Source: Escherichia phage ManiMatter_Bas94. Taken from it: a stretch of 64,000 nucleotides of DNA. The notes beneath the pieces were generated by a model that worked only from the letters and a program-made list of their open reading frames with translations, was not told where the DNA came from and did not search any database. Of this stretch, positions 1-64,000 are shown one piece after another (within the stretch, counting starts at the first letter, position 1; every line of letters starts with the position of its first letter). The DNA is taken from the sequence record PQ850617.1, one strand, 5' to 3'. The position numbers and the translations under genes are program-made.

Positions 1-456
1 GCTTCTAACCCGACCACTAACGTTGGTTTTGATGAAGCTGATATCTTTGATATGACTCTGCAACTGTACACCGCTGGTTCTGAAGCAGACATCATCATGA
101 TTAACCCGGCTCATGCTAAGATCTTCGCTGGTCTGCAAGAAAACACTCAGGGTTCACGTAAGCGTATCTTTGAGAACACCAAGCAGTTCATCTACGAAGT
201 TAACAGCATCACTGACCCGCTGGGCCAGAACTACAAAATCATCGTTAACCGTTGGATGCCTACCGATGCAGTTTACTTCTTCCGTAGCGCTGACTGGACT
301 CAGATGGTCCTGCGTGCTCCGAAACGTACTGAACTGGCAAAAGATGGTTCTTATGAGAAGTGGATGATTGAAATGGAAGTTGGTCTGCGTCACCGCAACC
401 CTTATGCTTCCGGAGTTCTGTTCACTGCTGCGGGAAAGTTGGATCCGCAACAGTAG
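1..456 (+). CDS. Major capsid protein, C-terminal part (5' end outside the window)
   Basis: Frame 1 is open from base 1 (ASNPTTNVGFDEADIFD precedes the listed Met at 52). Codons are strongly biased toward high expression (ctg, cgt, ggt, aac). It is the first gene of the virion module and is followed by an Ig-domain ORF and a strong terminator. The assignment rests on context, not on a diagnostic motif. Confidence 0.6.
   Translation, partial: ASNPTTNVGFDEADIFDMTLQLYTAGSEADIIMINPAHAKIFAGLQENTQGSRKRIFENTKQFIYEVNSITDPLGQNYKIIVNRWMPTDAVYFFRSADWTQMVLRAPKRTELAKDGSYEKWMIEMEVGLRHRNPYASGVLFTAAGKLDPQQ
432..438 (+). promoter_or_regulatory. Candidate -1 programmed frameshift site G_GGA_AAG
   Basis: This is a perfect X_XXY_YYZ heptamer in the capsid reading frame (gcG GGA AAG), 16 nt before the capsid stop codon at 454-456. 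The -1 frame is open from 372 and runs into the Ig-domain ORF. The same heptamer is the lambda G/GT frameshift site. Confidence 0.6.
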
Positions 457-461
457 ACAGT

Positions 462-974
462 GTGACTGTTAGCCCTGCGTCTGTAGAAAGTCTAGAGACA
501 GGGGCTACTCAGCAGTTTACTGCAAGCGCTGAGAAGAGTGACGGCTCTACCGAAACAACTGGCTTTACTTGGTCAGTAACAGGAGGCGGTTCTATCACTC
601 AGTCTGGTTTGTATACTGCTCCGAGTGCGGCTCAATCCACTGATGTATCCATTACTGCGACTTTAGAGGGTGTTTCTGGTACAGCAACCATTTCTGAAAT
701 TGTTGATCCTGCCCCTACTATTGTAGCTAAGGGTCCAATTACAGGTAAAACTGGTGGTTCTTCCACTAACTTCACTACCATGTTTACTGTAACTAATTCT
801 ACTGCTGCGGATTACACGTTTGTTGTAACCCCTACAGAAGCTGGTACAGTAAGCGCCGCTGGTGCGTTAACCTTAGATGATGCTGCAAGTGGCGAAGTTA
901 CTGTTCAAGCAAGTTTGACAGCTGACCCGTCCATCAATGCAACATGCACTTTTACTGGTGTAACACCTGCTTAA
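462..974 (+). CDS. Ig-like (Big_2-type) two-domain ORF, probably a frameshift extension of the capsid protein
   Basis: The motif VTVSPASVESLETGATQQFTASA...GFTWSVTGGGSITQSGLYTAPS is a typical Big_2 signature. The domain consensus begins upstream of the listed GTG (VDSVTVSP). I see no convincing SD, and the ORF lies in the -1 frame relative to the capsid gene. Confidence 0.65.
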   Translation: MTVSPASVESLETGATQQFTASAEKSDGSTETTGFTWSVTGGGSITQSGLYTAPSAAQSTDVSITATLEGVSGTATISEIVDPAPTIVAKGPITGKTGGSSTNFTTMFTVTNSTAADYTFVVTPTEAGTVSAAGALTLDDAASGEVTVQASLTADPSINATCTFTGVTPA

Positions 975-981
975 AATTAGA

Positions 982-1006
982 CCCTGCCTTCGGGCGGGGT
1001 TTTTTC
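982..1006 (+). terminator. Rho-independent terminator
   Basis: Stem ccctgcc/ggcgggg with a ttcg tetraloop, followed by tttttt. Confidence 0.85.
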
Positions 1007-1033
1007 GTTTTAAGACCTATACAAGCCAGCGTG

Positions 1034-1042
1034 TAATGTATA
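1034..1042 (+). promoter_or_regulatory. TAATGTATA motif (candidate phage-sigma late promoter)
   Basis: Exact TAATGTATA lies 34 nt upstream of the ATG at 1076 and directly after a terminator. TAAGACCTA lies 14 nt upstream, the same arrangement as at 17917. Confidence 0.6.
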
Positions 1043-1075
1043 TTCTTTGTCTACATATAACAAGGAGGACAACCT

Positions 1076-1828
1076 ATGGCAATGCCAGATGTTCAATACC
1101 CCATCAATACCTATGGGTGGCTAAAGAAGGCCGTGGCCCTCTGGGCAGATAGGGACGATGATGAATTTGTTAATCAAATTCCAAACTTTATTAACTTTGC
1201 AGAGAAAGAGATTTATCGTAACTTACGTATCCCTCCTCTGGAAAAAGAAGTGTATTTAGATATTAAAGATGGAGTAGCTTACATTCCTCCTGATTACTTA
1301 GAAGCTCAATGGATGATGAGAGCCAAAGATGGTACAATCTTCCAAGTAACATCTCCTGAAGAGATTAGCTATCGTAGACAGCACGGAACAATTAATCCAT
1401 CTCATTGGAATAACCAACCTGTTAACTTTGCTCGTTTCGGTAGTCGTTTCATTTTCTACCCTAGCATCGAAGCAGATACTCCGTACTACCCTGATGATGG
1501 AAGCCCTTTGATTCCAGCAGAAAACTCAGTGATTCTTAGTTATTATGCAGACCCACCGGAGTTCCATGAAGATACAGACACTAGTGCTATTCTTACTATC
1601 GCACCAGAGCTTCTTCTGTATTTCACCCTACGTCATGCTTGTCTGTTTGTTCAAGATGATAACGGTGTTCAGAAATGGTCAGCATTAGGAAAAGCTATCC
1701 TTGATGAAATGGTAGAACAGAATAAGAAACAAGAGTACTCAGGTTCACCTATCGCAATTCCGAATAACATGACCCGACTTCAGAGCAGCTTGCCTGATAT
1801 TTATGGTATTCGTACTTCTCGTGTATAA
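1076..1828 (+). CDS. Virion structural protein (head-tail adaptor / tail tubular A-like candidate)
   Basis: 250-aa ORF with SD aaggagg. Its position is directly after the capsid gene and before the fibre genes. No diagnostic motif. Confidence 0.35.
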   Translation: MAMPDVQYPINTYGWLKKAVALWADRDDDEFVNQIPNFINFAEKEIYRNLRIPPLEKEVYLDIKDGVAYIPPDYLEAQWMMRAKDGTIFQVTSPEEISYRRQHGTINPSHWNNQPVNFARFGSRFIFYPSIEADTPYYPDDGSPLIPAENSVILSYYADPPEFHEDTDTSAILTIAPELLLYFTLRHACLFVQDDNGVQKWSALGKAILDEMVEQNKKQEYSGSPIAIPNNMTRLQSSLPDIYGIRTSRV

Positions 1829-1837
1829 GGAGATAAT

Positions 1838-4486
1838 ATGATCGTTTATAATAACCAAGCACCTGATGCAGTGAATAACGTTGGGCAGTTTGGTGCTACT
1901 GAAGGCTCTATCGGAGCTTACAAGCAAGCGGCAGAATATGCAGCTGATTCTAAGTATTGGTCACTGTTGGCAGAGGCTAAGTTTGGTACAGTTGATGACT
2001 TGATTGCTCAGGTTGAGATTCTATACAAACAAGGTGTTCTATTAAGAGAAGATATTGAAGACTTAAAACAAGACTTCATTGCACAAGATGCTCGTTTGAT
2101 GAACCTCATTGCTCAAACTAACGCAGCTGTAGCTGATGCAAATAATGCAGTTGCTCTGATTAATCAGAAACTTGTAGAAGTTCAGAATCAACTCGACGTT
2201 CTGTTGGGAATGTCTGTTGACGTAACTACACTTCCTCCGGGAACTCCGGCTACTGGCTCTTTTAATCCGAACACTGGTGTAATCTCTCTGGGTATCCCAG
2301 AAGGTGATCCCGGAAAGGATGGTTCTGTTACTGACCTATCTGCTGCTCCTACCGGTACACCGGAGCTGGGGGACATCGGTTTCTATGTTGACAAAGATGA
2401 TAACATTGTTCACAAAACAACTCTCGAAGATATTGCAAACCTGATCCCATCTGTTCGTTCTGTTTCAGTTAACGATGGCCCTGCGCTTGACGGAGAAGTT
2501 GCTCTAACGCTTAACAAAGAGACGGTAGGTTTAGGGAATGTTCTGAACGTGGCTCAGTACAGCCGCCAAGAGATTAATGATAAGTTTGACAAAACAACTA
2601 AAACCTACCAATCGAAAGCCGAAGCTGATGCGGATGCTCAATACCGACAGGTAGGAGAAAAGGTTTTGGTGTGGGACTCAACGAAGTATGAATTCTATAC
2701 TGTTGCAGCGAATAAAACCCTTACTCCGGTTAAAACAGAAGGTCGTATCCTAACTGTTAACTCCCGTTCTCCTGATTCAACTGGTAACATCGATATCGTA
2801 ATCCCAACAGGAAACCCATCTTTGTATTTAGGGGAGATGGTAATGTTCCCTTATGACCCAGCTAAAGCTGTCTCCTATCCGGGCATTCTTCCTGCGGACG
2901 GTCGTTTGGTGTCAAAAGAATCTGCTTTGGATTTAGGCCCATCCCTTATCAGTGGACAACTCCCTGTTGTTTCTGAAACAGAGTGGCAAGCTGGTGCTAA
3001 GCAATATTTCTCTTGGGGTAAATTAGCCGATGGCATCACTGATGCAGATTCTACTAACTATATCAATATCCGTCTTCCTGATTGGACAGGCGGTGAGGCT
3101 ATTCGATCCCCTGATTCTGTAAAAGATAGTGCATATAAAGGTAATGTTCAAAGTCAGGTCCCTTATGTAGTCACTGTAAATAACCAAGCTCCTGATGAGA
3201 TTACAGGTAACGTCAATATCTCCAGATCTATCTTAGGTGCTGCTGCTGCTGGTGCAAACTCTGATATAACATCTCTCGCAGGGCTTACAACAGCGCTTTC
3301 TGTCACTCAGGGTGGAACAGGTGCAAAGAATTCCAATGATGCTAAGGTAAATTTAGATTTAGACAGAATAGAGCAAGGTTCTGGAGAGACTAAGATCCTA
3401 TCTCCAAATAAAGAAACCTACATGTTTGTTGATAATGACGGGTGGGGTTGTTACCGTACCACGGCTGGGTTGGTCGGTACTGTAGCTTTGTCAGTTGAGA
3501 GAGGGGGCACTGGAGCAACAGATGTTGCTAGTGCAAGAGATAATCTAGGACTTAAATCTCTTTCTACATTAGATACTGTTCCAGTAACAAAAGGTGGGAC
3601 AGGTGCTATCACTGCTGCGGAGGCTAGGTCTAATTTAGGTCTTGGTTCTGTTGCTACTCTTAGTAACGTACCAATCGCTAGTGGTGGTACAGGTGCTAGT
3701 GATGCTGCCGGTGCAAGGTTTAATTTGGGGTTGGGAAATGTTTCTACTCTGGACAACGTACCAGTTGCTAGTGGTGGTACAGGTGCTAGTGATGCTGCCG
3801 GTGCCCGAAGCAACCTCGGAGCGCTGAGTAACACTCCAGCAAACACAGGTGCAGGTAATACTGGTGCGCGAGTCCAACATGCCACCGGAAGAGGTCTGTT
3901 TACTTTAGACATGTTTAACTGCTACTGGTATATGCAGCCAGAGGATACTAACTTCTGGGTTGCCCACGGTGTGTCATATGCAGGGCCTAATGGCGAAGCC
4001 TCAGAGTATGGTCGTATATCTTACGCAATAAAGATTGCAGATGGAACAACAAAATATGTCCATTGTCTTACAAACAAAAACACCATCATTGATACAGGCG
4101 GATTTATCAAAGCGGCATCTCCGGTAGTTAACATTTATGCCAACGGTCGGTATGAAACGAACGATGAGTCTGAGGGGGTTAGTGTCATCCGGCAGGGTAT
4201 TGGTGAATATCTGATTACCGGTTGCCTCGGTCTTAACTCTGATGCAAGATGGGGTGGGGTGGATGGGGGGTTTGAAATCCCAACAGATCGCAACAAGCAA
4301 CCTAGGATTTGGCTGGACTATGAGGTTAAAGAAGATGGTTCTATTTTAGTTAAAACCTATCACAGAACTCACCCAACCTCTCCAGTTTTTGCTAGAAACG
4401 AGATAGAAGGTTTTTCTGATGGGGACCCTATTGATATTCCAAGTGATGCTTTTATCTCAGTTCGTGTAGAGATGCCAGCTGAGTAA
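1838..4486 (+). CDS. Tail fibre protein (coiled-coil N-terminus, GGTGA..A..AR.NLGL repeats, globular C-terminus)
   Basis: Five tandem units of the phage tail-fibre repeat type (V.ASGGTGASDAAGAR.NLGL). The N-terminus is a heptad-rich segment. Confidence 0.75.
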   Translation: MIVYNNQAPDAVNNVGQFGATEGSIGAYKQAAEYAADSKYWSLLAEAKFGTVDDLIAQVEILYKQGVLLREDIEDLKQDFIAQDARLMNLIAQTNAAVADANNAVALINQKLVEVQNQLDVLLGMSVDVTTLPPGTPATGSFNPNTGVISLGIPEGDPGKDGSVTDLSAAPTGTPELGDIGFYVDKDDNIVHKTTLEDIANLIPSVRSVSVNDGPALDGEVALTLNKETVGLGNVLNVAQYSRQEINDKFDKTTKTYQSKAEADADAQYRQVGEKVLVWDSTKYEFYTVAANKTLTPVKTEGRILTVNSRSPDSTGNIDIVIPTGNPSLYLGEMVMFPYDPAKAVSYPGILPADGRLVSKESALDLGPSLISGQLPVVSETEWQAGAKQYFSWGKLADGITDADSTNYINIRLPDWTGGEAIRSPDSVKDSAYKGNVQSQVPYVVTVNNQAPDEITGNVNISRSILGAAAAGANSDITSLAGLTTALSVTQGGTGAKNSNDAKVNLDLDRIEQGSGETKILSPNKETYMFVDNDGWGCYRTTAGLVGTVALSVERGGTGATDVASARDNLGLKSLSTLDTVPVTKGGTGAITAAEARSNLGLGSVATLSNVPIASGGTGASDAAGARFNLGLGNVSTLDNVPVASGGTGASDAAGARSNLGALSNTPANTGAGNTGARVQHATGRGLFTLDMFNCYWYMQPEDTNFWVAHGVSYAGPNGEASEYGRISYAIKIADGTTKYVHCLTNKNTIIDTGGFIKAASPVVNIYANGRYETNDESEGVSVIRQGIGEYLITGCLGLNSDARWGGVDGGFEIPTDRNKQPRIWLDYEVKEDGSILVKTYHRTHPTSPVFARNEIEGFSDGDPIDIPSDAFISVRVEMPAE
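3295..3830 (+). repeat. Tandem roughly 90-bp (30-aa) tail-fibre repeats, the last two nearly identical at DNA level
   Basis: ccaatcgctagtggtggtacaggtgctagtgatgctgccggtgca (3671-3715) compares with ccagttgctagtggtggtacaggtgctagtgatgctgccggtgcc (3761-3805). Confidence 0.85.
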
Positions 4487-4495
4487 ATAAAACAT

Positions 4496-4516
4496 GCTCC
4501 CTTCGGGGAGCTTTAT
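4496..4516 (+). terminator. UUCG-tetraloop hairpin, weak or leaky terminator
   Basis: gctccc-ttcg-gggagc followed only by tttat. Confidence 0.4.
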
Positions 4517-4528
4517 GGAGGATTATAA

Positions 4529-6673
4529 ATGTCTAGAGAATTAATGCCCAAATCTGGGATAATGATGCCTCATGTGGTAGTTACTAGAGATGCCGCAGTT
4601 GTGGGTGTGTCTACAGTTGATGGCGTGGCAGGTGCTGTTAATTTAACAGATAAATATCTACAAAAGTCTGATGCTGAAGCAACATATCAAACGAAAGCAG
4701 AAGGGGCTACTAAGCAATATGTAACCGATGCTATTAACCCTATTATGACAAATGCTCTGTTTAAAGATGACCCTTTTGTCAATAATGATACACCTATCCG
4801 CTCTGGTGGTGGTAATGGTGTTGAATCAGTGGATATGATTAAAGTTACCCCCGAGAACTCTATCAAACTAGGGAGTTATGCTTCTTCTGTTCAGGGGGTT
4901 GAGATTCACTCTGCTGGTCGTGTTCAGGTTGTTGATCAGAATGATGGTGGGGTAGAAACTAAATACCCTATCTATTCTAAGCGTTTCCGTCCTGAGATTG
5001 AAGATTTACCTTTTGCTGCAATCGGTTCTTATGTTAAGGATTCTCAAGGTCGTACTGTTGGTGTAACCCGTACTGGTATTAACTCTGATATCAAACAACT
5101 CACACAGAAGGTGACTTTCACTCAACCAGTTACTGTTCCTGATGCGGTTGGTGACTATGATGCAGTTACTTTGAGACAGCTTCGTAACAGTGGTGGCTCT
5201 GGCGGTCCTACCATGAGTGGTATCTCTAACTTTGGTATTGGTGATTTCCACTTACGTGATAGTCGAGCTTTCATCCCAGCTTTTGAAGTTCCCTCAGATG
5301 GTCAGCTTTTAAATCGTGCTGATTATCCTGACCTGTGGGCTTATGCTCAACTATTAACCCCTATTAGTGATTCTCTTTGGGTAGGAGATATTACCCAAAG
5401 AGGTAGATACTCCACAGGCGATGGCACCACCACTTTCCGTGTCCCTGACCGAAATGGTATTCAGCTTAACTCCCTTGCAGCTCTTTATGGACGAGGTGAT
5501 GGGGGTGCTTCCGCAGCTAATGGTATGGTTTTTGACTCTGCCGCTCCTAACATCTACGGTGACATTGGTGGTGTTGTAGCCTATGGTCAGACTGGTGCTA
5601 TTATGCGAGGTCAGGAAGAAACTGCACTAGCTCCACAACCAGTTACAGGAAACGGTGTATTAAGGGTAAGCTTGGATGCTTCCAAATCAAGTCCGATATA
5701 CGGTCGCAGTAACTCAGAAATCATGGGTCGTAACTTTGTAGGTGTTTGGACTATTCGTGCTCATGGTGGTTTTACTGCTGCTAACACATCTTGGTCAGTT
5801 ATTAATAGTGATGCAAACCGTCCTGCTGGTGGAACTCGAGCAACTAGTGGTTCTGTTGTTGCTGAATATAAAATAGGTTCAGAAGTAGAAGCCTCTACTA
5901 CGCTCCAAACTGATGCTTATATCGACGGAGCTTATTATGGGATTATCAATGTTTATAATAAAACCAAAGGAGTTACCAAGCAATTAGCTTTTGATGATTC
6001 TGGAACCCTGAACTCTGATAGGTATGCTGCTCGGTTTGGGACAATGATGGCTTGGAGCCAAACAGGAAGTCGCAGAGGGACGTTTTCTACAGACAACCAA
6101 GGGATCGGTGCTAACTACTCTTTTAACTCTATACTGAGTGCTTCCCAAGCATCCCAAGGTGGATACAAAACTACTACCCATGTAGGGATGATTCACAACG
6201 ATGCTGGAACTTTTGCTGATTCTTGTTGGCACGTAGCTGGGGATGAAGACAACAAATATGGTTGTCGTTTAACTCTTCGACCAAACAGAAATGAGCTTTT
6301 CTATTACACTTGGCAGCCTGGCGCATCAGGAGTTTACACTCTTGCTATGAATCCTGTGTCAGATGAAAGGTTGAAACACAACATTCAAGATCTCTCGCCT
6401 GATGAAGCAATTCGTGCGATTAAAGGTTTGGATTTCAAATCGTTTGTATATAACAACGACGAACAAGGAAGAACTCGTCGTGGTGTTATCGCACAGCAAG
6501 CAGAAAAGGTAGAACCTCTTTATGTTAAGACTCGTAGGTTCCATGACAACGACGGCGTAGAGCAAGAACAGAAAGAGCTGGACTCAGCTCCTATGCTCCT
6601 CGATACTATGCAAGTTGTTCAAGACCTGTTGAAACGTATTGAAGTTCTAGAAGCGAAGTTAGCAGAGAAGTGA
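4529..6673 (+). CDS. Tail fibre/spike with tail-collar domain and C-terminal S74 intramolecular-chaperone domain
   Basis: Collar-type motif LLNRADYPDLWAYAQ...GDGTTTFRVPDRNG. C-terminal SDERLKHNIQDL...RRGVIAQQAEKVEPLYV matches the self-cleaving chaperone of endosialidase / L-shaped fibre type. Confidence 0.8.
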   Translation: MSRELMPKSGIMMPHVVVTRDAAVVGVSTVDGVAGAVNLTDKYLQKSDAEATYQTKAEGATKQYVTDAINPIMTNALFKDDPFVNNDTPIRSGGGNGVESVDMIKVTPENSIKLGSYASSVQGVEIHSAGRVQVVDQNDGGVETKYPIYSKRFRPEIEDLPFAAIGSYVKDSQGRTVGVTRTGINSDIKQLTQKVTFTQPVTVPDAVGDYDAVTLRQLRNSGGSGGPTMSGISNFGIGDFHLRDSRAFIPAFEVPSDGQLLNRADYPDLWAYAQLLTPISDSLWVGDITQRGRYSTGDGTTTFRVPDRNGIQLNSLAALYGRGDGGASAANGMVFDSAAPNIYGDIGGVVAYGQTGAIMRGQEETALAPQPVTGNGVLRVSLDASKSSPIYGRSNSEIMGRNFVGVWTIRAHGGFTAANTSWSVINSDANRPAGGTRATSGSVVAEYKIGSEVEASTTLQTDAYIDGAYYGIINVYNKTKGVTKQLAFDDSGTLNSDRYAARFGTMMAWSQTGSRRGTFSTDNQGIGANYSFNSILSASQASQGGYKTTTHVGMIHNDAGTFADSCWHVAGDEDNKYGCRLTLRPNRNELFYYTWQPGASGVYTLAMNPVSDERLKHNIQDLSPDEAIRAIKGLDFKSFVYNNDEQGRTRRGVIAQQAEKVEPLYVKTRRFHDNDGVEQEQKELDSAPMLLDTMQVVQDLLKRIEVLEAKLAEK

Positions 6674-6677
6674 GATA

Positions 6678-6696
6678 AGCCCCTTCGGGGGCTTTA
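6678..6696 (+). terminator. UUCG-tetraloop hairpin terminator
   Basis: agcccc-ttcg-ggggct followed by ttt. Confidence 0.55.
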
Positions 6697-6765
6697 GTAG
6701 TAAGTACCCTTAGTAAGTAATGAAACTAATATATCCCAAGAGGTTAATATATAGGAGACACTCAA

Positions 6766-6984
6766 ATGAAAATGATGAAACAAGCTGCATATGGTTTAGT
6801 TTGTTTAGGTGCAGGTGTTGTGGTGTCAACCGCAGTTCCTGTAGGCGCAGTTCTTCCATTAGTAACTGTCCCTGCTCCAGTAGAGAAACTTAGTTCTCAA
6901 TGTAAGCAGCGAACCATTCAAAATAATCTAGTTGTTATTTGTCCTGATGCTGAATCTAACGCTCTGAGAAAGATACTACCTTAA
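6766..6984 (+). CDS. Small single-TMD membrane protein directly upstream of the endolysin (holin / lysis-accessory candidate)
   Basis: Hydrophobic N-terminal segment AAYGLVCLGAGVVVSTAVPVGAVLPLV. Good SD ataggag. The function is inferred from position only. Confidence 0.35.
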   Translation: MKMMKQAAYGLVCLGAGVVVSTAVPVGAVLPLVTVPAPVEKLSSQCKQRTIQNNLVVICPDAESNALRKILP

Positions 6985-7013
6985 TTTAAAGGGACCACAA
7001 AAGGAGGTTAGAA

Positions 7014-7505
7014 ATGGATAACGCCGCATTGCCACCTGTACAACTAAACTTAAGTCCAGCTGGAATGGAATTCATCATGAAGCATGAGGGTATGAGAACC
7101 AAGGCTTATAAAGATTCCGCAGGTATCTGGACGATATGTGTAGGGGCTACGCGCGATATGAATGGTTATCCGGTTAGACAAGGATTAACGTATTCTATAG
7201 AGGATTGTCTAGCTCTGCTAGATAGAGACACACAAGACTCTGTTCGTGCTACTCAGAAGAACATAAAGGTTCCTTTACTAGTTCATGAGTTTGATGCACT
7301 CACTTCTTTCAGCTTCAATGTTGGCAGTGGTGCTTTGAGCACATCTAAGTTAAGGAAGGTTATCAATGGAGAGGTCAAAGGTGATGTATACTCAGAGTTT
7401 CTTCGTTGGGATAAAATTACGGTGAATGGAGAGAAGCAGAGGAGTCAGGGTCTTCATAACAGAAGGGTTGCAGAAGCTGATCTTTACACCGAAGGTAAAT
7501 ATTAA
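7014..7505 (+). CDS. Endolysin, GH24 (T4/P22-type) lysozyme
   Basis: HEGMRTKAYKDSAGIWTICVGAT is the canonical E...D...T catalytic region of phage lysozymes. No signal or SAR segment. Confidence 0.9.
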   Translation: MDNAALPPVQLNLSPAGMEFIMKHEGMRTKAYKDSAGIWTICVGATRDMNGYPVRQGLTYSIEDCLALLDRDTQDSVRATQKNIKVPLLVHEFDALTSFSFNVGSGALSTSKLRKVINGEVKGDVYSEFLRWDKITVNGEKQRSQGLHNRRVAEADLYTEGKY

Positions 7506-7517
7506 TGGAGGTGCCTT

Positions 7518-8321
7518 TTGGCTATCGAAACTAATGCGGTAGTTGTTACCGATTTAAACCCGCTCTATCCTAGAGACAGGGATTACATCTACGAAGGGGC
7601 GGCTCAAATCCGCCTCATTAAACAAACATTACAGAACACATTCCCAAATGTTACAGAGCCAGTTCAGTTGGACTCAGATTCTCTCAATATTCTGGCTAGC
7701 AAAGTTACCTTTACTGGTGACTCTATGGATGTTGGTGGGTTGATGATCAAGAATGCCACTCCGGGTACAGGTGATAGCGATGTTGTCACTAAAGGCCAGA
7801 TGGAAGCTTTCATGCAGAACTGGATGGCTAATAAACTTTACAGGATTGGCTCTTACTATATCACTGAAGAAGATATTAACCCCGGTGATAGTTCTTCTCT
7901 TGGTTTTGGCTCTTGGGCTAAAGTGACTGGTGTTATCATGGGTACTGGTGTAGTAAACCCTGATGGCTCTGTTCCTAATGCTCAGAGGGTTGAATTCCAA
8001 GCAGGTGGTACTGGTGGTCGTGTATTCAATACCATTCGTACAGAGAACATACCTTTGATGACAGTTAATGGCTCCAGCTTCTCTTTATCCAGCAACACCC
8101 ACAGTCACAACATGGTATTTGGTCGTGGAGATGCTAGCGGTCATAACAGCTCACCTAATTGGTATAGTCCGGGTGGTGGTTACAGTCAGAGAACGGAGAA
8201 TGATACACACTCTCATACAATCTCTGGTAGTGTGAGTCTTGGTCGTGACGATATCTCTCGTCAACCTATCAACACTTTGCCACCATTCAGAGCGGCTCAC
8301 ATTTGGAGACGTATTAGCTAA
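7518..8321 (+). CDS. Tail fibre protein (collar-like C-terminus with HxH motifs)
   Basis: TTG start 6 nt after ggagg. N-terminus PLYPRDRDYIYEGAAQIRLIKQTLQNTFPNV is typical of fibre N-termini. Also carries HSHNMVF and HSHTISG motifs and a LPPFRAAHIWRR ending. Confidence 0.6.
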   Translation: MAIETNAVVVTDLNPLYPRDRDYIYEGAAQIRLIKQTLQNTFPNVTEPVQLDSDSLNILASKVTFTGDSMDVGGLMIKNATPGTGDSDVVTKGQMEAFMQNWMANKLYRIGSYYITEEDINPGDSSSLGFGSWAKVTGVIMGTGVVNPDGSVPNAQRVEFQAGGTGGRVFNTIRTENIPLMTVNGSSFSLSSNTHSHNMVFGRGDASGHNSSPNWYSPGGGYSQRTENDTHSHTISGSVSLGRDDISRQPINTLPPFRAAHIWRRIS

Positions 8322-8330
8322 GGAGGAATT

Positions 8331-11300
8331 ATGGCGCTGTATCCAATAAAGTCACTAGGTGCTGTAGGCGTTATCGCTGATCAGGCTCCGACAGACTTAG
8401 CTCCTAATGCTTTCACTAATGCTATAAATGCTCGATTTGTTGAGCAGAGAGTGTTTAAGACGGGGGGCAATGCCCCTCTTTCTTATGTAGATGAAGATAA
8501 GGATTTAACCCCTCTGTCTTTCGTGTCTATGCCTTTCGATTATTATAGCGCAGGTAATAGCTTTCTTGTTGTAGGTACGAATAAGAAGTTATATAAACTG
8601 ACAGATGAAAGCTTGACTGACATTAGCCGTAAGGTTGCTACAGTCACTAAGAAGGCTTCTGCCTCAATTAAGATCTATCCAGTTGTTTCTCAAATCGTTC
8701 CTAAAGAATCAACTATTTCAATGAACTTCAATCAGACTAAGAATCTAGAAGTTTCTCTTCTTCCTGCTGATGCTAACAATACCGACCTTGTTTGGGAGGT
8801 TAGTAATTCAACCTATGGAAGTATTGCAGTAGACCCTAATGATTCTAAACTTGCTACTCTAACATCTTTTGAGAGAGAGGGGAATCTTGTAGTAACCATC
8901 TCTACTGCTGATGATTCTGTAGTGGCTCAGATTGCTGTGAACATTATAGATGGTGATTCGGGAATCTTCTTGAGTCAGGACACTGTTACTATCCGTAAAG
9001 GAGGGACTACCACTCTTACGGCTGTTACTGGTAAAACCCCTGTTACTTGGTCTAGCAGTAATGCTTCTATTGTATCCGTAACCCCTAACGCTAATTCTCT
9101 AACTGCTGTTATTACTGCTAATGGTGAGGGCAACGTAACAATCACTGCCGATAATGGAACGAAGACTGCTTCTTGTGAGGTTGTTTCTATACCTCAGATT
9201 GATAGCATCTCTTTAAGCCAGTCGGATGTTATTGTAAGCAGAGGTTCTCAGTACATCTTAACTGCTACCCTTTCTCCTGCTGATGCCCCTAATCAAAACA
9301 TTACTTGGACCTCTTCTAATCCAAATATTGCAACAGTATCAGGGACTAGTACACAAGGGACGATCAATGCCTTACTTGCTGGATTTACTGAGATTACGGC
9401 TACCACTGAAGAAGGTAACAGAGTTGCTGTCTGTACTGTACGAGTAGATTTAGCTGGAAGGGCGATGAGAACAAGTGCTATGGCATTTGCTGCACCTGCA
9501 TCAGAACCAATTGAATCACAAGAGGAAGAAGTAGTAACTTCTCCTGAAAGTGAAGAGACGGTTTATTTTGCTGATCCTGTGTCTGGTATCGATACGTCAG
9601 GGATGTATGAAGGTAATAACTTCTACGACTACTCTAACGTGAACGACATTGAAGGTTTTGCAAGAGCTTCTTTACTAGAAACCCCTTTGTCATCCGTAAC
9701 CTTGGATGTTGTCAGTGCTTCTCTTGATGTTGGTGAGGAAATAGTTATTACAGCTACAGCTTCTCCAGAAGGTGAGTATTCCTATCAGTGGTCTGTCGAT
9801 AAGACTGGTTATGTTTCTACAACTTCAGTTACTGGTAAATCTATCAAACTGGTTGCTCTTCGTAAAGGAGAGATTAACGTAACATGTACTGTCAGTCAGA
9901 TGACTCAGAAAGATTACGATGCTTTTGATGATTACCCTTGGTATCACGCTGTTATCTCTAACTGTGCAGTTGCTACAACTCACTATGAAACTCCTCAGGT
10001 AAAAGAGTTCGAATCAGAATACTTTGTAGACCTTCCGGGGTGGGGTGAGCAAACAGTTGTTGATAGTGATGGAAACCCTTCAGTCAAAAAGTTTAACTGG
10101 AAATGTGAGAGAGTAAGATCTTTTAACAACCGTCTTTTTGCTCTGAATATGAGAGAGGCTAATGCTTCTGGTGTTACCACTAACTACCCTCTTCGTCTTC
10201 GTTGGTCTAATTTTGCCAACGAGAACAAAGCTCCTACTTTATGGGATGACTTTGCCTATGATCGAGTTGTGTCTTCGGACTTGGCTTCTAACATCGTAGG
10301 ACAGACTCAGGCTTTAGAAAATGGATATGCTGGTTACATCGACTTAGCTGACTCTAACGGCAGCTTGATTGATATCCTACCTCTTAAAGATTACTTGTTC
10401 GTTTATACAGAGTTTGAAACGTACATTGGTTCTCCAACTAATAACACGTACCAACCTCTGATGTTCAAGAAACTCTTTAACGATTCCGGTATCCTTGCTC
10501 CTGAGTGTGTAGTAGAAGTTGAAGGTAGTCATTTCGTAGTTACTCAGAACGATGTAATCTTACACAATGGTGCAACTAAGAAGTCAATCGCTTCTAACCG
10601 TGTTAAGAATATGCTAATTAATGAAATATGTCTGGTTAACCCTTTAGCTACTCGAGTACATTTGCATCAGGATAAGAAAGAAGTTTGGATTCTGTACGTA
10701 GGTCCGGGAGAACCAAAAGAAAGCTTCGCTTGTACTAAAGCTGCTGTATGGAACTACGAGTTTGATACTTGGTCCTTCCGTACTATTCCTTATGCTCAGT
10801 GTATCGGTCTAGTTGACCCTCCTGTTTTAGAGAGAGGTCCAATCTGGTCTGACTTCCAAGAGATCACTTGGGATGACCAATCTATCAAAGAACTCGTTTG
10901 GAGAAAGGATGCAACAAACTTTAGACAGAGGGTTACGATAGTAGGTTCGTTCTTGAGGGGGTTCTATCAAGTGGATGTAGGTGCTCTTGATTATTTCTAT
11001 GATAGGCTTAATGATAAGATTATAGAAAAACCACTGGAGATGAGGTTAGAGAGAACTGGCATTGATTTTGATAACATCACTAATGAGTGGAATCAAAAGC
11101 ATATCAATAGGTTCAGACCTCAGACGACAGGTTCTGGTACGTATACTTTTGAGGCGGGTGGTAGTCAATTCTCTAACGAGTATGGTCATCCACATACATC
11201 CAAGACGTATACGATTGGTGTTGATAGGCATGTCTCGGTGAGACTGAACCATCCATACCTTTTCTATAATGTTATAGATAATGATGTTAACAGCAATGCT

Positions 11301-11348
11301 GCTATCAATGGATTAACGATAGAGTTTGCTGTTGGCGGGCGGAGATAA
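8331..11348 (+). CDS. Large tail (nozzle / tubular-B-like) protein with about five inserted Big_2 Ig-like domains
   Basis: The N-terminus KSLGAVGVIADQAPTDLAPNAF..N..F resembles the T7 gp12 N-terminus. There are repeated Big_2 signatures (LLPADANNTDLVWEVSNS.., TWSSSNASIVSV.., ITWTSSNPNIATV..). Confidence 0.5.
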   Translation: MALYPIKSLGAVGVIADQAPTDLAPNAFTNAINARFVEQRVFKTGGNAPLSYVDEDKDLTPLSFVSMPFDYYSAGNSFLVVGTNKKLYKLTDESLTDISRKVATVTKKASASIKIYPVVSQIVPKESTISMNFNQTKNLEVSLLPADANNTDLVWEVSNSTYGSIAVDPNDSKLATLTSFEREGNLVVTISTADDSVVAQIAVNIIDGDSGIFLSQDTVTIRKGGTTTLTAVTGKTPVTWSSSNASIVSVTPNANSLTAVITANGEGNVTITADNGTKTASCEVVSIPQIDSISLSQSDVIVSRGSQYILTATLSPADAPNQNITWTSSNPNIATVSGTSTQGTINALLAGFTEITATTEEGNRVAVCTVRVDLAGRAMRTSAMAFAAPASEPIESQEEEVVTSPESEETVYFADPVSGIDTSGMYEGNNFYDYSNVNDIEGFARASLLETPLSSVTLDVVSASLDVGEEIVITATASPEGEYSYQWSVDKTGYVSTTSVTGKSIKLVALRKGEINVTCTVSQMTQKDYDAFDDYPWYHAVISNCAVATTHYETPQVKEFESEYFVDLPGWGEQTVVDSDGNPSVKKFNWKCERVRSFNNRLFALNMREANASGVTTNYPLRLRWSNFANENKAPTLWDDFAYDRVVSSDLASNIVGQTQALENGYAGYIDLADSNGSLIDILPLKDYLFVYTEFETYIGSPTNNTYQPLMFKKLFNDSGILAPECVVEVEGSHFVVTQNDVILHNGATKKSIASNRVKNMLINEICLVNPLATRVHLHQDKKEVWILYVGPGEPKESFACTKAAVWNYEFDTWSFRTIPYAQCIGLVDPPVLERGPIWSDFQEITWDDQSIKELVWRKDATNFRQRVTIVGSFLRGFYQVDVGALDYFYDRLNDKIIEKPLEMRLERTGIDFDNITNEWNQKHINRFRPQTTGSGTYTFEAGGSQFSNEYGHPHTSKTYTIGVDRHVSVRLNHPYLFYNVIDNDVNSNAAINGLTIEFAVGGRR

Positions 11349-11352
11349 CAAC

Positions 11353-11382
11353 AAGGGGCTTCGTGCCCCTTTTATTGTTTTT
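11353..11382 (+). terminator. Rho-independent terminator
   Basis: aaggggc-ttcgt-gcccctt followed by ttattgttttt. Confidence 0.8.
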
Positions 11383-11392
11383 GGAGGAACTT

Positions 11393-12361
11393 ATGGGTGC
11401 AGGTGGTTTTCGTAAGAACACTGGTCGCAATAACACCACACTCCCGTACAACGTTGGGTTTCTCAATAATGTACAGGACACAGAAACTTATAACGTAGCT
11501 GTTTATGATGAACTACAGAAAGTCAGCACAGCTACTAACCAAATGTTCCAAGCTATAGATGAAATTCACGAAGAGATTGACGTTCGTATCAAAGCTCTTC
11601 ATGCGATGAATCTACAATTTGATGAGCTTGAGAATAGAATTACTACAGAGATAGAGACAGCTATTGCCGATATCCAAACACAGATGGGGAATCTCTCCAC
11701 TGAAGATATTTGGGATAATTCTGTTCAACCTCCTGTAAAATTAGAAAGCACTGTATCTGGCTTTAAGACGAGTATTGAAGGTAACACGACTAAGATTCAA
11801 ACGGTAGAAGGTATTGTCAACGACCAAGGTCAAGAGATTGCTTTAGTTCAGACAGAGATTCAAAACATTAATGGAAGCCTATCTCAGTATATGAAGCTCT
11901 CTGAGTATGAAGCTACGTGGGGTGTTAACTCTTCTGTTAATGGTCAGTACGCTGGAGTTAAGCTAACTAACAATGGAACAAACAGTCAATTCCAAGTAAC
12001 CGCTAACAAGTTTGTTGTCGGTGATGGTACGACAGGGAATACACCATTTGTGTTTGAGAATGGAAGAGCTAGGATGGAGTTCGCTGATATAAAGAACGTC
12101 AACATCACAACAGCTCAGGTTGCCAACGCTAGGATTCAGTGGGCACAGATTGATAACGTATCCATCTCCAACGCCCAAATTCAGAACTTGTCAGCGGATA
12201 AAATCACTGCTGGTTCTATGTGGGGTTCTAACTGGAGACTTACTGTTGGGGGTGACTTTGTTATGGGCGGCACAGGTGGGGCACAATTGTGGATGAATGG
12301 GAACAGGATAGACTTCTATGATGGAAGTGGTGCTCTGAGAATTAGGATAGGGAGTTGGTGA
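11393..12361 (+). CDS. Tail-associated structural protein (coiled coil plus beta-repeat C-terminus)
   Basis: I prefer ATG 11393 (ggagga, 4 nt spacer) over the listed GTG 11363, which lies inside the terminator. Contains heptad-rich EIHEEIDVRIKALHAMNLQFDELENRI and repeated N.(S/T).AQ(I/V) units. Confidence 0.5.
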   Translation: MGAGGFRKNTGRNNTTLPYNVGFLNNVQDTETYNVAVYDELQKVSTATNQMFQAIDEIHEEIDVRIKALHAMNLQFDELENRITTEIETAIADIQTQMGNLSTEDIWDNSVQPPVKLESTVSGFKTSIEGNTTKIQTVEGIVNDQGQEIALVQTEIQNINGSLSQYMKLSEYEATWGVNSSVNGQYAGVKLTNNGTNSQFQVTANKFVVGDGTTGNTPFVFENGRARMEFADIKNVNITTAQVANARIQWAQIDNVSISNAQIQNLSADKITAGSMWGSNWRLTVGGDFVMGGTGGAQLWMNGNRIDFYDGSGALRIRIGSW

Positions 12362-12362
12362 T

Positions 12363-13382
12363 ATGGCATATGGAATATGGTGTCAACCGGTAGGTCCGGG
12401 GCCAGCCGCCCCTGCCTCTCTTTTTATAGATAGTAATTTAACATTTCCACAATATCTAGGAGCATACAATATATCTCCTTCGTGGAGTGCTAGAAATGCT
12501 TCTTTTAACGTAGGCTCTTTTGATGGTCAAGGTGAGTTATTAATTGTCCCGACTAGTAGACTTATTCAAGATTATTATGTAGGGACAGATTTAATGCCTA
12601 GTTTTAGTTATGTAACAGGTATAGGGACTTCTGGACAAACAGTAAATATTAACATAGAGCCTGCTGGAGCTAGTGGTAACAATAACAGAAACTTCCCAAT
12701 GTCTTTCCAAGCATATAAACTCTGGCCTAGAGGTAATAGAAGCTACGGAATAACTTTCTCAAACTCAGCAGATTTCTTTTCTATCTCTGATAGTGGGGTT
12801 GTTGGTCAGTGTGTTTGGGCGTACAGAGGGGCTGTAGGAGACGGTTTTACTGTCCCTAATGCTGGCCCCAACGCTCTAGTATTTGCCAACTGGAATCAGG
12901 GTGGGGTGTGTGCTTCTTACAACGCAAGCAACGGTCAAATGATCATAACCCACGATAGATCAAACCAGTCTGGCAGTAACAGAGGTGCAGTAATATATGA
13001 TATGAGAATTGCTGTTTTTGCTAGTGGTGTGGGTGTACCAGAACATAATGGAGGTCTGAATATATACTCTCCCGGAACTACAACTTGTGTATTCTCTACT
13101 TACAGGACTCCGTTTGCTATCAGCAGGTTCTTCCCATCTAGTGGGGGTTATACAGGTCTAGGCATTCCTATGATGTGTATGAATGTCACTAATGGAGCCA
13201 TAACAGCGCAAGGTGGTGGATGGATGTGGGTTCATGAAAGATCTCATACAATGAGTGGTACGTCAGTAGGAACAGGCTTTGGCCCACTCGTGGCTAACTG
13301 GACTGACCGATACCCAATCAACGTTAACATAAACCTAGGATTCAATTACCCAATGTTGGAAGGTTCTTTAATTTATGCATAA
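12363..13382 (+). CDS. Virion structural protein, unknown function
   Basis: 339-aa ORF translationally coupled to the upstream gene (tgatATG). No motif recognised. Confidence 0.45.
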   Translation: MAYGIWCQPVGPGPAAPASLFIDSNLTFPQYLGAYNISPSWSARNASFNVGSFDGQGELLIVPTSRLIQDYYVGTDLMPSFSYVTGIGTSGQTVNINIEPAGASGNNNRNFPMSFQAYKLWPRGNRSYGITFSNSADFFSISDSGVVGQCVWAYRGAVGDGFTVPNAGPNALVFANWNQGGVCASYNASNGQMIITHDRSNQSGSNRGAVIYDMRIAVFASGVGVPEHNGGLNIYSPGTTTCVFSTYRTPFAISRFFPSSGGYTGLGIPMMCMNVTNGAITAQGGGWMWVHERSHTMSGTSVGTGFGPLVANWTDRYPINVNINLGFNYPMLEGSLIYA

Positions 13383-13391
13383 GGAGATATT

Positions 13392-14174
13392 ATGGCAATT
13401 AGAATGGGTATCGAAGAACTAGACCCAATGGTGCAACAGGCTTCAAAGAAGTATGGAATACCAGCTGCTTTGATTCATGCTGTAATCCAAAGGGAGTCTA
13501 GCGGTCGTCCTACGGTGGCCTCCGGAACTGGTCCTGTAGGTTTAATGCAGATCAGTAAAGGAGTAGCCAAAGATTATGGTTACAAACTAGAAGATAGACT
13601 TGACCCGGCAAAGAACATTGATATGGGTGCTCGTTACATCAGAGACAATCTGAAAGCTTTTAATGGTGATGTTAAGAAAGCGATGGTTGGTTATTCAGAA
13701 GGTATTAGTGGTGCTAAGCAGATGTTCGCTGGTAAAAGAGGTTTTACTTCTCAGGCTCTTGACTCAATGAATAACAAACACTTTCTCCCTTTCTATGGTG
13801 ACGCATCTTCTCAGATTGCTAACCCTATTGGAGCTTTACAAGCTGTTCAGCCCGTCAACCAGTTCAGTTCGGACTATTTAGACAGAGAGAAGGCTGCACA
13901 AGCTCCAACTCAGGCAGAGATTGCTGTTTCTAAGACAGGTGCTTTAGGTGGTAATCCTGTAGAGTTTTACTCTGATGAAGTGCAGGAAGGTGAAGACCAG
14001 AAGCCCCAACAGAACTTTGGTAATGCAGTATTAGGGGTGGCTGCTATGCTTGCTGGTAAACCTCCTACCTCTCAAACAGTTCAGAGGGCAAGTGCACCTC
14101 ATGCAGCAGGTTCTCAGTACAGCCCACAAACACAAGCAGTGCTTAGACGTCTGGCTAGCATTGGTGTTAAGTAA
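13392..14174 (+). CDS. Virion-associated lytic transglycosylase (SLT domain)
   Basis: IQRESSGRP...GPVGLMQISKGVAKDYG shows the catalytic E-S and GLMQ motifs of the SLT family. Confidence 0.9.
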   Translation: MAIRMGIEELDPMVQQASKKYGIPAALIHAVIQRESSGRPTVASGTGPVGLMQISKGVAKDYGYKLEDRLDPAKNIDMGARYIRDNLKAFNGDVKKAMVGYSEGISGAKQMFAGKRGFTSQALDSMNNKHFLPFYGDASSQIANPIGALQAVQPVNQFSSDYLDREKAAQAPTQAEIAVSKTGALGGNPVEFYSDEVQEGEDQKPQQNFGNAVLGVAAMLAGKPPTSQTVQRASAPHAAGSQYSPQTQAVLRRLASIGVK

Positions 14175-14193
14175 TAATCGTTAAGGAGGACTT

Positions 14194-15246
14194 ATGTCTT
14201 TATTTGGAAAATCAGCTTCTAGCAAAACCACAGTGGCTCCTTCCTCTCAGGTTGATGCCCTGCTGAAGCAGATTGTTGCTAATGCTCAGAATATGCAGAA
14301 CAACGATCAGGGATTCATTTCCCAACAGCTGGCTGGGTTTAATGGCAACCAACAAGGTGCTCTGAACAACTTAGCAGCTTCTACTACTCAAAAGCAATTG
14401 GCTGATATGTACACACCTCGTACACAGCAAGGGCTAGACCAACTGAATTCTCTTGCCCAGCAGTATCAGAATATTGTTAATGGTGGTGGCCTGACTGCTG
14501 ACGGTGTTAATAACTTTAGTAGAGGTTTAAACAACTCAGCTCTTGCTCAAGCTACCAGTAAAGCAGCTTCCAATGTATCTCTTGGAAATGGTTCTGACTC
14601 AGGCTCTCTTCGTAGAGCTGCTGCTCAGGGTGCTGCTCTTAATGGTGCTAATACAAACCTCTCTCGTACCATCAATGGTAAGAACATGGGAATTAGTGCT
14701 CTTCAACAAGATCAAAACTTCCAGAGGGGTTTGCTTGGTGCTCAGTCTGGTTTAGCTGGACAGAACCTCAATCTCGGTGCACAAGGTGTTCAGGCAACTC
14801 AGCAAGCTATCCAGAATCAACTCATGGCTGGTAATTTACAACAGCAACAAGCTCAAGCTCAAGCAGATATCAATTGGCAGAATGCTATTGGTTCTCGGCA
14901 GTATGGGTGGAATCAGCTTAACAATCAGCTTAATGTACTAAACAGTGTAAGCCCGATGGCTGGATATACGATTAAGAATGCTGCTCCGGGTATTAGTACA
15001 GGACAACAGCTCCTAGGTGCTGGTATTACTGGTTTAGGTATTGCAGGTCGTTTGGGTGCTTTCTCTCCTGACCAACAGACTCAGAATGCTTGGAGTTCCT
15101 ATAACAATTCAGGCGGGCAATCTGGAATGGCTGGTCCTATGATTGGGGGTTCTAATCTTTCTCAACAGAAAGGTCAGTCTAACTGGTTATCCACAATGGG
15201 TAATAATATCTTAGGTGGTGTCTTAGGGGCATTCGGAGCAAACTAA
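14194..15246 (+). CDS. Q/N/G-rich internal virion (ejection) protein, paralog A
   Basis: Low-complexity Q/N-rich sequence. Shares MSLFGKS.., GFNGNQQGALNNLA, W..GWNQLNNQL and a Gly-rich hydrophobic tail with the next ORF. Confidence 0.5.
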   Translation: MSLFGKSASSKTTVAPSSQVDALLKQIVANAQNMQNNDQGFISQQLAGFNGNQQGALNNLAASTTQKQLADMYTPRTQQGLDQLNSLAQQYQNIVNGGGLTADGVNNFSRGLNNSALAQATSKAASNVSLGNGSDSGSLRRAAAQGAALNGANTNLSRTINGKNMGISALQQDQNFQRGLLGAQSGLAGQNLNLGAQGVQATQQAIQNQLMAGNLQQQQAQAQADINWQNAIGSRQYGWNQLNNQLNVLNSVSPMAGYTIKNAAPGISTGQQLLGAGITGLGIAGRLGAFSPDQQTQNAWSSYNNSGGQSGMAGPMIGGSNLSQQKGQSNWLSTMGNNILGGVLGAFGAN

Positions 15247-15258
15247 AGGAGATTTGAT

Positions 15259-16227
15259 ATGGCTTTATTTGGAGGAGGGAATAGTAAAACTACTTCCCAA
15301 ATGATTCGCCCTGAATACATTCAACAGTATATTGACCAGCTTAGCCAACAGATTGGTAATACTAGTTCAGGGGATTATGTTTATCGTGACAACGTAGGGT
15401 TTAATAATAACCAGATAGAAGCTCTTAACAACTTAGCACAATCTGGTGCTCTAGGGACTCTCTCGCAGCAATATATGGATGCAGCAGGTCAAGGGTTAGG
15501 TTATCTAGATAATGCCTATAAAGGTTATCAGAGCCTTTCTGGACAGGGTGGGATTACTGGGGAGCAGATTGGTGCTCTTGCTGGTCAACTATATGATAAC
15601 GATGCTGTGCAAGCAGCTATTACAGCTAATAATGAACAAGTTCAACAAAACCTAGCACGTAATGCTCTTCCTCAGCTAGCTCAACAGTATGCTGGTCAGC
15701 AGGGTTCAGGTGCTCGTATGGCTAAATCTTTTGCTCAAGGCGATGCTCTGAATCAGATGCAAGGACAAGCAACAGATATTACCAACAGTGCCTATAATTC
15801 GGCTATCAGTCAAGCTGAAAGCATTCTCTCTGGTAATAGACAGAATCAGGCAGCTGCTCTCTCAGGTCTTTCCAATATTGGTTCTAACCTTTCTAACTTA
15901 GGTCAGCAAGGTGCTAATTTGTCTCAACAGCAAATGTTGAATCAATGGAATGCAGGGTTGCAGCAACAACAGCAACAACAGAATGAATATGATAATGCCT
16001 ACCAGAATGCCCAGAATGCAGCTAACTGGGGATGGCAGGATATCAATAACCAACTCGGTGCAGCAGGTGTACTTAACGGTGCTCTTGGACAAACTACAAC
16101 TACCAAAACATCTGGTGGTGGCGGTGGCTTCTTAGGTGGAGCTATGAGTGGTGCAGCGGCAGGTTCTTCCTTTGGACCTTGGGGTGCATTGGCAGGGGGC
16201 GTAATCGGTGGGTTGGCTAGTAATTAA
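15259..16227 (+). CDS. Q/N/G-rich internal virion (ejection) protein, paralog B
   Basis: MALFGGG.., GFNNNQIEALNNLA, NWGWQDINNQL, and the tail GALAGGVIGGLASN. Paralogous to 14194..15246. Confidence 0.5.
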   Translation: MALFGGGNSKTTSQMIRPEYIQQYIDQLSQQIGNTSSGDYVYRDNVGFNNNQIEALNNLAQSGALGTLSQQYMDAAGQGLGYLDNAYKGYQSLSGQGGITGEQIGALAGQLYDNDAVQAAITANNEQVQQNLARNALPQLAQQYAGQQGSGARMAKSFAQGDALNQMQGQATDITNSAYNSAISQAESILSGNRQNQAAALSGLSNIGSNLSNLGQQGANLSQQQMLNQWNAGLQQQQQQQNEYDNAYQNAQNAANWGWQDINNQLGAAGVLNGALGQTTTTKTSGGGGGFLGGAMSGAAAGSSFGPWGALAGGVIGGLASN

Positions 16228-16240
16228 TTAGGAGACAAAT

Positions 16241-17896
16241 ATGCAACAGACAACTTACGCTCAGGTCAGAAGTCGTGACCCGAGAAATACTTTCTATGGT
16301 GTTAATCCGGGAGCGGCTTCGGCCTCTCCTTATATGGCTAGACCTATTCAGACAGCAGATGTTTCTATGTACCGACGTCCTTCTGTACCTCCATCTCTCG
16401 CAGGTCTTATCTCTCAGGCAGAAGAAGATCAGAATGCTATGGTGAATCCGGGATTTCAGCAACGTCTTATGGAACAACAGAATCGAGGAACCCCAACAAG
16501 TCTTCAGGGTATTGATATTGGAGCACCAGCCCCTGTAGCAGCTAATCCTGATTTATCCACTGATCAGGGTTTACAAGATGCTGGACTTATGCCTAGCGAC
16601 CCTCTTCCGGTAACGCCTCCTACTAAACCGCTAGAAGATGGCCCTATGGAGTTTACTCCTTCTCAAGTGGAACAGGCACAAGGTGTTGTTACTACTCTTG
16701 CTCAAGGTCAGGACACTGGAGACGGAATGGCTGGGGCTACTCGTATTAAAGATCAGGAACGTGTTAATAATGATATCATGCAAATTGCTAAAGCTAAAGA
16801 CCCTTCCGAAGCTTGGAATAAACTACAGAAAGAACCTTTCTATCAGAATTCCAGTTTCTATACAGGTTTGATGGGTGTAGGTCTTTCTATCATGTCAGGT
16901 AAATCTCCTATCGAAGCATTCCAAATTGGTCAGGGAATGGCTAATCAAGATGAGACTAAGAAGCAACTAGAAGCTAACCGTGATGCTCTGATTGAACAAG
17001 GTTTCTCTCAAGACTCAATTGCAGCTGCTATTGCTAACGGAGATCCATCTCTTCTGAAGATGAAAACTATAGACCCTGCTCAAAAAGAAGCATGGTATGA
17101 GGAGCGTGAAAGACGTCAGAATGCGGAGTGGGATAGACGTCAACAGATTCAAGAGAAATCTATGCGTGAGCGTGCTGAGGAAACTCGTCGTGCTGCTGAA
17201 GAGAGGACTAACATGAACCTTGAACGTCAGAAAAAGTTGATTGACTATCGTGATAAGGTTAAGGCTGAACGTGCCGAACAAGCTGCTCAGAGTTTTAACT
17301 TCTCCCCTAAAGAGACTCGTAACGCTCAGAATACAGCTGAAGGTAAAGTTGCCACTCAGTGGGCAGAGAAAGGTGGCCTGTTTAACCAATCCAATAAAGA
17401 CTTGGACTTGGCTGATAAAGCTATTAAGGACAAGGATTACCAGACGGCCCGTTCTGCTTACATGCAGGCTATCATGAACTCCGCAAGGGCTGAAATCGGT
17501 TCTACTCGTTCTCTTACTGAAGAAGACTTGGGACATTTTGCAGAAGATCCATCAATCTTCATCCGTGTAGGTAACAAGTTCGCTCTGAAGTCGGGATGGC
17601 GTCCTACTGATTCTGCTCTTGCTTATGCTCGTAAACAAGCGAACGTCGGTTACACCTCTGCTATGAAGGGTGTTGCTGATGCTAAGAAAGCTGTTATCGA
17701 AGCGTACATCGGCTCTAAGATGGATAAGAAGAGAGCTACTGCATTGGTTAACCGTGCAATCCCTTCTGGCGGTTTCTATGATCCTCTCGGTGTTTTCTCT
17801 GAGGAAGCAGAAGAGTCAGTTGGTGGTGCAGCAACCAATCCTAAACTGAATGGTGCTTTATCTGGTTCTTCAGATACTAGCTGGTTCACTGAGTAA
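16241..17896 (+). CDS. Internal virion protein, unknown function
   Basis: 551-aa ORF in the internal-protein block with a charged coiled-coil centre (ERERRQNAEWDRRQQIQEK..). Confidence 0.45.
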   Translation: MQQTTYAQVRSRDPRNTFYGVNPGAASASPYMARPIQTADVSMYRRPSVPPSLAGLISQAEEDQNAMVNPGFQQRLMEQQNRGTPTSLQGIDIGAPAPVAANPDLSTDQGLQDAGLMPSDPLPVTPPTKPLEDGPMEFTPSQVEQAQGVVTTLAQGQDTGDGMAGATRIKDQERVNNDIMQIAKAKDPSEAWNKLQKEPFYQNSSFYTGLMGVGLSIMSGKSPIEAFQIGQGMANQDETKKQLEANRDALIEQGFSQDSIAAAIANGDPSLLKMKTIDPAQKEAWYEERERRQNAEWDRRQQIQEKSMRERAEETRRAAEERTNMNLERQKKLIDYRDKVKAERAEQAAQSFNFSPKETRNAQNTAEGKVATQWAEKGGLFNQSNKDLDLADKAIKDKDYQTARSAYMQAIMNSARAEIGSTRSLTEEDLGHFAEDPSIFIRVGNKFALKSGWRPTDSALAYARKQANVGYTSAMKGVADAKKAVIEAYIGSKMDKKRATALVNRAIPSGGFYDPLGVFSEEAEESVGGAATNPKLNGALSGSSDTSWFTE

Positions 17897-17916
17897 GACC
17901 TAAGTCCTGCCTTCCA

Positions 17917-17925
17917 TAATGTATA
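17917..17925 (+). promoter_or_regulatory. TAATGTATA motif (candidate phage-sigma late promoter)
   Basis: Exact motif 38 nt upstream of ATG 17963. TAAGACCTA lies 14 nt upstream, as at 1034. Confidence 0.55.
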
Positions 17926-17962
17926 TAGGAGGTAGGACATTTTATTTATAAAAGGAGACGTT

Positions 17963-20900
17963 ATGGCTAACATTAAACCGTGGGAAGAAGCTTCCAAAGC
18001 TCCTGCGTATCTGAATGCCTCTCCGGAGCAACAGGCTCAAATGAGAGAACAATATAAGGCAGCAGGTGGCTTTATTCCTGAGGAACAACCAGTAGCACAA
18101 CCACAACAAGAAGAACGTGGTGTTATAGGTGAGGTTGCTCAAGGTGTGTCAAATGCTCTTCAATCTGGTGGTGCAAACATTGCAGCTAGTGCTGCTAAAG
18201 GTATTGGTGGTTTAGTTGAGATTGGTGAAGATCTAATTGGAGCACAAACTAGTTATGGTAAGCGTATCCAAGAGAACTCTCAGAACCTTCTGAAAGAACG
18301 TATGGATAAGATTGAGGATGGGATTGGTAAAACTGCTGGTCAGTATGCTGGCGTTGTTGGTGATATTGGTTTGACAGTTACTAACCCGTTAGCTGCCGCT
18401 GCTATCATCGCAGGTCGTGAGACAGGTCGTGCATATGCAGACCAAACCCCTAAAGAGGGAGAAGACAAGTCTGTTCTGGATGCAGCCTTAGTTGGTGGTG
18501 CTAACTATGCAGCTCAGAGAATTCTTCCGGGTGCTGTTGGTACAGCTGAATCTACACTTGGTCGTATCGGTCAGAACGTTGTTACTAACGCAGTGGCTGG
18601 TGCTAAAGGCGGTGCTCTTGTAGGTGCTGCTGAAGCTCAGAACAAATATGGTGATGACACAACCTTTGCTAATGTCTTAGAAGGCGCTATTGAAGAAGGT
18701 GCTATTGGTGCTGCATTCGGTGGTGCAGTTGGTGGTGTTCATGGCTTAATTAGCCGTCCAGATTCTGCTGTCTTCAAGAATACTCCAGAATATGCAAAGA
18801 CTGACATTGCTGCTGACGATGAGCTGATTCGTAGTGCTAAGACTGTTGATGAACTGAAAGAAGCCTACTCTAAAGCTGAAACTGCTAACGCCGCTTCCGC
18901 TCTTAATCTTCTGGATGAGAATGGATTCCGTATTACTGATGCTGTTGCTTTAGATTCTCCTGCTGCTCAGCGTATTCTTAATACAGACCAAGCCAGTGCT
19001 GAGAAAGCTGCTTCTGCTCAGAAAGAGCATTCTAACATTCCGGGCCTCAATCCTTTGGCTCCTCCTGCTAAGACTCGTGGTAAAGCATTCGCTGATAACG
19101 AGCACAACCAGAAGAAAGCTGTCGCTATGAAAGATGCAATGGCTGACTACACCAAGGATAACACGAAAGTTCTTACAGATGTTCTAGATAACCTAGACCG
19201 TGAATTAACTGCTTACCGAGCTGCTGATGATTTTACTGGCAATCCACTTGATGTCAAGAATCGCACACAAGCTGACCGTGACTTCGTTGATGCTTATAAG
19301 ACTTTCTATAATGAAGCAAATCGATTCAAAGCTCGTGATGGTGAAGACTTTAACAACTTTGTAGAGAAAGCTACTGAGCTACGGAAGATGGCTGATAACG
19401 TTTCTCCAGAGATGAAGAAAGCTATTAGTGGGTTGAAGAAACTGAAAGGTATGCCTGAAGGTTTTAACCCTATTCAAGATGCTTATACTCTGAACAATGC
19501 AGCTAAGTTCATGAGCAACCAAGACCGTGGTTGGACTTCCCTGACCGATGATGGATTCCGTGAGGCTTCTTCTCCTAGTCTGGTTATGAACACACTCGGT
19601 GCTGCTAAGTATGCTCTGAATCGCTTCTCTTCTCAGCGTGCTCGCTCTCAACGTGTTAAGCAACAAGAAGCTAACAGCGAAGCTATCCGCTCTCTGGCTC
19701 GTGGTGATTTGGAAGTTGCTCGTGCTAAATCTACTGCTGATGAAGCTCGTGCTAAAATGGAAGAAGAACCAGTTGTTGATGACATTAAATTTAAGACGCA
19801 AAATGACGTGGAAACCGAACCGGTTCGGGAGCCTTCTTCTAGTACTGTGACGGAAGAAAATCTTCCTTCTTCCACTCCTCAAGAAGCCCCTCTTACAGCT
19901 CGCGATTTAGTTGCTCAAAGACGTGCAGTTAAACAGGCAGAACAGCGTCGCGCTCAAGAAGAGGCCGCACAGGCTCCAGAACCCACTGTAGAGGAACCAA
20001 CGGTTAAAGCTGAGCCATTACCTGCCCGTGCTCCTAAAGCTCCTAAGGAGTCTATACAGGACGTTAAACCGGCAAGTGGTGTAGAACGTTTAGCTGCCAT
20101 GTCTAGTGCTGCTCGTCAGGCTACTATAGATCGTGCAGAACGTTTTGCTCGTTCTCTGTACTCTCAGACTGCTAAGGCTAAGGCCACTGCTGAAAACTTC
20201 TTGGCTTACAAGGGAAGTTATAGGGAGTTGATGCGTCGGATTCGTCAGGAAGATAATGCTATCAACACTGAGCGTCATGAAGAGATGGCTCGTAATCAGC
20301 TAGCTTCTCAGCAAGGTATTGCTACTGCTAAGAACAACACTGTACGAACTAACTTTGCTGAATGGGTTAAGGAACGTGGTCTGCCAGAAGACATTGCTAC
20401 TAAGGCATTACGTGCTGAAGAGAAGGGTTTAGGTGGGAACGTGACTAACTTAGATAGTCTGAAACGTCGTGCTGAAAGGTTGTATCAGAAGCAGCGTGAG
20501 GACGAGTTTGATAGACTGTATCAACAGGCTCTGGAAGAGAATAAAGCTTTTGATAAGAAGAATGCTCCTAAACTGGCTGACCAGAAGAAAGAACTTCAAT
20601 CTGAGATTGATACTTTGATTGATTCAGAACCTTTACGTCCTGCTCAGAAAGATGCTATGCGTAAACTGATGAATGACTTTGTAGATGAGAAGTTTAAATC
20701 TTCAGAGAAGGCTGGTAGGGAAGAAGCTTTGGAAGTAGGTCAGATGAAGGATATTTGGGATGGGTTTATTAACACCTATAACAGAGAAGTGAATGCCTTC
20801 AACAAAGCTAACAAGAACTCTCAGTACGAAGCTTTTGCTAAACACATACAGGCTCGTGAAGAACGTCTTGCTACTCTGAAAAATAAAGCTCAGGCTCGTG

Positions 20901-22270
20901 CTCAAGCGAAAGCTACAGCAGAAGCTGAACGTCAGTTACTCGAAGCTATTGCAGCTCAGAAGAGTGAGATTGAGAAGATGTTTGATGAGTTACCTAAACC
21001 TGTCCGCGAGGCTCAGGAAAGCCGTACTCTGAAACAGCTTGCAGCTCACCATGATAAGAACTCCCCTGTTCCTCCAGAACGTTTCCGTAGTATTATCGAA
21101 CGTATCCACAACGCCGAGTCAGATTACCTTGATCGTCAGCGTCGTTTAACTGATGCAGAAGAAGATGCTCGTCAGGCTAAGTGGAACAAAATGTATGAGC
21201 AAGCGGAAGAGATGGACCGTAAGTTTGAGATAGACAAAAGGGTTAAGCGCAGTGAAGAGCTTAAAGCGGCTCAGAAGCGTGAGAATGACCTTATGGCGGT
21301 ACAACGTCAACGTGACGACATCCATCGTCGCCTGATGCATACTTTGGAGGATAGGGGCATATCTAAAGAGGATGCTGAAGCATTTGCTGGTTCCTACATG
21401 GATAACCGTTATGCACTTCTTGATAAGCCTATGACTCCTACTGAACATCAGAATGCTCGTTCTCGTATTGAGGCTGATGTTGAGAAGTTTGCTAAGAAGT
21501 ACGAATCAATGACTCCTATTGAGAAAGAGATTGTTAAGGTTACTGGAGATACTGAAGGTAAGCTTGATAACTTGGATTCGGATACTAGGAAGGCTATTGA
21601 AGAGGCTCGGAAGGTAGACTCTGATATTAAGAAACTGCAAGAGGAAGAGATGGAGATGGAGAAGATTCGTTCTGCTCTGCCTGATGATGAAAGATCTCAA
21701 GCAAATTCTGATATCTTGGAAAGCATTAAACAGCAGGAAGAAGCCTTTGCTGATAAAGCAGAGAAAGCTTTCTTGAATGGGAAGAGCTTGGATGAGTTGG
21801 CTAGTGTGGCTGAAGTTTTAGACAGGGTTCATGGTGCAGACAAGGCTGGTAACAACCGTCGCTTTGTACGTGCATTGCAGACTGCTGCTGAAAACAAGAA
21901 GAAGTATGGTGATAATCCGGTAGCTTGGTTTAGTGCTGATGATTATTCTGCTATTGCTAAACTTGGTGCTTCTTCCGCAGGTGGTAACAAATCTAGAGCA
22001 CTGGAGAAAATCTTTGGTTCTACAGCTGAACAAGCTAAGAGTAAGTTGCTTGGCAGGGATGATGTAGCGAAGATGAGACGTGTAATTGAAGAGAACCCTG
22101 ATATTAAGATTCCTTCTTACAAGACAACGAATCGTACTGAGTACTTGCAGTTCTTGGAGAAGTTTAATGACGAAGGGAAGCCGAAGATTAAACGTGGCTC
22201 ATTGTCAGAGAAGCTTGAACGCAGTAAGCGTCAATCGAGACTCCGTGTAAGAGTTCGATCTAAGGAGTGA
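17963..22270 (+). CDS. Giant internal virion protein (1435 aa, T7 gp16-position; K/E/R/A-rich coiled coil)
   Basis: Longest ORF and last gene of the virion module. Gly/Ala-rich N-terminal third, then an extended charged helical region. Confidence 0.55.
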   Translation: MANIKPWEEASKAPAYLNASPEQQAQMREQYKAAGGFIPEEQPVAQPQQEERGVIGEVAQGVSNALQSGGANIAASAAKGIGGLVEIGEDLIGAQTSYGKRIQENSQNLLKERMDKIEDGIGKTAGQYAGVVGDIGLTVTNPLAAAAIIAGRETGRAYADQTPKEGEDKSVLDAALVGGANYAAQRILPGAVGTAESTLGRIGQNVVTNAVAGAKGGALVGAAEAQNKYGDDTTFANVLEGAIEEGAIGAAFGGAVGGVHGLISRPDSAVFKNTPEYAKTDIAADDELIRSAKTVDELKEAYSKAETANAASALNLLDENGFRITDAVALDSPAAQRILNTDQASAEKAASAQKEHSNIPGLNPLAPPAKTRGKAFADNEHNQKKAVAMKDAMADYTKDNTKVLTDVLDNLDRELTAYRAADDFTGNPLDVKNRTQADRDFVDAYKTFYNEANRFKARDGEDFNNFVEKATELRKMADNVSPEMKKAISGLKKLKGMPEGFNPIQDAYTLNNAAKFMSNQDRGWTSLTDDGFREASSPSLVMNTLGAAKYALNRFSSQRARSQRVKQQEANSEAIRSLARGDLEVARAKSTADEARAKMEEEPVVDDIKFKTQNDVETEPVREPSSSTVTEENLPSSTPQEAPLTARDLVAQRRAVKQAEQRRAQEEAAQAPEPTVEEPTVKAEPLPARAPKAPKESIQDVKPASGVERLAAMSSAARQATIDRAERFARSLYSQTAKAKATAENFLAYKGSYRELMRRIRQEDNAINTERHEEMARNQLASQQGIATAKNNTVRTNFAEWVKERGLPEDIATKALRAEEKGLGGNVTNLDSLKRRAERLYQKQREDEFDRLYQQALEENKAFDKKNAPKLADQKKELQSEIDTLIDSEPLRPAQKDAMRKLMNDFVDEKFKSSEKAGREEALEVGQMKDIWDGFINTYNREVNAFNKANKNSQYEAFAKHIQAREERLATLKNKAQARAQAKATAEAERQLLEAIAAQKSEIEKMFDELPKPVREAQESRTLKQLAAHHDKNSPVPPERFRSIIERIHNAESDYLDRQRRLTDAEEDARQAKWNKMYEQAEEMDRKFEIDKRVKRSEELKAAQKRENDLMAVQRQRDDIHRRLMHTLEDRGISKEDAEAFAGSYMDNRYALLDKPMTPTEHQNARSRIEADVEKFAKKYESMTPIEKEIVKVTGDTEGKLDNLDSDTRKAIEEARKVDSDIKKLQEEEMEMEKIRSALPDDERSQANSDILESIKQQEEAFADKAEKAFLNGKSLDELASVAEVLDRVHGADKAGNNRRFVRALQTAAENKKKYGDNPVAWFSADDYSAIAKLGASSAGGNKSRALEKIFGSTAEQAKSKLLGRDDVAKMRRVIEENPDIKIPSYKTTNRTEYLQFLEKFNDEGKPKIKRGSLSEKLERSKRQSRLRVRVRSKE

Positions 22271-22277
22271 TAAAAGA

Positions 22278-22322
22278 AAAGCCCTCAAGGAGAAAACCTC
22301 TTTGAGGGCTTTATTTGTTTTT
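22278..22322. terminator. Bidirectional terminator between convergent modules
   Basis: Long hairpin gccctcaa(gg ag..ct c)ttgagggc flanked by an A-run upstream and ttatttgttttt downstream. The plus-strand and minus-strand gene trains meet here. Confidence 0.8.
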
Positions 22323-22482
22323 AGAGGTTATTGATGAAATTAATCAGACGTTCTTCACTATCATCAAAAGCTTTTCCAGCTGCTTCCATGTCCCAAGTAT
22401 TGGCATTGTCAATAAAGCTCTGAGCTTCTAATAGATCGTGGATTAAGTCGAAGAGTTTATTTTTATCTGATTGTGTGATCAT
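22321..22482 (-). CDS. Small hypothetical protein (53 aa, below ORF-track cutoff)
   Basis: Hand translation gives MITQSDKNKLFDLIHDLLEAQSFIDNANTWDMEAAGKAFDDSEERLINFINNL. SD agga with 6 nt spacer. Confidence 0.45.
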   Translation of the reverse strand: MITQSDKNKLFDLIHDLLEAQSFIDNANTWDMEAAGKAFDDSEERLINFINNL

Positions 22483-22490
22483 GTAAGTTC

Positions 22491-22718
22491 CTAGATTAAA
22501 TCGTAATATTGAATAATGTCAGAGAGTTTGAACTCTCGAATCTCGTCTTTCTCTACATCTATCGCTGTCATAATCCAACAAGGTTTGCCACAGTTATGAA
22601 AACGGGAGCTAGCAACGGAGGTTCGGAGTGGAATAACGGACCGGTCAGCAACCTCGCCTCTCCAATTGCGATAGCGAAAGCGAAGCACTTGTTGCGTAGA
22701 TTTTTGATCATCACTCAT
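22491..22718 (-). CDS. Small WYL-like beta-barrel protein (75 aa)
   Basis: Start moved to ATG 22718 (ATGAGTGATGA overlap with the upstream stop). RGEVADRSVIPL...CWIMTAIDVEKDEIREFKLSDI follows the WYL-domain pattern R.v.P....WyL.a.D....R.F....I. Confidence 0.4.
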   Translation of the reverse strand: MSDDQKSTQQVLRFRYRNWRGEVADRSVIPLRTSVASSRFHNCGKPCWIMTAIDVEKDEIREFKLSDIIQYYDLI

Positions 22719-23112
22719 TTCCTTTTTTGAATTGTTTTCTTGCATCATTCTCTTCTTTTGTTTTAATCTTATGACAAGGATCTTTACACAGAACCTGAAA
22801 ACCTTCTTTCTCACACAGAGCACGAGAGATGATTTCATCCCAAGTAGCTTCATGGTCAAGAGGTACTATAGGCTCTATGTGGTCAATAGCCATATCTTTT
22901 ACAGGGTGGTCAGAACCACACATGGCACACTTAAAGTGCATTGCCAGTCTACCTGTCTTTGGATTAATCTTCTGTTCTGTCTTGGCTTCTGCTAGTGCAT
23001 CGAACATGGGCTTCCACTTTCTAGTCAGAGAACGAATCCCTGACTTGATGAAAGAGTTGTAACGAGCTTCAGTCCAAGTTCCACTACATCGTGTCTTCTC
23101 AGACTTCGCCAT
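22711..23112 (-). CDS. HNH endonuclease
   Basis: CAMCGS..., AIDHIEPIVP and ..CKDPCHKIK form a His-Me finger with Cys pairs. Confidence 0.7.
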   Translation of the reverse strand: MAKSEKTRCSGTWTEARYNSFIKSGIRSLTRKWKPMFDALAEAKTEQKINPKTGRLAMHFKCAMCGSDHPVKDMAIDHIEPIVPLDHEATWDEIISRALCEKEGFQVLCKDPCHKIKTKEENDARKQFKKGNE

Positions 23113-23278
23113 AATCAGCTTCTTCCCAAACTCGTTTGTTTACACGATGACTCACTTTGCCCTCACGAGGAATACGACCTGTCCGCTGATCAAACAGTTG
23201 ATGTTTAATCTTTTGATCTTTACGAGATTCACGATTGGAAGAGTTTTCATCATATGAACGATAATCAAATTTACCCAT
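23099..23278 (-). CDS. Small basic hypothetical protein (59 aa)
   Basis: Start moved to ATG 23278 (SD aagga, 7 nt), downstream of the FEN stop at 23292. The end overlaps the HNH start. Confidence 0.4.
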   Translation of the reverse strand: MGKFDYRSYDENSSNRESRKDQKIKHQLFDQRTGRIPREGKVSHRVNKRVWEEADYGEV

Positions 23279-23291
23279 TATAATATCCTTA

Positions 23292-24110
23292 TCACCAAAT
23301 TTTTTCGAGCCACGACCAATCAAATAGGTCTTCCGGAGCCTGACCAACAAAGAGCAGCCGAGCATTCTCAAGCATTTTCTCTTCATCTTCAGTATCGAAC
23401 TTCTTATAATATTCCATTCGTACTATATGATACATGGTCCACTTATCTGTAACCCCAGCCAACAACTTAGCTGCTGCTTTCTTCCCTATTCCTTGACGTC
23501 GAAGCTGGAGCTTACCGCCCCACATCACTTCTTTACGTTCACCACATCCGGGAATATTATCTGTTCCATCTCCAATCAGCATCTGATAGAAGAAATTTTG
23601 CCATGAAACTAAATCAGATACGTAGTGAGGAGGAACCTCTTTTTGTCTTTCTCCACAAGCCCAACGGTAATGCCATCCGGGAGTTATTAACAAATCTTTG
23701 TCTCTAGTACAGATGATAGTGTTCTTATCTCTACGTTGCCTTTCAGCTAGTGCATCATCAGCCTCTCTCCCAAATACATCTATGTATTCATACTTACCTT
23801 TAATATAATCACCGACATTTTGCCAGTGAAAAGGTCTTTCTCCGGGAGGTCTGTTTGCTTTGTAGTCTTGCTGCTTAGCAACATCGAAACGGAAGTTACC
23901 GCCTTCGCTGAAGTAGAACACAACCTTGCTGCAACCTGAGCGAGCAATGATAGTATCTATCTTGTACTGAAGTCGTTCAATCATGAAATTATAATCAACT
24001 GGAACACGTCCTGTGTCAAGAAAGGGATGCTCCTGAGTAAGAGCACCCACTTCATATCGAAGAACGTCAGCATCCACTATAGCTACTTCAGGGAGCTTAA
24101 CGTCTTCCAT
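23292..24110 (-). CDS. 5'-3' exonuclease / flap endonuclease (T7 gp6 / T5 D15 family)
   Basis: Motifs YKANR, GREADDALA, TRDKDLL, and GDGTDNIPGCG...GIGKKAAAKLL (helix-3-turn-helix). Confidence 0.9.
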   Translation of the reverse strand: MEDVKLPEVAIVDADVLRYEVGALTQEHPFLDTGRVPVDYNFMIERLQYKIDTIIARSGCSKVVFYFSEGGNFRFDVAKQQDYKANRPPGERPFHWQNVGDYIKGKYEYIDVFGREADDALAERQRRDKNTIICTRDKDLLITPGWHYRWACGERQKEVPPHYVSDLVSWQNFFYQMLIGDGTDNIPGCGERKEVMWGGKLQLRRQGIGKKAAAKLLAGVTDKWTMYHIVRMEYYKKFDTEDEEKMLENARLLFVGQAPEDLFDWSWLEKIW

Positions 24111-24111
24111 A

Positions 24112-25282
<1,171 letters not shown>

Positions 25283-25529
25283 AATGCATCTCTTTATAAA
25301 TAGTTTCCGTGTTCTTCTTCCAGTTAGATAAACCGGTAAGAACTCTCTGAGCAACTTCATCAGCTGCCTTGCTTCTTTCAATCTCTAACTCTTGTTGATG
25401 CTTTTCTTTATCCAGATTGTTACTATCTGTTCTGTACTCATTAAACTTCATTCCGCCAAAGAACACCAGAGCAGAGAAGATAACAAATCCTAGATTATCA
25501 CTTAAAGTGCTTTGCATATTGACCCCAAC

Positions 25530-25553
25530 GAAAAAAGCCACCCGAAGGTGGCT
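25530..25553 (-). terminator. Rho-independent terminator after the SSB gene
   Basis: Minus strand reads agccacc-ttcg-ggtggct followed by tttttt. Confidence 0.85.
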
Positions 25554-25574
25554 AAGCTATAACAAGGAGAGTTA

Positions 25575-26321
25575 TTAGAATGGGCTGTCGTTGTCGTCTT
25601 CGTAGGTAGAAGCAGGCTCTTTATCAATCGTAGGGATTGAAGGAGTAGCTTCTTTCTGTTCTGTTTCAGAAGCACGAGTAATTTCACGACCAGCCAGAGG
25701 TATGTTCTTAGCGTCATTAGCTTGAGTAAGCAGGTTGCGCTGGAACGGGAACATCAGTTGATAAGATGCTACGTTCTCATCGGTTTCAGCATACGGTTCG
25801 AAGAATACCAGAGGACTACGAGCTTCACCAACTGCTGCACGATATTTGGTTGGGATTGGAGAAATGGTTTTGATGGAGTTTTTAACTTCACCAGCTTTGT
25901 TAGTGTAGGAGTTAACCAGAATGTTAACAGGCTGACCTAACAGCACATCCTTAAACCAAGACAGATCACCTTTCAGTGCTTGAATGCTTGGGTCAATCAT
26001 CTTGCAAAGATCAAGGATACCAGAGTTCTTAGCTCGTGGGTTTACATCATAACTCTTGAACTGGCAAGCAGGACGTGGTTCTAATGCCTTACCATCGGAA
26101 TCTTTACCCGTAGCATCAACACCAATCAGCTCGAAAGCCAAATCCATACGGAAAGCTGGATTCTTAGGAGTTACTGCTTTGGTCTTCGGGTCAATCCAAG
26201 GGTCACGATTGTGAACACCCAAACCTACTACACGAACAATACGTGCTTCGTATTCACCATCAGGGATTACATCGTAGTTGGATTTACGAGAAGAAGTTGC
26301 GATAGTTGGAATCATAGACAT
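25575..26321 (-). CDS. ssDNA-binding protein (T7 gp2.5-like)
   Basis: Acidic C-terminal tail STYEDDNDSPF ends in an aromatic residue, as in SSB/gp2.5 tails. High-expression codon bias, own promoter and own terminator. Confidence 0.6.
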   Translation of the reverse strand: MSMIPTIATSSRKSNYDVIPDGEYEARIVRVVGLGVHNRDPWIDPKTKAVTPKNPAFRMDLAFELIGVDATGKDSDGKALEPRPACQFKSYDVNPRAKNSGILDLCKMIDPSIQALKGDLSWFKDVLLGQPVNILVNSYTNKAGEVKNSIKTISPIPTKYRAAVGEARSPLVFFEPYAETDENVASYQLMFPFQRNLLTQANDAKNIPLAGREITRASETEQKEATPSIPTIDKEPASTYEDDNDSPF

Positions 26322-26380
26322 ATTTTAATTTCCTTATTTAATTTGAAAGATTGTTGCTCTCTTTGAGCGGTTATGTATAA

Positions 26381-26389
26381 TATACATTA
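26381..26389 (-). promoter_or_regulatory. TAATGTATA motif (minus strand) upstream of the SSB gene
   Basis: Plus-strand tatacatta is an exact minus-strand motif about 60 nt upstream of ATG 26321. It forms a near-palindrome with ttatgtata (26371-26379). Confidence 0.55.
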
Positions 26390-26452
26390 CGCTTATACCG
26401 ATAAGAGTACTATATAATATAAGTGTCTTTGGTAGTAGATATAACACACTAG

Positions 26453-26461
26453 TAATGTATA
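26453..26461 (+). promoter_or_regulatory. Orphan plus-strand TAATGTATA motif with GGTAGTAGATAT upstream element
   Basis: Exact motif pointing rightward into ORF-free sequence inside the leftward gene train. GGTAGTAGATAT lies 10 nt upstream, the same arrangement as at 36386 on the minus strand. Confidence 0.45.
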
Positions 26462-26557
26462 TATTGTATAGCTGATAAAGTTATTGCAGGCTTGTATATT
26501 GGGCAATTCATAGAATCCCTTGCAAGTACCGAAGGGCAGGAGCCACCTGCGAGATAA

Positions 26558-26623
26558 AAATAGAGAATTAAGGAATCCTTGATTTAGGTTGTAGGGACTC
26601 CTAGGGACTTTGATTCTCTATTT
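26558..26623. terminator. Long inverted repeat (11-bp arms), probable minus-strand terminator
   Basis: Arms aaatagagaat...attctctattt. On the minus strand the hairpin is followed by TTTTTATCTC. Confidence 0.55.
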
Positions 26624-26742
26624 AAAAGAATAAATAATTACTATATCTAATACTAAACAGACTGAAACAAAGATAAGAAACTTCTTATAAATACTCATTA
26701 CTTATCATCTAAATAGTTAACTAATCTCTGATATAAAGAAGT

Positions 26743-26931
26743 TTAAATCAAGCATCCATCACAAACATAGTCTCCACTAAGAGACTCTTGTAACAAACGA
26801 TTTTGTTCCTCTGAATATAGAGAATTTACTAATTCTTTTAACTCTGAAAGAGTGATGAAATCAATAGTATTTCCATTATCTAAAATAGAAGAGTTAAGTA
26901 AATATTCATTGTCTTTAATTTTATTAATCAT
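26743..26931 (-). CDS. Hypothetical protein (62 aa, AT-rich)
   Basis: ORF-track ORF. ATGA coupling to the upstream small ORF. Confidence 0.45.
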   Translation of the reverse strand: MINKIKDNEYLLNSSILDNGNTIDFITLSELKELVNSLYSEEQNRLLQESLSGDYVCDGCLI

Positions 26932-27068
26932 TCTTCATTTCCTTTTACTTCAGCGTAGACTTTGATAATGCCCTTAAGAACTTCCTTAGAAGCAATAGCA
27001 CTTTCTTCAGAGGTGTGAATAGTAGAAAACTCTTTCTTTCCAATCTTGTAAGTGTGAACCCAAATCAT
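26928..27068 (-). CDS. Small hypothetical protein (46 aa)
   Basis: Hand translation gives MIWVHTYKIGKKEFSTIHTSEESAIASKEVLKGIIKVYAEVKGNEE. ATGA overlap downstream. Confidence 0.4.
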   Translation of the reverse strand: MIWVHTYKIGKKEFSTIHTSEESAIASKEVLKGIIKVYAEVKGNEE

Positions 27069-27070
27069 AC

Positions 27071-27232
27071 TTATTCCTCGTATTCCCAATTTCTTTCATA
27101 ATATCCAGAGTTATAATTTAGAGCGCATCTCTCAGCCTCTTCTATGTCATCAGTGTTTAGGATATTTACCCACCCACCAACTTCATCAAAACCTTCTTCC
27201 TCTTCGTTAAACCATACACTATACTTTTTCAT
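27071..27232 (-). CDS. Small acidic hypothetical protein (53 aa)
   Basis: Hand translation gives MKKYSVWFNEEEEGFDEVGGWVNILNTDDIEEAERCALNYNSGYYERNWEYEE. ATGA overlap with the upstream gene. Confidence 0.4.
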   Translation of the reverse strand: MKKYSVWFNEEEEGFDEVGGWVNILNTDDIEEAERCALNYNSGYYERNWEYEE

Positions 27233-27621
27233 CGAATCACCAAAGGCTCTTCAGAGTACACAGGAGCGGCTATTTCTACAGGAGGTGCTGCCCTAAGGTC
27301 ATTAAGTCTTACACCCTTCAGCATCCCATCTAGGTGGTCCTTTTTGGGTATTCCAACAGGGAAGTCGTCAATCCAGATATCTACAAAGAAACCTAACTGG
27401 CGACATACGTCATCTTTCTGAACACCATTGCAAAAGATGATAGGAATCTGCAAACGCTCTGCATCAATCTTAATGTCGTGATTATCATACCCATTAGGCT
27501 CTGCAAAGCGGTAAGTTACAAAACGTACATCATAACCTTTGGCTTGCATTAATGCCACCACAGATCGCCACAGCTCTTTATCTGAGGTGTAAGTATCATC
27601 GTAATCTAAACCAATATTCAT
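27229..27621 (-). CDS. HAD-superfamily phosphatase (nucleotidase candidate)
   Basis: N-terminal DxDxT motif (GLDYDDTYT) and C-terminal acidic motif DIWIDDFP. Confidence 0.5.
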   Translation of the reverse strand: MNIGLDYDDTYTSDKELWRSVVALMQAKGYDVRFVTYRFAEPNGYDNHDIKIDAERLQIPIIFCNGVQKDDVCRQLGFFVDIWIDDFPVGIPKKDHLDGMLKGVRLNDLRAAPPVEIAAPVYSEEPLVIR

Positions 27622-27637
27622 GTTGAATCCTTTTAGA

Positions 27638-27662
27638 CAAGAAAAGCCGCCCTAAGGCAGCT
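27638..27662 (-). terminator. Rho-independent terminator
   Basis: Minus strand reads gctgcc-ttag-ggcggc (fully paired only on this strand, through a G-U pair) followed by ttttc. Confidence 0.6.
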
Positions 27663-27668
27663 TCTTAT

Positions 27669-27845
27669 TTAACTATTCACTTTAGCTTCAAGTGTTTCAT
27701 TTTCAATACTCAAGTCAATCACTACGCCAGTAAGCTCAACGACTGCTTGGCGAAGGGCGTCTTTACCCATAGAATGTACTTGAGATAAGAAGAAAGCTTT
27801 ACCTTCTTCCGTGGATAGGGTTTCTTTTAATTCAGAAGCAGTCAT
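27669..27845 (-). CDS. Small hypothetical protein (58 aa)
   Basis: Hand translation gives MTASELKETLSTEEGKAFFLSQVHSMGKDALRQAVVELTGVVIDLSIENETLEAKVNS. Confidence 0.4.
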   Translation of the reverse strand: MTASELKETLSTEEGKAFFLSQVHSMGKDALRQAVVELTGVVIDLSIENETLEAKVNS

Positions 27846-27859
27846 TGATATTCCTTATT

Positions 27860-28027
27860 TTACATTGTATAAATTCGCATGATTGTACCACCATCAGCTT
27901 CAATAGCAGAAACAACTTCATCTCGTTCTTCATCCGTGTACACTAGTACGCTTTTAAACGAGCCAGTCACATCTGTGTACAAAATGTTGTACTTGGGAGG
28001 TGGTTTACGGTAAATACCTTCCATCAT
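27860..28027 (-). CDS. Small hypothetical protein
   Basis: Start moved to ATG 28027 (MMEGIYRK..), which makes an ATGA overlap with a 39-aa upstream ORF. Confidence 0.4.
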   Translation of the reverse strand: MMEGIYRKPPPKYNILYTDVTGSFKSVLVYTDEERDEVVSAIEADGGTIMRIYTM

Positions 28028-28221
28028 TCTTTCTCCTCTCGTTCTTTCCACAGTTCAGCAAGCTCTAGGTAGAACTCAGCTTCATCAGGACGTCCTTGTT
28101 CATTACAGATGGCGCTTTGACGATAACACCAATCTGATGGCATCTCTTCCACTTCAATCTCCTTATTATGAACTAATCAATAAGACTAGTTCATTTGTAT
28201 TTCAATCTTTCAGTTCTGAAT

Positions 28222-28715
28222 TTAGTGTGTATGCATCCAGTTTAACCCAATCTGACAATCAGAAGCCAGAGGACACTCCATGTTCAAGTACTCACCAGCC
28301 TTCTTAACACAAAGCTCGGTGTACTCTTTGAGTTTCTGTACATCATTACGGTTCACTGAGAACTGGCCCTCATCGTGCATATCAATTACCTTAGCACAAC
28401 GAACTCCATCTTTCTCAATCCACTTGTTAAGGAACATCATAGCATATTTCATAACAACAGCACCAGCACATTGCAGGAGTGTGTTAAGGGCTTTATGAAC
28501 CATAACCTTACCAGTGGCATCCCGTCTCATTGTAATCTTACGACCATCAACGCCAATCAAATACCCTTGAGCAGCTTTCTCTGTCATACGATCAATGAGG
28601 ATTGCAATACATGGGTTCTCTGCCAAGAAGCGTGCTCGCATCACTGAACCTTCGTCAGCTCCACCACCTACGATTGAACCAAGCTTAGCATCACCAGCAC
28701 CATAGTTAAACGCAT
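28222..28715 (-). CDS. DNA polymerase (family A, T7 gp5-like), exon 2
   Basis: Begins (Y)AFNYGAGDAKLGSIVG, the second half of motif B. Contains motif C VIDMHDEGQF. There is no start codon at the true 5' end. Confidence 0.85.
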
Positions 28716-29421
28716 CTCATATATTCGACAAGAGCCGCAACACTCTCGCCCGTTCTCTTATGAACTGCTACATGTCGCCATGTAGGATAGACTATATCAT
28801 CACCCTCTGTCGAGGGGTTGGGCGCTTCCACCGGCATTAGCTTCCGGTGTACTCCTTTCGGATAGTCGTTGCACCTTCAAGTATTCTATAGCTGTTTCTA
28901 ATCGGCTAACATCATCTTTCAATAGCCCTAAAGCTCTGTTGCAGTTGTGACACAACAGACCGCGTATTACTCCGGATTCATGGCAATGATCAACCACAAG
29001 TTTAATTCTGTGATGTGTTGCCATTGCAAACCCTTCGCCCTTACAGATAGCACACTTCCCATCCTGATCAGCGTACATCTTTTCGTAATCGCTGGCTGTG
29101 ATTCCATAAATTCGTTTGAAGTAGGAATTTCTCCAGCCCCTATCTTTGCATTCATCAGAGCAATAATGTTCAGATGGTGCATTTGGTTGAAAATCTTTTG
29201 AGCAATTACGACAAGGTTTTGGATTGAACCGACCTTGAGGGTATTTACTTGCCTCAGCAGTCTGTTCTTCTTTAGTTTTAGTTACAGTTGTATATTCCAT
29301 AAGCACCTCCATGTTGAGTTGCTATAGAATACTTGCTTGGCTCAGGATTGTCTACTAGAGAGTTTCCCTGAGTTCACCCAATTTAATCGACGAGATTACT
29401 CTCGAAGTATCCATTTACGTC
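28716..29421 (-). mobile_element. Group I intron (706 nt) with homing-endonuclease ORF, inserted in polymerase motif B
   Basis: Joining ...TTTATCT(29422) to AT GCG TTT AAC(28715) restores RDNAKTFI-YAFNYGAGD (T7 has RDNAKTFIYGFLYGAGD). The last exon nucleotide is U, and UAUCU pairs with intron GGAUA to form P1. The last intron nucleotide is G. GNRA hairpins cgaga-gtaa-tctcg and ctacatg-gcga-catgtag are present. Confidence 0.8.
28800..29300 (-). CDS. Intron-encoded His-Me finger endonuclease (endonuclease VII / HNH type)
   Basis: VVDHCHESGVIRGLLCHNCNRALG is the EndoVII-family signature. An N-terminal Cys cluster is present. ATG 29300 is preferred (GGAGGT SD within the listed start). Confidence 0.8.
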   Translation of the reverse strand: MEYTTVTKTKEEQTAEASKYPQGRFNPKPCRNCSKDFQPNAPSEHYCSDECKDRGWRNSYFKRIYGITASDYEKMYADQDGKCAICKGEGFAMATHHRIKLVVDHCHESGVIRGLLCHNCNRALGLLKDDVSRLETAIEYLKVQRLSERSTPEANAGGSAQPLDRG

Positions 29422-30772
29422 AGATAAACGTTTTAGCGTTGTCACGAGTAGGAAGACCAGCAAGTTTCTGGTTGTGGGAGTGGATATCACCTTCAAGAAG
29501 GATATCACGATACATAATAGCAGAAGCTAAACCACGTTCTGCCAGAGCTTTCTTAGCTGGATTATTCTCTTCGATTGCTTCAGCAAGCATATCCCTACAT
29601 TCTTTAATGAGGTAGTGAGCGAGCATACGAAGTTCAAGTCCAGAACCATCATACCCTAAGAATACTTCTTTACCAGCGGGTATGTAATATTTGTAAGCAC
29701 CTACAGGCTTATCTTTCTTCCCCGGCTTACCTTTCTCGTAAATTACGTTAGTACCTTTTCGTATATAACAACCATCAGGAACAACGTTAGTAATAACGAA
29801 AGGACGAGAGTGATCACTGTCTGAATTATAGTCAGACTCAAACAAACTGCGACACTCATGACCAAACAAACCACGGGAGGGAATATTAACCACGATACGA
29901 TGTTTGAATCGAAAAGTTGGCGTAGCGCAGCTGTTAGCTTCTGCCGAAAGTTTACCATCTTCGCGTTCCTTTGCTATGAGTCCACTGATAAGACCTAGCC
30001 TGTGAGCCGCTACAACGCGCCTCTTAAGCAAACTTCCAACACTCCCTAGCTCGCCCCCTAACCCTTCTTCAAGAGTCTCCTCGAGGTTTGTAGGAGCTGT
30101 AGGCCACTTGTTTGAGGTAGCTAGTGCTATCTTAATCTCATCAAACGTGATAGGTCTACGTCGGTTAGGGTTTAAACCTAAACCAAACACATAAGCCTTC
30201 ATATAGTTCTTAGTCTTAAACCTAAAATGCTTCTCTAAGAACCTCCTAATATCTGCGTCAACCATCTCGGCTGTCTGCTTCTGTTTAGCATTACCTCGAA
30301 TCCAAGCTGAATACCACGCTTGGTATGTTCCATACTTTCGTATATCTTTCTTGATTTCAAAAGTATTCCAAGGTTTCTTTGATACGTTAAACTCTGGAGG
30401 AAGAAAACCCTCATCCATAAGGGCTTCTTTAACTCGTGCATCTTTCGATGGGTCAAAGTCCACGTATTCAACACAGGTGAATGCTCCACCAATGTCTTCT
30501 CTCTTAAGGCCAACTCTATCACAATAGGCTTGAGGCCACTTCTGTAAAGCTCCAGACTTCTTAAATGGCTTCATATAAGTAGAGCCATCTAATCTCATCT
30601 TAGGTAAGAGAGGGATCAGTTCTTTGTCGATATTAACAATAATCTCTTTAAGGAGGTGAACATACCACCGAGCATTTCTTCGGTTGAAACTCACTCCGTG
30701 CTTCGCTTGCTTAGAGATTATATCAGCGACAGTCATCTCTGTCAAAAATGGGAGAGCGTCCGGGTTGCTCAC
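29422..30772 (-). CDS. DNA polymerase (family A, T7 gp5-like), exon 1; polymerase domain only
   Basis: Motif A LGYDGSGLELRMLAHY. Ends ...GLPTRDNAKTFI, the first half of motif B, followed by an intron-borne stop. No exonuclease motifs at the N-terminus. Confidence 0.85.
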
Positions 30773-30788
30773 TTTATACTCCTTTAAA

Positions 30789-31211
30789 TTATTGGTAAAG
30801 TAAATCTGTAAATGCTTGGTTGTCTTCTACTACATCTAGCAAGGTTGCTTCGTTACTATAAGACCTAACCGTCCCGTTGACAACTGTCCGAGTAGGAGAG
30901 GGAGGTGGTGTATGGTTAGCTCTAGCTTCGCGAGGTTGCTCTCGTACTAAATGAGCCATAGCCATTTGGTTAGCGACTTCTTCTCTTTCTCGAATAGCTC
31001 TCTGAATATAAGCTAGCTTCATGCCCCAAGCTTCTTCAAATTCTTGAGGATGTTTGTCACTGATAACCACATATTGACGTTCAGGGATACCAGAGCGAAT
31101 CTCTGATAAGAGTTCACAGAACAAATCCAGTTCGTGTTCAGTGAGATTCATTTCGATATCATCCCACTTGAGAACTAGGAAACGGTTTTGATATCTAGTC
31201 GGTAATGGCAT
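30789..31211 (-). CDS. Hypothetical protein (140 aa)
   Basis: ORF-track ORF in the leftward train. No motif recognised. Confidence 0.45.
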   Translation of the reverse strand: MPLPTRYQNRFLVLKWDDIEMNLTEHELDLFCELLSEIRSGIPERQYVVISDKHPQEFEEAWGMKLAYIQRAIREREEVANQMAMAHLVREQPREARANHTPPPSPTRTVVNGTVRSYSNEATLLDVVEDNQAFTDLLYQ

Positions 31212-31214
31212 AGC

Positions 31215-31469
31215 TTAACCTTTAGGGAATGGGATGAGGTTTTCTACTGCAACACGGAATTCTTTCTCTACATCTTTATTCTTATAAGAAATGAATTTCC
31301 CATCAGCACCACGGAGGATTACGTTAGTGCGAGCTGTTTTTGGGTTATGACTGATTTGGTTTGCAATGAGACTAATGTTGAGTTTAGTGTTGTGGTTATT
31401 GGTGAATTTCCACTTAGCCAGACGATTAGTCATTACATCAATGATAGTTACAGTTTTTACAATAGACAT
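31215..31469 (-). CDS. Hypothetical protein (84 aa)
   Basis: ORF-track ORF, 3 nt upstream of the next gene. Confidence 0.45.
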   Translation of the reverse strand: MSIVKTVTIIDVMTNRLAKWKFTNNHNTKLNISLIANQISHNPKTARTNVILRGADGKFISYKNKDVEKEFRVAVENLIPFPKG

Positions 31470-31502
31470 AGTTATTACCTAAGAAGTTTAGTTTGGTTTA
31501 TA

Positions 31503-31534
31503 TAAAAGAAAAGGCCACCCATTTGGGTAGCCTC
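31503..31534 (-). terminator. Rho-independent terminator
   Basis: Minus strand reads aggctaccc-aaat-gggtggcct followed by tttctttt. Homologous to the terminator at 53984-54017. Confidence 0.8.
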
Positions 31535-31537
31535 ATA

Positions 31538-31855
31538 TTACGATGAGCTTAAAGCTCCTTTGCGTGCTCCAGCTGCCTTCCCAGTTCGATCTCCACTTTT
31601 GCCGCCAGCTGAACGATTTCCGCTGACTGTTTCAACACGTAAGTTGCTTGACGCATTAGAGCCTCCTGACTTGATAGCTCGTTTGTGTCCAACGTCTTTA
31701 CCTCTGACAGCAGCTTTTCCATCGCGCTTTTCAACGATGCGACGTGCACGGTGGCGCTGAGCATCTCCGCTCTTGCTACCAATTCCCGTTTCACCCCTTG
31801 CGATGGCGGTACGTCTTTCTTGTGCATAATCTCTCTTTCCTACATGGTCTGCCAT
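31538..31855 (-). CDS. Small basic Gly/Arg/Lys-rich protein with an HNH-like signature
   Basis: Strong SD (aaggag, 6 nt), located after a TAATGTATA motif. GHKRAIKSGGSNASSNLRVETVSGNRSAGGK parallels DHiiPlskGGsn..sNLqllC..CN..K. A second 92-aa ORF (31549..31827) is open in another frame of the same strand. Confidence 0.45.
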   Translation of the reverse strand: MADHVGKRDYAQERRTAIARGETGIGSKSGDAQRHRARRIVEKRDGKAAVRGKDVGHKRAIKSGGSNASSNLRVETVSGNRSAGGKSGDRTGKAAGARKGALSSS

Positions 31856-31891
31856 TTAGAACTCCTTAATATATCAGTGTACACTAAGGAG

Positions 31892-31900
31892 TATACATTA
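31892..31900 (-). promoter_or_regulatory. TAATGTATA motif (minus strand)
   Basis: Plus-strand tatacatta lies 37 nt upstream of ATG 31855. Confidence 0.55.
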
Positions 31901-31909
31901 TGAATGATG

Positions 31910-32077
31910 TTAAAACTCTGCTAAGTATTTAATATCAGAGGCATATACCTCATCAAAGGAAATAATTTCTCCATTGTAAAGAAGTTCTATCTTCAATATA
32001 CCAGAGCATTTGGTGTCTTTAGAATCAACCCTGATAGAGAGCTTATCAACTATCTAAGCTTTAATCTCTTCTATCAT
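31910..32077 (-). pseudogene. 56-codon ORF interrupted by an in-frame TAG at codon 8
   Basis: MIEEIKA-TAG(32056-32054)-IVDKLSIRVDSKDTKCSGILKIELLYNGEIISFDEVYASDIKYLAEF. I see no alternative canonical start with an SD after the stop. Confidence 0.4.
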
Positions 32078-32090
32078 TAACTCTTGAGTG

Positions 32091-32276
32091 TTATTCACTC
32101 CACCCTCCCGGTGGTACAAAATCATCAGGAACGTCAATGATAGTAGGTTCTCCATTATTCATGCAGGTGTCTTCATTGAACTCTTCACACTCAAAGCATG
32201 CTCGTTCGATATTTTTGTAGAAGTCGATGGTTGCTGAACCATCACCACAATCTCGGATAACTAGAGCTACTTTCAT
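32091..32276 (-). CDS. Hypothetical acidic protein (61 aa)
   Basis: ORF-track ORF. ATGA-type overlap with phoH. Confidence 0.45.
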   Translation of the reverse strand: MKVALVIRDCGDGSATIDFYKNIERACFECEEFNEDTCMNNGEPTIIDVPDDFVPPGGWSE

Positions 32277-33016
32277 TTCTCTTGTCCTTTTTCCATTGCT
32301 TTAACAATAGCTTTACAGAAACCAGAACGAACAATGTCATCTGATTCACCATCTACAATCTCAGCGAACTCATACAGATCATGTTCATCAATAAAGTTAG
32401 TAGCCCAAGTAAGACCACTCTCACGACCACGCATGTCATGCTGGTTAGTATCACCCATGCAGAACAGTTGAGAGGTTTCTCCCAATCGAGTCATGATTGA
32501 GAAGGCTTCATCTTTAGTGGTGTTCTGGAATTCATCAACAATAACAACAGCATCATTGAAAGAACGACCACGGAGATATTCCAGAGGTACAAATTCAATG
32601 TTCCCATTACCAAGCTGGCATTCATAAAAACCCTTACCGTATCGCTGAGTGATTACGTCAACAATAGGCATCAGATATGGTTCGAACTTATCACGAAGCC
32701 CACCCGGAAGTAATCCGAGAGAATTACCCATGCCAACAGAAGGTCGGCTAATGATAATCTTTTGAATCTTACCACTCTTCAGTGCATCAATGACAGTAGA
32801 GGTGATGACGAACGTCTTACCACAGCCCGCAGGAGCGTCTGTGAACACCACTTGTTTAGTCTTGATAGCATTGAGTAGCTCAGATTGAAACTGATTCTGA
32901 GGGACCACTGGCTTCGCTAAAACAACCTCTTCATACTCACGCTTACCTTTCTTAGTGACCAAGGCTTCACGACGTAAATCTTTACGAGATTCTCTACGGG
33001 ACTGTCTACGGCTCAT
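32273..33016 (-). CDS. phoH: PhoH-like ATPase
   Basis: Walker A DAPAGCGKTF, Walker B VVIVDEFQN, and the GDTNQHD motif. Confidence 0.9.
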   Translation of the reverse strand: MSRRQSRRESRKDLRREALVTKKGKREYEEVVLAKPVVPQNQFQSELLNAIKTKQVVFTDAPAGCGKTFVITSTVIDALKSGKIQKIIISRPSVGMGNSLGLLPGGLRDKFEPYLMPIVDVITQRYGKGFYECQLGNGNIEFVPLEYLRGRSFNDAVVIVDEFQNTTKDEAFSIMTRLGETSQLFCMGDTNQHDMRGRESGLTWATNFIDEHDLYEFAEIVDGESDDIVRSGFCKAIVKAMEKGQEK

Positions 33017-33198
33017 TTGCGCTCTCCTAGCTCTTCGTAATTAAATACAGAGGTTCGACAATCTTTACATGTTGTTGTATAGACTCGAACATTAATGTAC
33101 TTCTTGTTCTTCCCTTTGGTGGGTGAGCCTTTAGCAAGCTCACTGATAACTTTAGAACTTAAGTTTAGGTTTGTGCCTTCGCATTTAGAGCACTTCAC
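33013..33198 (-). CDS. Zinc-ribbon protein (61 aa)
   Basis: The CSKCEG...CKDCRT pair of CxxC motifs. GTG start in a GTGA overlap. Confidence 0.5.
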   Translation of the reverse strand: MKCSKCEGTNLNLSSKVISELAKGSPTKGKNKKYINVRVYTTTCKDCRTSVFNYEELGERK

Positions 33199-33365
33199 TC
33201 AGGCTCACCAACAGTAACTTCCCATACAACTTGAGAGATGATATTGTTGATCTGTTTGATTTGCTCGTAAGTCAGTTGCATACCTTTCATCTTCCGAGAG
33301 GCATTGCTTCGTGCTCTTCGCTGACGATAGAAGTTATTCTTTTTAGTAGAGTGTAATCTACTCAT
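33195..33365 (-). CDS. Small basic protein (56 aa) with Arg-rich N-terminus
   Basis: Hand translation gives MSRLHSTKKNNFYRQRRARSNASRKMKGMQLTYEQIKQINNIISQVVWEVTVGEPE. Coupled at both ends. Confidence 0.4.
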   Translation of the reverse strand: MSRLHSTKKNNFYRQRRARSNASRKMKGMQLTYEQIKQINNIISQVVWEVTVGEPE

Positions 33366-33460
33366 TTCACAAGCTCCACTTCTTCAATACTGTACCCTTC
33401 AAAATACTCACCATCTTGATCATACTGGTTGATTGCTCTTGTTAGTACCCACACTTTCAT
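33362..33460 (-). CDS. Very small ORF (32 aa)
   Basis: MKVWVLTRAINQYDQDGEYFEGYSIEEVELVK. ATGA coupling downstream, but it overlaps the end of 33420..33776 by 41 nt. Confidence 0.3.
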   Translation of the reverse strand: MKVWVLTRAINQYDQDGEYFEGYSIEEVELVK

Positions 33461-33776
33461 TATTCTTCTCTTTATGAAGTCTATAAACAGCTGTCGCCAT
33501 GCAAGCAACAGCTTCATTGTGTGGGAGATGCATCCCTGTAGAACCATCCCAATCTTTGAACTCATTGTCAAAGACTCCGGTAGGCTCTGGATACAGAGCT
33601 TGCAGCTCAACCAAATCATTAGCAACTTGTTGCCATTTATCATCAGACCAGATAGGGTCATCCAACCAGTAATACAAATAGGAATGGATGATTAATTGCC
33701 TTCTGTGCCGATTAATTACTTCAGCGGGACTTATCTCACTTCCATTTGAAGTCCTAAATGTATTACTGTCAATCAT
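33420..33776 (-). CDS. Protein resembling NAD-dependent DNA ligase domain Ia
   Basis: IIHSYLYYWLDDPIWSDDKWQQVANDLVELQALYPE parallels the LigA N-terminal consensus h..YY....P.isD.eYD.L...L..lE...Pe. Confidence 0.35.
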   Translation of the reverse strand: MIDSNTFRTSNGSEISPAEVINRHRRQLIIHSYLYYWLDDPIWSDDKWQQVANDLVELQALYPEPTGVFDNEFKDWDGSTGMHLPHNEAVACMATAVYRLHKEKNNESVGTNKSNQPV

Positions 33777-33778
33777 GA

Positions 33779-34435
33779 TTAATTATTCCAAGTAGTTGAT
33801 AAGGCTTTCCAAGAGATAGGATAAAGTTTCTTCATTTCTTCATCAATAGTTTGTGCAAACAGTCGGACCTCATACTGAGCGTGCTCTGACAGACGTTGAC
33901 GGCACACATCTGACCAGCCATATAGAGAGCCAGTCCACACCCACTCAGTGATCATCCCCTGAGGAAGAACAAATCGAGCTTGCTCTGGTGCAACAAATTC
34001 AATCAACTTATCATATGCTGCTAGAGAGGATTCATATGCATCGTTAATCAGCATTAATGCTTCAGCTCGTTCTCCATCGATGAGTTGAACCCCTGAACCT
34101 GCATGGAGGTCCGAAGGTCTCGCAAAAATCTCTTTAGGGATGAAGACTTCAACTGCTCCATCTTTATACCGACGGGACATTTCGTTCCACGAGAATCCAA
34201 CCTGATGCTTGCCCAGCTGTCTCGCAATTGCGATAGGTGCTTTGCATCGGAAACTGACTTGTGGGTGTCGGAATGGAGTAACATGCTTTTCTCTTGCGAG
34301 GAAGTTGATGAGACGTTCATCACGTTCATTTAAATCACCTTCACGGGTTACGCCAAAGGAAACTCGAGCTGCGTTTACTACGCTACGATCGCTTCCCATA
34401 GCTTCGATTAATGTTGCTTGTAGTTGTTCATTCAT
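33779..34435 (-). CDS. thyX: FAD-dependent thymidylate synthase ThyX
   Basis: ThyX motif region RHPQVSFRCK...GKHQVGFSWNEMSRRY (RHR..S.NE.S.RY type). Confidence 0.9.
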   Translation of the reverse strand: MNEQLQATLIEAMGSDRSVVNAARVSFGVTREGDLNERDERLINFLAREKHVTPFRHPQVSFRCKAPIAIARQLGKHQVGFSWNEMSRRYKDGAVEVFIPKEIFARPSDLHAGSGVQLIDGERAEALMLINDAYESSLAAYDKLIEFVAPEQARFVLPQGMITEWVWTGSLYGWSDVCRQRLSEHAQYEVRLFAQTIDEEMKKLYPISWKALSTTWNN

Positions 34436-34450
34436 CCGTGAATATCCTTA

Positions 34451-34726
34451 TTATTTATTGCTCAGTGCTGTGTCCAAAAATGCTTTCAGGTTTGCTTCAG
34501 TCTGCATACCAGAGAGGCTGTAATGTGCGCCACTATTCCGGTCAGGCACAACGAAAGCAGGAATGCTTCGTACACCATACTTAACAGCTTGTTCACGACC
34601 GTCACCCTCAAGGATATTAATCTCTTCCACTTCTACATCGAACTCCTTAACAACCTTCTCAAAGATAGGAGCCATTGCTTTACATGGAGCACACTGATCA
34701 CTATAAAACTTAATTACTTTAGACAT
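34451..34726 (-). CDS. Thioredoxin-fold protein
   Basis: Active-site CAPC in FYSDQCAPCKAMAPIF, with a length of 91 aa. Confidence 0.85.
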   Translation of the reverse strand: MSKVIKFYSDQCAPCKAMAPIFEKVVKEFDVEVEEINILEGDGREQAVKYGVRSIPAFVVPDRNSGAHYSLSGMQTEANLKAFLDTALSNK

Positions 34727-34734
34727 GTAAATCC

Positions 34735-34914
34735 TTATGCAGTCAGGAGGTGAAGCAGGAATGGGATAACAACAGCTACGACAACCATGATAGTTGATGC
34801 TGTTTGAATCTCACCTTTCTTGTCAGGGGTTTCTTCGATAAGCTTACCAGAAGCCCAATAGATACCACCACCAATAAAGATAGCCCAAATACCCCATACG
34901 ATAGCTGATAACAT
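34735..34914 (-). CDS. Small two-TMD membrane protein (59 aa; class-II-holin-like topology)
   Basis: Hand translation gives MLSAIVWGIWAIFIGGGIYWASGKLIEETPDKKGEIQTASTIMVVVAVVIPFLLHLLTA. Below the ORF-track cutoff. Confidence 0.45.
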   Translation of the reverse strand: MLSAIVWGIWAIFIGGGIYWASGKLIEETPDKKGEIQTASTIMVVVAVVIPFLLHLLTA

Positions 34915-34931
34915 ATATCTATATCCTTATA

Positions 34932-34964
34932 AAGAGAAAACCCCGTCTATTCCTAGACAGGGCT
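34932..34964 (-). terminator. Rho-independent terminator
   Basis: Minus strand reads ccctgtcta-ggaa-tagacgggg followed by ttttctcttt. Confidence 0.8.
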
Positions 34965-34972
34965 TGAGTTTT

Positions 34973-35536
34973 TTAGTAAGACACATCACCACTTGAGTGG
35001 GACATGTTGCTCTTGACAAAGTAGCAATACTTGCCAAGACCTTCATTAATTTCTTGAAGCATACTTTGATCGACTGGATAAGTGGCTAAATCGCCATCAA
35101 ACTCATCCATCTTCTCAATAATACACAACAAGGTCATGCACATATCAGAGAGCATACCGTCCATGTCTAGATCAGCGTTACCCTCTGAGAACCAAGCATG
35201 AGAGAGGTAGTTAGCTGCTGTAGCATCCACTTTAACACAGTGGTAACGCATACGTTCAGCAATACGATCTCCTACTTGTCGTGCGTAATCTTCCAGCTCG
35301 TCAAACATACCATGAACACCCTGAAATCCTGCACCAGAGACGTTCCAGTGGTAGTTTTTAGCTTTGATGTGCAAGAGTTCCATATTAGCTTGTAAGCAGC
35401 TCAGGATGTGTTCTAGGCTGTTTCCACTAATCATACCCTGCATCGTTTCAAGGCGAGAGATTGATAGGTCGGACCGGTCTAACATGCTATAACTGTCACG
35501 ACCAATATCAGGTAAATCAAAGACATTCTTATGCAT
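34973..35536 (-). CDS. Dps / ferritin-like protein
   Basis: IKAKNYHWNVSGAGFQGVHGMFDELEDYARQVGDRIAERM matches the Dps signature k.HW.v.G..F..lH..f.e.......D.iAER. Confidence 0.7.
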   Translation of the reverse strand: MHKNVFDLPDIGRDSYSMLDRSDLSISRLETMQGMISGNSLEHILSCLQANMELLHIKAKNYHWNVSGAGFQGVHGMFDELEDYARQVGDRIAERMRYHCVKVDATAANYLSHAWFSEGNADLDMDGMLSDMCMTLLCIIEKMDEFDGDLATYPVDQSMLQEINEGLGKYCYFVKSNMSHSSGDVSY

Positions 35537-36023
35537 TATATTCCCTCCAAGTTTGATTAAGTAGAACTTTTGATATCACTTGCTGAGAGACACCAAAACG
35601 TCTTGCAAGGGCAGAGCCTCCAAACTCTTTATCTCGAGGAATATAAACTCTCCTACAGTACTCTACATCTTTTAGAGTAAGTTTAGACTGCGGATTGTCT
35701 TCTCCAAACCTCTGTACCATCAAACCTAGTGATGATGCATGTTGAGAGTTTTCTCGGTGGGTACACCATTCAAGATTATCTTTATGATTATTAAGTTTAT
35801 TGCCATCCTTATGGTTGACACACGGAAGATTATCAGGGTTCGGTATGTATTTACTAGCAACCAACCTGTGGACATAGAAATTTTTTAATCCGTCAGGAAA
35901 GTAAATAGTAACTCTATAATAGGCACCATTAGTGCGGAGGGTTAAAAACCTCCCACTCTTTACAGTAAATACTCTACCATCTTCTGTTACATCAATCTTC
36001 CCTTCCAATTCCTTTGGAATCAC
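35529..36023 (-). CDS. Free-standing HNH homing endonuclease (HNH_3 / I-HmuI-like with C-terminal HTH)
   Basis: YVHRLVASKYIPNPDNLPCVNHKDGNKLNNHKDNLEWCTHRENSQH plus a C-terminal DNA-binding tail. Confidence 0.9.
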   Translation of the reverse strand: MIPKELEGKIDVTEDGRVFTVKSGRFLTLRTNGAYYRVTIYFPDGLKNFYVHRLVASKYIPNPDNLPCVNHKDGNKLNNHKDNLEWCTHRENSQHASSLGLMVQRFGEDNPQSKLTLKDVEYCRRVYIPRDKEFGGSALARRFGVSQQVISKVLLNQTWREYNA

Positions 36024-36346
36024 TTAGGGTCTTCTCCTTCTAACTCAGTAGAGTTTGCTACATTTCTTTCTAGATTACTTAGGATCTGCTGGGTAATTAC
36101 GATGCAGTTCTGTGGGTCTACTGACTTAGAACGCCCCATTTCTGGGTCATACACCTTAACACGCTTAGCAGTTGAACCTGTAACCTGAAGAACCTTCAAC
36201 AGATATCCCTGATTACCGATAGACCAAGCAACAACATCACGATTCTTGATAAAGCGACCAAGCATATCACGATGATAAAACTGTTGCATCACCTTGGATT
36301 TTGTAATCTCTTCAGTGGGCGGGGCCACTTTACTCAAATCTAACAT
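36020..36346 (-). CDS. Hypothetical protein (108 aa)
   Basis: ORF-track ORF and first gene after a promoter-like motif. Confidence 0.45.
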   Translation of the reverse strand: MLDLSKVAPPTEEITKSKVMQQFYHRDMLGRFIKNRDVVAWSIGNQGYLLKVLQVTGSTAKRVKVYDPEMGRSKSVDPQNCIVITQQILSNLERNVANSTELEGEDPK

Positions 36347-36385
36347 AACTCTCTCCTGTAAAATACAAACTCTTATTGTACTCTA

Positions 36386-36394
36386 TATACATTT
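36386..36394 (-). promoter_or_regulatory. AAATGTATA variant motif (minus strand) with GGTAGTAGATAT upstream element
   Basis: Minus strand reads ggtagtagatat-N10-AAATGTATA, 40 nt upstream of ATG 36346. Confidence 0.5.
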
Positions 36395-36418
36395 GAGAGT
36401 TACCATATCTACTACCAA

Positions 36419-36628
36419 TCAGTAGTGAACTTTTCCGCTAATATAAACACGACCAGAGGAATACTCTTTGGCCTTATGGATACTGATACTCTTAGTTAAA
36501 TCTGTATTGAACATAGACTTTTTAAAATCTCGAGCCTGTTGACGAGTAGGAAGTGCAGTCATGGTCATACCACCTGATGCCCACTTAATCTTTGCTAACC
36601 AAAACTGTCTCATAGCGATTGGTCTCAT
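36419..36628 (-). CDS. Hypothetical protein (69 aa), paralog of 36628..36825
   Basis: Shares TR..AR..K and the ..KVHY/KVYY C-terminus with its neighbour. Confidence 0.45.
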   Translation of the reverse strand: MRPIAMRQFWLAKIKWASGGMTMTALPTRQQARDFKKSMFNTDLTKSISIHKAKEYSSGRVYISGKVHY

Positions 36629-36825
36629 TAATAGTAAACCTTGCTGTTGGCAAAAAGAGCACCTTCGTTATTCACAATAGCTTTCCCTATTGTAACCTTA
36701 TTGAGTCTAAAAGTAGACTTGTATTGGTTTTTGACCCTACGAGCGTGCTCTCGAGTGTCAATAAAATCTACAGCTACCAAGTCTCCAGTCGTGTTATCGT
36801 GTACACGAACAATCCATTTTTTCAT
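36628..36825 (-). CDS. Hypothetical protein (65 aa), paralog of 36419..36628
   Basis: ORF-track ORF forming a tandem paralog pair. Confidence 0.45.
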   Translation of the reverse strand: MKKWIVRVHDNTTGDLVAVDFIDTREHARRVKNQYKSTFRLNKVTIGKAIVNNEGALFANSKVYY

Positions 36826-36839
36826 TGTTCCAAACTCCG

Positions 36840-46307: not shown

Positions 46308-47411
46308 TTACAGCGCTTGCTCTAACTGATTTTCCAGATGATCTGGAATATATTCTGTGATGTTGTTATCACTGTGTCCTGACTCACGTAGCAAGTCAAA
46401 AATAGCACGGATACGCTGTTCTGATGCAGATCGTACAGTAGATAGGTCAGTTGTACGAAGCATAACCAGAATTTCTTGGTACAAGTTGTTAGCGTTCCCT
46501 CGAATATACCCAAGGAATCCATAGAAGTCTGGAATAAGACGTAAGTCAACAAGAACTTCTCCGTTGGAGTTGGTTCGACGTAAACGAATACGACCAGACT
46601 GCTCTACTTCATGAGAACGACAATACAAAACATCACGGGCCATACAATACCCTGAATGCAAATCCGATTCGTCCAGATTGTAATCCAGAGGAAGATAAGG
46701 AAGCATTGGGGCAAATCGTACAGTATTTAAATGCTCAATAAACTGGTCATTGCTCATCTCTGCGTTATCTAAAGCCAGCTTCTTCAACATTAAGAAGCGG
46801 TTAACCAGATTGAGAAGTTGACCACGTTTCCACTTAGGCTCGCTGATACGAAACTCAATTGAGCCGTATTGGGCAAGTGGCAGAAGGTTCAGAGATGTAT
46901 ACTTATCCCATGAACGAACCAGACGGTTGAAGAACTCTTCACCGTCGTAGTTAAATGCGTCAGAGGCGTTCATTACCTGTGCTTGTACCACTGCGAAAGC
47001 AGGGCAGAAGTTGCTACGGTAACGATGATAGCCTGAACACTTGAACAACATTTTTTCATAGAAGGTCCAAGCGAGGATGGTTTTCTTGAGGATATTACTA
47101 TCAGCATCCCTCATATCCATATGAACGTGAGTAGAGCAACGCCAAGTCCCCTCGGCGTGCGATTCAGCTACTGCTTCACTCAGGTTGTTGATAGCGTCTA
47201 ACAACTCCTGTCCATTGTAAGGTCGTGAACATACCATTTCACAACCATTACGCAGGGAACCATCCTCTGTACAATCCCACATATCTGCTTCAATATGGTC
47301 GGAACCTTCGAGTTCTAGTTCGATACCGATACCGCACTGAAGTGCAATTGAACTATGCGCCTCAGTTAAACGACCTTCTCGGTATCCAAAAGTTTGCGCT
47401 ACAGTTGTCAT
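46308..47411 (-). CDS. Amidoligase (glutamine-synthetase-like, Amidoligase_2 type)
   Basis: The N-terminal CGIGIELELEG strand motif is typical of the family. Located in the cluster with the GATase and ATP-grasp genes. Confidence 0.6.
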   Translation of the reverse strand: MTTVAQTFGYREGRLTEAHSSIALQCGIGIELELEGSDHIEADMWDCTEDGSLRNGCEMVCSRPYNGQELLDAINNLSEAVAESHAEGTWRCSTHVHMDMRDADSNILKKTILAWTFYEKMLFKCSGYHRYRSNFCPAFAVVQAQVMNASDAFNYDGEEFFNRLVRSWDKYTSLNLLPLAQYGSIEFRISEPKWKRGQLLNLVNRFLMLKKLALDNAEMSNDQFIEHLNTVRFAPMLPYLPLDYNLDESDLHSGYCMARDVLYCRSHEVEQSGRIRLRRTNSNGEVLVDLRLIPDFYGFLGYIRGNANNLYQEILVMLRTTDLSTVRSASEQRIRAIFDLLRESGHSDNNITEYIPDHLENQLEQAL

Positions 47412-48025
47412 AACGAATCCACCAACGTAATATTATAATTGCTAAGATTTTCAGAGATGTGATGAAAATGTTCCAGAAGTCGCATCGGTTGCTGACCATA
47501 AGAGTCACGAGATGCTTCCAGATCTACTTGCCCTACCAGTGCACCTTTATAATGCACTTTACCATCTGTAGGGTTGATGTAAATGTAACGAGTGACCAAT
47601 CCATCAAACTCTGGATTGAACAAACTGTAAACCATCTCCCCAGAGATAGAACGACCAATCCCAGGAGCATTTCGAATCTTATTACCCATTAAACCCTTTG
47701 CTCTCTGACGAACAGGGTTAATGTGAGTCCAGCTCACAGTGTTACCGTTATGGAACAGATAACCAACATCAGGTGATTCAAGAATCAAGGTTGGGTCGAA
47801 CACTGGAATATTCATCACAGTGTTTCGAAGATTCCCATGCTCGTTCTTGTACCACTGCTCTACAACAAAATACAGAGCCTGCTCTGCTTCGTGAGAGAAG
47901 TCATCGCTGCGGAAGTTACCGCTCTGCTCAACACCAATCACAAAACATGGAAGGTTGATATTACCTGCTCGTTTAGCAATCCATGTACCGTTATAGTAAT
48001 GAGAAAAATCAGATACTAAGCTCAC
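47408..48025 (-). CDS. Cluster protein of unknown function (205 aa)
   Basis: ORF-track ORF with ATGA overlap to the amidoligase gene. Confidence 0.45.
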   Translation of the reverse strand: MSLVSDFSHYYNGTWIAKRAGNINLPCFVIGVEQSGNFRSDDFSHEAEQALYFVVEQWYKNEHGNLRNTVMNIPVFDPTLILESPDVGYLFHNGNTVSWTHINPVRQRAKGLMGNKIRNAPGIGRSISGEMVYSLFNPEFDGLVTRYIYINPTDGKVHYKGALVGQVDLEASRDSYGQQPMRLLEHFHHISENLSNYNITLVDSL

Positions 48026-48034
48026 GATAACCTC

Positions 48035-48841
48035 TTATGCTACCTGAAGGCGTTTAATCTGCTGGTCCGCTTCTTTAACGTTATTACCGTTAATGATTTC
48101 ATGAAGCTTCTCAATCGGAAGGCGAGAGTGCAATGCCATCAGAGTGGACATGTCACACTGCTGAACAACCTTGTCAACCTGATCATAAACAAACTTACGG
48201 TTTTCACGATCGCTAATCCAGAAGTTAGACAGGGAACGATATTCAATACCATAGTCCTTGTAGCGGATTGCAGATGCTTTACCGTAGAGTTCTTTACGGC
48301 GAGTGTCTTTATCCATAATAACTGCTGGGAGGGATAGGAAGTAGTCACACAGCACACCCAGCATCATCTGAGTTTGCAGGGTGATATCCAAAGCACCAAC
48401 TACGCCAAGATGTACGTGACCACCGGCAGTACGAAGCCCCTTATTTTGAGAAGTCGGGGATGGGTTCTTCTGACCAGTGAAAGCGTTGAAATCAGGAGTA
48501 CATCCAAAGATGAACGCTGATTCATTGAAAGTCTTCATCTCTTCTTCAGTGAAGATGTGAGAGCTAACACCCGGAGCTGTTTCCATGTCCAGTTTGTTCA
48601 GGACATTATTGGTGAGATCGATACCACGTTGCATGTTGTCATTAAACGCTTCAAAACCACTCTGTGGGTCAATATCAAACTCAGCCAGTACGTTGTCCTC
48701 TTGAAGACGAACATCCTTAGCCAGAGCGATCTTATCGTCCTTAGAACAACCTAACAGACCAGCTACAGAGGTGATGATTCCTTTGCTGGTACGAACGAAC
48801 ATTTCCGGATCCGATCCTATTAAGAATTTGCGCTTAGTCAT
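48035..48841 (-). CDS. COOH-NH2 ligase (phiEco32-like type 2, GCS2-like)
   Basis: The FLIGSDPEMFV start, HVHLGV and YRSL-type motifs are consistent with my recollection of the phage COOH-NH2 ligase family. Not verified by HMM. Confidence 0.5.
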   Translation of the reverse strand: MTKRKFLIGSDPEMFVRTSKGIITSVAGLLGCSKDDKIALAKDVRLQEDNVLAEFDIDPQSGFEAFNDNMQRGIDLTNNVLNKLDMETAPGVSSHIFTEEEMKTFNESAFIFGCTPDFNAFTGQKNPSPTSQNKGLRTAGGHVHLGVVGALDITLQTQMMLGVLCDYFLSLPAVIMDKDTRRKELYGKASAIRYKDYGIEYRSLSNFWISDRENRKFVYDQVDKVVQQCDMSTLMALHSRLPIEKLHEIINGNNVKEADQQIKRLQVA

Positions 48842-49805
48842 TGTAATACTCCACTAGTTCAGAAAAGAGAGATGAGATTGTGTTACCGATTTCTTCAGGA
48901 TTAAGACCAGAATCTATTCCAGTACGCTGAATTATTCGTGCTGTAAAGTTTTGTACTGTAATGTTTTCCAACTTATTGTCTATTGCTTCACGTTTGTGAC
49001 CATAACAGTTGGACCAGAGTTTTAACCACTCTGACATTGTTTCATACTCATCCGGATCTTGATCTTTAGCACGAGCAAATCTTCGTAAGACATCTGTGTT
49101 GTGGTTACGAACATAACCATTCTCGTTGTCACCAACACCGAAGGGGTTTTGAACCCATACTTGCTTCGTGTATTCATCAGAGTCAACAACCAAAGGAAGG
49201 AATGCTGCTGCTGACATATTGTTGTCAATAACAACAGACGTGCTTTCACTACTCCCATTGGAAGCTCCTCGTTGAGACCACCTACCAAAGAAGTCACGAC
49301 CCAACCCAGCTAACAATAGAGCGATGCCAATGCGTTTACGCTTCAGCCACTCTTCCCTGTCTTCAATTCCTTCTGCTAGGAAATCCATTCCACGATACTG
49401 CCCTTCCAAAATGCTACGGAAGAGCATAAGTCCTGTGAAGATTTGATCTGCTGGATGCTCACGGAGGTTGACAGCTACGCTATTCGCTGAAGTGATTGTG
49501 AATACATCGCGATAGCAAGACATGGAGTTCATAATATCTGCTGTTTCAACCAAGTTCTTTTCAATATAAGATGCATCATGACCGTGAAAAGAGTGAGTCC
49601 AGTAATTCAGCATCTCCAGTTGCAAGTTGATATCACGGTTGAAGCGTCTATAACGCCCCTCTTCCATGATAACTTCGCCATTAATATCGCTTACGCATTG
49701 GCCTTGCATGTAGTTGTGAATACCGAAGCACCCACGACCTAAGAACTTCTGTTCCCCTAAATCTTGTTGAAGATTCAGAGGTACGATCGTTGTGGAGATT
49801 GACAT
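48834..49805 (-). CDS. Cluster protein of unknown function (323 aa)
   Basis: ORF-track ORF that overlaps the next gene by 8 nt. Confidence 0.45.
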   Translation of the reverse strand: MSISTTIVPLNLQQDLGEQKFLGRGCFGIHNYMQGQCVSDINGEVIMEEGRYRRFNRDINLQLEMLNYWTHSFHGHDASYIEKNLVETADIMNSMSCYRDVFTITSANSVAVNLREHPADQIFTGLMLFRSILEGQYRGMDFLAEGIEDREEWLKRKRIGIALLLAGLGRDFFGRWSQRGASNGSSESTSVVIDNNMSAAAFLPLVVDSDEYTKQVWVQNPFGVGDNENGYVRNHNTDVLRRFARAKDQDPDEYETMSEWLKLWSNCYGHKREAIDNKLENITVQNFTARIIQRTGIDSGLNPEEIGNTISSLFSELVEYYND

Positions 49806-49815
49806 AACTAACCTT

Positions 49816-51012
49816 TTATTTTCCTAAAAATAATCCGCTCATAATACCATCCCACTCAGAGGATGGGATCACTGAATACTCCGAACTTTGGTCCAGAGTT
49901 CCACTACTAAATCGCTGAACAATGTTATAGATGTTGAACAGGTCTTTAGCCTCAGTACGGATACCGTAGACTAATTTATCAGATGTTCTTTCATCTTTAG
50001 ATACCCGACGAGCAAAATTAACCAGAAGGTTGTCACATTTAAGCGTTTCTGACCCACTCTCTACCAAATCAGGGTGCATCACAGGCAAGAACATCGAGTT
50101 ATTGACTCGCAACTCTGCTGTTTCGTCATTCTCATAATGAATCCACTTAAAGTCTTCATCACGGAAGTGACCACAACCATCTCTGTACGACTGCTGACGC
50201 CAAGGCACTTGAAATGCTTCAGCGTATTTATCAGCCATGCCGACTGTAAACAGCGACGCTGGGAAGATACAAGCATCCCAATCATTACCAACCAGAGTTG
50301 CTTTAGTTTCCCCCAAGAGGTTAGTGTAAGTGCTAACCATTCGGGAGTAAATGTAAGCCTGAAGAATTGTCCAGCCTTCAATCAACCATTTATGAAGGAA
50401 GGTTTCAACTTGACTCTCTTCGTCTTCGCAATAGAAGGTTCGGTCTAGCATTAAATAGAACAGACAACGATCAGCAGGGATGTTCTCAGTTGCTACACCC
50501 ATAAAACCTTTCTCGTGCCAGCGTAAACAGGAGGGACGATCTTTGTCCACAAATGCTTCCATAGCTTCCAGTACAGCACGAGGTGAGGTTTGGTATTCAG
50601 GGTTTTTACTATTCCAACGATCAATGTTGTTCTTAGGAGGTGTGTCTTCATCTTCATACGAACACCAACTTAAAGCTTCGGATACATGCTCTGCGTCATG
50701 CCAACGTCTAAAACCTAACATCTTCATGTGAGTTCCGGAGTTCCAGATATGCTTGATTTTACACATATCCATCTCTCGGCTTAACAGGAACTCTTCCCCA
50801 TCAGCACTACGAACGTTAGCTTCTTCATGCCACACTCGAACGTGCATATTCCACCCATGAGTTGCCTCATACATATTAGGGTCGAAGTATTCATATTCGT
50901 CGTCATCTTCATCAACGCCACCATTATAGTTGCGAAGCTGAAGGAATCCATAACAAGGAGGGTTAACCGTTAAAACATTACCTTCAGTATCTTCTAATGT
51001 TACTGGAAACAT
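49816..51012 (-). CDS. Cluster protein of unknown function (398 aa)
   Basis: ORF-track ORF and first large gene of the cluster. Confidence 0.45.
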   Translation of the reverse strand: MFPVTLEDTEGNVLTVNPPCYGFLQLRNYNGGVDEDDDEYEYFDPNMYEATHGWNMHVRVWHEEANVRSADGEEFLLSREMDMCKIKHIWNSGTHMKMLGFRRWHDAEHVSEALSWCSYEDEDTPPKNNIDRWNSKNPEYQTSPRAVLEAMEAFVDKDRPSCLRWHEKGFMGVATENIPADRCLFYLMLDRTFYCEDEESQVETFLHKWLIEGWTILQAYIYSRMVSTYTNLLGETKATLVGNDWDACIFPASLFTVGMADKYAEAFQVPWRQQSYRDGCGHFRDEDFKWIHYENDETAELRVNNSMFLPVMHPDLVESGSETLKCDNLLVNFARRVSKDERTSDKLVYGIRTEAKDLFNIYNIVQRFSSGTLDQSSEYSVIPSSEWDGIMSGLFLGK

Positions 51013-51023
51013 TATACCAACCT

Positions 51024-51386
51024 CTATTGGTTTTTAATCAACTCAATAGACTTACGGATATAAAGAATATCTCGGAAGTTTCTGTAGTTGTTCATAAATT
51101 GATGCTTCTGGAACTCAGCTTCTTCCAGAGCTTTCTTTGCGTCTGCGTAGTTTTTACGGGCAAGACATACAACCCGCTCTGGTAACATGTTTGCACGATG
51201 GATTAGATACTTGTGAGCTTTCATATTGCTTTGCTCACGAGCAATCTTACCTTTAGCAACTTTGATACCATTTGCAATCCAAGCAAGTTCTTGCTCAAGC
51301 TCATCGTTGGACATTCCACCGAGGTTTGATGCAACCTTGTTCAGAGTTTCAATATTAACGTTGCCCTTAATGGGACGTGTATTCAT
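51024..51386 (-). CDS. Coiled-coil protein (120 aa)
   Basis: ORF-track ORF, heptad-rich. Confidence 0.45.
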   Translation of the reverse strand: MNTRPIKGNVNIETLNKVASNLGGMSNDELEQELAWIANGIKVAKGKIAREQSNMKAHKYLIHRANMLPERVVCLARKNYADAKKALEEAEFQKHQFMNNYRNFRDILYIRKSIELIKNQ

Positions 51387-51388
51387 AC

Positions 51389-51541
51389 TTACTCCTGTTG
51401 TTTACACTCGTCAATAACCCACTGATAAGTGGATTGCCCAGAAAAGAAACACTGAATAAATCCAGATGTTCTCTGCGTTACCAGTGCTAGTGCACATATC
51501 ACTACCGCTGCTGCTAGCAGTTTCATATCTAATTTAGACAT
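51389..51541 (-). CDS. Small secreted/membrane protein (50 aa)
   Basis: Hand translation gives MSKLDMKLLAAAVVICALALVTQRTSGFIQCFFSGQSTYQWVIDECKQQE. Confidence 0.4.
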   Translation of the reverse strand: MSKLDMKLLAAAVVICALALVTQRTSGFIQCFFSGQSTYQWVIDECKQQE

Positions 51542-51558
51542 ATTTCCTCTCTTTGAAT

Positions 51559-51586
51559 TTAAAAAAGGACTCTCCGAAAAGAGCCA
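51559..51586 (-). terminator. Rho-independent terminator (one bulge)
   Basis: Minus strand reads ggctct-tttcgg-agag(t)cc followed by tttttt. Confidence 0.6.
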
Positions 51587-51772
51587 AACTTTAAATCCAA
51601 AAAAAGATATTACCCAATATCTGTGGATAACCTGCTCTTAAAATATCTATCCGACGGATGTTTGAGGAACACTCCTCGCCCTAGCATCGGCCCCATACGG
51701 GAAATAAATTAAGATTAGGTTAGTTGAGTCAGAATAACTCACATAGCCTTCTCCGGAAGAAGGCTATAGATG

Positions 51773-52006
51773 TTACTCGCCTTTCTTAGCACGATCTTTG
51801 GCAGTTTTGCCAGTGCGGATGCGGTGTGAAACGTTAACCAGAGTGCCACCATCAACTACGGTAACGCTCTTGTTTTTAGCCAGATCAAACACAGCCTTCT
51901 CTGTGCCACCCAAGCGAATTTGCTTAGGTTCACTGAAGGTTTGGGTTGATTTAGATTGGAACTGGAACGGTTGACGGATTGCATCAATTGCACTTACTTT
52001 AGACAT
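51773..52006 (-). CDS. Hypothetical basic protein (77 aa)
   Basis: ORF-track ORF flanked by long structured spacers. Confidence 0.45.
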   Translation of the reverse strand: MSKVSAIDAIRQPFQFQSKSTQTFSEPKQIRLGGTEKAVFDLAKNKSVTVVDGGTLVNVSHRIRTGKTAKDRAKKGE

Positions 52007-52112
52007 AGGGGAAATTCCTTAAAAAATCATGGCTGCGTAGAGGGAATTCCCTACGCAAATTAGGCCGCCTAAAAAGAGGCGTCATAGTACTAAAAGGAGG
52101 AGAGAAGAGGGC

Positions 52113-52229
52113 TTATTTAGCTACCTTTTTCTGTCCGTTTACGAACCAGATAATTGTTCCATCAGGTTGTCGTTGACCAAAGCCTTTCTGGTTAATCATA
52201 TCGTCATAAGAATATGCTTTACGTCTCAT
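52113..52229 (-). CDS. Small hypothetical protein (38 aa)
   Basis: Hand translation gives MRRKAYSYDDMINQKGFGQRQPDGTIIWFVNGQKKVAK. Confidence 0.3.
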   Translation of the reverse strand: MRRKAYSYDDMINQKGFGQRQPDGTIIWFVNGQKKVAK

Positions 52230-52232
52230 CTG

Positions 52233-52478
52233 TCACTCCTGAACAACTGACATACGAATCATTTCTACCGGAGTGTCACCTTTCATAACACCCAGCACAC
52301 CAGTCAGAAGATTAACTGTAGTAATCCAGTCTTTTTCTACAGAGATTTTGCTGGATACATTGGCAACACGCATATGATACTGAGGTGATGCTGTTCCTCT
52401 CTGAACTACGAAAGGGTTTCCGGGAATAATTGTAGCCAGCGAAACTGTGTTATCTTTAATCTTTGGGATGATTTTCAT
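52233..52478 (-). CDS. Hypothetical protein (81 aa)
   Basis: ORF-track ORF. Confidence 0.45.
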   Translation of the reverse strand: MKIIPKIKDNTVSLATIIPGNPFVVQRGTASPQYHMRVANVSSKISVEKDWITTVNLLTGVLGVMKGDTPVEMIRMSVVQE

Positions 52479-52486
52479 CTTGATTC

Positions 52487-52798
52487 CTATTTAAGTTTAA
52501 GGCTAACATTAAGGTGCATACACGCCCTGTTCTGTACAGCGGCATAACTTCTACCGAGCATGTCTGCCATTCTCTGAATAGGCATGAACCCAGCATTACG
52601 AATAACAAACTGATCTTCTTCTTCCGTCCACTTGACACGTAGAGAAGCCCTTGATATACCAAACTTGGTACAGGCTGTGTTAACAGCATTCTCTGTAACA
52701 TTCATAATCTGAGCAACTTCTTGAACCGAATACTCTTTGATTAGTCTCCGAAGATTTTCAATCTGCATCGGAGTCCATATAGTTCTTCGTGCTTTCAT
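52487..52798 (-). CDS. Tandem Myb/SANT-like HTH DNA-binding protein
   Basis: Two repeats: WTPMQIENLRRLIKE..VQEVAQIMN.TENAV and WTEEEDQFVIRNAG..IQRMADMLGRSYAAVQNR. Confidence 0.5.
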   Translation of the reverse strand: MKARRTIWTPMQIENLRRLIKEYSVQEVAQIMNVTENAVNTACTKFGISRASLRVKWTEEEDQFVIRNAGFMPIQRMADMLGRSYAAVQNRACMHLNVSLKLK

Positions 52799-53093
52799 AT
52801 ACCCTCCAATTAAACATTTATATAAGACTTGCTTAGATAAAGATTCAATAAAATAGGGGGAGGGGACGAATCCTCCCTTATCCTATTAATTAGTATTGCA
52901 TGTAAGATCTAACAATCGGTTTCCTTTGTAGGAATAAGCGTTATGCTCATCCAGCACTAAACTCCCGCCCCCTTAGTGGGCTGGGTTATTAAAGGGTAAC
53001 GCCCTTATGGGCTAGTTACGTGAATGTTAGTTTGATAGGAGATCTGAAGTCCTATCTCAAAGGACTCTCGTAAGAATCCTTCACGATAAGCTC

Positions 53094-53291
53094 TTAATAT
53101 ACTAATCCGTGTAAGAGAAACACTCTATTAGTTAACTCTGCTTTAGCTCTGTAATAAGCCTTAGAACCTAACAGGCGGCTCTTAACAAAGAACTTGATGT
53201 CATTGCTTACGTCTTGTATTAAACGCTCCTGTACAGCTTCTGAGGAGCTATTAATTGAATCAATTAACACCTTTGTAGATGTGTAATTCAC
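53094..53291 (-). CDS. Hypothetical protein (65 aa)
   Basis: GTG 53291 is preferred (AAGGAG, 7 nt). The listed longer ORF overlaps the lipoprotein gene by 89 nt. Confidence 0.35.
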   Translation of the reverse strand: MNYTSTKVLIDSINSSSEAVQERLIQDVSNDIKFFVKSRLLGSKAYYRAKAELTNRVFLLHGLVY

Positions 53292-53292
53292 A

Positions 53293-53574
53293 TCACCACT
53301 CCTTACCGGTTGTAGTTGTAGAGCCACCACACCACTGTGCATCAGATAAGGTTTTAGTCTCCTCATCCATTGCTGCACCATTCATGCATGAGATACCATT
53401 GTAACGCATATCAATTTCGCCAGAAGGAACCTTCTCACCTTTATGCCAGCGAGATACACAAATACCTTCCACTGCTACTGCACACCATCCATCAGGACGG
53501 CTCTGTACGCAGCCTGTAAGGGCCACACAGACAATGAAGATACAGATTAAGGATATTACACCACTCCAACTCAT
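53293..53574 (-). CDS. Small Cys-rich lipoprotein (93 aa)
   Basis: Internal ATG 53574 gives MSWSGVISLICIFIVCVALTGC-VQSR, with a textbook lipobox LTGC. The listed N-terminal extension runs through the tRNA-like element. Confidence 0.6.
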   Translation of the reverse strand: MSWSGVISLICIFIVCVALTGCVQSRPDGWCAVAVEGICVSRWHKGEKVPSGEIDMRYNGISCMNGAAMDEETKTLSDAQWCGGSTTTTGKEW

Positions 53575-53597
53575 AACACACCTCCAAGAGCTTCTAG

Positions 53598-53677
53598 TGA
53601 GGATGACAGGATTTGAACCTGCATACTCCAATTACTTCTTTAACGACCGCTTAGAAGGCGGGGAAGATACATCCTCA
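53598..53677 (-). tRNA. tRNA-like element (possible degenerate tRNA-Arg UCU); non-canonical by eye
   Basis: The minus strand has a 7-8 bp acceptor stem GAGGATG/CATCCTC, a perfect T arm GCAGG-TTCAAAT-CCTGT, and a hairpin CCGC-CTTCTAA-GCGG with an anticodon-like loop (UCU). I could not fold a D arm: only 7 nt lie between the acceptor stem and that hairpin, and 23 nt follow it. Confidence 0.4.
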
Positions 53678-53717
53678 TTAAGAATTCTCGTTAAAGCTGG
53701 TTTAAATCACATCAACC

Positions 53718-53969
53718 TCAAGCACAAGCAGGGAGAGTGATGATTTTATACTTGCCATCAAATTCTCCAAACAAACCTAAGAATGTAGGACTATAAGTAC
53801 CAGTACAAACAAACTCATCAAACAGTTCGTTATAGCTAGGCTTAATCTTCCAAGCCCATACATAACCCATCTTGTCAATTGCAATGTAACGAGTGTTTAG
53901 AGGAACAGTCATCATCACACCATCAACTTCGACCACTTTAGTGATTGGTGCAGCTTGGAAGTTTTTCAT
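53718..53969 (-). CDS. Hypothetical protein (83 aa)
   Basis: ORF-track ORF. Confidence 0.45.
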   Translation of the reverse strand: MKNFQAAPITKVVEVDGVMMTVPLNTRYIAIDKMGYVWAWKIKPSYNELFDEFVCTGTYSPTFLGLFGEFDGKYKIITLPACA

Positions 53970-53983
53970 ACTTTACCTTTAAT

Positions 53984-54017
53984 TAAAACAACAAAGGCCA
54001 CCCAATCGGGCAGCCTT
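53984..54017 (-). terminator. Rho-independent terminator
   Basis: Minus strand reads aggctgccc-gatt-gggtggcct (two G-U pairs, paired only on this strand) followed by ttgttgtttt. Confidence 0.7.
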
Positions 54018-54021
54018 TCTT

Positions 54022-54231
54022 TTATTGACTCACACCACGAATCAAATGATTCTGTAGCATTTCATCTTCTGCATTATAAAGGAATGCGAACATCAATTCC
54101 TTAGCCACATCTCTTGAGCAGTTAAGACACTTAGAGATTTGAGCTAGTTGCATATTACGTTCGGTGTGCTCCACTAAGGCAATGCGAATGATCTCTCGCA
54201 TACCTATTACATGGGCTGTTTTAACCGGCAT
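54022..54231 (-). CDS. Hypothetical HTH-like protein (69 aa)
   Basis: ATG 54231 is preferred because it overlaps the upstream 46-aa ORF's stop. The listed start at 54273 is an alternative. Confidence 0.4.
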   Translation of the reverse strand: MPVKTAHVIGMREIIRIALVEHTERNMQLAQISKCLNCSRDVAKELMFAFLYNAEDEMLQNHLIRGVSQ

Positions 54232-54361
54232 AGGTCCAATTACCTTGCTTGTCACGGATAGTGGACATTGCATGAACCCAGAAGCCTTCCAGTTTCAGAG
54301 CACCATTAGTTACTGCATCCATACGTTCAGGGCGGTTCATACGTTTGGTTGATACTTTCAT
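54221..54361 (-). CDS. Small hypothetical protein (46 aa)
   Basis: Hand translation gives MKVSTKRMNRPERMDAVTNGALKLEGFWVHAMSTIRDKQGNWTYAG. Confidence 0.35.
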   Translation of the reverse strand: MKVSTKRMNRPERMDAVTNGALKLEGFWVHAMSTIRDKQGNWTYAG

Positions 54362-54661
54362 ACCTATCTCTCTTTGTTAGTGAAGGCATTATTGCCAGTT
54401 GATATAGCAGATAGCCCTATTAAAAAGGACTACCGACTATCTAAACTGGTGAAGACTCCCTACCCCTAGGAAGTCTCCTGAATCCCAAACCAATATGTAC
54501 CCCTACATATCGGAAAGTCTACCGAAAATTAACAGGTTTTAGTCTAACACCGGATGTTCGAGCAAGCTCTCCCTAGCGGTGTGGCATATGCCTGATTTAA
54601 TAAGTTAATGAGGAACACCCTCACATAGCCCTCTGATAAGCACAAGGGCTATAAGTCGGTG

Positions 54662-54958
54662 TTACTTGTCGGCTTCAATCTCTTGATGCTTAGCTATAGC
54701 TACTCGCAAGTCCTCATTAGCACGAGTAAGGCGTAATACTTCATGGTTGAGATTCTGAAGACGCTTGTTTCTATCTTCAACTTGCGTAATAAGATCATTA
54801 AGAGTTGCTTTAACTTTCTCATTATACATCTCATCCACTCGGACTAGAGATTTGTACATTCTCTCCCAGCTTGCTGCTTTGTTCCTAAGGATAATAAATC
54901 CTATAACGCTGATAGTTAAACAGCTTACAAAAAGGAATTTATATATCTCTAAAGTCAT
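54662..54958 (-). CDS. Membrane-anchored coiled-coil protein (98 aa)
   Basis: TMD FLFVSCLTISVIGFIIL followed by heptad repeats. Confidence 0.45.
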   Translation of the reverse strand: MTLEIYKFLFVSCLTISVIGFIILRNKAASWERMYKSLVRVDEMYNEKVKATLNDLITQVEDRNKRLQNLNHEVLRLTRANEDLRVAIAKHQEIEADK

Positions 54959-55157
54959 ATTATTTACCCTTTATCAGAGATTAAAAGTAATATTATTTAA
55001 GTAAGTTATATTTAGTAAACTTATTTTCTAAGAAATTTTCAAAGGGTCTATATACAGAGCATTACCCATAGTCCCAGAACACTACCATCTTTTTCAATAA
55101 ATTTACTAAGTGGTTGGTTTATAAAGGAATTTAGTTTGTCAAATCTGGCACTAGTGA

Positions 55158-55547
55158 TTATTCCCTAGAGCTATTATCGAACACTAAATCACCACAATAC
55201 ATAGGATTGGCATACCATTTTGGCACCCCTTCGCTCTTACTCTGAAAGTAAGTCCCACTGTACAGCGGAACATAATTCTTCTTAAGGGCACGTTTAGCAA
55301 GTCTCTCGCTTTCTCCAATGGCTTGCTTAGTCATCGGATTTTTATCACGAATCAGCTTTACATAACGTTTATAAGGTTTCTCCTGTTTTAATAGTACCGG
55401 AATCCACTCAAACTGGTTCTTTTGTCTTATCACCTGTTCAGCGGTCAGTTTTCGTTGGGCCATTCTATTTATCACGGTATCCGCAACCATAGCCTTACAT
55501 GCGGTTGGCTGATTCCCTGCCTCATAATAAATAGTCAATGTCAACAT
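55158..55547 (-). CDS. SleB-type cell-wall hydrolase (Hydrolase_2)
   Basis: LTIYYEAGNQPTACKAMVADTVINRMAQRK..AEQVIRQKNQFEW follows the SleB family pattern. Confidence 0.65.
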   Translation of the reverse strand: MLTLTIYYEAGNQPTACKAMVADTVINRMAQRKLTAEQVIRQKNQFEWIPVLLKQEKPYKRYVKLIRDKNPMTKQAIGESERLAKRALKKNYVPLYSGTYFQSKSEGVPKWYANPMYCGDLVFDNSSRE

Positions 55548-55584
55548 TAGCTGGGCCGTTGTTATCAGAACTTGCTACCTCCTC

Positions 55585-55782
55585 TCAGGATAAAACACCT
55601 TTCATGTATGCCTTACTCGAAGCCCTCCTTGTGGCTTTTAGTATGGATTGCTTAGCCTTATTCTTAGCTTCTTCTGTCATTCCATCAAAAACACCGAGCT
55701 TAGTTAGCTCCTTACTAGGAGGCTTATAGGAAGGGTTTAAAGCATTAGATAAATTATGACCATAGGCATGACCACGGCACAA
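55585..55782 (-). CDS. Hypothetical basic protein (65 aa)
   Basis: ORF-track ORF. Confidence 0.35.
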   Translation of the reverse strand: MCRGHAYGHNLSNALNPSYKPPSKELTKLGVFDGMTEEAKNKAKQSILKATRRASSKAYMKGVLS

Positions 55783-55801
55783 TAAAGAAGAAAGATTAAG
55801 C

Positions 55802-56167
55802 CTATGGATTTACACATTGACCGTTACCGGATGCGATTTCATTCATTGACTCATCAAACAAGGTTAGGGATGAGCGCATCAAGTGATCGACCGTGATTTG
55901 TTTACCGGTAGTTTCATTTACCAGTTGAATAGTTTTATCATATGATTGCACATGATCGAAATCATTTACATGCAAAATAATAACTTTAGGTGACTTTTTA
56001 CCAGTCGAATAGTTTTCTATCAAATAGGTGCACTGTAAACCTTCCACCGTATCAGGGGAAAATGTTGCAGCCTTTACACTACCCATAGCCGATAGGAGAA
56101 CGCCCAGCAGTAGAACGACCAGAAAAAAACCTACAACCATTTTAATGATGAATTTAATAAACCACAT
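55802..56167 (-). CDS. Membrane/secreted protein (121 aa)
   Basis: N-terminal hydrophobic segment MVVGFFLVVLLLGVLLSAMGSVKA. Confidence 0.45.
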   Translation of the reverse strand: MWFIKFIIKMVVGFFLVVLLLGVLLSAMGSVKAATFSPDTVEGLQCTYLIENYSTGKKSPKVIILHVNDFDHVQSYDKTIQLVNETTGKQITVDHLMRSSLTLFDESMNEIASGNGQCVNP

Positions 56168-56269
56168 AACTATAAACCTTTTAATCAGAGGATGTAAGAA
56201 TAAAGCATATCAGCGACGAATAACGCCACTGTAACGACGAATAAGCAACGCCAGAAAAATCATTAAGCA

Positions 56270-56515
56270 TCATTTTAATCCGTGATTCAGTAGGTTCGCC
56301 AGTGATAGCCCACCGTCAAAATAAATTGAACGGAAGTCATCGCGGGTAATTTCAATCCCTACAGCAGATAACCAATCTTTGGCCTTTTTAAAATCCATGA
56401 CGCAGAAAGTAACGGTCGGGATTATTACATCACCAGCTTGCAAGCTAAACGCAATAAAAGTATCACACACAAAACAAGAAAAGCCGCTAGACAATTTAAC
56501 TTCTTTGATAGCCAT
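56270..56515 (-). CDS. Hypothetical protein (81 aa), paralog of 61304..61555
   Basis: MAIKEVKLSSGFSCFVCDTFIAF.. aligns with MSIKEIKLSNGLSCCVCDTFIAF.. along the full length. Confidence 0.5.
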   Translation of the reverse strand: MAIKEVKLSSGFSCFVCDTFIAFSLQAGDVIIPTVTFCVMDFKKAKDWLSAVGIEITRDDFRSIYFDGGLSLANLLNHGLK

Positions 56516-56529
56516 AATTCTAACCCTTA

Positions 56530-57018
56530 TTATTTAGCACTGATGCAATTAGCTAGGTTGATGTGTACGGTATAAACCGCATTATTCTCACTATTGTAAA
56601 CCGTGGTGGCAAGCATTGATTCGTTTATCGGGCCATAACTGACTAGATTTGTAACAGCTTTCGCATGTTTGTAACGTTGTACAGTGCCAAATGTAACTAG
56701 TTCGGGATCGTTATCAGTGCGCTTTAATAGCAAATCATCATTGCCCTGATTATCTAGTGTTTTGGTACTAACGACCAGACCATCACGGGAAACGTTACTA
56801 AATTTAACCTTTAAGACGATTTGATTGGTGTCACTATCCGCACCGTTACAGATTAACCATTTGTTAGGTGCATCCTTCACGAACAAACTAGCGGCATTAT
56901 TAGCAGAAGCAGAACTAGCGATAGCGTTGTCAGAAAAAGAAGTTACCAGTGCACTGACACCGATGGCTGTAACCAGTGCATAACTTGCCAGATTAATAGT
57001 CTGCATTACTTTCGCCAT
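56530..57018 (-). CDS. Secreted protein (162 aa) with signal peptide
   Basis: Signal-like LASYALVTAIGVSALVTSFSDNAIA. Confidence 0.45.
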   Translation of the reverse strand: MAKVMQTINLASYALVTAIGVSALVTSFSDNAIASSASANNAASLFVKDAPNKWLICNGADSDTNQIVLKVKFSNVSRDGLVVSTKTLDNQGNDDLLLKRTDNDPELVTFGTVQRYKHAKAVTNLVSYGPINESMLATTVYNSENNAVYTVHINLANCISAK

Positions 57019-57040
57019 TTTTGCTACCCCTTAGATAGAA

Positions 57041-57097
57041 TCAATTAACTATTGCCACTTCTATAATACAAAGACGGTATTCAAGGTTACTACTCAT
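57041..57097 (-). CDS. 18-codon mini-ORF with a strong SD
   Basis: AGGAGG-7 nt-ATG gives MSSNLEYRLCIIEVAIVN. It lies directly after two terminators. The listed 61-aa ORF spans those hairpins and is rejected. Confidence 0.3.
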   Translation of the reverse strand: MSSNLEYRLCIIEVAIVN

Positions 57098-57121
57098 ACT
57101 TATACCTCCTGTTTTACGGGC

Positions 57122-57149
57122 ATAAAAAAGCCCCAGCCGTAGCCGGGGC
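57122..57149 (-). terminator. Rho-independent terminator (second of a tandem pair)
   Basis: Minus strand reads gccccggc-tacg-gctggggc followed by tttttt. Confidence 0.8.
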
Positions 57150-57201
57150 AAACCTGAAAGCAACGCATGACCGTTGCTATAAATACACTCGCAAATGCAC
57201 T

Positions 57202-57225
57202 TACAGCAACGCAAAAAGCCGCTCA
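57202..57225 (-). terminator. Rho-independent terminator (first of a tandem pair)
   Basis: Minus strand reads agccgcc-tttga-gcggct followed by ttttt. Confidence 0.75.
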
Positions 57226-57314
57226 AAGGCGGCTATGTGGAAGCTTCAAATGGGGAGAGGGCACGACGCGGCAGAAAGAGCGTCATAGTACTAAAAGAGG
57301 GGGCTGCATTCCTA

Positions 57315-57758
57315 CTACTTAACCCTTGCTTCTTTGATGGGGTCAATATATTTTTCAACTCCCCACTTATGTTTGCTGTCTGCGTAGAATACATCAGGTG
57401 CGCATTGGCTTGTTTTAGGGAAGGCTTGCGGATCTTTGGTGCTCCCTTTAAACTTCTGTTTACCACGGGTGCGACCATTACAGAAGATTTCTAGTTTCTT
57501 CTCCTCTTCTGTTTTAGCTCCCCCGCTCTTTAATAGTGAACGTTTATGATCAGCTAACAGCAACGCATCAGCACGATGGGTACGATGGCCTACACGCTTG
57601 GGCACACTAGAAGGAATATGAGATTCAGCCTCAGCCCTTGCAGCACGACGCTTTAAACTACGCTTGCTAACATGATTAGTTGCCTTTGGTTTCTCTTTCT
57701 CCAATTCAGAAATAGAAAAACAACGCCCGCCCTTCATGCTGATTTTAGATTTAGCCAC
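57315..57758 (-). CDS. Basic early protein (147 aa) with an Arg-rich segment and an HNH-like signature
   Basis: The Arg-rich segment is KRSLKRRAARAEAE. ADHKRSLLKSGGAKTEEEKKLEIFCNGRTRGK parallels the motif in 31538..31855. Confidence 0.45.
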   Translation of the reverse strand: MAKSKISMKGGRCFSISELEKEKPKATNHVSKRSLKRRAARAEAESHIPSSVPKRVGHRTHRADALLLADHKRSLLKSGGAKTEEEKKLEIFCNGRTRGKQKFKGSTKDPQAFPKTSQCAPDVFYADSKHKWGVEKYIDPIKEARVK

Positions 57759-57827
57759 TATCTTATTCCTTTCAGTGATAAGTTATATCGGGCAAGCCCA
57801 TCAAGGCGATAGGCTTGAACAAATAAC

Positions 57828-58037
57828 TCAACCAAGTAAACCAAATGATTTCCAACTACGCAGTAAGATCGTACCATCATCCATAGTTACGCATAATTTT
57901 AGTAGTCGCTTACTGGTACTGCTCACCGTTGTGATTCGTCCGGTTGTACATTTACCTTTATTGCTATAAAGATATATAACACGATGGCCTAACAAACGAG
58001 ATGGCGCTTTCTTAAATTCTGAAATGTTAGTGATCAT
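57828..58037 (-). CDS. Hypothetical protein (69 aa)
   Basis: ORF-track ORF with a 1-nt overlap to the upstream gene. Confidence 0.4.
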   Translation of the reverse strand: MITNISEFKKAPSRLLGHRVIYLYSNKGKCTTGRITTVSSTSKRLLKLCVTMDDGTILLRSWKSFGLLG

Positions 58038-58255
58038 TATCCATATACCTTAACATGATTGATTCGACGTGAATGATGATAAGAAGACTCAACAGCCATT
58101 GCCTTTAATTCTTCTTTTCGTTGGTTAGTGTGTACAATATCCCAATGATTATGATCGTGTTGGCGCTGTAATATCTTACTACATTTGCGATGGTTTCCCG
58201 TGCTGCGACGTTTCTCACAAATAGGACACTTACCAAAATCATTACTGAATATCAT
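58037..58255 (-). CDS. Cys/His-rich small protein (72 aa)
   Basis: CPICEKRRSTGNHRKC...HDHNH. Confidence 0.4.
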   Translation of the reverse strand: MIFSNDFGKCPICEKRRSTGNHRKCSKILQRQHDHNHWDIVHTNQRKEELKAMAVESSYHHSRRINHVKVYG

Positions 58256-58479
58256 TTTCTCAATCCTAACTTTCTTAAGACACGGCCTAACGTTGTTTCT
58301 TGGGTGATAATATACCTGACCGCTTCACGTTCCAACGTTTCAATCTTCATTGGCGACGGATACCATTCACCGGTAAGCATACACCTATACTCAACGCCAT
58401 ACTTTTTAGATAGGCGGTAATGTTGACCGTTGACAAGGTTCCTATAAATCGTGGTATGCGTCGTTAACATAATCGTCAC
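58252..58479 (-). CDS. Hypothetical protein (75 aa)
   Basis: ORF-track ORF with ATGA-type overlap downstream. Confidence 0.4.
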   Translation of the reverse strand: MTIMLTTHTTIYRNLVNGQHYRLSKKYGVEYRCMLTGEWYPSPMKIETLEREAVRYIITQETTLGRVLRKLGLRK

Positions 58480-58530
58480 CTTTGATTAGATTCTTTGATT
58501 AGTACACTGAATCAATGCACTGATAAAAGA

Positions 58531-58562
58531 AAAGGCGCTACCCGTTAAAGATAGCGCCTCAT
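58531..58562 (-). terminator. Rho-independent terminator after the first early gene
   Basis: Minus strand reads aggcgcta-tctttaacgg-tagcgcct followed by tttcttttatc. Confidence 0.7.
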
Positions 58563-58582
58563 GTTTATTTAGATTGTCTTAC

Positions 58583-59482
58583 TTATGCCGCCTGACGTGC
58601 CGCCATAATTTCAGCCGCTTTGCGCAATACTTCTTCCTCTTCTGCTTTCGCCGCTTGTTCGGTACGGGTAGCAACCGTTGAAGAGATACGACCGCGCAGA
58701 CTTTCTAACTTCTCTTGCATAGCTGCGATGGTCTTTTCCATTTCATCAGCGTATGAGTCCAGTGATTCTAGTTCCTTGCTCGATGCGTTCATCAGATAAT
58801 CATCAGAGATCGCTACCGTTGAGGCCGTCACTTTCTTGATGAGTGAGTCGAATGACTTCTTAACCTTGCCGACTTCTTCACTTAAGGCAATAGTGTTATC
58901 ACTGGTAGCGCCGTTGCGCTCATCGGCCAACAATTTTGCTTCAATACGGATTGCATTCAAGCGTTCAACTAAAGCGTAAATATCCTGATTAAAATCTTCC
59001 TTGTTTTTCGCCGGTATTTGAAGGTGTGCCGCCACGTTGTCATTGCAACCTTTGTAGAAGTTAGGATTATCCACTTCAATTGCACGACCTAAAGCAAAAT
59101 TCTCGAAAGCATTCGACCAGCGAGCGCGGTTTTGTTCCATTTTGGCCTTAATTTGCGCTTCTTTCGCATCTTCTTTCGCTTTCGCTTCACCTTCCAGATT
59201 AATCCATTTTTTACGACCGTTCGCCGCCTCGGTATTAAACTTGATTGGAGTAAGGAAAGTAATTGCAGTGGCAATAACATCCATATCGCGGAAACGTTCA
59301 GTTAACAGAAAATCGACCGCCGACTGCAATACATCTAATTTCTTGCCGTTGCTGCGGAAGTGCTGCAAATGACCTAACAGAAAGTTAGAAACATCTTGCT
59401 TAATCGCCGCGTTATTGCTACGGATGTTGTTTGCCAGTGCATTGAAACCGGATTCTTTTACCAGATTAAAAACTTTAGCCAT
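58583..59482 (-). CDS. First early protein (299 aa), helical, unknown function
   Basis: ATG 59482 is preferred (aaggtg, 7 nt). It is the first ORF downstream of the promoter array. GC- and CpG-richer than the rest of the window, judged by eye. Confidence 0.5.
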   Translation of the reverse strand: MAKVFNLVKESGFNALANNIRSNNAAIKQDVSNFLLGHLQHFRSNGKKLDVLQSAVDFLLTERFRDMDVIATAITFLTPIKFNTEAANGRKKWINLEGEAKAKEDAKEAQIKAKMEQNRARWSNAFENFALGRAIEVDNPNFYKGCNDNVAAHLQIPAKNKEDFNQDIYALVERLNAIRIEAKLLADERNGATSDNTIALSEEVGKVKKSFDSLIKKVTASTVAISDDYLMNASSKELESLDSYADEMEKTIAAMQEKLESLRGRISSTVATRTEQAAKAEEEEVLRKAAEIMAARQAA

Positions 59483-60301
59483 GATATTCACCTTTCAATT
59501 ATAAGGGCACTATTGCCCCGCTCGCTATGAGCTTTCAAGCCATTATTGACTTAACTATAAACGCTCACTATAAACGCTTATAGGTAAGCGGAGCGGTCTT
59601 ATCAGGAGTTAACCTTGCCGCTCCCTTATCCGTGATGTTTCATCTGGTATCTTTAATTAGTCGCTATAAATAAAGCCGACTTGATAGCGATGATCAATCA
59701 TCACAATAAGGCCAGTGTGTCCGACTCAATTTAATTACATTACTGTAACCGTCGGCAATATCGTTTACTCTGCTTTCGCTCCCGCCTATCCTTTTGTATC
59801 AGCTCTTTATCGCTAGTCATCGCCCACTACGGGATACTATTGCGAAAAAGTCACTAACCGCCTAATATTCCGGCGTTTTATATCTTTCGGCAAGTTTACT
59901 ACACAACACGACTATGTACTTTCATCCTAAGACGAATATCAAGCCGCTCACGTCGTAAACGTTCACACTAAAACCTTATTGTTAAATAGCAATTTGCCAC
60001 TTTTTAACCGTTCGCCGCCGCCCTCAATTGGGCGTTAATTCGTCGGGATTGTCTACCCTGATCAGTTTCTTTCATTGTAGCGCCTTTTTAGCTAGGCCGC
60101 CGCTACCCATTAACCGTGGGCGATTAGTTTTAGCCTTGCGTGCACTCAATGATTCCGCTTACCAGTGGTGACGTTTCCAGTTAAGGGATTGTAAAGCTGT
60201 TTACCCTGATAATTTAGGGAGCTTTACGCCGTTTTATCTGGTATGTTTTCCGATGGTCATTATCATCCAACATATGCAACCGATATAGGGGAACGTTTAA
60301 A

Positions 60302-60314
60302 TTATTAAAGAGCG
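60302..60314 (-). promoter_or_regulatory. boxA-like element 1 (CGCTCTTTAATAA)
   Basis: Minus-strand sequence about 90 nt downstream of the predicted P1 start. Compare rrn boxA TGCTCTTTAACAA. Confidence 0.55.
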
Positions 60315-60408
60315 GTAAATCTGTCAGTGTGCTTTCTCACACTACGCAACTGTTAGCCGTTGTGTCGCTTTTTCACTGAAGCGGTGATTTGCTTAGTGAC
60401 TTGTGCTT

Positions 60409-60437
60409 ATTATGAATCATTTTGCTTCCGCCGTCAA
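60409..60437 (-). promoter_or_regulatory. Sigma70 promoter P1 (TTGACG-17-CATAAT)
   Basis: Read on the minus strand, with A-tracts upstream (gatgaaaaaagattaaaaaagtga). Confidence 0.7.
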
Positions 60438-60541
60438 TCACTTTTTTAATCTTTTTTCATCGTTCCCGCTGTTGGGAAGATATATCAATCAGCTATATTT
60501 GATTGAAGATTAAGCGATCAGGCTTGAACTTATGATTCATA

Positions 60542-60554
60542 TTTTTAAAGAGCG
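60542..60554 (-). promoter_or_regulatory. boxA-like element 2 (CGCTCTTTAAAAA)
   Basis: Lies 13-25 nt downstream of the predicted P2 start. Confidence 0.55.
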
Positions 60555-60573
60555 GTTTTTCTGACTTGTGATC

Positions 60574-60602
60574 AGTATAAACTTACTTTCTCACGTTGTC
60601 AA
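60574..60602 (-). promoter_or_regulatory. Sigma70 promoter P2 (TTGACA-17-TATACT)
   Basis: Read on the minus strand, with an A-tract upstream (gataaaaaagagat). Confidence 0.75.
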
Positions 60603-60676
60603 TCTCTTTTTTATCGTCTTCTTTGATTCTCTTCCCTTATCTCGCGTGAATCTATGCGAAAGGGCAAGACGATAAA

Positions 60677-60689
60677 TTTTTAAAGAGCG
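60677..60689 (-). promoter_or_regulatory. boxA-like element 3 (CGCTCTTTAAAAATTTATCG)
   Basis: Lies 28-40 nt downstream of P3. The similarity extends to the rrn leader TGCTCTTTAACAATTTATCA (from memory). Confidence 0.6.
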
Positions 60690-60723
60690 GGATTTTTTAA
60701 GTCATCGCTGACCTTGTACACTC

Positions 60724-60752
60724 ATTATAGGTTAGGCTTTTTCCGGTGTCAA
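60724..60752 (-). promoter_or_regulatory. Sigma70 promoter P3 (TTGACA-17-TATAAT, full consensus)
   Basis: Minus strand reads ttgaca ccggaaaaagcctaacc tataat. Confidence 0.85.
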
Positions 60753-60771
60753 TATTCTTTTTCAGAATATT
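60751..60771 (-). promoter_or_regulatory. boxB-like hairpin A (AAUAUUCU-GAAAA-AGAAUAUU)
   Basis: 8-bp stem with a GAAAA pentaloop closed by U-A, 17 nt downstream of boxA 4. It overlaps the UP/-35 edge of P3. Confidence 0.45.
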
Positions 60772-60788
60772 TTCACTTTCTAGCCTGA

Positions 60789-60801
60789 TTTTTAAAGAGC
60801 G
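60789..60801 (-). promoter_or_regulatory. boxA-like element 4 (CGCTCTTTAAAAA)
   Basis: Downstream of P4 and followed by hairpin A. Confidence 0.55.
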
Positions 60802-60944
60802 TTTAAAGCTGTATGGCTCCCATAACACCACTTGATGATCAGTTAACCTACGATCATTCAGGACTATAGTACCCGCTTAGTTGCGTCTGACTTGCTTCAC
60901 TCACTAGGGAGTTACTTGAGCGGTCATCTTGTCTTTCTAAGCTC

Positions 60945-60972
60945 ATTATAGGTTAGGCTTTTCAGTTGTCAA
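60945..60972 (-). promoter_or_regulatory. Sigma70 promoter P4 (TTGACA-16-TATAAT)
   Basis: Part of a roughly 80-bp direct repeat with the P3 unit (60721-60802 versus 60942-61022). Confidence 0.8.
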
Positions 60973-60990
60973 ATACTTTTTCAAGTATTT
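60971..60990 (-). promoter_or_regulatory. boxB-like hairpin B (AAAUACUU-GAAA-AAGUAUUU)
   Basis: 8-bp stem with a GNRA loop, 18 nt downstream of boxA 5. The stem differs from hairpin A at several positions but stays complementary. Confidence 0.45.
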
Positions 60991-61008
60991 TTTCACTTTC
61001 TAGCCTAC

Positions 61009-61021
61009 TTTTTAAAGAGCG
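61009..61021 (-). promoter_or_regulatory. boxA-like element 5 (CGCTCTTTAAAAA)
   Basis: Lies 41-53 nt downstream of the predicted P5 start. Confidence 0.55.
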
Positions 61022-61068
61022 GGGCAATTTCTTGCCTTGTATGTTTTACATCGTACCCGATGGAAATG

Positions 61069-61096
61069 AGTATACGCGAGCCTTTAGAAAGTGCAA
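61069..61096 (-). promoter_or_regulatory. Sigma70 promoter P5 (TTGCAC-16-TATACT)
   Basis: Read on the minus strand, with AT-rich sequence upstream. Confidence 0.55.
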
Positions 61097-61254
61097 TAGG
61101 GGAAAGCAAATTATTTTAAACTTTTTCACTGTAGGGAAGATAGAAGAGCGGGCTGACGTGGTACACCATAGGAAACGGCTTGTAAAGCGATAATAGGCGG
61201 CCTAAAACGCACCACAATGAGCTAAAAGGGGATAAGGTATATAATCACCTTAGA

Positions 61255-61286
61255 AAAGAAAAAAGCGCCTTTATTGGCGCTTATAG
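61255..61286 (-). terminator. Rho-independent terminator
   Basis: Minus strand reads agcgcc-aataaa-ggcgct followed by tttttctttt. Confidence 0.75.
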
Positions 61287-61303
61287 GGATGATTTAAAGT
61301 TTT

Positions 61304-61555
61304 TCACCATTTAGGCAAATCTGCATCAAGTAGGCCAGCAAGTGACAATTCACCGTCAACATATATCGATCTGAAATCGTCCCGATTGATATCAATGCGT
61401 ACCATTTGCAGCCATTTTTTGGCCTCGTTAAAGCTCATTGAGCAAAAAGAAACCGTGGGCAATATTACGTCACCATTTTGCAAGCCGAACGCGATAAAAG
61501 TATCGCACACGCAGCAAGAAAGACCGTTCGACAATTTAATCTCTTTGATACTCAT
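61304..61555 (-). CDS. Hypothetical protein (83 aa), paralog of 56270..56515
   Basis: Full-length similarity to 56270..56515, roughly 60 percent aa identity by eye. Confidence 0.5.
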   Translation of the reverse strand: MSIKEIKLSNGLSCCVCDTFIAFGLQNGDVILPTVSFCSMSFNEAKKWLQMVRIDINRDDFRSIYVDGELSLAGLLDADLPKW

Positions 61556-61582
61556 GTTTTTACACTCCCAAAGATAGGTTAT

Positions 61583-61729
61583 TTATTTGCTGAATTTAGC
61601 GCCATAAAACTTACTAATCTTGTTTTTCGGGCTTAACTTGCTATCAGTGAGCGCTTCAATCACTTCACAAACGATCAGGGCAAGTAAAGGAAAAACTACA
61701 GCCATAAACATCATTACCAGAATAATCAT
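61583..61729 (-). CDS. Small membrane protein (48 aa)
   Basis: Hand translation gives MIILVMMFMAVVFPLLALIVCEVIEALTDSKLSPKNKISKFYGAKFSK. Confidence 0.4.
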   Translation of the reverse strand: MIILVMMFMAVVFPLLALIVCEVIEALTDSKLSPKNKISKFYGAKFSK

Positions 61730-61861
61730 TTCTATCACTCCAATCACTCAATCCGTAGGCTTCAATTTACTACTACTTAATAAGGAAAGCAATCACCACG
61801 GGCAAAATACTACCCGCAGAACAGACCACGGGGGAACGTGCCAGATAATGCGGTAATAATA

Positions 61862-61997
61862 TTCCACTTAAATAATTAGTTAACTATTAATAACATTACT
61901 CAAACATCAAACGTTAAAAGAAAAGAATAACAGAACGCTGAAAAAGAAAAGAATAAAAAGAAATATAATAAACATCAAACATAATCTTTCCACTTAA
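61862..61997. repeat. AT-rich region with nested short direct repeats
   Basis: ttccacttaa (61862, 61988), aacatcaaac (61903, 61971), aaaagaaaagaataa (61916, 61942). Confidence 0.7.
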
Positions 61998-62171
61998 TTA
62001 ATGCATATATCATTATTGCACTCATAATTATCACCATTGAAACTATTTACATTCAAACTATGGGGGATGGCGATAGTTGCTATCCGGTATTAATAGCCTC
62101 AATATAATCAAGCATTAACAATGGCTAGCCTTTCCCATACTCTTTTAAGGGGCACTAAATAAACGGGTATT

Positions 62172-62180
62172 AAATGTATA
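62172..62180 (+). promoter_or_regulatory. AAATGTATA variant motif (candidate promoter of the rightward operon)
   Basis: Same variant as at 36386. Followed by four ACGGG repeats (62163, 62192, 62208, 62220). Confidence 0.4.
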
Positions 62181-62411
62181 GGATGTTATACACGGGGCAA
62201 TAACTGCACGGGATAGGGCACGGGAAAAGTGGAACGTTGAAAAAGAAGGTAAAGGCATTGCCAATACCCATTTTTTAAATGAGGACTCCCCCTTTTTAAC
62301 AATTCGTCGCGGAGCGCCTAGCCCCACTCGGTCAAATCAGAATTTTAAACCCTTATATATAAGCATATGCCCCAACTTTATGTTGTGGATTTAAGCTTGA
62401 GGAACTATTTA

Positions 62412-62576
62412 ATGAATCTAATTAAAGTGTTTAGACGAATGAAATGTAAGCACAATTACTATCCTCTTCGTAAAGCTTACGGGGATGAAAGAATACACGG
62501 GCTATACTTATCAACATGGAGGTGTAGGGAATGTGGTAAGTTAAAGTTTAGTGAATGGGTAGACAGACCGGGATGA
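62412..62576 (+). CDS. Small zinc-ribbon protein (54 aa)
   Basis: ATG 62412 is preferred (gagga SD). The motifs are CKHN...CRECGK. Confidence 0.4.
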   Translation: MNLIKVFRRMKCKHNYYPLRKAYGDERIHGLYLSTWRCRECGKLKFSEWVDRPG

Positions 62577-62589
62577 TAGTGCCTTAACG

Positions 62590-62698
62590 TGACATAGCCT
62601 TTATGAAGTCCCCTTTATGACATGCCCTTTACTTCAGCGTACACGGGTTGTCAATGATGACATGGCCTTTACGGGTAGGTCTTATGATGTGCCCTTTA
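62590..62698. repeat. Iteron array, four copies of TGACATRSCCTTTA
   Basis: tgacatagccttta (62590), tgacatgcccttta (62618), tgacatggccttta (62658), tgatgtgcccttta (62685). Spacings are 28, 40 and 27 bp. Confidence 0.75.
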
Positions 62699-62747
62699 TA
62701 CTTCAGAGACAGCTACTACGTAGCGTCGTATTCAGAGGAGAAGAATT

Positions 62748-62969
62748 ATGAATTTAGTATTAGACTTTTTATCAGAGGTTGTGCCTCGCTTTCGTACGGA
62801 GACTTGTGCCTTCGTTAAAATATCCCCTGAAGAATTAGAATGCATTGGTCGTCTGGTTGACTTGGATGACGATGAAGAATTTGATGCAACGATGGAAGTT
62901 AGTAGCCTAGGATGGTTATTCTTCCGAGCGTTCACCACTATCAAACCACACACTTATAAGGAATACTAA
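62748..62969 (+). CDS. Acidic hypothetical protein (73 aa)
   Basis: ORF-track ORF with SD gaggag. Confidence 0.45.
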   Translation: MNLVLDFLSEVVPRFRTETCAFVKISPEELECIGRLVDLDDDEEFDATMEVSSLGWLFFRAFTTIKPHTYKEY

Positions 62970-63002
62970 TTTATGTTAGATTGTAAATATCAAGGAGATG
63001 AT

Positions 63003-63404
63003 ATGTTAGATTTAATCCACACTACTCGCCCTAATTCTAAAACTAAAACACAACCATCTACTCTGGAAGTAATTGAATACGAATCTACTAAACATGATCA
63101 CCTCCCTGACTATGCTCGTGCAATGATTGAGATGATTGAAGAAGCTGAATATGAAATGCTCCATGATTACATCACCTCCAAAGATGAATGGCATCGTGAT
63201 GTTCGAATCGAAGAAGATGGTACAGAAACAATTACGTGGATTCACAAGAGTGAGTTAGTAGACGACGCACTGCGAGACTACGAAAAATTTTTGGTCGACG
63301 GCTCTATTCTTTTAGAGGAAGAGAAGGGTGTAGAACTTCCGTGGGAGGGTGAGACAGTTGCTTTAGGTAAGATGTTTAACCTGTCCGTTGGTGATTGTAA
63401 GTAA
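63003..63404 (+). CDS. Acidic hypothetical protein (133 aa)
   Basis: ATG 63003 is preferred (aaggag, 5 nt). The listed start at 62973 is an alternative. Confidence 0.45.
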   Translation: MLDLIHTTRPNSKTKTQPSTLEVIEYESTKHDHLPDYARAMIEMIEEAEYEMLHDYITSKDEWHRDVRIEEDGTETITWIHKSELVDDALRDYEKFLVDGSILLEEEKGVELPWEGETVALGKMFNLSVGDCK

Positions 63405-63409
63405 TGTTT

Positions 63410-63432
63410 GCCTCCTTTGGGAGGCTTTTTGT
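63410..63432 (+). terminator. Rho-independent terminator
   Basis: gcctcc-tttg-ggaggc followed by tttttgtg. Confidence 0.8.
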
Positions 63433-63460
63433 GTTGTTGATAATGTAGAAGGAGTATAAA

Positions 63461-63931
63461 ATGTTTGGAGAAAACGGAGGACTCACACCTGCACAGGTAG
63501 CTGAGATTACAGGAAGATTACCCGGAGTAACGGAAGAACTTGAATCCAAGGGTATGAACCCAAGCAATGGGAAGTTTCAAAAGGGAAATAAATTCGGACG
63601 ACCCAAAGGTAGTAGAGGTAAACTGACACAATTAATGTTGGACCGTGTTGCTGCAAGTCATTTGTCTCCTGATGAAGTGTTAATTCAAATTTACGAAGAT
63701 CCTAATATTCCACCTGATCTTAGATTCAAGGCTGCATCAAAAGTTGCAGATCTGGTATATCCTAAGGCGGCCTCTGTTGAAGTTAAGATTGAGGAAGAGA
63801 ATGTAGTCAACGAAGAATCACTGAATGCACAAATCAAGGACTTCTTGACTGGAGCACTTGGTATCGACGTTATGCCTCCAGAAGACAACTCCGAGGACGC
63901 TGAAAAGGGGGAGGAAGCGGACGAGAGTTAA
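63461..63931 (+). CDS. Terminase small subunit candidate (GRPKG-motif DNA-binding protein)
   Basis: FQKGNKFGRPKGSRGK is a motif I associate with phage proteins encoded next to large terminase genes. Acidic C-terminus. Located at the start of the rightward morphogenesis operon. Confidence 0.4.
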   Translation: MFGENGGLTPAQVAEITGRLPGVTEELESKGMNPSNGKFQKGNKFGRPKGSRGKLTQLMLDRVAASHLSPDEVLIQIYEDPNIPPDLRFKAASKVADLVYPKAASVEVKIEEENVVNEESLNAQIKDFLTGALGIDVMPPEDNSEDAEKGEEADES

Positions 63932-63961
63932 TTAAAGGAAAGAAGGGGAGGTTCTTTGACG

Positions 63962-63986
63962 AAGGGACTTTCCCTTTTCTATTTTT
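63962..63986 (+). terminator. Hairpin plus T-run
   Basis: aaggga-ctt-tccctt followed by ttctattttt. Confidence 0.5.
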
Positions 63987-64000
63987 AAACTGGAGGAAGT

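What the first reader, a model, noticed from the sequence alone, without database searches (positions are those of the whole stretch)
51545..54660. Conserved structured intergenic elements in unusually long spacers of the early/middle region
Three ORF-free spacers of 220-300 bp (51545-51772, 52799-53093, 54362-54661) interrupt an otherwise overlapping gene train. Two of them share a modular element.

- Directly after the upstream stop there is a perfect hairpin preceded by TCACATAGCC: atagccttct-ccgg-aagaaggctat at 51742-51767, and atagccct...agggctat at 54624-54651.
- About 40 nt further on the minus strand there is a stem-enclosed motif: CCGA-UGCUAGGGC-[GAGGA..UCCUC]-AAACAUCCG-UCGG (51690-51651) versus CACCG-CUAGGGA-[GAGC..CUC]-GAACAUCC-GGUG (54582-54549). 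Both the outer and inner stems covary while CUAGGG and AACAUCC stay fixed.
- Separately, a 26-nt motif AAAGAG(G)CGTCATAGTACTAAAAG(G)AGG recurs at 52073-52100 and 57275-57301. Its minus-strand form contains GACGCTCTTTCTG, which is boxA-like.
- The third spacer has four further strong hairpins, for example ATAGG-GGGAGG...CCTCCC-...CCTAT at 52853-52886.

These could be RNA processing sites, riboregulators or transcription-factor sites.
Basis: seen in the sequence. Interest (0 to 1): 0.5.

Follow-up and report, generated by a model that had tools for sequence, protein, structure and literature searches.

The report
Phage RNA domain with host DnaA-box copy
Two long gaps between early genes of this phiEco32-like coliphage hold copies of an undescribed, conserved folded RNA domain, and one copy is fused to a near-exact copy of the E. 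coli nrdD DnaA-binding site followed by a terminator, which suggests the phage taps host replication and dNTP control.

Summary
The window is a Kuravirus (phiEco32-like; closest relative LAMP), and the early genes lie on the minus strand.

- **S1 and S3 are paralogous RNA domains.** S1 (51545-51772) and S3 (54362-54661) share two hairpins after the upstream stop, a long-range helix, a 3-bp hairpin, and a 6-bp plus 5-bp helix. That helix encloses an invariant symmetric internal loop, CUAGGGN/NAACAUC.
- **The fold is supported by covariation.** 97% of cells pair, against 81% in shuffles, and 7 of 14 pairs show compensatory changes. G·U pairs occur only on the sense strand.
- **The domain is conserved widely.** It occurs in about 100 Kuraviruses, in the Salmonella 7-11 group, and in one CVT22-like metagenomic phage. 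It matches no Rfam family.
- **S1 carries host-derived sequence.** A 35-42-nt stretch matches one site in 5423 of 5426 E. coli genomes, the nrdD leader. It includes the ChIP-verified double DnaA box (21/22 identical), is antisense to nrdD mRNA next to its SD, and is followed by a conserved intrinsic terminator.
- **S2 and the 26-nt motif are weaker.** S2 is conserved but shows no covariation. The 26-nt motif is real, but "boxA-like" is weak; true boxA copies sit at the early promoters.

Function is inferred. My reading is that S1 is a checkpoint module combining a DnaA site or decoy with an antisense RNA. Processing or stability roles remain rivals.

The parts
51742..51768 (-). S1 P1: hairpin directly after the gp93 stop. 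The lower stem UAUAGCC/GGCUAU(G) is invariant; the upper stem and loop vary.
   Evidence: RNAalifold on 17 sequences gives 9 pairs, including UA<->AU and UG/CG/UA variants. Coordinates.
51725..51741 (-). S1 P2: hairpin UGAGU..ACUCA
   Evidence: UA<->CG and UA<->GC compensatory changes.
51709..51722 (-). S1 P3/P3b 5' strand (UAACCU..UCUUAA). It pairs with 51628-51641.
   Evidence: The P3 letters are invariant. P3b covaries (AU<->UA, CG<->UA). The paralogs show AUUAAC/GUUAAU (S3) and AUUAC/GUAAU (L156).
51646..51702 (-). S1 core domain: P4 (CCC-GUAU-GGG), one unpaired purine, then P5 (CCGAUG/CGUCGG) enclosing the invariant 7x7 loop CUAGGGN/NAACAUC and P6 (GAGGA/UCCUC).
   Evidence: Model R1 scores 75 bits here.
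51602..51647 (-). Copy of the host nrdD leader, about 35-42 nt. It contains the double DnaA box TTAAGAGCA-GG-TTATCCACA (about 51622-51641) and is antisense to nrdD mRNA at about -45..-9.
   Evidence: BLAST finds one place in each of 5423/5426 E. coli genomes. The ChIP-seq table is in PMC11317965. The duplex energy is -48 kcal/mol and the cofold ddG is -21 against -4.6 for controls.
51599..51621 (-). A/U hairpin GAUAUU-GGGU-AAUAUC followed by U7. It is present in Kuraviruses only and absent from the 7-11 group.
   Evidence: Alignment A2.
51561..51585 (-). Conserved intrinsic terminator GRCUCU..AGAGUCC + U6, ending 17 nt before the gp90 RBS.
   Evidence: It is conserved in Kuraviruses and the 7-11 group, with G·U/A-U variation on the sense strand.
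54609..54653 (-). S3 P1 and P2 hairpins, directly after the gp116 stop.
   Evidence: In the Bas87/ECBP2 clade, the P1 of S1 is the S3-type sequence.
54528..54609 (-). S3 domain: P3 (AUUAAC 54604-54609 / GUUAAU 54528-54533) enclosing P4 (GGC-AUAU-GCC) and P5/P6 with the same invariant internal loop.
   Evidence: Model R1 scores 59 bits at 54542-54593.
54451..54510 (-). S3-specific 3' hairpins (AUAUGUA-GGGG-UACAUAU; GGAGACUUCC..GGGAGUCUUC). There is no terminator and no E. coli match.
52799..53093 (-). S2: two hairpins after the stop (53059-53082, 53034-53056), an AACUAAC linker, a clade-specific middle part, and the terminator GGGAGG..CCCUCCC + U run (52847-52886).
   Evidence: Conserved in both Kuravirus clades, but no covariation.
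52065..52100 (-). 26-nt motif, copy A: pyrimidine tract, UUUUAGUACUAU, then a small hairpin (A)CGCC-UCUUUUUA-GGCG.
57265..57301 (-). 26-nt motif, copy B, with hairpin GACGC-UCUUUCUGCC-GCGUC. It opens a fourth long spacer that has two intrinsic terminators.

Best explanation
S1 and S3 are two paralogous copies of an undescribed structured RNA domain. The domain is made as part of the long sigma70-driven early transcript on the minus strand.

In S1 the 3' strand of the domain's closing helix runs into a 35-42-nt copy of the E. coli nrdD leader. That copy contains the leader's double DnaA box. A conserved intrinsic terminator follows, ending 17 nt before gp90.

I read S1 as the checkpoint between the immediate-early genes (gp124 to gp93) and the gp90-to-gp69 block, which includes gp79, primase/helicase and part of the DNA polymerase. 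In this reading host DnaA binds the phage copy of the nrdD operator. Bound DnaA acts as a decoy that draws DnaA off host sites such as nrdDG, as a roadblock in front of the terminator, or as both. The folded RNA domain stabilises or marks the transcript.

- **Shown:** the fold, its conservation, the identity to the host site, and the terminator.
- **Inferred:** DnaA binding to phage DNA, and any effect on read-through or on the host.
For: - **Fold.** RNAalifold finds 48 pairs, 12 with compensatory change, on 17 S1 sequences from two phage families. For the core on 25 distinct S1, S3 and L156 sequences, 97.3% of cells pair against 80.7% in shuffles and 34-49% when slid. Seven of 14 pairs change on both sides. 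G·U pairs lie on the sense strand only.
- **Conservation.** S1 is noncoding in 103 phage records and 69-73% identical to the Salmonella 7-11 group, where the flanking genes are not alignable. A third lineage, L156, keeps the loop letters exactly while the stems change.
- **Host copy.** One place per genome matches in 5423/5426 E. coli genomes, 14-55 nt upstream of the nrdD ATG. Another 1339 nt of other spacers give no E. coli match.
- **DnaA binding of the host site.** It is a ChIP-seq DnaA-bound region, tTTAAGAACAggTTATCCACAg (PMC11317965). S1 has tTTAAGAGCAggTTATCCACAg.
- **Host conservation.** The core TGTGGATAACCTGTTCT is invariant in E. coli, Salmonella, Citrobacter and Klebsiella leaders that are otherwise diverged.
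- **Motive.** NrdD rises when DnaA-ATP falls (PMC12371093), and the phage has no RNR genes.
- **Terminator.** It is conserved in all S1 copies.
Against: - There are no expression, RNA-end or binding data for any Kuravirus.
- Only one high-affinity box pair is present. TTATNCACA is not enriched in the window (5 against 2.8 expected).
- The weaker left box is poorly kept in the Salmonella phages.
- The closing helix already explains why GGUUA is invariant.
- The shared RNA domain also occurs without a DnaA box or a terminator (S3), so its own job is not explained by this model.
- The extra match to E. coli-specific flanks could simply mark a recent capture of host DNA.
Confidence: 0.4

Rival explanations
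1. S1 yields a trans-acting antisense RNA. This would be a 3'-UTR-type or terminated early RNA ending at 51561. Its segment between the core and the terminator pairs with host nrdD mRNA from about -45 to -9, right next to the SD. The pairing would change NrdD synthesis by blocking the ribosome, by making an RNase III substrate, or by opening the weak SD-sequestering hairpin. The P1-P6 domain would be the stabilising scaffold, and S3 would be a sister RNA with another payload.
For: - The phage sense strand is the strand antisense to nrdD.
- The duplex is 35 bp with 2 mismatches, at -48 kcal/mol.
- Cofold ddG is -21.0 kcal/mol, against -4.6±2.0 with the segment shuffled and -3.2 for S3.
- 7-11 S1 against the Salmonella leader gives -20.5.
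- Kuravirus matches the E. coli-specific flank CCCAAU.UCUG, which Salmonella, Citrobacter and Klebsiella lack.
- A terminator lies downstream.
Against: - The orientation alone is a 1-in-2 event.
- Half of the segment is locked in P3/P3b.
- No promoter for a discrete RNA was found.
- The Salmonella phages match only the 17-19-nt core that DnaA binding would also conserve, and their flanks do not track Salmonella.
- Repressing the only anaerobic RNR seems to work against a phage that has no RNR of its own.
Confidence: 0.25
2. The elements are punctuation of the polycistronic early mRNA. Hairpins P1 and P2 protect the 3' end of the upstream message. The A/U-rich linker or the P5/P6 irregular helix is cut by RNase E or RNase III. 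P3-P6 protect the new 5' end. The nrdD-like stretch would be a fossil of captured host DNA with no function of its own.
For: - S1, S2 and S3 share the same plan: stop codon, two hairpins, then an (A)ACUAAC-like A/U-rich linker.
- The position between cistrons of a transcript longer than 20 kb resembles the early-region processing signals of T7 (recalled from my own knowledge).
- The upstream gene varies while the element begins at a fixed AGUAAC-like boundary.
Against: - Simple protective hairpins do not need 14 invariant loop letters kept across three phage families.
- P5 plus P6 give only 11 Watson-Crick pairs, which is short for RNase III.
- The host-like stretch is invariant in all S1 copies, which is unlike a decaying fossil.
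Confidence: 0.2
3. S1 is, or belongs to, the phage replication origin. Early transcription through a structured RNA region would form an R-loop, and DnaA at the adjacent box would load the helicase, as at ColE1-type origins.
For: - A high-affinity double DnaA box lies next to an A/T-rich stretch and a transcript 3' end.
- The origin of phiEco32-like phages is, to my knowledge, not mapped.
Against: - GC skew follows gene orientation only, with no feature at 51.6 kb.
- There is no cluster of boxes.
- The A/T hairpin is deleted in the 7-11 group.
- The phage has its own primase/helicase.
Confidence: 0.07
4. The shared RNA domain is a processive antitermination signal that makes RNA polymerase read through the terminators of the early operon, in the manner of put or nut sites.
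For: - Two adjacent stem-loops are separated by a single purine, and terminators lie downstream.
- The 7-11 study states that an antitermination strategy 'remains to be defined' (PMC8948821).
Against: - There is no similarity to the HK022 put region (best 7.5 bits).
- The elements lie 6-9 kb downstream of the promoters.
- Consensus boxA copies, two of them followed by GAAA(A)-loop hairpins, sit right after the early promoters and are the more likely loading sites.
- S3 has no terminator behind it.
Confidence: 0.05

Closest known systems
E. coli double DnaA boxes (nrdD, datA, DARS1/2, oriC R4, polA, purH), as mapped by DnaA ChIP-seq (PMC11317965)
   Same: S1 has two 9-mers 2 nt apart. The downstream one is the consensus TTATCCACA followed by G. 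Identity to the nrdD site is 21/22.
   Different: The site sits in a virulent phage, inside a transcribed early operon, fused to a folded RNA domain and followed by a terminator. DnaA binding to it has not been tested.
Phage- or prophage-encoded base-pairing sRNAs, and 3'-UTR-derived sRNAs that share the mRNA's terminator
   Same: A long complementarity to a host mRNA next to its SD, a structured body and an intrinsic terminator at the 3' end.
   Different: No promoter or processing site is known, part of the pairing region is sequestered in P3, and the same DNA is also a DnaA site.
Early-region RNase III processing signals of T7 (recalled from my own knowledge; not compared by sequence here)
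   Same: Repeated, conserved irregular hairpins with an internal loop, lying between cistrons of a podophage early transcript.
   Different: The helices are much shorter (6 + 5 bp). The loop is symmetric 7x7 with invariant letters kept across phage families. The domain is enclosed by a long-range helix together with a second small hairpin.
HK022 put RNAs
   Same: Two adjacent stem-loops with one unpaired nucleotide between them, in a phage early transcript that contains terminators.
   Different: No sequence or structure similarity. The elements are not next to the promoters, and boxA sites are present elsewhere.
PeSL-type 'mobile regulatory cassettes' of T4-type phages (recalled from my own knowledge; not compared by sequence here)
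   Same: A conserved intergenic stem-loop module at the borders of variable small early genes. There is also exchange between copies: the P1 of S1 is the S3 type in one clade.
   Different: No early promoter lies within the module. The module is far larger and has covarying long-range structure.

Membership tests
Any Rfam 15 family | Match to a curated covariance model | tested here: not met
   The only hit is tRNA at 53598-53676. In the spacers nothing scores better than E = 0.24, far below the gathering scores.
Double DnaA box (DnaA-bound sites of E. coli) | Two DnaA-box 9-mers 2-3 bp apart, one of them matching or close to TTATCCACA | tested here: met
   S1 reads TTAAGAGCA-GG-TTATCCACA-G. 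The ChIP-verified nrdD site reads TTAAGAACA-GG-TTATCCACA-G.
Double DnaA box (DnaA-bound sites of E. coli) | DnaA occupancy in vivo or in vitro | not testable with these tools
   This needs ChIP or EMSA on phage DNA.
Trans-acting antisense sRNA | Extended complementarity to a target mRNA at or near the translation start region | tested here: met
   35 bp with 2 mismatches at -45..-9 of nrdD. The ddG is -21 against -4.6 for controls.
Trans-acting antisense sRNA | A discrete transcript with its own promoter or a processing site, plus a terminator | tested here: inconclusive
   A terminator is present. No sigma70-like or gp36-type promoter lies in the spacer. RNA ends are unknown.
Intrinsic terminator | G+C-rich hairpin followed by a U run | tested here: met
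   S1 at 51561-51585 and S2 at 52858-52877. The S1 terminator is conserved across both families.
HK022 put antiterminator RNA | Sequence and structure similarity to putL/putR | tested here: not met
   Model R1 on the HK022 PL-PR region scores at best 7.5 bits, E = 0.31.
HK022 put antiterminator RNA | Location just downstream of the early promoters | tested here: not met
   The early promoters lie at about 60.4-61.1 kb. S3 and S1 lie 6-9 kb downstream of them.
Lambda-type nut site / rrn boxA | boxA consensus (C/U)GCUCUUUA in single-stranded RNA | tested here: not met
   S1 and S3 contain no boxA. In the 26-nt motif, copy B reads CGCUCUUUC and copy A CGCCUCUUUUUA, and the stretch is part of a hairpin. 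GCTCTTTAA occurs 5 times on the minus strand, all at 60.3-61.0 kb.
Riboswitch or attenuator with a terminator | A conserved alternative (antiterminator) pairing that excludes the terminator | tested here: not met
   AAGAGC could pair with GCUCUU in Kuraviruses only. This is not kept in the 7-11 group (alignment A2).
RNase III processing signal | About two turns of mostly double-stranded RNA, often with an internal loop | tested here: inconclusive
   P5 + loop + P6 amounts to 6 + 7 + 5 stacked positions, of which only 11 are Watson-Crick pairs. Cleavage is not testable here.
NrdR operator | Overlap with the two 16-bp NrdR boxes of nrdDG | tested here: not met
   The NrdR-box probe (PMC12176259) maps to L167:1643-1700. 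The S1 match is at L167:1501-1542.
Replication origin | A cluster of initiator boxes and a skew switch | tested here: not met
   There is a single box pair and no skew feature at 51.6 kb.

The most novel reading that the evidence does not exclude
S1 is a dual-use mimic of a host control region. As DNA it is a decoy of the nrdD DnaA operator. Amplified with the phage genome, it would titrate DnaA and so derepress host ribonucleotide reductases and disturb host initiation. As RNA it is an antisense partner of the nrdD leader. It is carried on a new class of folded RNA domain whose invariant 7x7 loop binds a conserved partner. S3 and the copy in a CVT22-like phage would be sister modules with other payloads.
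Probability: 0.2. Interest if true: 0.85.

Novelty: new variant of a known kind. Interest (0 to 1): 0.65.

Why it matters
- **A new RNA family with a testable handle.** phiEco32-like phages are a studied model for host-RNAP takeover and are common therapy candidates, yet their long early spacers have not been explained. This work defines an RNA family with unusually strong constraint, shared by three podophage groups.
- **A link from a virulent phage to host replication control.** A near-exact copy of a host DnaA operator has, to my knowledge, not been reported in a virulent phage that lacks its own ribonucleotide reductase. It links phage early gene control to the host's replication and dNTP circuitry.
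- **The experiments are simple.** Box and loop mutants, DnaA ChIP and nrdD reporters would test the idea directly.
- **A by-product for the host.** The double DnaA box is conserved in nrdD leaders of four enterobacterial genera. This supports the recent ChIP-based claim that DnaA controls the anaerobic reductase.

Tried and rejected
- **Rfam.** Gathering and E-value modes found nothing in the spacers.
- **Loose pattern scan.** GCTAGGG-N-AACATCC on IMG/VR gave 120 chance hits. A TATG-anchored pattern gave no new true members.
- **Strict pattern scan.** It found only Kuravirus and 7-11 relatives in viral and metagenome collections. In genome contigs it found L156 plus one Kuravirus-like contig (L157). 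The other two hits (L140, L155) look like chance matches because they have no stems.
- **CVT22.** Model R1 on CVT22, a relative of the L156 phage, found no copy.
- **HK022 put.** No similarity.
- **Promoters.** No gp36-type promoter (TAATGTATA) and no convincing sigma70 promoter lie in the spacers.
- **Small-peptide reading of S1.** Rejected, because the frame is broken by a 2-nt indel between families (sequence).
- **Riboswitch-style antiterminator pairing.** Not conserved.
- **NrdR-operator decoy.** Rejected, because the NrdR boxes lie about 100-150 bp away from the matched stretch.
- **Origin of replication.** No skew feature and no cluster of boxes.
- **Shared neighbouring proteins.** None between L156 and Kuravirus or 7-11.
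- **Host matches for the other spacers.** None.
- **RNAduplex on whole molecules.** Uninformative, because shuffles score as well. It was replaced by cofold ddG with segment-shuffle controls.
- **Papers not held.** The phiEco32 papers (PMC3275717, PMC2587145) are not in the library.

Full report
**Context.** The window is a Kuravirus, a phiEco32-like podophage. Region 51000-55200 is 96% identical to phage LAMP and matches 108 phage records. All genes from about 22.5 to 61.5 kb lie on the minus strand. LAMP's annotation numbers them after phiEco32, from gp85 to gp124.

The spacers lie as follows:
- S1 (51545-51772) lies between gp93 and gp90.
- S2 (52799-53093) lies between gp104 and gp99. gp99 is a sigma70-region-4-like HTH protein.
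- S3 (54362-54661) lies between gp116 and gp112.

According to the SU10 paper, which draws on the phiEco32 work, the early genes are transcribed from sigma70 promoters at the right end (PMC4281155). In the window I see five tandem consensus promoters at 60.4-61.1 kb. The spacers are therefore internal parts of a very long early transcript.

**Check of the observation.** Every feature is present and non-random.
- The three spacers fold far better than shuffles, with z = -6.1 (S1), -4.8 (S3) and -3.5 (S2).
- They are conserved as noncoding DNA. S1 occurs in 103 records and S3 in 98. S2 occurs in both Kuravirus clades.
- S1 is also 69-73% identical over 95% of its length to the Salmonella 7-11 group, which is classified in another family, Grimontviridae. 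There the neighbouring genes are not alignable at the DNA level.

**Anatomy.** RNAalifold on 17 distinct S1 sequences gives the following elements:
- P1, a hairpin after the stop codon. Its lower stem UAUAGCC/GGCUAU is invariant and its top varies.
- P2, a second hairpin.
- A long-range helix, P3 (UAACCU/AGGUUA) plus P3b (UCUUAA/UUAAGA).
- Enclosed by that helix, a 3-bp hairpin P4 (CCC-GUAU-GGG) and one unpaired purine.
- Then P5 (6 bp), which encloses P6 (5 bp) through a symmetric 7x7 internal loop, 5'-CUAGGGN / NAACAUC-3'.
- Finally an intrinsic terminator, 17 nt before the gp90 RBS.

Twelve pairs show compensatory change. Several pairs are G·U on the sense strand, which would be A·C on the other strand, so the transcribed strand is the one that folds.

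S3 has the same P1, P2, P4 and P5/P6 and a closing helix AUUAAC/GUUAAU. It has other 3' hairpins and no terminator.

A strict pattern scan found a third lineage, L156. It is a 48.7-kb contig binned in a Flavobacterium MAG, and its 446-aa protein is 41% identical to Citrobacter phage CVT22 of the Zobellviridae. L156 keeps all loop letters, while P4, P5, P6 and the closing helix (AUUAC/GUAAU) differ.

On 25 distinct cores aligned to model R1, 97.3% of cells pair. This compares with 80.7% in column shuffles and 34-49% with slid partners. Seven of 14 pairs change on both sides. One caution applies: these sequences represent only about six or seven independent lineages.

The two unspecified loop letters take only the combinations C/A, A/G or A/A, never C/G. 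That pattern is what a non-canonical pair would show, which is my inference.

No Rfam family matches. I found no paper describing these elements, in searches that were limited in scope.

**The unexpected part.** BLAST of S1 against 5426 complete E. coli genomes hits exactly one chromosomal place in 5423 of them. The match is 34-42 nt long at 86-95% identity.
- The place is 14-55 nt upstream of the nrdD start codon. nrdD encodes the anaerobic ribonucleotide reductase.
- S3 and a further 1036 nt of other spacers give no E. coli match at the same settings.
- The matched host stretch is not the NrdR operator, which lies about 100-150 bp further upstream.
- It is the 'double DnaA box' tTTAAGAACAggTTATCCACAg, reported as a strong DnaA ChIP-seq peak (PMC11317965). 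S1 reads tTTAAGAGCAggTTATCCACAg.
- In nrdD leaders of E. coli, Salmonella, C. rodentium and Klebsiella, TGTGGATAACCTGTTCT is invariant while the surrounding sequence diverges.
- All S1 copies keep AGGTTATCCACA.
- Kuravirus S1 also follows the E. coli-specific flank (CCCAAU.UCUG). The Salmonella phages match only the 17-19-nt core.

The phage sense strand corresponds to the strand antisense to nrdD. S1 RNA could therefore pair with the nrdD leader from -45 to -9, abutting the SD.
- The duplex energy is -48 kcal/mol.
- The cofold ddG is -21.0 kcal/mol. Controls give -4.6±2.0 with the segment shuffled and -3.2 for S3.

The phage encodes thymidylate synthase, thioredoxin and dCTP deaminase, but no ribonucleotide reductase. 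NrdD is reported to rise when DnaA-ATP is lowered (PMC12371093).

**Interpretation.**
- *Shown:* a new, strongly constrained RNA fold in two paralogous copies; a host-derived DnaA-box segment; and a conserved terminator in S1.
- *Inferred:* S1 is a checkpoint at the border between the immediate-early genes and the gp90-to-gp69 block. DnaA bound to the phage copy of the nrdD operator would act as a decoy, a roadblock, or both. Alternatively or in addition, the RNA would act as an antisense partner of the nrdD mRNA.

I rank the DNA-level DnaA reading first, because the host sequence is an experimentally bound site. The antisense reading comes second, and plain processing or stability punctuation third. 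Origin and antitermination readings come last. My reasons for ranking those last are the absence of a skew or box cluster, the lack of similarity to put, and the consensus boxA sites right behind the early promoters.

None of these models explains the role of the shared 7x7-loop domain itself. It carries no obvious translational operator, since it lies 115-250 nt from the next start codon. It is not tied to particular neighbouring genes either.

**S2 and the 26-nt motif.**
- S2 has the same opening plan: stop codon, two hairpins, then an AACUAAC linker. It ends in a terminator. Its hairpins never vary and its middle part differs between clades, so the structure is plausible but unproven.
- The 26-nt motif is conserved at both places in relatives. 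It consists of a pyrimidine tract, UUUUAGUACUAU, and a small hairpin with a U/C-rich loop. Its function is unknown and the boxA analogy is weak.

**Module borders.** The LAMP-like lineage lacks phiEco32 genes 91-92, 100-103 and 113-115. These genes lie directly next to S1, S2 and S3 in phiEco32. Across relatives at least five different upstream sequences abut the same AGUAAC-like 5' edge of S1 and of S3. In the Bas87/ECBP2 clade the P1 of S1 is the S3-type sequence. The elements therefore also mark recombination borders of the variable early genes.

Noticed in passing
window 60300-61100 (minus strand): Five tandem sigma70-consensus promoters (for example TTGACA-17-TATAAT at about 60970-60942 and 60750-60722). 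Each is followed within 20-140 nt by a consensus boxA, CGCUCUUUAA(A/U)AAU. GCTCTTTAA occurs 5 times on the minus strand at 60305-61020, against 0.83 expected for the whole window. Two boxA copies are followed by A/U hairpins with GAAAA or GAAA loops, a nut-like boxA+boxB layout that overlaps the next -35. This suggests Nus-factor antitermination of the long early operon.
   Followed up: partly
window 53598-53676 (minus strand): A tRNA-like gene scores 33 bits with Rfam but is missed by ARAGORN. It has an acceptor stem, a UCU anticodon arm and a T arm, almost no D arm, and a 20-nt insert. It differs from the normal tRNA-Arg of LAMP and phiEco32 at the same place and is shared with Bas93, 1-6af and FH3.
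   Followed up: partly
window 57096-57314 (minus strand): A fourth long spacer holds 26-nt motif copy B, two strong intrinsic terminators (57217-57234 and 57130-57149) and another hairpin, just before an AGGAGG RBS.
   Followed up: no
L167:1488-1700; L170, L171, L169 (host nrdD leaders): In E. coli, Salmonella, C. rodentium and Klebsiella the nrdD leader keeps two TGTGGATAA boxes about 70 nt apart. The proximal one is extended to TGTGGATAACCTGTTCT right before the SD, while the rest of the leader diverges. This is comparative support for DnaA control of nrdDG.
   Followed up: partly
window 51545-51600 (minus strand): The U-rich stretch before the S1 terminator is complementary to the A-rich stretch after it, which includes the gp90 SD (AAGAGAGGA). 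In read-through RNA the terminator hairpin would therefore cap a long helix that hides the gp90 RBS. A similar extended helix exists in 7-11, but there it does not include the RBS.
   Followed up: no
L133 (Salmonella phage pSal-SNUABM-01) 2708-3436: A ProQ/FinO-family RNA-binding protein is annotated about 5.5-6 kb upstream of the S1 homologue in the same early operon. It is a possible partner for structured RNAs that end in a terminator.
   Followed up: no
L156 (JBOFGJ010000684.1, MAG labelled Flavobacterium): The contig looks like a CVT22-like (Zobellviridae-type) podophage genome of 48.7 kb rather than bacterial DNA. It has small same-strand ORFs and a 446-aa protein 41% identical to CVT22 gp67. 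The bin assignment, and hence the host, is doubtful.
   Followed up: partly
L134/L130 (Bas87, ECBP2) S1 region; window 54624-54653: In the Bas87/ECBP2 clade the first hairpin of S1 carries the S3-type sequence (ATAGCCCTYGTGAGTATCAGAGGGCTAT). This indicates exchange between the two paralogous elements.
   Followed up: no
L134 3495-3763 (Bas87_0109, Bas87_0108) and other records: Some deposited genomes annotate short 'hypothetical proteins' across the S3 or S1 homologues. Given the conserved RNA fold and the frame-breaking indels, these calls are probably spurious.
   Followed up: no

What the first reader, a model, noticed from the sequence alone, without database searches (positions are those of the whole stretch)
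59483..60402. Roughly 0.9-kb ORF-free, structure-rich leader between the promoter array and the first early gene
From the predicted P1 start (about 60402) to ATG 59482, the minus strand contains only ORFs of 26 codons or fewer, none with a convincing SD. The rest of the genome is packed with ATGA-type overlaps, so this gap stands out.

The segment is GC- and CpG-richer by eye and carries several stems:
- GGAGCGG...CCGCTCC at 59590-59624
- AGTGTG-ctttctc-CACACT at 60326-60344
- GTAGCG...CGCTAC at 60077-60105

An untranslated kilobase is normally a Rho target, which fits the upstream boxA array. Alternatively it could encode abundant early ncRNA(s), an RNase III processing region like the T7 early leader, or a decoy or sponge RNA.
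Basis: seen in the sequence. Interest (0 to 1): 0.55.

Follow-up and report, generated by a model that had tools for sequence, protein, structure and literature searches.

The report
Large structured early RNA in coliphages
The "empty" kilobase in front of the first early gene of this phiEco32-like coliphage encodes a large, intricately folded non-coding RNA, preceded by a ribosomal-RNA-style anti-termination signal, that is conserved in about 100 phage genomes, matches no RNA family in Rfam, and was not described in any paper I could read.

Summary
Window 59483-60402 (minus strand) has no ORF longer than 26 codons, no codon periodicity and no conserved reading frame. Yet it evolves at about half the rate of neighbouring third-codon positions.

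It is the template of a roughly 0.9-kb structured RNA:
- Its folding energy gives z = -6.9, against +0.14 for the adjacent gene.
- The consensus fold of 22 phages has 234 base pairs in 41 helices. 99% of cells are paired and 80 pairs carry compensatory double changes (shuffles give 42 ± 3; slid controls give 8-11).
- About 10% G-U pairs place the fold on the transcribed strand.
- The fold persists in uncultivated relatives with only about 50% sequence identity.

About 90 nt after the last of four or five tandem sigma-70 promoters lies a covarying hairpin followed by a boxA that matches the rRNA-operon consensus. Four more boxA copies sit in the promoter array. An intrinsic terminator follows the next gene (the gp124 homologue).

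Best reading: host RNA polymerase, modified by Nus factors at boxA, synthesises a large functional RNA as the first product of infection. The RNA's role is unknown; it could act in cis on gp124 or in trans as an RNP or decoy. It matches no Rfam family.

The parts
60409..60972 (-). Array of four near-consensus sigma-70 promoters (hexamer spans 60972-60945, 60752-60724, 60602-60574, 60437-60409). A fifth, weaker TTGCAC-17-TATACT lies near 61096.
   Evidence: 12, 12, 11 and 10 of 12 matches. for the fifth. The modules are tandem duplicates. [quoted passage not shown]
60543..61020 (-). Four upstream boxA copies (61020-61010, 60800-60790, 60688-60678, 60553-60543), each GCTCTTTAAAA.
   Evidence: All match GYTCTTTAANA (PMC5725501).
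60347..60362 (-). 5' hairpin CAAC-GGCTAACA-GTTG.
   Evidence: Helix 3. AU changes to CG in 3 genomes. Conserved in group B.
60326..60343 (-). boxB-like hairpin (loop AGAAAG) immediately 5' of boxA.
   Evidence: Helix 4: 3 of 6 pairs have compensatory changes. A hairpin at the same place, with a different stem sequence, is present in all distant relatives.
60303..60313 (-). Leader boxA GCTCTTTAATA. The invariant block AGATTTACCGCTCTTTAA spans 60322-60305.
   Evidence: The 19-mer GCTCTTTAAYAATTTAAAC also occurs 189-352 nt upstream of 16S rRNA 5' ends at 20 sites in metagenome contigs.
60003..60301 (-). Domain I. The closing helix is 60301-60289 / 60015-60003. It encloses helices 6-18, including long-range 60283-60280 / 60046-60043 and the long arm 60172-60142 / 60083-60051.
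   Evidence: helices 5-18; 26 pairs with double changes. Helix 6 stays 90-95% paired in distant groups.
59984..60002 (-). Hairpin AAAGTGGCA-AAT-TGCTATTT, carrying the invariant boxA-like GCTATTTAACAA (59990-59979).
   Evidence: Helix 19. Invariant run 59994-59982.
59703..59982 (-). Domain II. The closing helix is 59982-59972 / 59712-59703. Nested long-range helices are 59968-59964 / 59719-59715 and 59961-59955 / 59768-59762. The variable sub-domain is 59946-59798.
   Evidence: Helices 20-32. On alignment A3, helix 25 (59961-59955 / 59768-59762) is 90.6% paired with 6 of 7 pairs compensatory across groups. Phage LAMP replaces part of the variable sub-domain.
59632..59704 (-). Long 3'-domain hairpin (18 bp outer stem 59704-59683 / 59651-59632, plus 7 bp inner stem 59681-59674 / 59665-59659, loop TTATTTAT).
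   Evidence: paired in 98% (A), 100% (B) and 93% (C) of cells. All 18 + 7 pairs were recovered by an independent prediction on the distant sequences.
59590..59624 (-).
   Evidence: Helix 36, (5 of 7 pairs compensatory). 93% paired across groups (helix 38).
59504..59583 (-). Four terminal hairpins: 59583-59555, 59553-59536, 59532-59520 and 59519-59504. The last sits about 10 nt before the SD.
   Evidence: Helices 38-41. The 59583-59555 hairpin is 94.6% paired with 9 of 10 pairs compensatory across groups (helix 41).
59480..59494 (-). Shine-Dalgarno AAGGTG (59494-59489) and ATG (59482-59480) of the gp124 homologue. Both are unpaired in the consensus fold.
58583..59482 (-). gp124-homologue CDS (299 aa, function unknown). 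It is always found directly downstream of the leader.
   Evidence: (phrog_13018). AF2 pLDDT 84, with no informative fold match.
58532..58560 (-). Intrinsic terminator that closes the promoter-leader-gp124 unit.
   Evidence: 12-bp stem, 6 GC pairs, T-tract. A terminator is annotated at the same place in SU7.

Best explanation
The interval is the gene for a roughly 0.9-kb, multi-domain, non-coding RNA. This RNA forms the 5' part of the first early transcription unit of phiEco32-like phages: tandem sigma-70 promoters, then leader RNA, then the gp124 homologue, then an intrinsic terminator.

Shown here:
- The segment is non-coding but under purifying selection.
- Its transcript-sense strand folds into about 41 helices in three domains, with long-range closing helices. 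The base pairs are maintained by compensatory substitutions.
- The loops and junctions are as conserved as the stems.
- The same architecture is kept in uncultivated relatives whose leader has drifted to about 50% identity: a promoter, about 100 nt, a hairpin plus boxA, 830-900 nt of structured RNA, then gp124.

Inferred:
- Host RNA polymerase starting at the promoters transcribes the hairpin-boxA signal.
- NusB/NusE(S10), together with NusA, NusG and SuhB, assemble on it as at rRNA operons.
- The modified polymerase is resistant to Rho over the untranslated kilobase and helps the long-range helices to form.
- The folded RNA is itself the functional product of this stretch, made in large amounts in the first minutes of infection.

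My preferred role is an early host-takeover RNA that works as an RNP or decoy, possibly with gp124 or a host protein. A secondary effect would be on the stability or translation of the gp124 message it is fused to.
For: Non-coding and constrained:
- No ORF longer than 26 codons.
- No codon periodicity. Leader diversity is about 0.16, against 0.33 at gp124 third-codon positions.
- Present at full length (905-946 nt) in all 97 related phage records.

Structure:
- z = -6.9, against +0.14 for the coding control.
- The fold has 234 pairs, of which 80 are compensatory.
- 99.0% of cells are paired, against 92.6% in shuffles. 80 pairs have double changes, against 42.1 +/- 3.4. 362 cells have double changes, against 97.8. 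All are 0/500, and slid controls give 8-11 pairs.

Strand: 10.6% of pairs are G-U. Pairing is 99.0% canonical on the transcribed strand and 88.8% on the opposite strand.

Independent validation:
- The structure derived from Kuraviruses alone is 76.7% and 62.7% canonical in two distant groups aligned by sequence only. Slid controls give 35-46%.
- An independent alifold run on the distant sequences shares 69 of its 126 pairs exactly, against 0 for shifted controls.
- On a 13-sequence alignment with 52% column identity: 73.8% paired against 59.0% in shuffles, 159 compensatory pairs against 115, and covariation score 0.409 against 0.191. All are 0/500.

Conservation of unpaired columns: diversity 0.136, 57% invariant.

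boxA:
- Five matches to GYTCTTTAANA on the transcribed strand, against 0.83 expected (consensus from PMC5725501).
- The leader boxA block is invariant in the 22 Kuravirus-group leaders, and every relative examined has a boxA at the same place.
- The same 19-mer lies 189-352 nt upstream of 16S genes in metagenomes.
- BoxA is known to protect long untranslated CRISPR transcripts from Rho (PMC7665894).

Transcription unit: promoters and flanking terminators.
Against: - There is no transcript data. Start sites, abundance, processing and the existence of a discrete RNA species are all inferred.
- No terminator or recognisable processing site separates the RNA from gp124, so it may act only in cis.
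- No boxC-like element follows boxA. The boxA elements have not been shown to bind NusB/E.
- The leader is not unusually C-rich or C-poor relative to coding sequence, so its need for anti-Rho protection is an assumption.
- The consensus fold was chosen by RNAalifold on the same alignment on which it was first counted. This is mitigated by the independent groups.
- Domain I is poorly aligned in the distant groups, so its conservation there is less certain.
- The gp124-leader linkage was ascertained through gp124, so co-occurrence is shown in one direction only.
Confidence: 0.6

Rival explanations
1. It is purely a cis-acting 5' UTR. The folded leader exists only to control the gp124 message. 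It would protect the 5' end from RNase E, set translation efficiency or timing through the conserved hairpin next to the SD, and keep Rho off. It would have no function once detached.
For: - The leader is always fused to gp124, with no terminator between them.
- A hairpin about 10 nt upstream of the SD is conserved in all groups.
- gp124 is unusually conserved for an early gene, at 96-98% aa identity within Kuraviruses.
- The leader and gp124 share a CpG excess.
Against: - A fold of 900 nt and about 41 helices, with long-range domains and invariant junctions, is far beyond the bacterial cis-regulatory leaders I know of (background knowledge).
- The SD and AUG are unpaired in the consensus fold, so no obvious switch is seen.
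- Unpaired nucleotides far from the SD are invariant.
Confidence: 0.25
2. It is a passive transcribed spacer. What matters is transcription through this DNA, for example polymerase-driven pulling of the genome into the cell as in T7, or a timing delay. On this view the RNA is merely selected to be compact, so that Rho and RNases cannot engage it.
For: - The tandem strong early promoters followed by a long untranslated stretch resemble the T7 A1-A2-A3 arrangement (from background knowledge).
- boxA would make polymerase fast and processive.
- The RNA is thermodynamically very stable.
Against: - Selection for generic compactness does not explain invariant single-stranded motifs.
- It does not explain conservation of the same helices and domain topology at about 50% identity.
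- It does not explain the conserved length in all 97 genomes.
Confidence: 0.08
3. It is a transcription-primed replication origin. A structured early transcript would form a persistent RNA-DNA hybrid that primes phage DNA synthesis, in the manner of ColE1 RNA II or the T4 oriF and oriG origins.
For: - It is a large non-coding region near the divergence of the early and late gene clusters.
- It is a structured transcript with a G-rich run (GGGCGGCGGCG, 60025-60013).
- The cumulative GC skew flattens near 60000-60300.
Against: - The G-run is not conserved in the distant groups.
- No iterons or AT-rich unwinding element were seen. The direct repeats found are promoter modules.
- The skew minimum for the window lies further on, near 62000.
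- The tight linkage to gp124 and the boxA logic are not explained.
Confidence: 0.05
4. It holds hidden small proteins. The region would encode micro-ORFs that were missed by annotation.
For: PHANOTATE-based annotation of phage pEC-N1203-2Af.1 calls several 30-40 codon ORFs here.
Against: - There is no three-base periodicity of substitutions in any 150-nt window.
- ORFs differ in frame and strand among genomes.
- Most curated annotations leave the region empty.
- Substitutions follow base-pairing rather than codons.
Confidence: 0.02

Closest known systems
E. coli rRNA-operon leader antitermination signal (boxB hairpin - boxA - boxC; Nus factor / SuhB / S4 complex)
   Same: - A hairpin followed by a boxA that matches the consensus (GCTCTTTAAYAATTT is also identical to the E. 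coli rrn leader sequence as I recall it).
- It sits shortly after strong sigma-70 promoters arranged in tandem.
- It precedes a long, untranslated, highly structured RNA with long-range helices.
- No phage N-like factor is evident.
   Different: - It is on a virulent phage.
- No boxC was found.
- The RNA behind it is unrelated to rRNA and is followed by a protein gene.
- Factor binding is untested.
BoxA elements upstream of CRISPR arrays and suhB (Stringer 2020 PMC7665894; Baniulyte 2017 PMC5725501)
   Same: A stand-alone boxA is used outside rRNA to carry polymerase through a long untranslated transcript, or to regulate a downstream gene.
   Different: - Here there are five copies, in duplicated promoter modules.
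- The protected RNA is a single large fold rather than a repeat array.
- It is a phage rather than a chromosomal context.
Lambda nut sites / HK022 put RNAs
   Same: These are phage-encoded RNA signals near early promoters that make host polymerase termination-resistant.
   Different: - In lambda, boxA precedes boxB and needs N protein. In this phage the hairpin comes before boxA, and no N homologue was noticed.
- put RNAs are about 70-nt two-stem elements without boxA.
- Neither is followed by a 0.9-kb conserved fold.
T7 early leader (promoters A1-A3, RNase III site R0.3)
   Same: - Tandem strong host-polymerase promoters at the start of the early region.
- An untranslated leader before the first early gene.
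- A possible processing hairpin, with 59704-59632 as the candidate.
   Different: - From background knowledge, the T7 leader is about 400 nt and is not known as a conserved multi-domain fold.
- It has no boxA.
- RNase III cleavage is untested for this leader.
Large ornate bacterial and phage RNAs (GOLLD, ROOL, OLE, raiA; cryo-EM structures in PMC12286853)
   Same: - Size class of 600-900 nt.
- Dozens of covarying helices, with highly conserved unpaired nucleotides.
- Association with phages (GOLLD, ROOL).
- Unknown function.
   Different: - No sequence or structure match to any of them (Rfam cmscan).
- It is found in virulent coliphages.
- It is fused to an mRNA and coupled to boxA.
- Oligomerisation is unknown.

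Membership tests
rrn-type BoxA (NusB/NusE-binding) element | Match to the 11-nt gamma-proteobacterial consensus GYTCTTTAANA. | tested here: met
   Five perfect matches on the transcribed strand at 61020, 60800, 60688, 60553 and 60313. The core is enriched, 6 observed against 0.83 expected. The consensus is from PMC5725501.
rrn-type BoxA (NusB/NusE-binding) element | Located in the transcript, shortly downstream of a promoter and upstream of the RNA to be protected. | tested here: met
   Each copy lies 40-110 nt downstream of a consensus promoter. The promoters are predicted, not mapped, in this genome.
rrn-type BoxA (NusB/NusE-binding) element | Evolutionary conservation of the element. | tested here: met
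   The block AGATTTACCGCTCTTTAA is invariant in 22 genomes. A boxA lies at -870 to -972 from the ATG in all 10 distant relatives.
rrn-type BoxA (NusB/NusE-binding) element | Accompanying boxC (UGUGUGGG-like) as in rrn leaders. | tested here: not met
   No match with one mismatch or fewer within 150 nt of boxA in any group. boxC is not known to be required for boxA function outside rrn.
rrn-type BoxA (NusB/NusE-binding) element | Binds NusB/NusE and confers Rho resistance. | not testable with these tools
   Needs ChIP, EMSA, reporter fusions, nus mutants and bicyclomycin.
Lambda-type nut site | boxA followed by a boxB hairpin with a GAAAA or GAAGA loop that is bound by a phage N protein. | tested here: not met
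   The hairpin lies 5' of boxA. The loop is AGAAAG in Kuraviruses and different in other groups. No N-like gene was searched for systematically.
Any Rfam 15 family (including GOLLD, ROOL, OLE, HEARO, group I/II introns, RNase P, tmRNA, 6S, r-protein leaders) | Covariance-model score at or above the family gathering threshold. | tested here: not met
   No hit in the region at gathering score. At E <= 10 there are only sub-threshold chance hits of 12-22 bits against thresholds of 34-167.
Structured non-coding RNA (generic) | Compensatory base-pair substitutions beyond phylogenetic and positional controls. | tested here: met
   (all measures 0/500 shuffles, all but one; slid controls 4-10 times lower). 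Independent groups.
Structured non-coding RNA (generic) | Absence of protein-coding signal. | tested here: met
Structured non-coding RNA (generic) | Detected as a transcript or as a discrete RNA species. | not testable with these tools
   No expression data are available. The phiEco32 transcription papers (PMC3275717, PMC2587145) are not held.
T7-like RNase III-processed early leader | RNase III cleavage hairpin that releases the leader from the first mRNA. | tested here: inconclusive
   A 73-nt hairpin of about 25 bp with internal loops (59704-59632) is conserved in all groups, but no cleavage predictor or data are available.

The most novel reading that the evidence does not exclude
This would be a new class of large 'ornate' RNA, specific to virulent enterobacterial podophages (Gordonclarkvirinae and uncultivated relatives). 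It would be made as the very first and most abundant product of infection by an rRNA-style (boxA/Nus) transcription machine. It would act in trans as a ribonucleoprotein, ribozyme, decoy or self-assembling particle in host takeover or counter-defence, perhaps together with the co-inherited gp124 protein.
Probability: 0.35. Interest if true: 0.9.

Novelty: new variant of a known kind. Interest (0 to 1): 0.75.

Why it matters
- Very few natural RNAs above 500 nt with dozens of covarying helices are known. Nearly all of them turned out to be ribozymes, RNP scaffolds or self-assembling particles, and several (GOLLD, ROOL, OLE) still lack a function.
- This one sits in easily grown coliphages. BASEL isolates Bas86-93 plate on E. 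coli K-12 derivatives. Genetics, RNA-seq, chemical probing, pull-downs and cryo-EM are therefore all immediately feasible.
- It would also be an apparent case of a virulent phage using the host's N-independent, rRNA-type boxA antitermination and chaperone system. It would be a natural substrate for studying how the Nus complex folds long RNAs.
- For phage annotation, it shows that the 'spacer' left blank in about 100 GenBank records is a gene.

Tried and rejected
- Rfam at gathering and at E <= 10: nothing in the region. ARAGORN: nothing.
- Hidden ORFs: rejected by periodicity and frame inconsistency.
- A long-range pairing between the sequence just 5' of boxA and the SD was predicted by one RNAalifold run. 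It is rejected because it shows no covariation, and pairing falls to about 50% in distant groups.
- Similarity or complementarity of the leader to E. coli genomes: none.
- IMG/VR scans added only one new genome.
- The one metagenome scan, with the boxA 19-mer, returned mostly bacterial rrn leaders and about 7 more close relatives.
- A pseudoknot scan among unpaired columns gave nothing credible at this divergence.
- Structure-aware MAFFT (Q-INS-i) is not installed. Covariance models were not built because of the 400-column and time limits. Plain MAFFT alignments were used instead, which is conservative.
- Literature: no mention of this RNA in the SU10, 7-11, YF01 or BASEL papers. The two primary phiEco32 papers could not be read. 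The 2023 catalogue of phage candidate structured RNAs (PMC10690425) reports motifs of about 67 nt and may contain fragments of this RNA. I could not check this.
Full report
**Context.** The window is a phiEco32-like podophage of the Gordonclarkvirinae. Its closest relatives are Bas93 AidaStucki (94.6% identity) and LAMP. The finding's interval lies on the minus strand. In phiEco32 it corresponds to the 1.9-kb gap between genes 125 and 124 (NC_010324 72787-74730). Nearly every GenBank annotation leaves this gap empty. [quoted passage not shown] The two primary phiEco32 papers are not in the held library.

**Observation.**
- Between 60402 and the ATG at 59482 the longest minus-strand ORF is 26 codons.
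- In 21 aligned genomes the longest stop-free frames are mostly 45-75 codons (up to 90-98 in three genomes), and they fall in different frames and strands.
- Substitutions show no three-base periodicity (0.164/0.154/0.170 by phase). The adjacent gp124 gene shows the classic pattern (0.104/0.070/0.332).
- Even so, the leader diverges only about half as fast as gp124 third-codon positions.
- It is present at full length (905-946 nt) in all 97 related phage records, at 73-95% identity. The stretch is therefore non-coding but constrained.
- As a single sequence it folds far better than chance: -280.2 kcal/mol against -234.2 +/- 6.6 for shuffles, z = -6.9. The neighbouring 920 nt of coding RNA give z = +0.14.
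- GC content is not elevated (0.428 against 0.422). CpG is elevated (observed/expected 1.35 against 0.71), as it also is in gp124.

**RNA structure.**
- I aligned 22 leaders with MAFFT, using sequence only (A1). RNAalifold predicts 234 pairs in 41 helices, of which 80 pairs have compensatory double substitutions.
- Counting on that structure:
  - 99.0% of cells are standard pairs, against 92.6 +/- 0.2 in shuffles.
  - 80 pairs have double changes, against 42.1 +/- 3.4.
  - 362 cells have double changes, against 97.8 +/- 9.2.
  - The covariation score is 0.275, against 0.145. All four measures are 0/500.
  - Sliding the 3' partners by 1-3 columns drops pairing to 34-47% and compensatory pairs to 8-11.
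- 10.6% of paired cells are G-U. The fold is 99.0% canonical on the transcribed strand but 88.8% on the other strand, and the alifold energy is -459 against -387. The structure therefore belongs to the sense transcript.
- Unpaired columns are at least as conserved as paired ones (diversity 0.136 against 0.151; 57% invariant). This is the signature of RNAs with tertiary or protein contacts rather than of generic compaction.
The third is replaced by a covarying alternative.

**Independent test in distant relatives.**
- gp124 has homologues at about 70% (group B) and about 50% (group C) amino-acid identity on uncultivated 87-100-kb contigs. No cultured phage in the collection carries them.
- In all ten distinct loci the 1.4-3.4 kb upstream of the gene have no called gene.
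- Every one has a TTGACA...NATAAT promoter about 100 nt upstream of a hairpin plus boxA, which lies 870-972 nt before the ATG.
- The structure derived from the Kuravirus group alone was projected through a plain MAFFT alignment. It is 76.7% canonical in group B and 62.7% in group C, against 35-46% for slid controls.
- An RNAalifold run on the ten distant sequences alone reproduces 69 of its 126 pairs exactly, against 0 with shifted controls.
- A 13-sequence alignment with only 52% column identity (A3) was tested with the tool's controls:
  - 73.8% paired, against 59.0 +/- 0.6 in shuffles and 37-44% when slid.
  - 159 compensatory pairs, against 115 +/- 5.5.
  - 498 cells, against 206 +/- 12.
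  - Score 0.409, against 0.191. All are 0/500.
- The 3' domain is essentially fully conserved. It comprises the 59704-59632 long hairpin and the hairpins at 59624-59590 and 59583-59555.
- Long-range helices of domain II also hold (for example 59961-59955 / 59768-59762, 90.6% paired with 6 of 7 pairs compensatory).
- Domain I aligns poorly at this distance and is less certain.

**Antitermination signal.**
- The boxA core GCTCTTTAA occurs six times in the 64-kb window. Five copies are on the minus strand within 60305-61020, where 0.83 are expected in the whole window.
- All five match the published consensus GYTCTTTAANA (PMC5725501).
- Four sit behind the promoters of tandemly duplicated promoter modules.
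- The fifth (60313-60303) lies inside the finding's interval, about 90 nt after the last start site. It is within an 18-nt block that is invariant in the 22 aligned Kuravirus-group leaders.
- It is directly preceded by a hairpin whose stem covaries (helix 4) and whose counterpart exists in every distant relative. This hairpin-then-boxA order is that of rrn leaders, not of lambda nut sites.
- The 19-mer GCTCTTTAAYAATTTAAAC found more than 120 metagenome loci, mostly not phage. At 20 of these sites it lies 189-352 nt upstream of a 16S rRNA 5' end. The phage signal is thus indistinguishable from bona fide bacterial rrn boxA regions.
- No boxC-like element follows it.
- BoxA alone is known to carry polymerase through long untranslated CRISPR arrays (PMC7665894).

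**Transcription unit.** Four promoters score 10-12 of 12. An intrinsic terminator precedes the array (61282-61263). Another, with a 12-bp stem, follows gp124 (58560-58532). The unit is therefore promoters, leader, gp124, terminator.

**gp124.** It is 299 aa, with a basic N-terminal third and a long C-terminal coiled coil. It models well (pLDDT 84) but matches no family or fold.

**Interpretation.**
- Shown: the existence of a large, strand-specific, evolutionarily maintained RNA fold, and consensus boxA and promoter elements arranged as in an rRNA operon.
- Inferred: Nus-factor loading, Rho resistance, co-transcriptional chaperoning, high abundance, and any function of the folded RNA.
- I favour the view that the RNA itself is a functional early product (about 0.6 for the whole chain).
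- My confidence by step:
  - Structured RNA element is real: above 0.9.
  - boxA-dependent synthesis: about 0.7.
  - A role beyond cis control of gp124: about 0.5.
- Rivals, in order of my confidence:
  1. A purely cis-acting giant 5' UTR (0.25).
  2. A passive transcribed spacer, for example for genome entry (0.08).
  3. An R-loop origin (0.05).
  4. Micro-ORFs (0.02).

**Comparison and novelty.**
- In logic it is closest to the rrn leader plus rRNA.
- In form it is closest to the large ornate RNAs (GOLLD, ROOL, OLE), none of which it matches.
- I found no description of it in the papers that could be read. Fragments may be present anonymously in a 2023 catalogue of short phage RNA motifs.
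- I rate it a new variant of known kinds: a boxA-served non-coding transcript and a large structured phage RNA.
- It is of high interest because it is large, strongly supported, and sits in coliphages that grow on E. coli K-12.

Noticed in passing
window 58583-60402: The leader and the gp124 gene share a CpG excess (observed/expected 1.35 and 1.38), against 0.71 for the window and 0.80 for the other early genes. The module is compositionally distinct from the rest of the genome.
   Followed up: partly
window 60400-61100: The promoter-boxA modules are tandem duplicates: 63-nt and 33-nt repeats at 220-nt spacing, and a 52-nt repeat at 165-nt spacing. The number of modules differs among relatives (5 boxA copies in this genome, 2-3 in the uncultivated groups).
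   Followed up: partly
window 59974-59990: GCTATTTAACAATAAGG is nearly invariant in all groups. It resembles boxA but has A instead of the critical C at position 4. It lies partly in a hairpin and partly in the closing helix of domain II. It could be a second or decoy Nus site, or a coincidence.
   Followed up: no
window 60231-60248 / 59637-59654 and 60198-60215 / 60050-60067: There are two pairs of internally repeated RNA motifs, AUACCAGAURAAAC and AUCAGGGUARACA. Several hairpin loops are of the type (A)AUAG or AAUUG. These may be repeated protein-binding sites.
   Followed up: no
L019 (phage LAMP), equivalent of window 59835-59910: LAMP replaces part of the variable sub-domain of domain II with unrelated sequence about 30 nt longer. 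This is a natural indication that this sub-domain tolerates replacement.
   Followed up: partly
L038, L041, L042, L049, L051 (uncultivated 22-96-kb contigs), about 1-3 kb upstream of the gp124 homologue: The gene-free stretch is 3-3.4 kb, about 2 kb more than promoter plus leader. Its content was not analysed. It could be more promoter modules or further RNA.
   Followed up: no
window 53598-53676 (minus): Rfam calls a tRNA here (33.4 bits, threshold 29), but ARAGORN finds no tRNA anywhere in the window.
   Followed up: no
window 61304-61555 (minus): An 83-aa ORF is annotated 'polymerase' in several records and by PHROG phrog_14176. This label is implausible for a protein of that size.
   Followed up: no
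window 54750-55199: A low-GC patch (0.28-0.30) within an otherwise 0.38-0.47 GC region.
   Followed up: no
L004 (SU7), L006-L008, L013: equivalent of window about 60690: In some relatives the upstream boxA copies are also preceded by a short GC hairpin (GGCACTTAGTGCC-CCGCTCTTTAACAA). The hairpin-boxA pairing is therefore a recurring module, not unique to the leader copy.
   Followed up: no

What the first reader, a model, noticed from the sequence alone, without database searches (positions are those of the whole stretch)
60302..61096. Five stacked sigma70 promoters, each followed by an rrn/lambda-type boxA; two also carry covarying GNRA-loop (boxB-like) hairpins
On the minus strand, which is the direction of the early genes, five promoters are stacked within 700 bp:
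- P5 TTGCAC-16-TATACT
- P4 TTGACA-16-TATAAT
- P3 TTGACA-17-TATAAT
- P2 TTGACA-17-TATACT
- P1 TTGACG-17-CATAAT

All five have A-tracts upstream. Downstream of every one lies CGCTCTTTAA(A/T)AA, at 61021-61009, 60801-60789, 60689-60677, 60554-60542 and 60314-60302.

For comparison, E. coli rrn boxA is TGCTCTTTAACAA and lambda nut boxA is CGCTCTTA. Copy 3 reads CGCTCTTTAAAAATTTATCG, against rrn TGCTCTTTAACAATTTATCA as I remember that leader.

Copies 4 and 5 are followed 17-18 nt later by hairpins AAUAUUCU-GAAAA-AGAAUAUU and AAAUACUU-GAAA-AAGUAUUU. The stems differ at several positions but stay complementary, and the purine loop is closed by U-A. Lambda nutR boxB is GCCCU-GAAAA-AGGGC.

This looks like a Nus-factor-dependent processive antitermination device on the early transcripts of a lytic podophage. 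It sits in front of a long untranslated leader and several intrinsic terminators (58531-58562, 57202-57225, 57122-57149). I am not aware of such an element being described for this phage group.

No clear N homolog is visible. The only Arg-rich candidate in the early operon is 57315..57758 (KRSLKRRAARAEAE), and that link is weak.
Basis: partly seen in the sequence, partly recalled or inferred. Interest (0 to 1): 0.85.

Follow-up and report, generated by a model that had tools for sequence, protein, structure and literature searches.

The report
Phage early promoters with rrn-type boxA
A phiEco32-like coliphage starts its early transcription from five stacked host-type promoters, each followed by a copy of the host's ribosomal-RNA anti-termination signal (boxA), and these feed into a previously unannotated ~830-base highly structured untranslated RNA; the boxA device itself is already known from phage T7.

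Summary
Five exact CGCTCTTTAAWAA motifs lie on the minus strand, at the stated coordinates, each downstream of a sigma70-type promoter.

All five fit the published E. coli boxA consensus GYTCTTTAANA. About 0.003 matches are expected in such a stretch. All 20 related phages examined carry 3-5 sense-strand copies. The only variable core position is the consensus "N". Many relatives carry the exact rrn sequence GCTCTTTAACAATTTA.

The interpretation needs correcting:
- This is an rrn/T7-type, N-independent boxA, not a lambda-type nut site.
- The two "boxB-like" hairpins are real stems, but their loops are not conserved. They overlap the -35/UP region, occur only in one duplicated promoter module, and no N-like protein was found.
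- The kind is already known. T7 has the same boxA after its stacked A1-A3 promoters, and it is genetically functional. K1E and MR4 have it too.

What appears new:
- One boxA per promoter.
- A ~830-nt untranslated leader with very strong covariation (65-68 compensatory pairs against 4-9 in controls). It is present and almost always unannotated in 97 Gordonclarkvirinae genomes.
- A ~120-nt structured RNA shared with two unrelated phage families.

NusB/E binding and antitermination remain untested.

The parts
61069..61096 (-). P5: TTGCAC-16-TATACT with upstream A/T tracts. It is the weakest of the five promoters.
   Evidence: Read. The hexamers are conserved and the spacer varies in Bas93, NJ01, ECBP2, KBNP1711, 172-1, MN05 and IME267.
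61023..61036 (-). Hairpin GGCAA-GAAA-TTGCC, ending one base before boxA copy 5. This is the rrn order: hairpin first, then boxA.
   Evidence: Other lineages have different hairpins (GGCAC-TTA-GTGCC, AGGCTA-N6-TAGCCT) directly abutting a boxA.
61009..61021 (-). boxA copy 5: CGCTCTTTAAAAA
60971..60990 (-). Hairpin AAATACTT-GAAA-AAGTATTT. Its 3' arm overlaps the -35 of P4, and its loop and 3' arm coincide with the UP-type A-tract.
60945..60972 (-). P4: TTGACA-16-TATAAT (12 of 12 matches)
60812..60930 (-). Structured RNA element of about 120 nt at the 5' end of the P4 transcript. It has several hairpins and the invariant core GAAGCAAGUCAGACG. It is shared with Pseudomonas phage MR4 and Citrobacter phage CVT22.
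   Evidence: In one search, 14 of 30 pairs show compensatory changes, against 0-2 in slid controls.
60789..60801 (-). boxA copy 4: CGCTCTTTAAAAA
60751..60771 (-). Hairpin AATATTCT-GAAAA-AGAATATT. Its 3' arm overlaps the -35 of P3.
60724..60752 (-). P3: TTGACA-17-TATAAT (12 of 12 matches)
60677..60689 (-). boxA copy 3: CGCTCTTTAAAAA, followed by TTTATC as in the rrn leader
60611..60675 (-). Long hairpin TTATCGTCTT...AAGACGATAA directly after boxA copy 3. It covaries with TTATCATCTT...AAGATGATAA in relatives.
60574..60602 (-). P2: TTGACA-17-TATACT
60542..60554 (-). boxA copy 2: CGCTCTTTAAAAA
60409..60437 (-). P1: TTGACG-17-CATAAT. Its upstream AAAAAAGATTAAAAAAGT resembles AAAAAAGATCAAAAAAGT upstream of an E. 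coli rrn P1.
60302..60314 (-). boxA copy 1: CGCTCTTTAATAA. In many relatives it reads GCTCTTTAACAATTTA, the exact rrn sequence. The block AGATTTACCGCTCTTTAA is invariant in the 17-phage alignment.
59492..60301 (-). Large conserved structured untranslated RNA of about 0.8 kb, lying between the last boxA and the first long early ORF.
   Evidence: No sense ORF of 30 aa or more. 222 consensus pairs, 99.2% canonical, 65 compensatory against 4-8 in slid controls, 0 of 500 shuffles. With 20 sequences: 68 against 5-9. Folding z-score -3.66. Full-length in 97 records and almost always unannotated.
58583..59491 (-). First long early ORF (302 aa, PHROG 13018, function unknown)
61263..61282 (-). Intrinsic terminator that closes the upstream small operon, just before the promoter cluster
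   Evidence: The SU10 paper PMC4281155 describes the same layout.
58532..58560 (-). Intrinsic terminator after the 302-aa ORF. Further terminators lie at 57234-57217 and 57149-57130.

Best explanation
This is the early-promoter cluster of a phiEco32-like (Gordonclarkvirinae, Kuravirus) coliphage.

Proposed mechanism:
1. Host sigma70 RNA polymerase starts at five tandem promoters that carry UP-type A-tracts.
2. Within roughly 14-140 nt of each predicted start it transcribes an rrn-type boxA (GCUCUUUAANAA).
3. The nascent boxA RNA is proposed to bind host NusB-NusE(S10). Together with NusA, NusG and SuhB (and S4), this would convert the polymerase into an rrn-type antitermination complex without any phage N protein.
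4. That complex resists Rho, and partly resists pauses and intrinsic terminators. It may also assist RNA folding.
5. The polymerase can then cross 0.8-1.6 kb of untranslated, highly structured leader RNA and continue into the early operon of small ORFs and terminators.

This is the same logic as boxA in E. coli rrn operons and CRISPR-array leaders, and as the boxA behind T7's A1-A3 promoters.

Shown here:
- the motifs, their significance, strand, conservation and fit to the consensus
- the promoters
- the absence of ORFs in the leader and its RNA structure
- the T7, K1E and MR4 precedents

Inferred, not shown:
- NusB/E binding
- Rho resistance
- any effect on the downstream terminators
For: 1. 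All five copies match the experimentally derived consensus GYTCTTTAANA of PMC5725501. About 0.003 are expected in the stretch.
2. All are on the transcribed strand, each between a promoter and the next.
3. In the 17 relatives sense matches to the full consensus lie in the cluster, against one antisense match, which is in coding DNA. The three most divergent phages have 4-5 sense copies of the 8-nt core each.
4. Over the 86 copies seeded on GCTCTTTA (58 unique), the logo is C-GCTCTTTAA-N-AA-T. Positions 9 and 11 are invariant, 12 nearly so and 13 mostly T; none of these were part of the search seed. Position 10 takes all four bases, exactly where the consensus has N.
5. Flanks differ between paralogous copies while the core does not.
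6. Many copies equal the host's own rrn leader over 16 nt.
7. The downstream RNA is untranslated and structured. This is the type of transcript for which boxA-mediated protection from Rho is documented: rRNA, and CRISPR arrays in PMC7665894.
8. No other match to the consensus lies on either strand in the window, apart from 57525 on the + strand. The small upstream operon that ends at its own terminator therefore has none.
9. T7 has the identical motif behind its stacked early promoters, and mutations in it have a genetic phenotype.
10. K1E has 3 sense copies and MR4 has 2 in host-RNAP-transcribed early regions.
Against: - There is no direct evidence of NusB/E binding, Rho sensitivity or antitermination in this phage group.
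- The leader is A-rich with G>C, so it is not an obvious rut substrate.
- Predicted single-strandedness of the boxAs is not exceptional: 0.42-0.73 against a mean of 0.42.
- One boxA downstream of all promoters would suffice, as in T7. The extra copies may partly reflect duplication of promoter modules; copies 4 and 5 are clear paralogs.
- The related Salmonella phage 7-11 has no boxA in the region inspected.
- From general knowledge, rrn-type complexes are weak against strong intrinsic terminators such as 58560-58532.
Confidence: 0.7

Rival explanations
1. RNA-folding chaperone role. The boxA-nucleated Nus complex is recruited mainly to guide co-transcriptional folding or processing of the ~830-nt structured RNA and the 120-nt element, as proposed for rRNA. 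Blocking termination would be secondary. This is compatible with the best explanation and may operate together with it.
For: The leader is a large, strongly covarying structure. The promoter UP element and boxA copy the rrn operon design. The literature treats rrnTAC as an RNA chaperone (titles and abstracts, e.g. PMC8632103, PMC10250234).
Against: T7, K1E and MR4 use boxA in front of ordinary short leaders and small ORFs, with no large RNA. There is no evidence that the phage RNA needs assisted folding.
Confidence: 0.1
2. Nus-factor decoy. Five strong promoters flood the cell with boxA RNA that titrates NusB/NusE/SuhB away from host rrn operons, contributing to host shut-off.
For: There are multiple boxA copies per genome, exact mimicry of the host rrn boxA, and near-consensus promoters.
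Against: Every copy sits in cis, in sense orientation, between a promoter and the downstream leader. A pure decoy would not need this, and would not need the last copy to be invariantly placed after P1. T7 genetics point to a cis antitermination role. No terminators separate the copies to release short decoy RNAs.
Confidence: 0.07
3. Lambda-type nut sites. boxA plus the downstream GNRA-like hairpin (boxB) recruit a phage N-like arginine-rich protein.
For: In this window, two copies are followed 17-18 nt later by 8-bp hairpins with GAAA or GAAAA loops. The stems stay complementary in relatives, including U.G pairs.
Against: Loops are not conserved in relatives, and the spacing between half-sites varies. 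Only the duplicated P3/P4-type module has the hairpin. Its loop and 3' arm coincide with the -35/UP region of the next promoter. No N-like family was hit for seven early ORFs, including the Arg-rich one. The boxA is the full rrn type, which works without N in rrn and T7.
Confidence: 0.03
4. DNA-level element. The 13-mers are binding sites for a DNA-binding protein (iterons of an origin, or operators for an early-to-middle switch), or they simply hitch-hike in duplicated promoter cassettes.
For: They lie in the main non-coding region, next to the divergence point of transcription where cumulative GC skew reaches its minimum. Copies 4 and 5 belong to a duplicated cassette.
Against: Strict strand bias: 73 sense against 1 antisense. 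Spacing is irregular, at 112-240 nt. The motif is identical to an RNA signal of the host. The core is conserved while the flanks differ in non-paralogous contexts and in unrelated phages (T7, K1E, MR4).
Confidence: 0.04

Closest known systems
T7 early-region boxA (downstream of host promoters A1, A2, A3)
   Same: - Both are lytic coliphage podoviruses.
- Both have stacked strong sigma70 early promoters followed by an rrn-type boxA on the early transcript, with no N protein.
- T7 has GCTCTTTAACAA at 813-824, after the A3 start at 750.
- In T7 the element is described as an anti-termination element with a genetic phenotype.
- T7, K1E and MR4 read GCTCTTTAACAATCTGG. Window copies 4 and 5 read GCTCTTTAAAAATCAGG and GCTCTTTAAAAAGTAGG, so the similarity extends past boxA.
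   Different: - T7 has one boxA serving three promoters and a short leader before gene 0.3.
- Here there is one boxA per promoter (five), position 10 is A or T rather than C, and a 0.8-kb structured untranslated RNA follows.
- The phage families are unrelated (Gordonclarkvirinae against Autographiviridae).
- The later switch uses a phage sigma factor in the phiEco32 relatives, not a phage RNA polymerase.
E. coli rrn operon leader (tandem P1/P2 with UP element, boxB-boxA-boxC, rrnTAC with NusA/B/E/G, SuhB, S4)
   Same: - Tandem strong promoters with A-tract UP elements.
- The same boxA sequence, up to 16 of 16 nt in relatives.
- A hairpin just upstream of some boxA copies.
- A long, structured, untranslated product.
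   Different: - No boxC (UGUGUGGG) follows the phage copies.
- There are five copies instead of one leader copy.
- The discriminators are not GC-rich.
- The product is not rRNA, and Rfam finds nothing.
boxA-mediated protection of CRISPR-array leaders and suhB regulation (PMC7665894, PMC5725501)
   Same: A boxA matching GYTCTTTAANA is used outside rrn to keep Rho off a long non-coding transcript.
   Different: Those are chromosomal single copies. Here the motif is in a virulent phage, repeated, and behind very strong promoters.
Lambda nutL/nutR (boxA + boxB + N)
   Same: A boxA-like core (CGCTCTT) on early transcripts of a phage. Two copies have a downstream purine-loop hairpin.
   Different: - There is no conserved boxB loop and no N homolog.
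- The boxA is the full rrn type.
- The spacing is 17-18 nt rather than about 8 (the lambda figure is from general knowledge).
HK022 put RNA (considered for the 120-nt element at the 5' end of the P4 transcript)
   Same: A structured RNA that begins close to the start site of a strong early promoter of a phage.
   Different: There is no sequence similarity to putL. The element has more hairpins and is about 120 nt, against 73 nt in two stems for put. Its function is untested.

Membership tests
rrn-type boxA (NusB-NusE binding RNA element) | Sequence matches the gamma-proteobacterial consensus GYTCTTTAANA | tested here: met
   All five copies match exactly. Only one other match exists in the 64 kb. 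The consensus is from PMC5725501.
rrn-type boxA (NusB-NusE binding RNA element) | Lies on the transcribed strand, downstream of a promoter | tested here: met
   All copies are on the minus strand, 20-144 nt after a -10 hexamer. In 17 relatives there are 73 sense matches against 1 antisense. The transcription starts themselves are predicted, not mapped.
rrn-type boxA (NusB-NusE binding RNA element) | Resembles the host's own rrn boxA | tested here: met
   The rrn leader was verified in 5426 of 5426 E. coli genomes. The window copies differ from it only at position 10 and in the base preceding G1. Relatives carry GCTCTTTAACAATTTA exactly.
rrn-type boxA (NusB-NusE binding RNA element) | Core conserved under selection while surrounding sequence drifts | tested here: met
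   Logo over 58 unique copies. Aligned orthologous copies 1 and 2 are invariant in 17 phages. One degenerate copy was seen in L009 (GCTCCTTAAAAA).
rrn-type boxA (NusB-NusE binding RNA element) | Single-stranded and accessible in the nascent RNA | tested here: inconclusive
   Mean unpaired probability is 0.42-0.73, against 0.42 for the whole leader. Copy 1 is unpaired in the consensus structure.
rrn-type boxA (NusB-NusE binding RNA element) | Binds NusB-NusE and recruits NusA/NusG/SuhB, making RNA polymerase Rho-resistant | not testable with these tools
   Needs EMSA or ITC, ChIP, in vitro transcription and host nus mutants.
T7-type early boxA arrangement | Stacked host-RNAP early promoters followed by an rrn-type boxA before the first early gene, with no N protein | tested here: met
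   Window. T7. Literature statement.
Lambda-type nut site | Conserved boxB hairpin with a GNRA-like pentaloop a few nt downstream of boxA | tested here: not met
   A hairpin is present at only 2 of 5 copies. Loops vary among relatives (GAAA, GAAAA, AAA, AAAAAA, GAAAAA, UUAAAAAU) and stem length varies.
Lambda-type nut site | Cognate N-family arginine-rich antiterminator encoded in the early operon | tested here: not met
   Seven early ORFs, including 57315-57758, have no Pfam hit to N or to any RNA-binding family. PHROGs assign unknown function to six of them, and label the seventh (61304-61555) 'polymerase'. Only sequence-profile searches were done.
HK022 put RNA (for the 120-nt element) | Sequence or architecture similarity to putL/putR (two stems, about 73 nt) | tested here: not met
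Any Rfam family (for the 830-nt RNA and the 120-nt element) | Covariance-model match | tested here: not met
   cmscan of 59400-61500 at E up to 5 returned only four sub-threshold chance hits. No tRNA or tmRNA was found.

The most novel reading that the evidence does not exclude
The ~830-nt leader (59492-60301) may not be just a 5' UTR. It could be a new class of large structured non-coding RNA specific to Gordonclarkvirinae. It would be made in large amounts in the first minutes of infection from an rrn-operon-like cassette: tandem UP-element promoters plus boxA. It would then have a function of its own in host take-over or defence evasion. The separate ~120-nt RNA shared with MR4 and CVT22 would be a second, mobile early-leader RNA module. 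The boxAs would then be the expression machinery of a phage 'pseudo-rRNA operon'.
Probability: 0.35. Interest if true: 0.8.

Novelty: new member of a known kind. Interest (0 to 1): 0.55.

Why it matters
If the boxAs work as predicted, hijacking of the host's rRNA antitermination machinery without an N protein would not be a T7 curiosity. It would be a recurrent strategy of virulent coliphages from unrelated families: T7, SP6/K1E-like phages, MR4, and now about 100 Gordonclarkvirinae genomes.

It would also explain how host polymerase crosses a kilobase of untranslated RNA. The authors of the 7-11 study left open an antitermination problem for that more distant relative. No boxA was found in the 7-11 region I inspected, so 7-11 itself needs another answer.

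The five-copy arrangement gives a natural system for asking why boxA must be promoter-proximal.

Independently, the strongly covarying 830-nt RNA is an unannotated feature of a phage group that the BASEL study calls abundant, poorly studied and unusually resistant to defence systems. It is a concrete candidate for a new large phage RNA.

Bas93, the closest relative, plates on an O-antigen-restored E. coli K-12, so host nus, rho and suhB genetics are directly applicable.

Tried and rejected
- **HK022 put-like antiterminator RNA for the 120-nt element.** I fetched HK022 and located putL with the published primer. There is no similarity.
- **Rfam, tRNA and tmRNA.** Nothing was found.
- **CsrA sponge idea for the 830-nt RNA.** GGA is not enriched: 11 observed against 15.6 ± 3.3 expected.
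- **Wider distribution of the 120-nt element.**
  - The IMG/VR scan with a 16-mer returned only NJ01 and CVT22 as true hits, plus chance hits.
  - A 22-base pattern found nothing in metagenome or genome contigs.
  - blastn with the CVT22 copy found only kuraviruses and MR4.
- **boxA in Salmonella phage 7-11.** None was found in the last 8 kb.
- **Accessibility of the boxAs by base-pair probabilities.** Uninformative.
- **Rut-like C>G composition of the leader.** Only one weak window, so composition does not by itself predict strong Rho loading.
- **N homolog.** No Pfam or PHROG function for the early ORFs tested.
- **Literature.**
  - Savalia 2008, Pavlova 2012 and Savalia 2010 are not held. 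I cannot exclude that boxA in phiEco32 was mentioned there.
  - Full-text searches found no paper that links boxA or NusB to phiEco32 or Kuravirus.
- **A sixth 'boxA' (TGCTATTTAACAAT, 59993-59980).** Rejected. It has C4->A against the consensus and is base-paired in the conserved structure.
Full report
**What the window is.** The region is 94% identical to Escherichia phage AidaStucki_Bas93 and 91% identical to phage LAMP. It is 73-90% identical to about 100 phiEco32-like phages (Gordonclarkvirinae: Kuravirus, Suseptimavirus). In these phages the early genes run on the window's minus strand. The finding lies in the main non-coding 'spacer'. The SU10 genome paper says this spacer carries three predicted sigma70 promoters, 'like phage phiEco32' (PMC4281155). 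The promoter cluster as such is therefore already recognised in the group.

**Checking the observation.**
All are on the minus strand with no mismatch.
- The scanner finds P4, P3, P2 and P1 as the four best promoter matches in 8 kb.
- P5 (TTGCAC-16-TATACT, 61096-61069) is weaker. Its hexamers are conserved across relatives while the spacer changes, which is what a real promoter looks like.
- The two hairpins, the A-tracts, the downstream terminators and the long ORF-free stretch are all present.
I verified the rrn leader in all 5426 complete E. coli genomes, at a median of 7 copies. In the copy I inspected it lies about 100 nt upstream of the 16S gene.

**Is the motif a boxA?**
- Baniulyte et al. 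derived the functional consensus GYTCTTTAANA (PMC5725501). All five copies fit it. Only one further match exists in the 64 kb, and about 0.003 are expected in such a stretch.
- I fetched 19 relatives that span the subfamily, down to 74% pairwise identity in the leader.
  - Each of the 17 phages has 3-5 sense matches to the full consensus in the cluster, 73 in all. There is a single antisense match, inside coding DNA.
  - The three most divergent phages have 4-5 sense copies of the 8-nt core each.
- Across the 86 copies seeded on GCTCTTTA (58 unique) the logo is C-GCTCTTTAA-N-AA-T.
  - Positions 9 and 11 are invariant, 12 is nearly so and 13 is mostly T. None of these were part of my search seed.
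  - Position 10 takes A, C, T and G, exactly the 'N' of the published consensus.
- Flanks of paralogous copies are unrelated, yet the core never drifts. One visibly decayed copy was seen, in L009.
- Many copies read GCTCTTTAACAATTTA, identical to the host rrn leader over 16 nt.
- This is strong evidence for selection on an RNA-strand-specific element that mimics the host boxA.

**The 'boxB-like' hairpins.** They belong to one cassette type: boxA - AGGCTAGAAAGTG - hairpin - TTGACA promoter. This cassette is duplicated here as the modules containing copies 5 and 4.
- Among relatives the stem is maintained in six or seven variants. Some include U.G pairs, and the distance between the conserved half-sites changes (6 vs 8 nt). 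This favours a nucleic-acid hairpin over a protein operator.
- The loops, however, are GAAA, GAAAA, AAA, AAAAAA, GAAAAA and UUAAAAAU.
- The 3' arm runs into the -35 hexamer.
- The A-rich loop coincides with the proximal A-tract that P1 and P2 carry without any palindrome.
- No N-like protein was detected among seven early ORFs.
- The lambda-nut analogy therefore fails on its defining features.
- Some boxA copies instead have a hairpin immediately upstream. GGCAA-GAAA-TTGCC ends one base before copy 5, and other lineages have GGCAC-TTA-GTGCC or AGGCTA-N6-TAGCCT in that position. This is the rrn order (hairpin, then boxA). I did not test it further.

**What lies downstream.** This was the main surprise.
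- The ~830 nt between the last boxA and the first long ORF (302 aa, function unknown) contain no sense ORF of 30 aa or more. They are as conserved as the coding regions.
- An RNAalifold consensus on 17 phages gives 222 pairs. Of the cells, 99.2% are canonical. 65 pairs show compensatory double changes, against 4-8 when partners are slid by 1-3 columns. None of 500 shuffles reaches the observed values.
- Adding the three most divergent genomes gives 68 compensatory pairs against 5-9.
- The folding z-score is -3.66.
- blastn finds the RNA full-length in all 97 matching records. It is almost always unannotated, and it was not found outside the group.
- Rfam has nothing for it.
- The five promoters and boxAs therefore drive a long, untranslated, highly structured RNA. 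boxA-dependent protection from Rho is documented for exactly this kind of transcript: rRNA, and CRISPR arrays (PMC7665894).
- The A-tracts upstream of P1 (AAAAAAGATTAAAAAAGT) are also nearly identical to those upstream of an E. coli rrn P1 (AAAAAAGATCAAAAAAGT).
- No boxA lies anywhere else in the window on the early strand, so the small translated operon just upstream has none.

**A second structured RNA.**
- Between P4 and boxA copy 4 lies a ~120-nt element that weak blastn hits connected to two other phages.
  - One is Pseudomonas phage MR4 (Autographiviridae). There it is followed directly by GCTCTTTAACAA.
  - The other is Citrobacter phage CVT22 (Zobellviridae). There it starts right after a TTGCAT-17-TGTAAT promoter-like sequence.
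- Six sequences from the three families support several hairpins, with 14 of 30 pairs compensatory against 0-2 in controls.
- It is not similar to HK022 putL.
- It is rare in the public collections I scanned.

**Comparison with what is known.**
- Following the MR4 hit showed that its boxA module matches 171 phage records, mostly SP6/K1E-like and related podoviruses.
- K1E has three sense GCTCTTTAACAAT copies in its host-transcribed early region.
- T7 itself has GCTCTTTAACAA at 813-824, just after the A1 (498), A2 (626) and A3 (750) starts and before gene 0.3.
- PMC3709561, citing Savalia et al. [quoted passage not shown] It reports that boxA mutations make the host-RNAP inhibitor Gp2 dispensable.
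- An rrn-type boxA behind stacked early promoters of a lytic podophage is therefore an established kind of element.
- For the phiEco32 group I found no mention of it.

**Mechanism and verdict.**
- The best-supported model (confidence about 0.7) is as follows. Each nascent boxA recruits host NusB-NusE and the other rrn antitermination factors to the polymerase that has just left the adjacent promoter. No phage N protein is needed.
- This would make the polymerase Rho-resistant and fast across the untranslated structured leader and into the early operon. It might also aid folding of that RNA.
- Binding and antitermination are inferred, not shown.
- The composition of the leader does not by itself predict strong Rho loading. 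Predicted accessibility of the boxAs is unremarkable.
- Rival readings (Nus-factor decoy, lambda-type nut, DNA-level sites) are each disfavoured by three things: the strict cis, sense-strand, promoter-proximal placement, the T7 genetics, and the lack of a conserved boxB or N.
- I rate the boxA device a new member of a known kind.
- The features that deserve follow-up as possibly new are the one-boxA-per-promoter layout, the 830-nt covarying RNA and the 120-nt mobile RNA module.

Noticed in passing
window 59492-60301 (minus strand): An untranslated RNA of about 830 nt with very strong covariation: 65-68 compensatory pairs against 4-9 in slid controls, and 99% canonical pairing. It is full-length in 97 Gordonclarkvirinae records, almost always unannotated, and has no Rfam match. 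Its function is unknown.
   Followed up: yes
window 60812-60930 (minus); L002 2497-2620 (MR4); L003 248-370 (CVT22): A structured RNA of about 120 nt with the invariant core GAAGCRAGUCAGACG. It is shared by some kuraviruses, a Pseudomonas autographivirus and a Citrobacter zobellvirus. It starts near a strong promoter, and a boxA follows it in two of the three families. It is not put-like, and it was absent from the metagenome and genome pattern scans.
   Followed up: partly
L036 (K1E) 894, 1663, 1975; L002 (MR4) 2623, 2863; L037 (T7) 813: Exact GCTCTTTAACAAT, often extended as ...CAATCTGG(CTAG), recurs in the host-transcribed early regions of T7, K1E and MR4. The MR4 module hits 171 phage records (Escherichia, Pectobacterium, Klebsiella and others). 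Window copy 4 shares the extension ATCAGGCTAG.
   Followed up: partly
window 59980-59993 (minus): TGCTATTTAACAAT is a near-boxA (C4->A). It is invariant in 16 of 17 phages, but it is base-paired in the conserved structure. It is probably not a NusB/E site.
   Followed up: partly
window ~60441-60458 (minus) vs L038 ~255-272: The A-tracts upstream of P1 (AAAAAAGATTAAAAAAGT) match those upstream of an E. coli rrn P1 promoter (AAAAAAGATCAAAAAAGT) at 17 of 18 positions. This suggests mimicry of an rrn UP element.
   Followed up: partly
window 61023-61036 and 60701-60712 (minus): Small GNRA-loop hairpins lie just upstream of two boxA copies: GGCAA-GAAA-TTGCC one base before copy 5, and GTCA-GCGA-TGAC 11 nt before copy 3. 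The second covaries with ATTCA-GCGA-TGAAT in phiEco32. This is the rrn order of boxB then boxA.
   Followed up: no
window 60786-60781 with 60738-60733, and the equivalent in the P4 module: CAGGCT after the boxA is complementary to AGCCT(G/A) between the -35 and -10 of the next promoter. In read-through RNA the small hairpin and the -35 region would therefore sit inside an outer stem.
   Followed up: no
Relatives' annotations over the non-coding cluster (e.g. NJ01 JX867715 3290-4164; 101114UKE3): Deposited records annotate 'cathepsin L-like cysteine proteinase A' or many tiny hypothetical ORFs across what is non-coding promoter and RNA sequence. Nearby small ORFs are labelled 'terminase', 'polymerase' or 'DNA polymerase B region'. 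These labels are likely misannotations.
   Followed up: no
window 57525-57535 (+ strand): This is the only other GYTCTTTAANA match in the window. It lies antisense to the early ORF 57315-57758 and is probably chance.
   Followed up: no
L035 (Salmonella phage 7-11, last 8 kb): No consensus boxA is found near the validated early promoters of the distant relative 7-11. The authors of the 7-11 study explicitly say that an antitermination strategy for it remains to be defined.
   Followed up: partly
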